Part shown: one piece after another, positions 1-24,000 of the stretch | Layout: each line of letters starts with the position of its first letter | Position numbering within the stretch: the stretch's first letter is position 1 | NCBI GenBank assembly: GCA_030041355.1 | Contig: JASHNZ010000019.1 | Coordinates: forward strand, 68,042-92,041 | From: Nitrososphaerales archaeon | GTDB taxonomy: Archaea > Thermoproteota > Nitrososphaeria > Nitrososphaerales > CADDZS01 | Reading direction: 5' to 3' | DNA length: 24,000 nt | Notes under the pieces: model-generated | Databases searched by the model: none | What the model was told of the DNA's origin: nothing | What the model saw: only the letters and a program-made list of their open reading frames with translations | Program-made: the position numbers and the translations under genes

Positions 1-402
1 GAAATAATCCTGTTCATAAAAACTCGGGTCTTGAGGGAGGTGAACCTTCCTGTATTTTCCCAGAATTCGACCTCTTTGATCAAAAAGGATGCTCGTGTTG
101 TATGTTTTCTTAGCGGCTTTTTCGTAAATCGAACCACCGACCAGTACCACGTTATTTTCTTTGGCTGTCTTAGAGAGTGTTCTTGTAATAGGACCGGGAA
201 TCGTAACAGGCTCCTCTTCTGAAACCTTATCCTGCGGAAAATAAAGAGAGGAAAATAGCTCGGGAAGGCAGACTATTTGAGCTCCTTTTTGCCGAGCCTC
301 TCCTAGCATTCTCACAGCTTTATCCACATTTCGTTCTCTATCTTCGCTCATTTGCATTTGGACGAGGCCTATGTTGACGCGACCGGGAGAGATGCTACTC
401 AT
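1..402 (-). CDS. carbon-nitrogen hydrolase family protein, N-carbamoylputrescine amidase-like (partial; C-terminus lies beyond the window edge)
   Basis: Absent from the ORF track because there is no stop in the window. My minus-strand translation from the ATG (complement of 400-402) gives MSSISPGRVNIGLVQMQMSEDRERNVDKAVRMLGEARQKGAQIVCLPELFSS...GKYRKVHLPQDPSFYEQDYF. The CLPE(L/F) catalytic-Glu block and the YRK.H.P....E..YF block are typical of nitrilase-superfamily amidases. The length is exactly 134 codons in frame to base 1. Confidence 0.8.
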   Translation of the reverse strand, partial: MSSISPGRVNIGLVQMQMSEDRERNVDKAVRMLGEARQKGAQIVCLPELFSSLYFPQDKVSEEEPVTIPGPITRTLSKTAKENNVVLVGGSIYEKAAKKTYNTSILFDQRGRILGKYRKVHLPQDPSFYEQDYF

Positions 403-550
403 TCGGCAATCTAATTCTCCTTCATTCAGGTTGATACTTAACCATAGTTGCTTTGAGAAGAAGAGCACCTATTGTTCTGATCATAAGAACAATCTTTCGT
501 TTGCGTAGTTTCAAATAATTGTCTTTTGGAATATCCCATAGAAAAAATGA

Positions 551-1354
551 GTGCCGGGAGTCATGGCAAAATTAAGGCGACTAAAACCAGGGCGAAAAGA
601 GATTATCGCATCGTTAGTCATATTTGGCGGAGTAGCTGTGCTGCTTGCATTCTCTTCCATTTCCGGCTTTTTTCTCGCCGGACATCAGTCTTCATCAAAT
701 CTTCAGGCAGGTGTAGTCTCGAGCGGCCCCTATTCCCTCTTCGGTTCAAGCAACAATCAGAACTCAGCTTCTGTCTCCCAGAATAGAGTCGTAAATACGT
801 CGGAATCTTTGGTTGGCGAACTCAAACACGGTCACTTCGAGAACGTGACAGGGGATATAGTATCCAACTTGACTTCGATTGGTGGTTACGTCGCGTCAAG
901 CAACCTTATGTACAACGGAACTACTTGGTTCGGAATTTATTCTGTCAACGTACCCTCGGCTGACAGTACTCAATTCTTATTCGATGTCACAAATCTCGTA
1001 AATGCTAACGGGAAGACCCAGAGTGTTCAGATCCAGACTCAAGATGTCACAAACGAAACCGGGGGCAACCAAAGCAAAGTTCCGTATGCGCTATTTTCGA
1101 TTACTTTGCAGGAAGAGGCAAGCGAGTTACCGGTGAGCACCAATCAGTTCTCGGGTCTTTTCGGGAGTATCGGGTCCATTCTCGGAGTCGTACTGGGGGA
1201 TGTTGCATACATCGTTCTAATTGCAGTTCCAATCTATTTTCTTGTTCTAGGAGGAGTACTCCTGACAGGACGCGTACTTTACCCAATGTTCCTGAGAGTT
1301 TCCAAGAGTTCGTCTCCGAAGCAGCCTAATGAAGCACCTTCTTCTGTTCCATAG
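551..1354 (+). CDS. membrane-anchored extracytoplasmic protein, DUF4349-like (tentative family)
   Basis: It has an N-terminal signal-anchor helix (IIASLVIFGGVAVLLAFSSISGFFLAG) and C-terminal TM helices (ILGVVLGDVAYIVLIAVPIYFLVLGGVLLTG). The Ser/Asn-rich middle carries several N-x-S/T sequons. The segment YSVNVPSADSTQFLFDVTNL...QTQDVTNE resembles the DUF4349 core. The track start is a GTG at 551, and the ATG at 563 (MAKLRRLKPG) is more likely. Confidence 0.7.
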   Translation: MPGVMAKLRRLKPGRKEIIASLVIFGGVAVLLAFSSISGFFLAGHQSSSNLQAGVVSSGPYSLFGSSNNQNSASVSQNRVVNTSESLVGELKHGHFENVTGDIVSNLTSIGGYVASSNLMYNGTTWFGIYSVNVPSADSTQFLFDVTNLVNANGKTQSVQIQTQDVTNETGGNQSKVPYALFSITLQEEASELPVSTNQFSGLFGSIGSILGVVLGDVAYIVLIAVPIYFLVLGGVLLTGRVLYPMFLRVSKSSSPKQPNEAPSSVP

Positions 1355-1457
1355 TCGAATTGATGGCATAGCTCTTTGAATTTTGAGATTTCGAACCCTG
1401 TTCGAGTCTCCGGGATCGGAATACATCATCGAATTCGAAACGACGACAAACGCGTTC

Positions 1458-1889
1458 TTACCAACGAGAAATGTTCTCTTGGATGCGCCTAAGAATATTC
1501 ACCATTATTGCTTGCTCTTTTTTGCTCACGCCATCAAGAAGCTGAGCTTCCGAGGCTTCTCTGAGGGTCTTCATTTTCTCAAGAGTCTCGCGACCTGCCG
1601 CCGCTAGCGCGACCAACGTAAAGCGATTGTCGCGCGGATCAACTCTGCGGGTTATGAGGCCTGCTTGCTCCATGTCTTTAACGAACCTGGTGACAAGCGC
1701 TCCTTCCATTCCCAGCCGTCGTTGTAGATCTGTTTGGCTTAATTCTCCTGCATGCATGAGCTCATGCAAAACGAGGAAGCGTGAAAGGCTCATCCCGGCG
1801 TGCTGAAAGAACATCCGTGACATGTCTCGATGGAGGTGGCTAAGCATCACGGAGAGGCTCCCGATTTCTCGTTCGTGTGGCAACTTCAA
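1458..1889 (-). CDS. MarR family transcriptional regulator
   Basis: The winged-helix block LSQTDLQRRLGMEGALVTRFVKDMEQAGLITRRVDPRDNRFTLVALAAAGRETLEKM is classic MarR. The track ORF (to 1958) overlaps the upstream gene by 49 nt and its first ~23 aa look non-coding. The true start is probably the TTG at 1889 or 1883, or the ATG at 1847. Confidence 0.85.
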   Translation of the reverse strand: MKLPHEREIGSLSVMLSHLHRDMSRMFFQHAGMSLSRFLVLHELMHAGELSQTDLQRRLGMEGALVTRFVKDMEQAGLITRRVDPRDNRFTLVALAAAGRETLEKMKTLREASEAQLLDGVSKKEQAIMVNILRRIQENISRW

Positions 1890-1909
1890 ATCCTCTTGAC
1901 AATCTAATC

Positions 1910-2881
1910 TCAGGGAACGAAAACAAAACGACGACCCATGGTGTCCTGTCGGTCCCATATCTCCTCGGCGTCAGCGAGGGGGACAGGCAGAACATCAATG
2001 CTCAATTTGCCACATGAGGCTAGCGTCCACATTTTGGGGAATGTTTCAAAGATTGCTTTACGGGAGACACTTCCTCCACCACTTCCGTACAGCTCAAGTC
2101 CAGAACTGCGCAGCGCGGCGGAAGGGATCGAGGCCGTGGGACCTGCTAAAGCTCCTATAGAGACGAGACGGATGCGCGACCCTTCGGCCATAAGCTCGTG
2201 GCGGGTCAAGGCTGTCACTAACACTTCGACGGGATGCCCCCAGACATAATCGAGGATGATGTTGAATGGATGTATAGAAGCTTCCTGCGCGAAAGCCTTC
2301 GCAAGATCTTGGTCTGACTGGCTCAGAGAAATTATGGCATCTGCTCCAAGATTAAGCAGAGTTTGCAGAAGTTGCTCGTTACGCCCTGCGGCCACGACGC
2401 GCCTAGCGCCAAGGTTCTTGGCTACCTGGATTGCGACCTTTCCTGCCACCCCGGTCGCACCTAGAATCAAGACCGTCTCTCCTTGCTGAAGCTGCGCACG
2501 ATAGGCGAGCGGGAGCCAGGAAGACAATGCGGCATTAGGAAGCGCGGCAGCAGTAAGATCGTTGATTCCTTCTGGAACAGCTCCGCACCAAGCCTTTGGA
2601 GCAACAGTGCGTTCGGACATCGTTCCATACGGTGGCCGGCAGCCTCCAAAAAACACTCGAGTGCCATCCTCAAGCACACCTACTCCATCAACACCGCAGA
2701 CCGCGGGAAGCTGTTGGTAACTGTCGTAATGAGAGCCCCTGGCTCTCGACTTGCTGACGTGGTTCAAAGAGGCAGCCTTGACATTGACGAGAGCTTCGCC
2801 TTCCATCGGAGTCGGGTCAGGAAAATCTTCGAAGTGAGGAGCATCGCCCAGCTTGTGTAAGACAACTGCTTTCATTGCCAC
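1910..2881 (-). CDS. NAD(P)H:quinone oxidoreductase / zinc-independent medium-chain dehydrogenase-reductase (Qor-like)
   Basis: MKAVVLHKLG...GEALVNVKAASLNH is a GroES-like N-domain. ETVLILGATGVAGKVAIQVAKNLGARRVVAAGRN is a Rossmann GxxGxxG block typical of the quinone oxidoreductase subgroup. Candidate starts are the GTG at 2881 and the ATG at 2875. Confidence 0.85.
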   Translation of the reverse strand: MAMKAVVLHKLGDAPHFEDFPDPTPMEGEALVNVKAASLNHVSKSRARGSHYDSYQQLPAVCGVDGVGVLEDGTRVFFGGCRPPYGTMSERTVAPKAWCGAVPEGINDLTAAALPNAALSSWLPLAYRAQLQQGETVLILGATGVAGKVAIQVAKNLGARRVVAAGRNEQLLQTLLNLGADAIISLSQSDQDLAKAFAQEASIHPFNIILDYVWGHPVEVLVTALTRHELMAEGSRIRLVSIGALAGPTASIPSAALRSSGLELYGSGGGSVSRKAIFETFPKMWTLASCGKLSIDVLPVPLADAEEIWDRQDTMGRRFVFVP

Positions 2882-2890
2882 ATTTCTTGG

Positions 2891-2917
2891 AACGATTCAT
2901 TGATAAAGTTAATCGTT
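2891..2917. promoter_or_regulatory. inverted repeat AACGATT-N13-AATCGTT, candidate MarR operator overlapping the qor-marR promoter
   Basis: The 7-bp arms are perfectly complementary, at 2891-2897 and 2911-2917. The spacer contains the TATA-like element (minus strand CTTTATCA, 2901-2908) about 29 nt upstream of the ATG at 2875. Confidence 0.4.
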
Positions 2918-3152
2918 GATACGTCAAGTAATGTAGGCATGATGCAAGACAGGGGTAAAGAAGACTAGTCGCCAAACATCCGAAGGAAGTAGGAGAACAA
3001 CGGCATAAAAACTAGAAAAAACTTGAGTTCCTGACCGGCTCACATGCATCCAAATTCTACCAACCAGAACTTCAAAGAATGGGGCTAGTCAGTCAGACTG
3101 CTGTTGCATTAGCTACCCTTGCCTACATTCCTTCTTTCGTAGCTACAAAACC

Positions 3153-3162
3153 AAATATAAAG
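3153..3162 (+). promoter_or_regulatory. TATA-like box for the 3182 gene (leaderless spacing)
   Basis: The sequence AAATATAAAG is centred about 25 nt upstream of the ATG at 3182. Confidence 0.4.
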
Positions 3163-3181
3163 CCAGGTTTAGAGAAGGCTC

Positions 3182-3412
3182 ATGTCAGAAACTAAAGGAA
3201 GTGTTCCTCTGCATGTTCCTCCAGACATTTGGAAACCACTGATGGAAATACGCCTTCAATTGGATAGCCTTTCGCCAGGCACTCCAACACCGATAGAAGA
3301 AGCCCTGAGAGAAATTATCAATCATTACGAACGCTGCCCCCGTACGCAAGACGAAATCGATGCATTTCGAGAAAGAGCAAAGGCTTGGAAGCACAAGACC
3401 AGCTCAAAATGA
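3182..3412 (+). CDS. small hypothetical protein, possible ribbon-helix-helix (CopG/Arc-like) fold
   Basis: The 76-aa ORF has a well-placed TATA box. The pattern VPLHVPPDIWKPLMEIRLQL...TPIEEALREIINHY fits a beta-strand/helix/helix RHH layout. There is no partner toxin gene next to it. Confidence 0.5.
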   Translation: MSETKGSVPLHVPPDIWKPLMEIRLQLDSLSPGTPTPIEEALREIINHYERCPRTQDEIDAFRERAKAWKHKTSSK

Positions 3413-3435
3413 GCAAAAGTTCTTATGCTTTTTAA

Positions 3436-4848
3436 TTAGGGCGCCGTAGTTTCTCTTGGAACGAATTTCCCCGGATTAAGTATGTTGTTTGGATCCCAAA
3501 GTCGTTTGATTTCTCTCATTAGATCTATCGCCTTTGGCCCGTTTCGTTCCAATAGCTGACGATTGGCGAATTCCAGTTTCTGGACTCCCACGCCATGCTC
3601 CCCGGTGACAGAACCTCCCATCTGAACTGCTTCATTAATTAGATCAGCAAAGGCCTCCTTCGCCTTCTCGCGCGACTCATTAGACTCTGCATCGAAAACA
3701 ATCGTCGGATGAACGTTTCCGTCACCGGCATGACCTGCGGTTGGAATCTGTAGACCGTACTTTTTCGCGGTGAGTTTGACGAAATCCAGATACTCTCCAA
3801 GCTTGTCCAGGGGAACGACGATATCTTCATTGTAAACTCCCGATCCCAAGGTCTTTATTCCTAAAAGCAGAAGAGCCCTTGCGCTGTAGAGCCTTTCTTC
3901 ATCTTTTGGATCCTTTCCCACATAAGCATCTACCGAGTGGTTAGCGTTACAAATTTCAATTATCTTGGCGACCATTTCGAAAGGTGATTCCATGAATAAG
4001 ATGGCTTGATGTTCCGGAATCTGTGTATCGAAGGCTTGATTGACCGCAGTCATTGCCTCCTTACTCATAAATTCCAACAGATTCGGCTGAATGCCGGAGC
4101 TACGCATAGCTACAATAGAACTCACCGCATCATTCCAGTTTGAAAAAAAGATCATGAATTTTTTAACTGAAGAGGATCCGGTTCTCCCCGGAAGGGGCAT
4201 GATCTTGAGCCATGCCTCAGTGATCAAAGCTAGAGTGCCTTCGCTCCCACAGATAAGATGGACGAGATCGTATCCAACCCTGTTCTTTGGAAGAGGTTCT
4301 CCTATTCTGATCATAGTGCCATCAGCCAAAACCACATTCAAAGCCAGCACCCAGTTCTTCACAGTTCCATACCGAAAAGTCCTCATCCCACCAGAATCTT
4401 CAGCGACCACGCCTCCGACAGTGCACCAAGGAGTACTTGCTGGGTCTGGCGGGAAAAAGAAACCGTGCTTTTCTAATTCTTGATTGAGGTCGTCTACAAC
4501 AACGCCTGCCTCGCAGTGGACGTACCAGTTCGTAATGTCAATCTTGAGAATCCGGTTCATTCTCTTCGAAAAATCAATAACCACTCCTCCGAAAGTGCTC
4601 GTCGCTCCGGTTAAACTAGTTCCGGCGCCTCTGGCGACAACGGCAACTTTGTGCGTATTCAAAATTTTCAGAATTCTCGAGACTTGTTGAGCCGAGTCAG
4701 GCTGAACTACTAAGAGAGGTGCTGATTCAAAGTCGCCCATGTCTTTTTTGAAATCCTCTATCTTTGCAGATTTTGACGTAAGAAGATAAGAATCTCCGAC
4801 AACATTGCGAAGCTGATCTGAAATCTCAGATTCTGACACGGAACTCAT
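3436..4848 (-). CDS. FAD-linked oxidase, GlcD / D-lactate dehydrogenase family
   Basis: VVARGAGTSLTGA is the PCMH-type FAD-binding motif. The C-terminal GSVTGEHGVGVQKLEF...LMREIKRLWDPNNILNPGK is the typical GlcD-family tail. Confidence 0.9.
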   Translation of the reverse strand: MSSVSESEISDQLRNVVGDSYLLTSKSAKIEDFKKDMGDFESAPLLVVQPDSAQQVSRILKILNTHKVAVVARGAGTSLTGATSTFGGVVIDFSKRMNRILKIDITNWYVHCEAGVVVDDLNQELEKHGFFFPPDPASTPWCTVGGVVAEDSGGMRTFRYGTVKNWVLALNVVLADGTMIRIGEPLPKNRVGYDLVHLICGSEGTLALITEAWLKIMPLPGRTGSSSVKKFMIFFSNWNDAVSSIVAMRSSGIQPNLLEFMSKEAMTAVNQAFDTQIPEHQAILFMESPFEMVAKIIEICNANHSVDAYVGKDPKDEERLYSARALLLLGIKTLGSGVYNEDIVVPLDKLGEYLDFVKLTAKKYGLQIPTAGHAGDGNVHPTIVFDAESNESREKAKEAFADLINEAVQMGGSVTGEHGVGVQKLEFANRQLLERNGPKAIDLMREIKRLWDPNNILNPGKFVPRETTAP

Positions 4849-4916
4849 TCTAACACCAGCCGCAGATTTTAATGATTATAATCTAGTGATTTGAATCTTG
4901 AAACTGCGTTCTCTTT

Positions 4917-6059
4917 TTATTTCAGCAATCTCTTGAGTTTGAACGGGGAAAGGTCAAGCTCGCTCCTTTCCCCCAGGATATCTTGAGCAACAGTCTTTCC
5001 GAGAACGCTTGCAAACTTGAAGCCATGACCAGAACAAGCGCTAACTATCCACAAATTGTTGTATTTCGGATGGGTGGCCACAATAAAGTTTCGATCAGGG
5101 GTGTTCGTGTAAATGCAAGTAGTTGAACTTACAACATCACCATTTGCGATGGGGATTCTTTTCTCTAAGAAGTGCCTAATCGGCGCCTCATCTCGCATCG
5201 TAACTTGTCGCACTATCTGTTCAGGACTATCTGCGATTGATCCGCCATGATGTCTGCCTACTTTGATTCCATCCCCAACGTCCGGAGTACCGTAGAAGAG
5301 AGAACTTGTGCTGAGTCCTTCTTCGAAAATGAATATCGGCATCTTTTCTACCGACAGAAGATTAGTCGTTTCTTTTGCCCTCATCCAAAAAACGGTTTGA
5401 CGCTCAATAGTTAGAGGCAGCTCTAAATCTGAAACAAGGCTAGAGAGCCAGCTTCCAGCTGTGAAGACTACTGAGGTCGCGGCATATTGTTCTTTTTCAG
5501 TCGTCACGACAAAATCTCCGTTTCTGCCATGGGTCCATTTGATCAGAGGTTCCGAGAAATGAAAAATTGAGCCACGCTCTTGGGCAAGCTCGACGTAAGC
5601 TTTGATGCACAGCTCAGGAAAAAGTATCCCCGCGATCTTCTCAAAAACGCCAGTCTGATCTTCGGCCAGGGAAAATACTGGAAATCGATCTTTGATTTCT
5701 CTCGGCGTCATCATTTCGCATCGGATTCCGTGCTCTTTTGCGCTCGCCATTACTCCTCTTATCAGACTGCCCTCGGGCGGACCTACCTGCAGTCCTCCAG
5801 TAAGGCGAATTACGCCCTCGCCGCTGAGTTCTTGAAGTTCAAACCAAAGCTCCAGTGCTTTTCTTACTAGTGGAACATACAGCGGATGCTCTGCATAAGC
5901 TGTTCTGATTATTCTCGTTTTGCCATGAGACGATCCATTGGAATGATTCAATGCAAATCTCTCAAGCGTCAGAGTTTTCAAACCTCGAGAAGCGAGATAA
6001 TAGCTGGTGGAGCTGCCATGGGCCCCGCAACCCACTACTATTACATCAAATTTCTTCAA
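4917..6059 (-). CDS. FAD-dependent oxidoreductase, monomeric sarcosine oxidase / N-methyltryptophan oxidase-like
   Basis: The N-terminal dinucleotide fold is KFDVIVVGCGAHGSSTSYYLASRG. The blocks HGSSHGKTRIIRTAY and C-terminal SACSGHGFKFASVLG include the flavinylation-Cys context of the MSOX family. Confidence 0.85.
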   Translation of the reverse strand: MKKFDVIVVGCGAHGSSTSYYLASRGLKTLTLERFALNHSNGSSHGKTRIIRTAYAEHPLYVPLVRKALELWFELQELSGEGVIRLTGGLQVGPPEGSLIRGVMASAKEHGIRCEMMTPREIKDRFPVFSLAEDQTGVFEKIAGILFPELCIKAYVELAQERGSIFHFSEPLIKWTHGRNGDFVVTTEKEQYAATSVVFTAGSWLSSLVSDLELPLTIERQTVFWMRAKETTNLLSVEKMPIFIFEEGLSTSSLFYGTPDVGDGIKVGRHHGGSIADSPEQIVRQVTMRDEAPIRHFLEKRIPIANGDVVSSTTCIYTNTPDRNFIVATHPKYNNLWIVSACSGHGFKFASVLGKTVAQDILGERSELDLSPFKLKRLLK

Positions 6060-6191
6060 GAATCCAAACGCTCAAATGAGGTGAAGCAATTTGCCATCTA
6101 GTTCCTTTCAGTTCCTAATTAAGGCTTGGAAGTCGGATTGCACACAAAAGTCTAGATTGAAAACACTGGGCTTTGGGAAATTTGAGGTCGC

Positions 6192-7331
6192 TTAGACCTT
6201 GCCTTTCAGCTGTCCCTCAAACTCAGCAGAAGGGACACTCCAAACTCGAACAAACACAGCTTGAAAGTGACTTCGTGAGGTTCCCACGAATCCTACTGAA
6301 GTCAATTGAGCCAATTTGCACGTTCCTTCAATGCCCGTTGCCCAAGAACAGTCAGCCGTGTGCGCATATCCTCCTCCTAGAAGTGGTTGAAGTGGAAGAG
6401 GACTAATGTAATGCGTGTAAGATGACGCTGTGATTGCGTACGCTTCAATCATCCCGTTCAAGAATGCGGAGGTTGTATTGAAGAACATTCTACCCTGCTC
6501 TTTTTGCACTCCAGTGTTTAAATTTTCCACAATGTTGGAAGCTTCGATGAAGGATCCTGTTACTGGCGAATTTCCAACTGTGCCGTTCAGAGAGCCTCGG
6601 AACCGTATACTATCAAATTGTGCGCTAGCTTGTGTGTAGTTTGCCACGATCACGACATATTGGTCGCCAGAGGCAATAATCACGGGTCCACCAAAGAGGT
6701 TGTCTCCGGCGGCTTCAATCGAAAAACCGCCCGACGTGGTGATTGTCTCTCCGCCAATTGTTATGTTGAATGAAGTGGGGCCTTCGAAGACAAAGGGTAT
6801 GGCGCTGGTATATCCGCTGCTGGACTTGTTGTTGAGATAGCTAGGTTGTAGATAGTCAGGATCATCGCAATCATTTGAAAGGTTCTTGGTCAAAGGAAAA
6901 CAGAGTGCACCATTCATGTTGTTGACCAGCAGGGTACCATTTCCAGTAACAGTTACGGGAACTTGGTCTATAGTTGCATTGAAAGTAAGTTTGGCGCTTC
7001 CAGAAATGTTGTTTCCGACAATACTGGAATGCATGGTATATGTCAAACTTCCAGAACCAGGATCTATTTGGTCTCCTAAAATGTAAGCAGTCAGTACGTT
7101 TCCCCCGCTTTGGGACCAACTCTGACGGGCAATGTTTGTAATCTCTCCAGTCATATTCAGATTAACGGCTTGGTTTGATGAAGCACTTGCAGTGATTGGA
7201 CCTGAAACACCGGGGCTCCCGAAAATGGGATTTCCAAACATGAGCAAAAATGCGAATAGAAAGCACGACAAGACTAGAAGCGATTTTTTCATATAAGCTT
7301 CACCAAGGCCTGGGCCACGTGAATTTGTCAT
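6192..7331 (-). CDS. secreted hypothetical glycoprotein (orphan)
   Basis: The signal peptide MKKSLLVLSCFLFAFLLMFGNPIFG begins at the second ATG (7292). The body is Ser/Thr/Asn/Gly-rich, looks all-beta, and has 10 N-x-S/T sequons by my count. There is no C-terminal anchor and I recognise no family. Confidence 0.75.
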   Translation of the reverse strand: MTNSRGPGLGEAYMKKSLLVLSCFLFAFLLMFGNPIFGSPGVSGPITASASSNQAVNLNMTGEITNIARQSWSQSGGNVLTAYILGDQIDPGSGSLTYTMHSSIVGNNISGSAKLTFNATIDQVPVTVTGNGTLLVNNMNGALCFPLTKNLSNDCDDPDYLQPSYLNNKSSSGYTSAIPFVFEGPTSFNITIGGETITTSGGFSIEAAGDNLFGGPVIIASGDQYVVIVANYTQASAQFDSIRFRGSLNGTVGNSPVTGSFIEASNIVENLNTGVQKEQGRMFFNTTSAFLNGMIEAYAITASSYTHYISPLPLQPLLGGGYAHTADCSWATGIEGTCKLAQLTSVGFVGTSRSHFQAVFVRVWSVPSAEFEGQLKGKV

Positions 7332-7471
7332 ATCTAGTTATCGTTTGCATAATTATCTGTTGAGAATTGAAAACTTGGATCAGCAATATAGAGTTCGAAT
7401 CCTGTTATGAGCTGAGATGGCATGATTTGAAGTGCAACGTGTCCTTGGATGTATTGAATCAGTTGGTCCTA

Positions 7472-9109
7472 TTACTCGGGCGGAAGCTGACTCGCAATCA
7501 AGTTCAGATCTATCTTATTCTTCTGCTTCCGCAGAGTGTAGGAAATGTAATAGATCAAGGCACCAATGGGGATGAAAACGAAATTCAGGACGATCAAAGC
7601 CGTAGTCGAAAGTCCTGAAGATGGATAGCTGAAAAAGAAACTTTCATTTGACATGAATTCATAAGTCATGAACAGGATAAATGCCAATGAAAGCGCCCCT
7701 ACCGCTGTGATCAGATAGCTGCGGCGTTGTTTTAACTCAAGCTCTGGAAGGGAGTGTTTTCTGAATTTGAAGAAGATTGCAGCGCAGGAAGTGGCAAATA
7801 TGCAGCTAAAAGCTGGAGCTATAACAGCCGTAGAATATATTCCCAGTAATGAGTTGGAAGCAAGTGTAATTAGGAGAAGCGCGATCTGAATCACCACAAA
7901 GACTCCGAGTGTCGTAACTATTGGGGTATGAAACCTCGAGCTAACCGAGCTCCATTTAATCGGAACAACTCGGTCGAAACTCCAAGCGAATGCCGATCTA
8001 ATTGGTTGAAGGTACAGAGCCGGCAGCAAAAGAACTGAGTAGCCCAGAGTTATTGCGATGAGCACAACTAGCCCTGCCCAGAAGCTACCCGTTGAAAGTA
8101 CCAACACTGCGCTCAAGGCTTGTAGTGTCGAGCTGAAGGGTAGGGCCGACGAAGTCCCTGCGAGGGAGGTTATTCCTGACAAAAAGGGAATTCCAATCCG
8201 GGAGTAAAGGAGAATTACGAGAGTAACAAAAAACAAGGCGTTGAGAAAAGCAGCCCCCGCCATCGAGGAAATATTTCTCCGAACTACATTAGCATGGCGG
8301 ATCTCTCCAGCGACGTAAGCAGTCCAGAATACCCAGATAACGCTGTCAGCGCAGATCGCTATTTCAGGTATTGCCAACCTGTTTGGCGGGGCGGGTGTGG
8401 CTCCTTCGACAAACTTGAAAGAATTGGCGATTGTCGACGTGCCATTTGACTTTAGCATGAAATCATTGAAAGCTGATTGAAAACCTGCATGCGTCGTCGC
8501 AAAGAGAGCTCCGATCATCACGAAGGAGCCCATCAGAGTTAAGATCCACATGATGTCGAGAGCCGAGAAAGTTCTTCTTATCCCGGCCGTAATCAGTAGC
8601 GTGAATAACACATTGACAACTGTTGCGAATATTAGAGAATTCACAGGAAGCACAAGCCAATTTCCGAAGTTTACGAGAACTGGCGAGTTTGCGTAAAATC
8701 CCAACACTTGTAGCCCTGGCCCCAGCGCAACATTGGCAATAAAAAACAGCGTAAAGGCCGCGGAAAAGAGCTGCCATACAGTCAGCGAGAAATTAAATGA
8801 AAATCCGAATACGGGATGAATGATTCTGCTATTGAAAATATAATCACCGCCCGATCTGGGCATGAGAGCAGTCAGAATTGCATACATGACGGCGATGGCG
8901 ATCGCGAAGATCAGGGCAAGGCCTTCGGCAGAAACTAAATTCGCCCCTCCAAAATAAACAAAGCTTGACAGGGCAAAAATGAGTGTACCGAACATCCAAG
9001 AGGCAGAAGAGTTGAAGATGAACGCGTCGATCCATCTGCCCTGGCGAACGAGGCCTGTGCTCTGTCTCGTAAATATTGTCGAATTCTTTTCTTCTTCCAA
9101 ATCTAACAA
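7472..9109 (-). CDS. APC-superfamily amino acid/polyamine permease
   Basis: The protein is about 12 TM helices long. The block MPRSGGDYIFNSR matches the APC signature (P.sGG.Y.y). The track start is a TTG at 9109, and the TTG at 9100 fits the TATA spacing better. Confidence 0.85.
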   Translation of the reverse strand: MLDLEEEKNSTIFTRQSTGLVRQGRWIDAFIFNSSASWMFGTLIFALSSFVYFGGANLVSAEGLALIFAIAIAVMYAILTALMPRSGGDYIFNSRIIHPVFGFSFNFSLTVWQLFSAAFTLFFIANVALGPGLQVLGFYANSPVLVNFGNWLVLPVNSLIFATVVNVLFTLLITAGIRRTFSALDIMWILTLMGSFVMIGALFATTHAGFQSAFNDFMLKSNGTSTIANSFKFVEGATPAPPNRLAIPEIAICADSVIWVFWTAYVAGEIRHANVVRRNISSMAGAAFLNALFFVTLVILLYSRIGIPFLSGITSLAGTSSALPFSSTLQALSAVLVLSTGSFWAGLVVLIAITLGYSVLLLPALYLQPIRSAFAWSFDRVVPIKWSSVSSRFHTPIVTTLGVFVVIQIALLLITLASNSLLGIYSTAVIAPAFSCIFATSCAAIFFKFRKHSLPELELKQRRSYLITAVGALSLAFILFMTYEFMSNESFFFSYPSSGLSTTALIVLNFVFIPIGALIYYISYTLRKQKNKIDLNLIASQLPPE

Positions 9110-9120
9110 AGTAAGTGCGT

Positions 9121-9133
9121 TATATTTTATAAG
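9121..9133 (-). promoter_or_regulatory. TATA-like box upstream of the permease gene
   Basis: The minus strand reads CTTATAAAATATA, centred about 27 nt upstream of the TTG at 9100. Confidence 0.35.
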
Positions 9134-9230
9134 CCTGTCAATAACCCGCTTATAACGCCAACGGATATCAGCAGTTTAGATCTTTTCAAGCTAAAATCTT
9201 GCGGAGAAATTTGGTGCGAATACTTCCGAC

Positions 9231-9531
9231 TCAATTGATCCTACCCGCTCCCTTCAGGGCTCTGAGAGCGTTTAGGGTTATCATTTCATTGGGACCACAG
9301 CGACCCCAATCAACAACTTTGACGCCCCAATAAACAACTTCGACAGAAGCACGCCGTTTCTTTCCCGTTGTAGCTCTACCTACTAGGTATCAGTAGTAGC
9401 CCCCAGGCCGCCAACGACCATCCTTTCATGCTTTTTGACTCGATGAGATCCAGTGCTTCTTTCGCTCTTGGATCATTCAATTTACCGTCCAATTGCAAGA
9501 GCCATAGGACAGTAGGATCATTTCGATCCAT
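9231..9531 (-). pseudogene. decayed gene fragment (one frame change plus an in-frame TGA); possibly the C-terminal part of a prenyltransferase/terpene-cyclase-repeat-like protein (tentative)
   Basis: From the ATG at 9531 the minus strand reads MDRNDPTVLWLLQLDGKLNDPRAKEALDLIESKSMK. After a 1-nt frame change it reads DGRWRPGGYY*YLVGRATTGKKRRASVEVVYWGVKVVDWGRCGPNEMITLNALRALKGAGRIN, with the stop at 9231-9233. The in-frame TGA is the complement of 9390-9392. Confidence 0.4.
9304..9344. repeat. tandem direct repeat, two copies of a 20-nt unit at a 21-nt period
   Basis: CCCCAATCAACAACTTTGAC (9304-9323) and CCCCAATAAACAACTTCGAC (9325-9344) differ at two positions. On the minus strand they encode VEVVYWG / VKVVDWG inside the pseudogene. 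Confidence 0.8.
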
Positions 9532-9590
9532 GTGTTATCCTAGTTTCCTCCCCGGGCTTTTGCAAAGAGATTTGTATTCTTCGAATCGCT

Positions 9591-9977
9591 TTACTTGTTT
9601 GTGTCGACTACACAGAAGAGATTGCCGTCAGGATCTTCGAGGACTACGAAATCATCTTCTGGATCATATTTCTGAGCATGACGCGTCGCTCCCAGTTTGA
9701 GAAGCCGGTCAATTTCGCTCTTCTGGTCGTTCGTGTAGAGGTCGAAATGGAGCCAGTTTCTCCCCATGAGCTTCTCAGAAGGCTGAACCTGATTCAACGA
9801 CACGTTAGTGTTTCTCCCTGCAGGATCTCGAAGCACAGCCCAACCGCCACTTGGTGAGTTTCTCGTAATGTAGTGGAGCGCTTCCTGCCAGAAGACCAAC
9901 ATCTTTTCGAAGTTGACGCAATCGATGACAATAGAGCCGATCCTCAAGTCTGACTTTTCGTTCATTTCAGTTTGCAT
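9591..9977 (-). CDS. VOC / glyoxalase-bleomycin resistance family protein
   Basis: IGSIVIDCVNFEKMLVFWQEALHY ... WLHFDLYT ... FVVLEDPDGNLFCVV is a typical paired beta-alpha-beta-beta-beta VOC module. Confidence 0.8.
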   Translation of the reverse strand: MQTEMNEKSDLRIGSIVIDCVNFEKMLVFWQEALHYITRNSPSGGWAVLRDPAGRNTNVSLNQVQPSEKLMGRNWLHFDLYTNDQKSEIDRLLKLGATRHAQKYDPEDDFVVLEDPDGNLFCVVDTNK

Positions 9978-10000
9978 GTTTTTCTTTCAGAAGCTAGTGT

Positions 10001-10008
10001 CTATTAAC
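10001..10008 (-). promoter_or_regulatory. TATA-like box for the VOC gene (leaderless spacing)
   Basis: The minus strand reads GTTAATAG, centred about 27 nt upstream of the ATG at 9977. Confidence 0.4.
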
Positions 10009-10129
10009 CGTTGGAACTCTGTAGCTCAACTTTTGAAATGCTTGCCTAACTTGACTCAGGCGTTTGCCTGTCAACATTGCGCCTTTCCTCGTATGGCACC
10101 GCTTATGTCGAACCCTCGTTCCCAATTAT

Positions 10130-10168
10130 GATTCTCGATCTCTGCGATGAGAATCGACTGTTTTTCTT
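10130..10168 (+). terminator. hairpin followed by a T-run (plus-strand orientation)
   Basis: The hairpin is GATTCTC(G)ATC-TCTGC-GATGAGAATC (10130-10155), followed by GACTGTTTTTCTTT. It lies between two minus-strand genes, so its function is unclear. Confidence 0.2.
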
Positions 10169-10175
10169 TAAGACT

Positions 10176-11180
10176 CTAGCGACTTGCACTCGTGACCCGT
10201 AGATGCCCTAAACGCCAGGGTTTCATTATGAGATCCCACGGAGTGATCAGCCCTGAAGGTGACAGAACGCAGCTGGTTCCGGATTCAATCATTGACTGAG
10301 CGGCCGTTCTAAGATTATCATGCCTGCCGATTTTCTGTGCGACCGTTGGCTTGATGATCTCTACCTCCTTATCAAGGGCTTTTTCTAGTGCTACAATGTC
10401 AAAGGCACTTGCCTCCAGCCTTCGGTTTGCGAAAAGAAACTCTAGAATATCCCGGTCTGTGATTATCTGTCTCTCTGAGTCCTTCAAAAGAGCCCTTCTG
10501 AATTTCCTCTTCAGCATGTCCCTTAGAACATCCTTCAATCTTGCGGAGCGGCTGATAGAGAAAATCGGTGAGGAAGTCACGTCGCTAACCAAGAGGTCTG
10601 AGTAAATGTGTCCTGTGATGTGTAGGTCCAGAAGATCTCGGATAAATATCAGACTTGGATCCTTTTCTTTGTCAGGTTTTTCAACCACAGCGTATCCAAA
10701 AGTAGTCGCCTCAAAGATGTGCAAAAGCGAGATGAGGTCGTCTCCGGCGAGCGTAACAGTGCCCACGGTTAAAGAATTATTTTCGCAGGGCTCTTCAAGC
10801 ATAGAGAGCCTGTCACCCTCAAGAAGTTTTGATATTACGGTGTACCCAGAAATTGCTTTTGCACGCCTAAATTCCTTTGAAACATTCTTCGGCTGCTCTA
10901 TTGGCAAGGCTTCCATTTTGGAGGATAAGAGCGTCCAAATCGCCACCACGGTTGGAGTCGAGGCCTTAAGTTTAGGAACTGTTCTAGACATTGCTATCGG
11001 GAAGACCTCATCCAGCATGAGCGTCATTAGTTCTGCGCGCTCTGATCTTGGAAACGATAGCACAAATGGTTCCTTATTAAACCCCGGTGTCGATCCTCGA
11101 CTCTGAGAATGAGTTGTCGGATTGCTGTGAGGATTTGAAAATTGGGAATGCTTCGATCCCAAGATGCACACACTGCCCAA
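10176..11180 (-). CDS. CBS-domain protein (apparently two CBS pairs, no other domain)
   Basis: The C-terminal pair is VSDVTSSPIFSISRSARLKDVLRDMLKRKFRRALLKDSERQIITDRDILEFLF and IIKPTVAQKIGRHDNLRTAAQSMIESGTSCVLSPSGLITPWDLIM. Two weaker CBS-like units lie in the N-terminal half. The first ~50 aa of the track ORF (TTG start) are low-complexity, so the ATG at 11027 (MTLMLDEV) may be the real start. Confidence 0.75.
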   Translation of the reverse strand: MGSVCILGSKHSQFSNPHSNPTTHSQSRGSTPGFNKEPFVLSFPRSERAELMTLMLDEVFPIAMSRTVPKLKASTPTVVAIWTLLSSKMEALPIEQPKNVSKEFRRAKAISGYTVISKLLEGDRLSMLEEPCENNSLTVGTVTLAGDDLISLLHIFEATTFGYAVVEKPDKEKDPSLIFIRDLLDLHITGHIYSDLLVSDVTSSPIFSISRSARLKDVLRDMLKRKFRRALLKDSERQIITDRDILEFLFANRRLEASAFDIVALEKALDKEVEIIKPTVAQKIGRHDNLRTAAQSMIESGTSCVLSPSGLITPWDLIMKPWRLGHLRVTSASR

Positions 11181-11247
11181 AGTGTGGTATCTATGTAGTA
11201 GACTGCTTTAACCCGCTGAACAGTATAAGGATCGCTTTGCCCGCCGA

Positions 11248-12492
11248 CTAAGCGATCTTGTATCTAAGCAAAGCGGCAATACCTCCGACAGAATTGAGTC
11301 TCTCTTTCTCTTGCGAAGATATCACCTCGACTTTGGCATCTGTGGTCGAAGCAGCGTCTTCCAAGACATCTATGACGTCTCTATCTTCTACCTCGAATTC
11401 TAGGCCGTTACATTTTTCACAAGGGATCAAAAGTTCCTGTTGTGTAGTTTCCACCTCCTTTTCCTCATGGACTAGTCGCGTTCTTGAGGTGTCGCACTTT
11501 TTGCATGTCAAGACAATTTCAATCAAGCCAGTATTATCTGCGACGAGAACGGTATCTGCGACTCCATTTCTCACAGCATCTAGCACTTTATGCAAACCTG
11601 AAACTACCAAGCCATCTTTCCTCGCCGTGTCTACCTCTAGACGTTGCATCAGCTTCTTATCCTCTGAGGAATGAATATTTTTCAGAACGTGAGCTGATTT
11701 CTCAAAAGCTTCTCTCACTCCTTCCTTGCCAGAAAGTGCTGTATCCACTTGAGAAAGAAGCATGTTCTTGAGCTCGTAACGCAGGAAATCTTCTTTTAGG
11801 AAATCCTCTTTGGTGAATCCTGGTCCGCCAACAATCAATCCATTAACTTTCTCTTTTGTGATAAAAGCTTCAGTTGCATGATCTGCAACCCTGTGAAAAT
11901 AATAAGTGAGCTCCATGTCTCGTTCTCGCTCATATCTCCTTTGACTCCAGCCGCCCTTGTCAGTCTTGCCAGAAATACCAGAGGTGATATGATCAACCAT
12001 ATCGAGTCTTTCACCGTTCAGAATTCCAAACCCAGCCGTATCTGCATCCATCGCGATTATGCCGACAACCCTGTCTTCTCGGAGCATGGTTCTGAGGGGC
12101 TCCAAATTGAATTGATCGTCGACTCCGAAAATAAAGTGAGTAATGGGCTCAGGGGGAATTACCTCATGAGTATCCACGCGCTTTGCTCCTGAATTAGGAG
12201 CAGCAAATATCGCGAGCCCATTATCTGGAATTTCATTTCGCGTCTTGAGATGATGGATTATTTCTGAAAACTCCTCTCGGACTTCTTGTCTCGTGGCTTG
12301 AGATTTAATTTCTGGATAGTCTAACTGCTCTTTGAGGAAGAGATCTGTGTCCTCAATTGATTTCTCCCTCGGTATGTAGACCGACACGAGATCCTTTGCA
12401 GTTGCTTCTTTGCTTGACAAAGATGCTATGAGCTTTCTCATCTTGTACTTCTTGACAGAATCAGTCGACGCCACTTGGTCCACATAGGACAT
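11248..12492 (-). CDS. peptide chain release factor aRF1 family protein with an atypical GGW in place of the GGQ motif
   Basis: It is collinear with aRF1/eRF1 over all three domains. The matching blocks are LVSVYIP, EIKSQATR (NIKS position), NGLAIF, FGVDDQFNLEPL (YxCxxxF position), GKTDKGGWSQRRYERERD (GGQSxRRF position), GLIVGGPGFTKEDF, and a C-domain CxxC...CxxC mini-domain, ending in GGIAALLRY. Confidence 0.9.
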   Translation of the reverse strand: MSYVDQVASTDSVKKYKMRKLIASLSSKEATAKDLVSVYIPREKSIEDTDLFLKEQLDYPEIKSQATRQEVREEFSEIIHHLKTRNEIPDNGLAIFAAPNSGAKRVDTHEVIPPEPITHFIFGVDDQFNLEPLRTMLREDRVVGIIAMDADTAGFGILNGERLDMVDHITSGISGKTDKGGWSQRRYERERDMELTYYFHRVADHATEAFITKEKVNGLIVGGPGFTKEDFLKEDFLRYELKNMLLSQVDTALSGKEGVREAFEKSAHVLKNIHSSEDKKLMQRLEVDTARKDGLVVSGLHKVLDAVRNGVADTVLVADNTGLIEIVLTCKKCDTSRTRLVHEEKEVETTQQELLIPCEKCNGLEFEVEDRDVIDVLEDAASTTDAKVEVISSQEKERLNSVGGIAALLRYKIA

Positions 12493-12730
12493 CTTGACTT
12501 TCGAGCCTGAAATAAGCGCTATGGCTAGCCTTTTCGTTAGTCACATTAGGGTAGCTCGTACATCAGCTTCTTTCCTAACTAGCAAGAAGCAGTTCGTTGG
12601 TTTTGCGCACTCGCTTTGTTCTACGGGTAGTCTTCACAATAGGGCAGTTGCTCCTAGCACTGTCCCAATAATCTTAATCTTGCGTATCTTGGAATCTATC
12701 TTGATACCTTAATCGGCTCCCCTAATCAAG

Positions 12731-12991
12731 CTATTTCCAGTGACCGCGCTGTCCTGCGAATATTGGTCGTCTGCCCGGTAGTTCGGCGGCCTTGAGGAGG
12801 ATTTGCATTGCTTCCTCTCTGGAGAATCCAGACTTCTCGAGGGCGTCTCTGAAGGTACCTAGGACTTCGGCGTACTTTGCGGCGTTAGCGCCGAACATTT
12901 CCAGACGGGCTGTCGTCATCTCATTCATGGTCTTCCTGAACTCAGCAATTTGATCCTTCGACGGGACTCTTCTTGGCATTGCTTCTCTCAT
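12731..12991 (-). CDS. small all-helical hypothetical protein
   Basis: The 86-aa ORF has an ATG start, with a TATA-like CTTATCTA (13017-13024) about 29 nt upstream. The composition is coding-like (MREAMPRRVPSKDQIAEFRKTMNEMTTARLEMFGANAAKYAEVLGTFRDALEKSGFSREEAMQILLKAAE). I recognise no family. Confidence 0.55.
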   Translation of the reverse strand: MREAMPRRVPSKDQIAEFRKTMNEMTTARLEMFGANAAKYAEVLGTFRDALEKSGFSREEAMQILLKAAELPGRRPIFAGQRGHWK

Positions 12992-13016
12992 CTCAACGTA
13001 TCAGGCATCATGGAGC

Positions 13017-13024
13017 TAGATAAG
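13017..13024 (-). promoter_or_regulatory. TATA-like box for the 12991 gene
   Basis: The minus strand reads CTTATCTA, centred about 29 nt upstream of the ATG at 12991. Confidence 0.3.
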
Positions 13025-13266
13025 TCTGTCATGGGACGCTAGGAAATCACTTTTACTCCGCTTTATTCAGAAAATTCTGCCATTCAATTACTTCGAAGCG
13101 AGATTGAGGGCTTGAGCTTTATGCTTTTGTGACAATTGCTTCAAGAGAATGCTGCAGATCCTAGTTTAAAAGTCAGACTTGGAAAGAATGTACTATTTTT
13201 AGATCAAATCTGTTTAGGAGAACGAGAAGCGAACGGTTAACTCGCAATTGGAACAGCAACTTCGAT

Positions 13267-13719
13267 CTAGTTCGACCTTTCTCTTGTTTTGCGAGACCTC
13301 CTCTCCTGCATCTCGCGGATAGTCTTTCGCATGTGGCACTCACGGCAAAGAGACTGGCAGTTGTCAACATCAAATTCGCGCCCGCCAAGCGCGAGGGGTA
13401 TTATGTGATCGACCTGTCTAGCTCTGCGTCCGCACTTAATGCAAGTCCACCTGTCACGCCGGAGTGCTCTGTAGCGAATTTGTCTCCAAGTGACCACGAA
13501 GTAACTGAACCTTCTATTGAAACTTCTCCTGCATCTTGAATCGCAAAAGATCTTGCGTTTGTCCTGCAACTGTGTGCCGCAGAATCCGCACGTTCTGTTT
13601 ACATGCGCTAATTGCTTGAATCTCGCGTAACCCTTGAGCTTTTCCGTGTCAATTACGAAACGTCTTCTTACTTCAAGGAATTGTTCGTTAGTTTGTAAAG
13701 ACTCGAGAAACCAGTTCAA
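13267..13719 (-). CDS. HNH endonuclease with an N-terminal zinc-ribbon-like Cys cluster
   Basis: The HNH core is WTCIKCGRRARQVDHIIPLALGGREFDVDNCQSLCRECHMRKT, with a preceding CGFCG...FCDSRCRRSF cluster. There is no in-frame ATG before the catalytic core, and the track start is a TTG. Confidence 0.8.
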   Translation of the reverse strand: MNWFLESLQTNEQFLEVRRRFVIDTEKLKGYARFKQLAHVNRTCGFCGTQLQDKRKIFCDSRCRRSFNRRFSYFVVTWRQIRYRALRRDRWTCIKCGRRARQVDHIIPLALGGREFDVDNCQSLCRECHMRKTIREMQERRSRKTRERSN

Positions 13720-14040
13720 TTGCTGTCTGCCCTGTTTTTCCTACTGCTATCCTCAGCATCGTTTCTTTAGAGACATCGAGTCAAGATCGCTTAACGACTA
13801 CGAAAGAATAATTTCCCATCCATGCAAGATAACTCACTTGTTTTCTGACAGAACTTTTGAGACTAACGCCAGGGTAATCTTCTCCCGAGAGCGCCGGAGG
13901 CACAACGAGGACACCTTCGGCCATCTAAAGCGAATGTTTTTGTGCATAAAAAATTGGAAAACGTGATTAAGCATCGTTCGCGAACGAGCATACAAAAGGT
14001 GAAATTCCTTGAGTAAAGGGGAACACAAATTAGATTACGC

Positions 14041-14048
14041 AATAAATC
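14041..14048 (+). promoter_or_regulatory. TATA-like box for the 14072 miniprotein (leaderless spacing)
   Basis: The sequence AATAAATC is centred about 27 nt upstream of the ATG at 14072. Confidence 0.35.
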
Positions 14049-14071
14049 ATCTGTCGCGCGAGCGCAGTCGA

Positions 14072-14197
14072 ATGGCAACTGAACGCGATGTTGCGCTCAA
14101 CAACAAGGACTACGACCTGGCAAAGGATCTGGATTGGATAGTTAGTGGTCTCGATGCGGCAATCAAACTGCTTGAGGACAAAAAGGCTGAATCCTAA
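14072..14197 (+). CDS. 41-aa miniprotein with a UVR-domain-like motif
   Basis: The product is MATERDVALNNKDYDLAKDLDWIVSGLDAAIKLLEDKKAES. The A....DY.LAK.L..I..L pattern resembles the UvrB/UvrC UVR motif. The track ORF starts at the TTG at 14009, but TATA spacing favours the ATG at 14072. Confidence 0.4.
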   Translation: MATERDVALNNKDYDLAKDLDWIVSGLDAAIKLLEDKKAES

Positions 14198-14411
14198 ATT
14201 CGATGGAAGTCAACCTGCGGACAAGTAATTCGGAAAAACTTTCTCAGGAGATCTAGATTGGACTATTTAGGGCAGAATAATTCATTTTTGTTCCAACTGC
14301 GACTTCAGGTCATCGAGGATTTGTCGTCGCTACGACTGGAAATCAACATCATGAAGAGGGAATGGCCTGAATATGTTTATGTCACGATCTCAAGAGAGAG
14401 TTGAGTAAGTA

Positions 14412-15224
14412 ATGACAGAGTCTGTTTCTCAAATGAAAGCTCATGGTAAGCTCGAAGGTCAGGTTGCAATCGTCACCGGCGGTAGTGGCGAGATCGGACA
14501 AGCAACAGCACTAACTTTTGCAAGCGAGGGGGCAAAGGTCGCAATTCATTTCTCCGGTCTTACCGAAGAATCCTACAAAAGAGCCATTGAGGCTTCAAAC
14601 AAGTTAAAAGAGCTAGGCGCTGAAAGCATGTCATTAAGCGCCAAGATTTCAGACTACAATGAAGTAAAGGGTCTTGTCGATAAGGTAGTGAATGAATGGG
14701 GAAAAGTAAGTATCATAACTTGTTTTGCGGGTCTCCCTTCTTCCTTGCAGTTTTGGAATGAAAATTCCCTCGAACTATCTGAAGAGGATCTGCTTTCCGC
14801 GATTAGAGTCGATTTCCTTGGCTCTTACAATTTTATACGAGCTGCAAAGGATTACATGAAGAAGGAGCACTACGGGAAGATCGTTCTCATCAGCTCGACC
14901 CCTACAATCTATGGCGAAGATTTGGGCTATAGGTATTCTCTTGCAAAAGACTTGAACAGACTGACGGTCAAGTCGTTAGCTCCCAAGCTCATAAGAGATT
15001 ACGGAATCTATCTCAACGCCATCGCTCCAGGTACGATTGGAACGAATGCAAATAGAAAAAACTACAATGAAAAACAGTGGAATGAGCTTGTGAGCGCAAT
15101 TCCTCTTGGGAAAGCTGGTGCGCCTGTAGACATTGCCAAAGTCGCGCTCTTTTTATCTTCACACGATTCCGATTTCGTTGTGGGGCAAACAATCATTGCA
15201 GATGGTGGGGAAGTGAGACTTTAG
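14412..15224 (+). CDS. short-chain dehydrogenase/reductase (FabG-like SDR)
   Basis: It has the cofactor motif VAIVTGGSGEIGQATALTFASEGAKV (TGxxxGxG) and the catalytic Y-x3-K (YSLAK). NAIAPGTI is the PG motif, followed by the C-terminal GQTIIADGG. Confidence 0.9.
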   Translation: MTESVSQMKAHGKLEGQVAIVTGGSGEIGQATALTFASEGAKVAIHFSGLTEESYKRAIEASNKLKELGAESMSLSAKISDYNEVKGLVDKVVNEWGKVSIITCFAGLPSSLQFWNENSLELSEEDLLSAIRVDFLGSYNFIRAAKDYMKKEHYGKIVLISSTPTIYGEDLGYRYSLAKDLNRLTVKSLAPKLIRDYGIYLNAIAPGTIGTNANRKNYNEKQWNELVSAIPLGKAGAPVDIAKVALFLSSHDSDFVVGQTIIADGGEVRL

Positions 15225-15333
15225 GGCGATTCAATTTTTGTGAGGAAATAAAAGGTGTTTAATGAAGTACACTTGTCGGTAACAAGCGGCGAGCGAGCAT
15301 TGGTGCTATCTTTAGCTTCTTTCTCATTACACA

Positions 15334-15696
15334 TTATTCAAGAATGTGATCAGCCTCAATCTTAAAGAGGACTCGATCGCTGACAGGTCGGTCCGGATCC
15401 TCTATCGTCCCAAGATATTTCACTGACATTTTGTTGTTTTGCTCCTCAGCTCCCTCCTTTGTTATTTCTATGATGTGACCTCTGATCAGCACTTTTTCGT
15501 ACGGATTTTTCTGGTTCATTATACTGATCATTACTTTCTGATTTTCCTTTAGTAACTTGCTTTTTGCAAGGATTTCGGCGGCGTTGATCTGAATAGTATC
15601 ACCATCGCGGTCAATCCAGACAGGACTGACGTGCGGATTCCCTTTTCGGGTAACAAAAGCAAAATTCGCGAAGTTCTTGTCGTCGATAAGTTTCAT
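15334..15696 (-). CDS. pyridoxamine 5'-phosphate oxidase family (split-barrel flavin/F420-binding) protein
   Basis: NFANFAFVTRKGNPHVSPVWIDRDGDTIQIN is the typical PPOX N-terminal strand pair. The track start is a TTG at 15717, and the ATG at 15696 (MKLIDDKNF) is more likely. Confidence 0.75.
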   Translation of the reverse strand: MKLIDDKNFANFAFVTRKGNPHVSPVWIDRDGDTIQINAAEILAKSKLLKENQKVMISIMNQKNPYEKVLIRGHIIEITKEGAEEQNNKMSVKYLGTIEDPDRPVSDRVLFKIEADHILE

Positions 15697-15886
15697 CACT
15701 TTTTGATTCAGTTTCAAAATAGAACAGGAAAGAGTGCCCTATTTTGGTTTCTCGACGTTTTCTATCAATTCACTGTGCCAGAACAGAACCTGGTCGACCT
15801 ATCAACAGATCTGAAAGAGCATAAGGTCAGTGAACATCAAGATCTCAGGAAGATCATAGGCGAACATATCAACAGCTATCTCAAAG

Positions 15887-17932
15887 CTACCAAAGTTCAA
15901 CATCATTGTCTGTTCCACTAACTGCCATCGCCGAATGCGTTTTTCCATTCTCAACCATGTGAACGTTCACGACCATTTCGGCGGTTTCACTCCCAGCTGA
16001 ATACGCATGGGTCAGAAGGGTGAATTGCTTTCCCGCCTTGGGAAGATAGTATACTTGCATCGACGCGTCGATCTTATTGACTATAACGCACCCGGCACAG
16101 GAGTAACCGCTGCCGGAAGGGTAACCTGAAAATACGTTCTCCACATCATTAGGTATGAACGTATTCCCGTAATATTTCTGGGTGGAATAACCGCCCACTT
16201 TGAACGCTGGTGAGCCTCCTGATCCACTGAAGGTTACAATATCGTACTCCGATCCATTTACCTTAGTGTTGCCTTGGTAAATGCTATAGTAAAAGGCGAT
16301 CGTGGAGTTGCCATGTGTCGAAGCGTAAGTGTCAACTTCCAGTTGAATCGTGAAAGGAAGACTGACGTTCGCTACAAAACTGTTCTTTGTGACGTCTCCA
16401 ATTTGACAATAGTAATACAGTTGCCCATTGCTATTACCAAATGTTCCGCTGGCGCACGTGTGGTTTAGATCTCCTGGCGCGTTTGACATTGAACCTCCGT
16501 TGACTGTCCAGTTCCAGATATTGTTGATGACCGCAATGCCGTAATAGTTTCCCGTTTGCTTCATGTCCGCGATATTTTGGACCCAGTATGCTCCGGTGTT
16601 GGAGTGCTCGGTCACTCCATAGTCAACCATGTTGAATTGAACGCTCATGATGTTGTTCACGGCGGGATTCGCATTGTTTCCGATGTTCAGAGAAGTAAAG
16701 GTCGTATTTGACTGGAACTTTGTGGTCGTGTACGTGTAAGACACTCCTTTGTACATTCCGTAATCCGCGAGTCCTATCGCGCAATCATTCACCGTTTGGG
16801 GGGGCACGGCATCCGAAGGCAGCATCACTACTGCCATACCGCCTTGTTCAGTTACATACATCTGGTGATGCACCGAGTCGAAGCTGAACCATTCAGGAGC
16901 GGAAAGATTTGACGTAGTGTTGATTATATTGCTAGAGCACGCACTTAGCACATAGACCGCATTCAAACCAGTGTCGGAAACCCAAATATTGCCGGTGGAA
17001 CAGTCCACATCCACTCCGAAGGGCTCTGACCCCGAGGCGAAAGTGATATTGTAGAGTGGATTAAAGAGGGAAGGATCATCTCCAGTAGCGTTATACACTA
17101 ATAATTTGCCCACGTAGTTTCCCGTAATATACAGGCGGCTGTTGAAAGGGTCAAAGGCAACACCAAATGGTCCGACAGTTCCTAGGGATAAGCTCGCCAC
17201 GATCGCGTTGTCATTATTGATGACATCTATCCGGCTCCCCTGAGTATCCGTGGCGAAGACGAGGCCGTTAAACGAATCATAAGCCAGCCCGTATGGCATG
17301 GCGTTGTAATCAGCTGAAAGTTTTATGTTCTTTATGACCTTGTAAGTTGCAGGATCAATTACCGAAATGTAGCCGGAGCCCGTATCTGAGACATATATCT
17401 TGTTGTATACCGGATCGTACAAGATGTAAGTGGGGACAGAATCCTTTGGGAGCGATATCCCTTTTTCCACAGGACGCAAAGTATAGACCACGTTTTGCGT
17501 TTTGCTTGCGACGAAAATCTGACTATTGCTAGTGTCAACAGCTATTCCGCCTAAATCGTCATCCACAGAGATTGTGCTGTTTACTTTGTTCGTCAGAGTA
17601 CTGATTGCTTGGACAGTTCCGTCCTGTGCTGCGACCCATACAAGCGAGTGCGACGGATCAAATGCAATGCCGTTTGGATTTGTACTATATGTCAGGGGAA
17701 TAGTCACTGAGGATTCGTTCGTAACCGGAGACGGACAAGAGTAAACACTTTTGCTTGCGGTACTTCCTATCGGATTGTACCTAGCAGAAGACGAAATGGA
17801 CGCGGCAGATCCGCTTTTGGTTTGCGCATTAGATATCGGTCCGGTCGAAGCGAACGCAGTAAAAGAACTGACAGATAATAACAAGAGTATGCCAAGAGCA
17901 ACAACGGATTTGGTCCTTGAAAAGTGGATCAT
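15887..17932 (-). CDS. secreted 7-bladed beta-propeller (YVTN/NHL-like) fused to a thermopsin-like (peptidase A5) domain
   Basis: The signal peptide is MIHFSRTKSVVALGILLLLSVSSFTAFA, followed by a Ser-rich linker. Seven repeats fit P.G.A.D....L.V.........V (for example PNGIAFDPSHSLVWVAAQDGTVQAI and PFGVAFDPFNSRLYITGNYVGKLLVY). From about residue 384 come thermopsin-type blocks: AIGLADYG, SVQFNMV, AYWVQNI and INNIWNWT. Confidence 0.85.
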   Translation of the reverse strand: MIHFSRTKSVVALGILLLLSVSSFTAFASTGPISNAQTKSGSAASISSSARYNPIGSTASKSVYSCPSPVTNESSVTIPLTYSTNPNGIAFDPSHSLVWVAAQDGTVQAISTLTNKVNSTISVDDDLGGIAVDTSNSQIFVASKTQNVVYTLRPVEKGISLPKDSVPTYILYDPVYNKIYVSDTGSGYISVIDPATYKVIKNIKLSADYNAMPYGLAYDSFNGLVFATDTQGSRIDVINNDNAIVASLSLGTVGPFGVAFDPFNSRLYITGNYVGKLLVYNATGDDPSLFNPLYNITFASGSEPFGVDVDCSTGNIWVSDTGLNAVYVLSACSSNIINTTSNLSAPEWFSFDSVHHQMYVTEQGGMAVVMLPSDAVPPQTVNDCAIGLADYGMYKGVSYTYTTTKFQSNTTFTSLNIGNNANPAVNNIMSVQFNMVDYGVTEHSNTGAYWVQNIADMKQTGNYYGIAVINNIWNWTVNGGSMSNAPGDLNHTCASGTFGNSNGQLYYYCQIGDVTKNSFVANVSLPFTIQLEVDTYASTHGNSTIAFYYSIYQGNTKVNGSEYDIVTFSGSGGSPAFKVGGYSTQKYYGNTFIPNDVENVFSGYPSGSGYSCAGCVIVNKIDASMQVYYLPKAGKQFTLLTHAYSAGSETAEMVVNVHMVENGKTHSAMAVSGTDNDVELW

Positions 17933-18225
17933 GATGGATGAATGGCCACGAAAAGAATTTTATTCAATTTATAATCATTTGGACTTTAAGAAGCACCCAA
18001 AAAAATTCGGGGACCACCGATAATGCATTTCAAAGTTTACAGTGTGTCAAACAGGTTTTCGTAAAACAGTCTCCGCCGAGACTTATCGAGCTACATCGAT
18101 TGCATTTCGAAGAATTTGTCCTCTCGAAACGAACAATTTCTATTGCTCCCGAACCGCTGAAAACGCTTAACTTTTCACCTCAGCCAGATTGGCTGGTACC
18201 AGAGTCTGACATAGGAAAAGTGCAC

Positions 18226-18309
18226 AAGGGACAAGCTGGTGAGCCCAGGAAGCCAGCGGCGATAATGTTCACAGACATGGCGGGCTACACGGCTTTAGGG
18301 CAGAGGTAG
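18226..18309 (+). pseudogene. N-terminal fragment of a class III adenylate/guanylate cyclase catalytic domain, truncated by TAG
   Basis: EPRKPAAIMFTDMAGYTALGQR* matches the first strand and metal-binding Asp block of class III cyclases ((R/K)..(A/V).(V/I/M)(L/M)F(T/A)D(I/M).G(F/Y)T.L). I found no continuation of the domain in any frame between 18310 and 18594. Confidence 0.45.
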
Positions 18310-18594
18310 GCGTACTTTTTTGCCCAAAGCTACGGCAGCATGCCGTTTTAGGACAGGTGCCATTCTGCAGACTTTATTTGTACGGTGGAGGAGCTTCTAG
18401 CCCGAAAGAGAGGAATACAGAACATGAATTCGGTTCCACGGAGAAAGAGGAACGGATGGGCTCTCCATAATACTAGGATGGCTACTGCGTAGTGATCGAT
18501 GACGGGTGGAGTACTTTCTAAAACTCGAAGAAGCCAAATCGCAATCTCTAAAGCGTACGCTTCACACTAAGATGCCGGATTTGCGGATTGAACT

Positions 18595-19434
18595 TTGCAG
18601 GACGCTGATATAGAGATAAGTGGAATTAAACTCCACTATCTAGACTGGAACCCGGTGTCATCAAAAAGTGTTGTCCTGATACACGGACTAACAGCTAACA
18701 GCCACGAGTTTGTCAAACTCGGAGATCATCTATCTCATGAAGGATTCCATGTTATTGCACCCGATCTGCGTGGGAGAGGAATGAGTTCCAAGCCGGCTCA
18801 CGGCTATGGAATTGCATTTCATGCCGCTGATTTGATTTCGCTGTTCGATTCCCTGGGTCTTGACAAAGTATCAATCGTGGGCCATTCGCTGGGCGGCCTA
18901 ATCGGGCTCTACATGGCCGCTCTCTTTCCCGAGAGGGTGAGGAAATTTATTATGGTGGACGTTGGAGTCAGACTCCCGTCCGATACTCTGGGAGCGATTT
19001 CTGCATCTCTAAATCGATTAGGCCAGGAATTTCCGTCGCTAGATGCTTATCTGGAGCTTTGCAAGAGGATGCCGTACTTCACATGGAACAACTTCTGGGA
19101 AGGGTTTTATCGATACGATGCTGATGTCCGAGCCGATGGCACCGTCATTTCAAGAGTACCAAAGTCGGCAATACAAGAAGAAAATGCCACGAATGCCACA
19201 GTCAATGCGGAGTTAATCCTGCCGCTGGTCAAAGCACCCACTCTCATTCTAAGAGCTACAGAGGGAATGCTTGGTCCTGACAAAGGGCTACTTCTGCCAC
19301 GCGAGGAGGCAAGCCGCTTAGCAGGCTTGATAAAGAACAGTCAGATCAAGGAGATCCCGAAGACAAACCACTACACCATAATAATTTCCGAGGACTTTGA
19401 ACGGGAGGTTTCAAGTTTCGTTCAAGACTCGTAG
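18595..19434 (+). CDS. alpha/beta hydrolase fold protein
   Basis: VVLIHGLTANSHEF is the HG oxyanion region and VGHSLGG is the nucleophile elbow (GxSxG). There is a late His (KTNHYTII). The start is a TTG, with no ATG in frame nearby. Confidence 0.85.
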   Translation: MQDADIEISGIKLHYLDWNPVSSKSVVLIHGLTANSHEFVKLGDHLSHEGFHVIAPDLRGRGMSSKPAHGYGIAFHAADLISLFDSLGLDKVSIVGHSLGGLIGLYMAALFPERVRKFIMVDVGVRLPSDTLGAISASLNRLGQEFPSLDAYLELCKRMPYFTWNNFWEGFYRYDADVRADGTVISRVPKSAIQEENATNATVNAELILPLVKAPTLILRATEGMLGPDKGLLLPREEASRLAGLIKNSQIKEIPKTNHYTIIISEDFEREVSSFVQDS

Positions 19435-19454
19435 ATTTCTTCACCTTACAACAA

Positions 19455-19472
19455 GCACGGGAAGGTGCCCGT
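19455..19472. terminator. GC-rich hairpin between convergent genes
   Basis: CACGGG-AAGGTG-CCCGTG forms a 6-bp stem with a 6-nt loop. It lies between the hydrolase stop (19434) and the membrane-protein stop (19532). Confidence 0.25.
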
Positions 19473-19531
19473 GAGGAACCAGGCTGCTCGAAACGCTCCC
19501 TAACAACATTTGCGAGAACCCGCCCTAACCC

Positions 19532-20053
19532 TCAAGGTGTTCTGATTTGCCATCTAAGGCGACTGAATGTCGCCCTAATCTTAGTGCTAGTCATAATGAT
19601 ATAATATAGCCCAATAGCCATGCTCCAATATCCAATTTCTATCAAGTTGATGAATTCATTTGATAGATTAGCAGGTGGTGACATTGAAATAGGAAATCCA
19701 ATGCTCCACCACCATACCAAATATGGAAATAATGAGGCAAAGAATAATCCAAGATACTTCAAAGATGGACGCATGTAAAGACCCACTAAGAGGACTGTAG
19801 GTATGAGAAGATCACCATCAACGCTTTGTGTCGGCAGAACTGAGTGAATTGAGAGGTAAATTAATGTCGTTCCACTTTGAATTGACTGTAAAATATTGAC
19901 TGTCATGTCAGTTATCAGGAAGAAACTCAAAAAGCGGGCAAGCCACGCGCCAATGCTATCACTCCTGACGAGCAAAGTAAGTCCAAATACTGCTACCAAG
20001 ATTTCCGTAGCAAGATGATTTCCTAGGAATCTAATTTCCCACCAAGGTGGCAT
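19532..20053 (-). CDS. hypothetical integral membrane protein (about 5 TM helices)
   Basis: Hydrophobic segments occur throughout, for example ATEILVAVFGLTLLV, FLSFFLITDMTVNIL, LLIPTVLLVGLYM, LGLFFASLFPYLVWWW and YWSMAIGLYYIIM. The track start is a GTG at 20065, with an ATG at 20053. It is directly downstream of rpoK. Confidence 0.65.
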   Translation of the reverse strand: MPPWWEIRFLGNHLATEILVAVFGLTLLVRSDSIGAWLARFLSFFLITDMTVNILQSIQSGTTLIYLSIHSVLPTQSVDGDLLIPTVLLVGLYMRPSLKYLGLFFASLFPYLVWWWSIGFPISMSPPANLSNEFINLIEIGYWSMAIGLYYIIMTSTKIRATFSRLRWQIRTP

Positions 20054-20085
20054 CAAGGTTCGCACACATGCTCCGCATTCTAATG

Positions 20086-20361
20086 CTACTGAATGTCGCC
20101 CAGATACTCTCCGTCAGTCTTAGTTCTTCTGATGTTAATAGGGAGAACTTTCCGATCGAGTTCTTTCATAGCGATGTCAATCGGACTGCGAGCACTTTCA
20201 TCCACTCTGATAAAAGGAGGTGCTCCTTGGGCAAGCTGAATTGACCTTGTCCCGATAATGCGGGTGCGCTCGAACCGAGTGGGTTTAGGGGGCCCGATTC
20301 TAACCACGAGAATCTCTTGAAGGTTGCTTTTTCTTCTCTTTAAAGGAAATTCTCCTCTCAC
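20086..20361 (-). CDS. rpoK: DNA-directed RNA polymerase subunit K (Rpo6, omega/Rpb6 homologue)
   Basis: PTRFERTRIIGTRSIQLAQGAPPFI...SPIDIAMKELDRKVLPINIRR matches the conserved Rpo6 core (T.(Y/F)ER.R(I/L)(I/L)G.R..Q...GAP ... P..IA..E). The start is a GTG, with no ATG upstream of the core. Confidence 0.9.
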   Translation of the reverse strand: MRGEFPLKRRKSNLQEILVVRIGPPKPTRFERTRIIGTRSIQLAQGAPPFIRVDESARSPIDIAMKELDRKVLPINIRRTKTDGEYLGDIQ

Positions 20362-20365
20362 CCTA

Positions 20366-20827
20366 CTAACCGAGGTTCTTAAGAATCAAGATTGAGGAGA
20401 AACGTTTCTGACTTCCACATAGAAGGGTCGATTGCAGCTCGTGCACCTGTAGCATGCAACATCGCGAACGCTCCCTTTCTTCCCGTGAAAGACGGGCACG
20501 CCACCCTGAGCCCTGACGCTGCCCACGATGCGCAGTTCTATGAACTGAGCTTCCTTCGATCCGCAGCGGGGACGCAAGCTCGATTCTTTCATCATCCGGG
20601 TATCCTCGCCTTTCGGGCTCCTCGATGAGGGAGTTGAGGAGCGCCTCGGCTTCAGCATAGCCGTGGCAGCAGAATTCGTAAATGAAATCCTGAGAGGCTC
20701 CGGTTGGAATGACGAACGGCTCTATCACGATTTTGTTGAACTGACTTCCGTGAAGCGATCTGGTACCAGGGGCGTTAGCTAGGATCCTCTCGGTCTGCGC
20801 CCTAATACTCTCCTTCCCTGTAGCCAT
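20366..20827 (-). CDS. hypothetical protein with an apparent +1 reading-frame change (frameshifted gene, assembly error or recoding)
   Basis: A TATA-like TTAATAAA lies about 23 nt upstream of the ATG at 20827. The 5' part is coding-like in the track frame 20366..20878 (MATGKESIRAQTERILANAPGTRSLHGSQFNKIVIEPFVIPTGASQDFIYEFCCHGYAEAEALLNSLIEEPERRGYPDDERIE). The 3' part is coding-like, with the same C-ending codon bias, only in the overlapping frame 20386..20658 (QFIELRIVGSVRAQGGVPVFHGKKGSVRDVACYRCTSCNRPFYVEVRNV). Confidence 0.5.
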   Translation of the reverse strand: MATGKESIRAQTERILANAPGTRSLHGSQFNKIVIEPFVIPTGASQDFIYEFCCHGYAEAEALLNSLIEEPERRGYPDDERIELASPLRIEGSSVHRTAHRGQRQGSGWRARLSREERERSRCCMLQVHELQSTLLCGSQKRFSSILILKNLG

Positions 20828-20846
20828 GGCTTTGGGGCTCCCTTGC

Positions 20847-20854
20847 TTTATTAA
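20847..20854 (-). promoter_or_regulatory. TATA-like box for the 20827 gene (leaderless spacing)
   Basis: The minus strand reads TTAATAAA, centred about 23 nt upstream of the ATG at 20827. Confidence 0.4.
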
Positions 20855-20936
20855 GCGGTTTCCGCACGCCGCGCACAAGAGTAGTAATTTTTACCGTTCT
20901 TCAAACTGTTTGAAGTAGCGTAGCCTTTGTAACTGA

Positions 20937-21048
20937 AGGAGGGGGTGGGATTCGAACCCACGTATCTGCGTAAAAGCCTTGAACTGTCTTTCAATCCGCT
21001 TTCTACTCGTAACTGCAGGCGGACGCGTGACCGCTCCGCCACCCCTCC
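20937..21048 (-). tRNA. tRNA-Cys (anticodon GCA) with a 12-nt canonical intron and a second 28-nt insertion
   Basis: On the minus strand the acceptor stem is GGAGGGG/CCCCTCC and the D arm is GCGG-AGCGGTC-ACGC. The anticodon stem is TCCGC/GCGGA with loop CTGCAG[intron TTACGAGTAGAA]A. The T arm is GTGGG-TTCGAAT-CCCAC, and the discriminator U (20937) is as expected for tRNA-Cys. No CCA is encoded. Anticodon-loop positions 32-35 (CTGC) pair with intron GTAG, giving a bulge-helix-bulge at the 37/38 junction. Confidence 0.8.
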
Positions 21049-21119
21049 ACAATTCAGAAACTGGAATATCGAGAGTCTTGGTGGCAAAAATCCCTTTTTG
21101 TGTCTTTCAGAAATTTCAT

Positions 21120-23267
21120 TCATACAAAAAGTGCGTAAATTACAATTGCTGTGATGAACACGATCGAAATAGTGTTCAAAACTTTGATAAGAGAATTGAT
21201 CGCAGGACCTGCCGTGTCCTTGAAGGGATCCCCAACAGTGTCACCCATGACCGCCGCCTTGTGAGGCTCGCTCTTCTTTCCTCCCAAATTGCCAAGTTCG
21301 ATGTATTTCTTCGCGTTGTCCCATGCCGCTCCACCGTTGGTCATCATGAATGCGAGGAAAACCCCCGACGTTACGCTTCCAATCAGCAGCCCTCCAAGGG
21401 ATAATGGCCCGAGGACGAAACCGACAACTAGCGGGGTTACAACTGCCAGCAGAGCGGGCTTTGCGAGCTCGCGGATTGCAGCGGTCGTACTAATGTCTAC
21501 GCACTTTGCGTAATCTGGTTTCGCAGTACCCTCCATAATTCCTGGAATCTCTCTAAACTGCCTGCGAACTTCATCCACCATTTTCCCAGCAGCACGTTGC
21601 ACCGCTTCAATCAGGAAACTGGAGAAGTAGAAGGGAAGCAGACTCCCTATGAACAGTCCTATTATCACTCTCGGATCACTGAGAGCGAAGCTCAAAGACA
21701 TTCCGGCAGTGAGCCCGTATTTTGACATCAAACTGGCAGATGATGTAATCTGGTTGTTAACTGCCTGCTGAAACGCGAAGAAGATTGCAACAGCAGCTAG
21801 GGCAGCTGACATCACAGCAAAAGCTTTCGTCGTAGCTTTGGTCGTGTTTCCAACCGCGTCAAGCTCATCAGTCACGTCGCGTACTGATTCCTCCAGTCCT
21901 GCCATCTCAACGATGCCATTGGCATTATCTGTGATTGGACCAAAGGAATCAATTGACATGATGACTCCGGTAAGCGAAAGTTCAGCCATTGCCGCAATGG
22001 CAGTAGCGTATACCCCTATCAGGACATTGCTTCCAGATGCGTAGTAGCCGATAAAGTAAGAGCTTAAGATCGCAAGTACTAACACTACCGCCGAAGGCGC
22101 GGTGCTCTTTAGACCAGAAGAAAATCCAGCTAGAAAGTTGAGCGCGGGCCCCTGTTGACTGGCCTCTGCGATGGATTTGACAGGCCTGTAATTATACGAA
22201 GTGTAATAGTCTGCAACTCTCTCAATAGCCACCACTACGACGATTCCAACTATCGCGCTTGAAAATAGCGCCCAACCTAGCCGGCTATCACTGAATAGGT
22301 AATAGGTTGTAACAGCGTCAATTATGGCCGCAATTACCGCTGCGATAATAAGGGCAATATTGAGTGACCCCATAGGATCCTTTTTGATTCCCTTTCGAAT
22401 GTAGAAACCGCCTAATATCGAGCCAATAATACCTGCAGCTCCCAGAAGAAGCGGATAGACGAGCAATTGATGGGACGACACTAATGATGTCAAGTTTCCG
22501 AGCGTCTTCGACGAAGTTATCAAAGATGCAAGGATCAATGCTGCAATCGAAGTAACAACAAAGGACTCGTAGACGTCTGCTCCCATTCCTGCACAGTCTC
22601 CAACATTGTCTCCAACGTTATCGGCGATTACAGCAGGGTTTCGTGGATCATCTTCTGGAATACCGGCTTCAGTTTTCCCTACCAGATCGGCTCCGACGTC
22701 GGCTGCCTTTGTGTAGATTCCTCCTGAAACCCTCATGAACATTGCAATAAGAGAAGCTCCAAACCCGAGTCCAGCGATCACCGTTGGAGTATGAATGATC
22801 GTATTTTGATATGCGAGATAATAGCTAGAAACGGCAAGCAGACCAAATCCAACAACTGCCATTCCCATGACTCCTCCTCCCCTAAACGCGAGAGTTAGAG
22901 CACTACCCAGTCCTTTACGGGCCGCCTGCGCCGTTCTTGAGCTGGTCCTGACCGTTGTCGCCATTCCAATATACCCTGCGAGAGCTGAGAGTAATGATCC
23001 AATAAGAAATCCGACCGCAGTTGCTCCTCCTGTTTTGAGCGGCAGATCGATCCCAACATAAATTAGAACAGCAATTATAACTGCGATAGGCGTGATCACC
23101 TTGTACTCTCTGCTTAGAAAAGCATCAGCCCCTTGCCTCACTGCGGAAGCTATTTCCACCATCTTTGGGCTTCCCTGATCGTGTCTTCTGATGTAAGTAA
23201 AAAGAAACAATGCGTAAAGGAGCGCGATTACAGCCCCAGCAACTGCGATGTATCCGTAATCTATCAT
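21120..23267 (-). CDS. hppA: membrane-bound proton-translocating inorganic pyrophosphatase, K+-independent type
   Basis: GGIYTKAADVGADLVGKTEAGIPEDDPRNPAVIADNVGDNVGDCAGMGADVYES is the hallmark M-PPase block. Other matches are GNTTKATTKAFAV, DTVGDPFKDTAGPAINSLIKV and about 16 TM helices. Confidence 0.95.
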   Translation of the reverse strand: MIDYGYIAVAGAVIALLYALFLFTYIRRHDQGSPKMVEIASAVRQGADAFLSREYKVITPIAVIIAVLIYVGIDLPLKTGGATAVGFLIGSLLSALAGYIGMATTVRTSSRTAQAARKGLGSALTLAFRGGGVMGMAVVGFGLLAVSSYYLAYQNTIIHTPTVIAGLGFGASLIAMFMRVSGGIYTKAADVGADLVGKTEAGIPEDDPRNPAVIADNVGDNVGDCAGMGADVYESFVVTSIAALILASLITSSKTLGNLTSLVSSHQLLVYPLLLGAAGIIGSILGGFYIRKGIKKDPMGSLNIALIIAAVIAAIIDAVTTYYLFSDSRLGWALFSSAIVGIVVVVAIERVADYYTSYNYRPVKSIAEASQQGPALNFLAGFSSGLKSTAPSAVVLVLAILSSYFIGYYASGSNVLIGVYATAIAAMAELSLTGVIMSIDSFGPITDNANGIVEMAGLEESVRDVTDELDAVGNTTKATTKAFAVMSAALAAVAIFFAFQQAVNNQITSSASLMSKYGLTAGMSLSFALSDPRVIIGLFIGSLLPFYFSSFLIEAVQRAAGKMVDEVRRQFREIPGIMEGTAKPDYAKCVDISTTAAIRELAKPALLAVVTPLVVGFVLGPLSLGGLLIGSVTSGVFLAFMMTNGGAAWDNAKKYIELGNLGGKKSEPHKAAVMGDTVGDPFKDTAGPAINSLIKVLNTISIVFITAIVIYALFV

Positions 23268-23290
23268 GGAATTTCAAAAACTACCTGTTG

Positions 23291-23298
23291 AATAATTT
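23291..23298 (-). promoter_or_regulatory. TATA-like box for hppA (leaderless spacing)
   Basis: The minus strand reads AAATTATT, centred about 27 nt upstream of the ATG at 23267. Confidence 0.4.
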
Positions 23299-23391
23299 GT
23301 TCTGGTGAAGGATGAAACGCTGAATTCAGCGAACGGGCAATTTGCGTCTAATTAAGCAATATAGATTTTACGGAAGCCTATTGGTTTTCTC

Positions 23392-24000
23392 TCATTTCTT
23401 CATCCGTTGAATCAGACCTGTGAGAATAAATGGGAGCAGAGTCGTGACCTCGCCGAAAACTGTAACCTGTTTTGCTCTAGTAGAAACTTTTCCCCATGAG
23501 ATTGCTTCTCTAACCTGAGCCCCTGATAAGCTGCCGTCGAGCTCAGTCGCGCTTGTGATATAAACAGCGTAGTCCAGGCCATTTCTGAATTGGTTCCACC
23601 AAAGTGTATGATGTTTTGAGATGCCCCCGCCCATCATAAACGCACCACTCTTTTTCGCAGAGTACACAATATCAGAAAGAGCTTGCTCATCTCTCAGTAG
23701 ATCCAGTTTGAAATCCCGATGCATTTGATAGAATAACCAAGCTTGACTCCCTACCGCACCATCAGTGATCCCCGGCACAAAGACCGGAATCTCGCTTTTC
23801 GCAGCCCAATACAGAATAGACTTGTCATCTGTTATCGATTCGCCCAGACGCTGGCATAGAAGCTGAGTACTAGGAGATGTTTCTCCGTAATGATACATTT
23901 TCGTCAGGACAGATTGGACTTTTTCTTCAATCAGAGGTCCGTAATTATCACGAGGGATCAAAACGTTTCCCAACCTATGAATCGCCTTCTTTTCGAGCTC
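23392..24000 (-). CDS. dys: deoxyhypusine synthase (partial; N-terminus beyond the window edge)
   Basis: SILYWAAKSEIPVFVPGITDGAVG...AFMMGGGISKHH...ELDGSLSGAQVREAISWGK matches conserved DHS blocks. The frame stays open to base 24000 (ELEKKAIHRLGNVLIP...), so the track Met is an internal TTG. Confidence 0.9.
   Translation of the reverse strand, partial: ELEKKAIHRLGNVLIPRDNYGPLIEEKVQSVLTKMYHYGETSPSTQLLCQRLGESITDDKSILYWAAKSEIPVFVPGITDGAVGSQAWLFYQMHRDFKLDLLRDEQALSDIVYSAKKSGAFMMGGGISKHHTLWWNQFRNGLDYAVYITSATELDGSLSGAQVREAISWGKVSTRAKQVTVFGEVTTLLPFILTGLIQRMKK

What the first reader, a model, noticed from the sequence alone, without database searches (positions are those of the whole stretch)
11248..12492. 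Full-length aRF1 homologue with the catalytic GGQ replaced by GGW
The 414-aa product aligns with class-I release factor aRF1/eRF1 across all three domains, but the peptidyl-tRNA hydrolysis motif reads K-G-G-W-S-Q-R-R-Y-E-R (G180 G181 W182). I re-read the minus-strand codons ggc ggc tgg directly (complement of 11947-11955). Crenarchaeal aRF1, from memory, has GGQSQRR at this position, so the alignment is gap-free and the change is Gln to Trp. TGG is at least two substitutions from CAG and three from CAA, so a single base-call error cannot explain it.

The stop-codon-recognition elements also diverge. NIKS is EIKS (residues 61-64). YxCxxxF is FGVDDQF (residues 122-128), although crenarchaeal factors also vary in this second element.

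All three stop codons terminate well-supported genes in this window. TGA ends qor, hppA and dys. TAG ends the SDR, rpoK and the thermopsin fusion. TAA ends glcD, solA and the permease. The organism therefore needs an omnipotent, catalytically competent factor.

Either this is a non-hydrolysing aRF1 paralogue with a different role (ribosome rescue, stalling, regulated termination or readthrough), or a GGW factor is functional. The second would contradict the accepted invariance of GGQ.
Basis: partly seen in the sequence, partly recalled or inferred. Interest (0 to 1): 0.78.

Follow-up and report, generated by a model that had tools for sequence, protein, structure and literature searches.

The report
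Second archaeal release factor lacking GGQ
This gene is a conserved extra copy of the archaeal translation release factor that has lost every stop-codon-reading motif and the "universal" catalytic glutamine but keeps the rest of its catalytic loop unchanged, so it probably does a different, still unknown job on the ribosome alongside a normal release factor.

Summary
Window 11248-12492 (-) encodes a 414-aa full-length aRF1 homologue with G180-G181-W182 (ggc ggc tgg), EIKS in place of NIKS and FGVDDQF in place of YxCxxxF. The TGG codon is identical in three independent assemblies.

It is neither an error nor a pseudogene (dN/dS about 0.12). It belongs to a large, apparently undescribed aRF1 paralogue family in soil and peat Nitrososphaerota and Bathyarchaeota, with 138 loci among GTDB species genomes.

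Family members sit beside a canonical NIKS/GGQ aRF1. One MAG (Maxine3) holds both a 79%-identical relative and a canonical factor. One Bathyarchaeota contig carries both genes. A canonical factor also occurs in the same sequencing run as the exact window protein.

The family has lost the known decoding determinants (GTS, E55, NIKS, V71, Y and C of YxCxxxF). It keeps an invariant loop K-G-G-x-S-Q-R-R-Y-E-R-E-R. Only x, the "catalytic Gln" position, varies (Q/W/S/E/M/A), and it is among the fastest-changing sites. Across aRF1 diversity, loss of Gln at x almost always goes with Gln at x+2 (GGxSQ, the motif of VLRF1 factors).

Best reading: a stop-codon-independent A-site factor that probably still hydrolyses peptidyl-tRNA. 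That function is untested.

The parts
11248..12492 (-). Complete gene for a 414-aa aRF1 paralogue with three domains: N about residues 10-140, M 143-272, C 277-413.
   Evidence: ORF. TIGR03676 at 332 bits, full length. Pfam eRF1_2 and eRF1_3. phmmer to PDB aRF1/eRF1, E = 3e-45. AF2 model pLDDT 83; Foldseek top hit 4af1 aRF1, TM 0.70. dN/dS 0.11-0.13 against orthologues.
11947..11955 (-). Codons ggc ggc tgg = G180 G181 W182, the GGQ position reading GGW.
   Evidence: Read directly. Identical in L001-L003. Aligned to GGQ of solved aRF1/eRF1. This position takes 26 parsimony steps among 120 family members, rank 16 of 414.
11920..11958 (-). Loop and helix start K179-G-G-W-S-Q-R-R-Y-E-R-E-R191. It is invariant in the family except residue 182. 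It includes S183-Q184, giving a GGxSQ motif.
   Evidence: Column counts. Invariant columns of A1. Zero parsimony steps for G180, G181, S183, Q184, R185, R186 and R191. Association of x and x+2, odds ratio 22.7, p = 3e-9.
12301..12312 (-). E61-I62-K63-S64 in place of NIKS.
   Evidence: Canonical N and I are 100% conserved in 38 canonical aRF1s but lost in the family. This loop is very variable in GTDB family members.
12109..12129 (-). F122-G-V124-D-D-Q-F128 in place of YxCxxxF. The family consensus is Y-E-V-D-D-H-F.
   Evidence: The canonical sister clade reads YRCDDHF.
11410..11505 (-). Four-Cys insertion in domain C (C330, C333, C358, C361), a putative zinc ribbon. It is shared with the canonical Nitrososphaerales factor.
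   Evidence: The Cys columns are invariant in A1 and A3, except C333, which is invariant in A1 and 90% or more in A3. The zinc-ribbon assignment is inferred from the CxxC...CxxC pattern only.

Best explanation
The gene encodes a second, divergent class-I release factor (an aRF1 paralogue) that co-exists with a canonical NIKS/GGQ aRF1.

Shown:
- It is intact, under purifying selection, and belongs to a large family in Nitrososphaerota and Bathyarchaeota.
- It keeps the three-domain tRNA-mimic architecture, the positions equivalent to the aEF1-alpha contact residues, and an invariant tip loop K-G-G-x-S-Q-R-R-Y-E-R-E-R.
- The residues that read stop codons (GTS Thr, E55, N and I of NIKS, V71, Y and C of YxCxxxF) are lost or variable.
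- The 'catalytic Gln' position x changes freely (Q/W/S/E/M/A).

Inferred:
- aEF1-alpha-GTP delivers the protein to the A site of ribosomes without requiring a stop codon, for example stalled, non-stop or otherwise aberrant ribosomes. The Gly-Gly loop then swings into the peptidyl-transferase centre.
- I judge it most likely that the protein still releases the nascent chain. Catalysis would rest on the Gly-Gly backbone geometry and the main-chain NH of residue 182. The invariant Gln184 (a GGxSQ loop, as in VLRF1-type factors) would supply the amide side chain that Gln182 no longer provides.
- On this reading Trp182 is one tolerated occupant of a position whose side chain has become dispensable. 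It is not an inactivating lesion.

Confidence is about 0.9 for 'conserved paralogue with a non-canonical role' and about 0.45 for the hydrolytic, codon-independent mechanism.
For: Real and conserved:
- Identical sequence in three assemblies.
- 120 close homologues, mean column identity 75%.
- 138 loci among GTDB species genomes.
- dN/dS 0.11-0.13.

Paralogy:
- P0004 and the canonical P0280 lie in one MAG and one SRA run. The two contigs have matching GC (43.9% and 44.4%).
- Canonical P0275 occurs in the same run as the window protein.
- L077 carries a family gene and a TASNIKS aRF1 on one contig. The full-length canonical Bathyarchaeota factor reads TASNIKS / YRCDSRF / GGQSARRYERL.

Loss of decoding:
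- Canonical columns conserved at 85% or more are retained in the family at 12/24 in domain N, 15/19 in M and 8/11 in C.
- Of the 12 N-domain columns lost, nine lie in the known decoding elements (GTS loop, E55, the NIKS loop, V71, Y and C of YxCxxxF).
- The NIKS loop is highly variable across GTDB members.

Loop retained:
- Zero substitutions at G180, G181, S183, Q184, R185 and R186, against 26 steps at position 182.
- Non-hydrolytic relatives lack such a loop (PMC2613156, PMC6514570).

Gln shift:
- Among 50%-identity cluster representatives, x not Q goes with Q at x+2 in 23 of 26 cases. With x = Q the figure is 27 of 107 (Fisher p = 3e-9).
- By my own reading of the NJ tree, loss of Gln at x arose in at least 8 separate clades.
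- aVLRF1 and acVLRF1 carry GGxSQ (PMC6514570).

Catalysis without the Gln side chain is chemically plausible:
- The two Gly are indispensable, while the Gln side chain has a packing role (PMC5799190).
- The main-chain amide of Gln is the key group (PMC3467058).

aEF1-alpha interface:
- D149 and D250 are invariant and position 230 is D/E.
Against: - There are no biochemical or expression data.
- Trp is bulky and might block the water pocket instead. Gln substitutions in canonical factors are reported as non-functional in vivo (from memory; cited in PMC6514570 refs 13-14).
- In the AF2 model the helix starts at residue 182. Residues i and i+2 need not point the same way, so the Gln184 take-over is not structurally demonstrated.
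- The x / x+2 association is not corrected for phylogeny and has three exceptions: P0142 GGWSAN, P0150 GGESAR, P0211 GGSSAR.
- No conserved operon partner points to rescue.
- x is not neutral. Only about 6 residue types occur, and Ser or Gln is held by synonymous codons within lineages. This is unexplained.
- A canonical factor in the window's own genome is inferred, not seen.
Confidence: 0.5

Rival explanations
1. Non-hydrolytic A-site and PTC occupant. The paralogue binds ribosomes (with aEF1-alpha and possibly ABCE1) to split, park or hibernate them, or to compete with the canonical factor. It would work like Pelota/Dom34 or the bacterial aeRF1-like hibernation factor Balon, without cleaving peptidyl-tRNA. 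Loss of Gln182 would reflect loss of catalysis.
For: - The decoding motifs are lost, as in Pelota and Balon.
- The catalytic position is unconstrained to Gln.
- Balon and Pelota structures are recovered as more distant fold matches.
- Weak NCBIfam hits to ribosome hibernation factor families.
- Universal stress protein genes lie next to one member.
Against: - Known non-hydrolytic relatives have a degenerate or absent GGQ loop (PMC2613156, PMC6514570). Here Gly-Gly and 10 flanking residues are invariant across the family.
- Gln184 is invariant and correlates with loss of Gln182.
- The hibernation-factor HMM scores are far below their cut-offs: 36.9 against 320, and 18.2 against 480.
- 41% of the 120 closest family members (49 of 120) still have Gln at x, interleaved with non-Gln relatives.
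Confidence: 0.3
2. Specialised codon-dependent release factor. The altered N domain would read a restricted or different signal, such as one stop codon, a stop in a particular context, or a sense codon. Known eRF1/aRF1 duplicates in ciliates and in pyrrolysine-using methanogens are a partial precedent.
For: - The N domain fold and many N-domain residues are conserved within the family, for example K63 and S64 at 90% or more in close members, and D125-D126-H127-F128.
- The Gly-Gly loop is retained.
Against: - The NIKS-equivalent loop is not conserved across the wider family. Examples are DSAVMKS, DKQMRES and NWVSSDS. A specific codon reader would be expected to keep it.
- All three stop codons are used normally in the window.
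Confidence: 0.12
3. It is the organism's only release factor, and GGW is a fully functional replacement for GGQ in ordinary termination.
For: - No second aRF1 lies in the 24-kb window.
- The gene passes the aRF1 equivalog threshold.
- NIKS-bearing aRF1s with GGW/GGM/GGF exist elsewhere.
Against: - A canonical aRF1 is found in the MAG of a 79% relative, in the same sample as the window protein, and on the same contig as a Bathyarchaeota family member.
- The decoding motifs are lost.
Confidence: 0.04
4. Sequencing or assembly error, or a decaying pseudogene.
For: None found.
Against: - Identical in three assemblies.
- W is conserved through a clade at 59-81% identity.
- The reading frame is intact and dN/dS is about 0.12.
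Confidence: 0.01

Closest known systems
Canonical archaeal/eukaryotic class-I release factor aRF1/eRF1 (TIGR03676; PDB 4af1, 3agk, 1dt9)
   Same: - Full-length three-domain homology, above the equivalog cut-off.
- Same fold (TM 0.70 to 4af1).
- Gly-Gly at the loop tip, the basic helix after it, and the aEF1-alpha-facing Asp residues.
- The 4-Cys insertion is shared with the Nitrososphaerales factor.
   Different: - GGW instead of GGQ, and variable in the family.
- NIKS, the GTS Thr, E55, and the Y and C of YxCxxxF are lost.
- It is a paralogue present in addition to a canonical factor.
- It evolves faster: 79% identity between two relatives against 88.6% for their canonical factors.
VLRF1 clade (Vms1/ANKZF1-like; aVLRF1 and acVLRF1), which carries a GGxSQ motif (PMC6514570)
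   Same: The loop motif is G-G-x-S-Q with a variable x and a conserved Gln two residues later. The Pfam acVLRF1 profile matches residues 143-234 at 48 bits.
   Different: The window protein has the classical aRF1 N and C domains. It sits phylogenetically inside aRF1, as sister to the Nitrososphaerales factor. The acVLRF1 hit lies under a stronger eRF1_2 hit. The NCBIfam acVLRF1 score is 38.6 against a cut-off of 125.
Pelota/Dom34 (aPelota with aEF1-alpha and ABCE1 ribosome rescue)
   Same: An aRF1 paralogue that does not read stop codons. It is likely delivered by aEF1-alpha. Pelota appears as a distant fold and sequence match.
   Different: Pelota has an Sm-like N domain and no GGQ loop (PMC2613156). 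This protein keeps the eRF1-type N domain and an invariant Gly-Gly loop. TIGR00111 scores 60 against a cut-off of 177.65.
Bacterial codon-independent or diverged release-factor paralogues (ArfB/ICT1, PrfH)
   Same: The concept is the same: an extra class-I-RF-derived factor that keeps the catalytic loop, has lost normal stop-codon reading, and rescues abnormal ribosomes (PMC9304027 and PMC12829566 abstracts).
   Different: The fold is unrelated (bacterial RF type). Those factors keep GGQ.
Balon / baeRF1 ribosome hibernation factors (PDB 8rd8, 8v9j)
   Same: aeRF1-superfamily fold with NIKS and GGQ absent. They bind the A site with an EF-Tu-type GTPase (bioRxiv 10.1101/2022.11.24.517861).
   Different: They are bacterial. 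Most baeRF-1 families lack the conserved glutamine and show little constraint on the catalytic loop (PMC6514570); that Balon itself lacks a Gly-Gly loop is from memory. HMM scores are far below the family cut-offs.
Second aRF1 copies of Methanosarcina and eRF1-2 of ciliates
   Same: Duplicated class-I factors within one genome (ciliates: PMC2613156; Methanosarcina: from memory).
   Different: The ciliate paralogues keep GGQ and YxCxxxF, and only their NIKS varies.

Membership tests
aRF1/eRF1 (TIGR03676 equivalog; canonical omnipotent class-I release factor) | Full-length match to the family profile above the curated cut-off, with three domains eRF1_1, eRF1_2 and eRF1_3. | tested here: met
   332.2 bits against 234.7, model positions 1-403 of 403. 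Pfam eRF1_2 and eRF1_3. PF03463 is precomputed for P0001. Foldseek top hit 4af1, TM 0.70.
aRF1/eRF1 (TIGR03676 equivalog; canonical omnipotent class-I release factor) | GGQ tripeptide at the tip of domain M. | tested here: not met
   GGW. In the family x is Q 49, W 30, S 19, E 16, M 5, A 1.
aRF1/eRF1 (TIGR03676 equivalog; canonical omnipotent class-I release factor) | NIK(S) motif, reported as universal outside ciliates (PMC2613156). | tested here: not met
   EIKS. Asn is 100% conserved in 38 canonical factors and absent from the family.
aRF1/eRF1 (TIGR03676 equivalog; canonical omnipotent class-I release factor) | YxCxxxF motif, the GTS-loop Thr, and the Glu equivalent to human E55. | tested here: not met
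   FGVDDQF, with Y replaced by F and C by V. K33 replaces the Thr and Q56 replaces the Glu.
aRF1/eRF1 (TIGR03676 equivalog; canonical omnipotent class-I release factor) | Orthology: it is the genome's termination factor. | tested here: not met
   It co-occurs with a canonical factor in a relative's MAG, in the same sample, and on one Bathyarchaeota contig. This is indirect for the window's own genome.
aRF1/eRF1 (TIGR03676 equivalog; canonical omnipotent class-I release factor) | Stop-codon-dependent peptidyl-tRNA hydrolysis. | not testable with these tools
   Requires an in-vitro release assay.
Pelota/Dom34 (TIGR00111) | Profile score above the cut-off, an Sm-like N domain, and no GGQ loop. 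| tested here: not met
   60 bits against 177.65, matching only residues 143-413. The N domain is eRF1_1 type. The Gly-Gly loop is present and invariant.
VLRF1 clade (acVLRF1 PF18859 / NF041024) | GGxSQ catalytic-loop motif. | tested here: met
   G180-G181-W182-S183-Q184. S and Q are invariant in 120 of 120 members. The motif definition comes from PMC6514570.
VLRF1 clade (acVLRF1 PF18859 / NF041024) | Family-level profile membership and VLRF1 domain architecture. | tested here: not met
   NF041024 scores 38.6 against 125. The Pfam hit (48 bits) lies under a stronger eRF1_2 hit. The tree places the protein inside aRF1.
Balon / Rv2629 / MSMEG_1130 ribosome hibernation factors | Profile score above the curated cut-off. 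| tested here: not met
   36.9 against 320, and 18.2 against 480.

The most novel reading that the evidence does not exclude
GGxSQ is a second, naturally evolved catalytic-loop solution within aRF1-type factors. The functional glutamine would have moved two residues downstream, freeing the 'universal' GGQ glutamine to become Trp, Ser, Glu, Met, Ala or Phe.

On this reading the window protein is a hydrolytically active, stop-codon-independent release or rescue factor delivered by aEF1-alpha, an activity not known in archaea. The NIKS-bearing GGW/GGM/GGF-SQ aRF1s, many of them interrupted by an intein exactly at x|S, would be the primary termination factors of their hosts. If so, GGQ is not universal even among bona fide release factors.
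Probability: 0.3. Interest if true: 0.85.

Novelty: new variant of a known kind. Interest (0 to 1): 0.7.

Why it matters
GGQ is described as universally conserved in class-I release factors of all domains (PMC2613156, PMC5799190). Here a whole family of full-length aRF1 homologues is under purifying selection and keeps Gly-Gly and everything around it, yet lets the glutamine vary.

Non-Gln variants also turn up in otherwise canonical NIKS-bearing aRF1s, nearly always with Gln two residues later. This amounts to a natural mutagenesis experiment on the long-debated role of the GGQ glutamine side chain against its backbone.

It also points to an unrecognised ribosome-associated function (rescue, quality control or parking) in abundant soil and peat archaea, alongside Pelota. 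The predictions are directly testable with W182Q, Q184A and GG-to-AA variants.

There is a practical consequence too. Automated annotation names these genes 'peptide chain release factor aRF-1', which is probably wrong functionally and could affect single-copy marker counts.

Tried and rejected
1. **TAG-intermediate idea.** Q, E, S and W are all one step from TAG, so I asked whether some alleles carry an in-frame stop at x. None of 80 GTDB loci has a stop there. Met and Ala are not TAG neighbours, and Ser uses TCA, TCG, TCC, TCT and AGT. Dropped.

2. **Third homology search.** I used an alignment (A2) of 'GKHRQGGQSAKRF' factors, hoping to find the canonical Bathyarchaeota aRF1. Uninformative.

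3. **Matching 'longest_contig' lengths.** The aim was to show a second aRF1 on the closed 2.46-Mb contig of P0019. No match was found. The metagenome scan with the L077 canonical fragment did not return that contig among its best 80.

4. **First AF2 run.** With only close homologues it gave a poor model (pLDDT 62.5). I repeated it with a deeper alignment (pLDDT 83.2).

5. **Gene neighbourhood.** There is no conserved same-strand partner. The best neighbour (an IF-2B family gene) occurs in 16 of 83 loci and on the opposite strand. The window's own neighbours are not conserved elsewhere.

6. **Taxon names for the NIKS-bearing GGW/GGM/GGF clade.** Cluster look-ups returned no organism names.

7. 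**Escape from an intein homing endonuclease as the driver of variation at x.** I considered this but did not adopt it, because synonymous changes would give the same immunity without altering the protein.

8. **Literature.** No paper in the searchable library mentions GGW together with release factor and GGQ, an aRF1 paralogue in Bathyarchaeia or Nitrososphaeria, or an intein in aRF1. Shaw & Green 2007 and Seit-Nebi 2001 could not be read.
Full report
**1.
Window 11248..12492 (minus strand) is an uninterrupted 414-codon ORF with an ATG start and a TAG stop. The codons at 11955-11947 read ggc ggc tgg, within K-G-G-W-S-Q-R-R-Y-E-R.

The product matches the NCBIfam aRF1/eRF1 equivalog model over its whole length, at 332 bits against a cut-off of 234.7. 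It also matches Pfam eRF1 domains 2 and 3.

It aligns without gaps around the motif to solved aRF1/eRF1 structures. W182 therefore sits on the Gln of GGQ in Halobacterium 4af1, Aeropyrum 3agk (GGQSQRRYER) and human eRF1.

All three stop codons end ORFs in the window.

The identical gene, including TGG, is present in three independently assembled sequencing runs. An AlphaFold model built with a 58-sequence alignment (pLDDT 83, pTM 0.67) finds aRF1 4af1 (TM 0.70) and ribosome-bound eRF1 as best matches. Balon and Pelota score well below these.

**2. It belongs to a large conserved family.**
The 120 best database homologues (53-100% identity) carry the source labels 'archaeon', Nitrososphaerota and Bathyarchaeia. 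All share an invariant K-G-G-x-S-Q-R-R-Y-E-R-E-R and a Y-E-V-D-D-H-F-type motif, and none has NIKS.

Position x reads Q 49, W 30, S 19, E 16, M 5, A 1. On a neighbour-joining tree these states are interleaved. The window's own subclade (P0001-P0017) is W throughout, except for one GGS member.

Position 182 needs 26 parsimony steps, rank 16 of 414. G180, G181, S183, Q184, R185 and R186 need none.

Four closely related Bathyarchaeota genes (dS about 0.15) carry GAG, CAG, TCG and CAG at this codon. Within the window's clade dN/dS is 0.11-0.13.

A scan of one genome per GTDB species found 138 loci. The best 80 comprise:
- three of the window's clade, all TGG: 'archaeon Maxine3'; the closed 2.25-Mb chromosome OY969807.1 of an uncultured Nitrososphaerota archaeon; and 'Nitrososphaerales JOPF014';
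- about 75 peat and soil Bathyarchaeota MAGs, mostly GGS or GGQ.

Five MAGs hold two family copies each.

**3. It is a paralogue, not the organism's termination factor.**
The nearest non-family relatives are the canonical Nitrososphaerales aRF1s, which read TASNIKS, YRCDDHF and GGQSARRYER. Three lines of evidence place a canonical factor beside the family.
- MAG GCA_029850555.1 (Maxine3) encodes both P0004 (GGW, 79% identical to the window protein; contig JARCRS010000134.1) and canonical P0280 (contig JARCRS010000031.1, flanked by a Y-family polymerase gene and a class-I tRNA synthetase gene). Both also occur in Logan run SRR22572386, and the two contigs have the same GC content.
- Canonical P0275, in the same gene order, occurs in run SRR21679852. 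That is the same run as the exact window protein, and its GC is 46.1% against 46.6% for the window.
- In Bathyarchaeota, contig CAWJIN010000022.1 carries a family gene and, 7.6 kb away, the start of a TASNIKS aRF1. Full-length copies of that factor read TASNIKS / YRCDSRF / GGQSARRYERL and are 85-100% conserved over 80 metagenome contigs.

Paralogues from the two phyla are more alike (54%) than their canonical factors are (42.6%). Both paralogues are closer to the Nitrososphaerales canonical factor (41-46%) than to the Bathyarchaeota one (36-38%). I infer that the family arose from a Nitrososphaeria-type aRF1 and later spread laterally. The tree is only neighbour-joining, so this is tentative.

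**4. What is kept and what is lost.**
I compared 38 canonical aRF1s with 40 family members. Columns conserved at 85% or more in canonical factors are retained in the family at 12 of 24 in domain N, 15 of 19 in M and 8 of 11 in C.

Nine of the 12 N-domain columns lost lie in the known decoding elements. These are the GTS-loop Thr (window K33), the Glu equivalent to human E55 (Q56), N61 and I62 of NIKS, T67, R68, V71, and the Tyr (F122) and Cys (V124) of YxCxxxF. The other three are the start Met, L35 and G98.

In more distant family members the NIKS-equivalent loop is essentially free. In domain M the prominent loss is Q182.

Positions equivalent to the A. pernix aRF1 residues that contact aEF1-alpha are kept: D149 and D250 are invariant, and position 230 is Asp or Glu. 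The four-Cys insertion in domain C is kept too.

**5. A wider pattern: GGx with Gln at x+2.**
A profile-free search of 1.84 billion cluster representatives showed that non-Gln residues at x also occur in otherwise canonical, NIKS- and YxCxxxF-bearing aRF1s. Examples are P0161 GGWSQRRF, P0204, P0230 and P0242 GGWSQA, P0257 GGWSQK, P0153 GGFSQQ, P0237 GGASQH and P0240 GGMSQH.

A whole clade carries an intein inserted exactly between x and Ser, with GGW, GGM or GGF before the intein Cys and ...HN|SQ after it. Pfam Intein_splicing plus LAGLIDADG hits confirm the intein in P0143, a member of that clade.

Among representatives, x not Q goes with Gln at x+2 in 23 of 26 cases. With x = Q the figure is 27 of 107 (odds ratio 22.7, p = 3e-9). 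This is not corrected for phylogeny, and by my own reading of the tree it involves at least eight separate clades.

Burroughs and Aravind describe GGxSQ as the loop motif of the aVLRF1 and acVLRF1 release-factor families (PMC6514570).

**6. Mechanism.**
Published work says that the two glycines are indispensable because of their backbone angles. It assigns the Gln side chain a packing and water-positioning role, and identifies its main-chain NH as the key catalytic group (PMC5799190; PMC3467058).

Relatives that do not hydrolyse (Pelota/Dom34 and most baeRF-1) have degenerate loops (PMC2613156, PMC6514570). A family that freezes Gly-Gly and ten neighbouring residues, frees only x, and fixes Gln at x+2 is therefore more easily read as a factor that still works at the peptidyl-transferase centre.

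Because its decoding elements are gone, it should not depend on a stop codon. I therefore favour a codon-independent release or rescue factor delivered by aEF1-alpha, at about 0.45.

The main rival is a non-hydrolytic A-site occupant of the Pelota or Balon type (about 0.3). A codon-specialised factor comes next (about 0.12).

Several things are not explained:
- why only about six residue types occur at x;
- why Ser or Gln is held by synonymous codons within lineages while close relatives differ;
- why Trp recurs in independent clades.

No conserved operon partner gives a functional hint.

**7. Novelty.**
None of the literature searches found a description of this family, of GGW in a release factor, or of aRF1 inteins. 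Atkinson et al. state that NIK and GGQ are universal in a/eRF1.

I class the finding as a new variant of a known kind: a distinct aRF1 paralogue subfamily with a GGxSQ loop.

Its interpretation is partly supported: the gene is a paralogue, but 'non-hydrolysing' is not established and is not the reading I favour.

Noticed in passing
Proteins P0121, P0124, P0126, P0143, P0152, P0156, P0163, P0169, P0172, P0198, P0201, P0206, P0215, P0241 (not in the window): Many archaeal aRF1 genes (540-1450 aa) carry an intein inserted exactly between the GGQ-position residue and the following Ser (for example GGQ|CVSS... and ...HN|SQARY). Of these, P0143, P0121 and P0126 were scanned and carry LAGLIDADG and HTH domains. 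A second insertion site lies near residue 120, just before YxCxxxF (P0122, P0125, P0127), and P0126 has both. No paper in the library mentions an aRF1 intein.
   Followed up: partly
Proteins P0142, P0153, P0161, P0204, P0230, P0237, P0240, P0242, P0257, and the intein clade P0143 to P0241: Otherwise canonical aRF1s, with NIKS and YxCxxxF intact, carry GGW, GGM, GGF or GGA instead of GGQ, nearly always followed by S-Q. Their taxonomy and copy number per genome could not be established. If they are sole copies, GGQ is not universal in true release factors.
   Followed up: partly
L039+L046, L033+L062, L047+L063, L051+L088, L049+L076: Five Bathyarchaeota MAGs each hold two copies of the paralogue family, all GGS. 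With the canonical factor, these genomes probably encode three aRF1-like proteins.
   Followed up: no
window 13267-13719 (-): A 150-aa ORF with an HNH endonuclease domain lies about 0.8 kb upstream of the aRF1 paralogue. It is present in the same genome's other assemblies but not next to family members elsewhere.
   Followed up: partly
L034, L035, L072, L080, L090; protein P0023: Family genes sit on contigs deposited under bacterial or unrelated names (Candidatus Acidoferrum, Sulfotelmatobacter, Limnocylindrales, Nanoarchaeia, Zixibacteria). These are most likely mis-binned Bathyarchaeota contigs.
   Followed up: no
L010-L013, L018, L019, L103, L104: The canonical Nitrososphaerales aRF1 lies in a conserved gene order: Y-family DNA polymerase (IMS), aRF1, class-I aminoacyl-tRNA synthetase, radical-SAM/UPF0004. 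In some loci the aRF1 stop abuts the synthetase start. The paralogue has no such conserved context.
   Followed up: partly
window residues 178 and 182 (11947-11961, minus strand): Within the family, Trp at 182 goes with an acidic residue at 178 (D or E in 21 of 30 W sequences), while Gln goes with Val or Gly. This may simply reflect shared ancestry.
   Followed up: no
(P0001/P0004 against P0275/P0280): Between the same pair of related organisms the paralogue is 79% identical while the canonical factor is 88.6% identical. Across phyla, however, the paralogues (54%) are more alike than the canonical factors (42.6%). This suggests lateral transfer of the paralogue between Nitrososphaerota and Bathyarchaeota.
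   Followed up: partly
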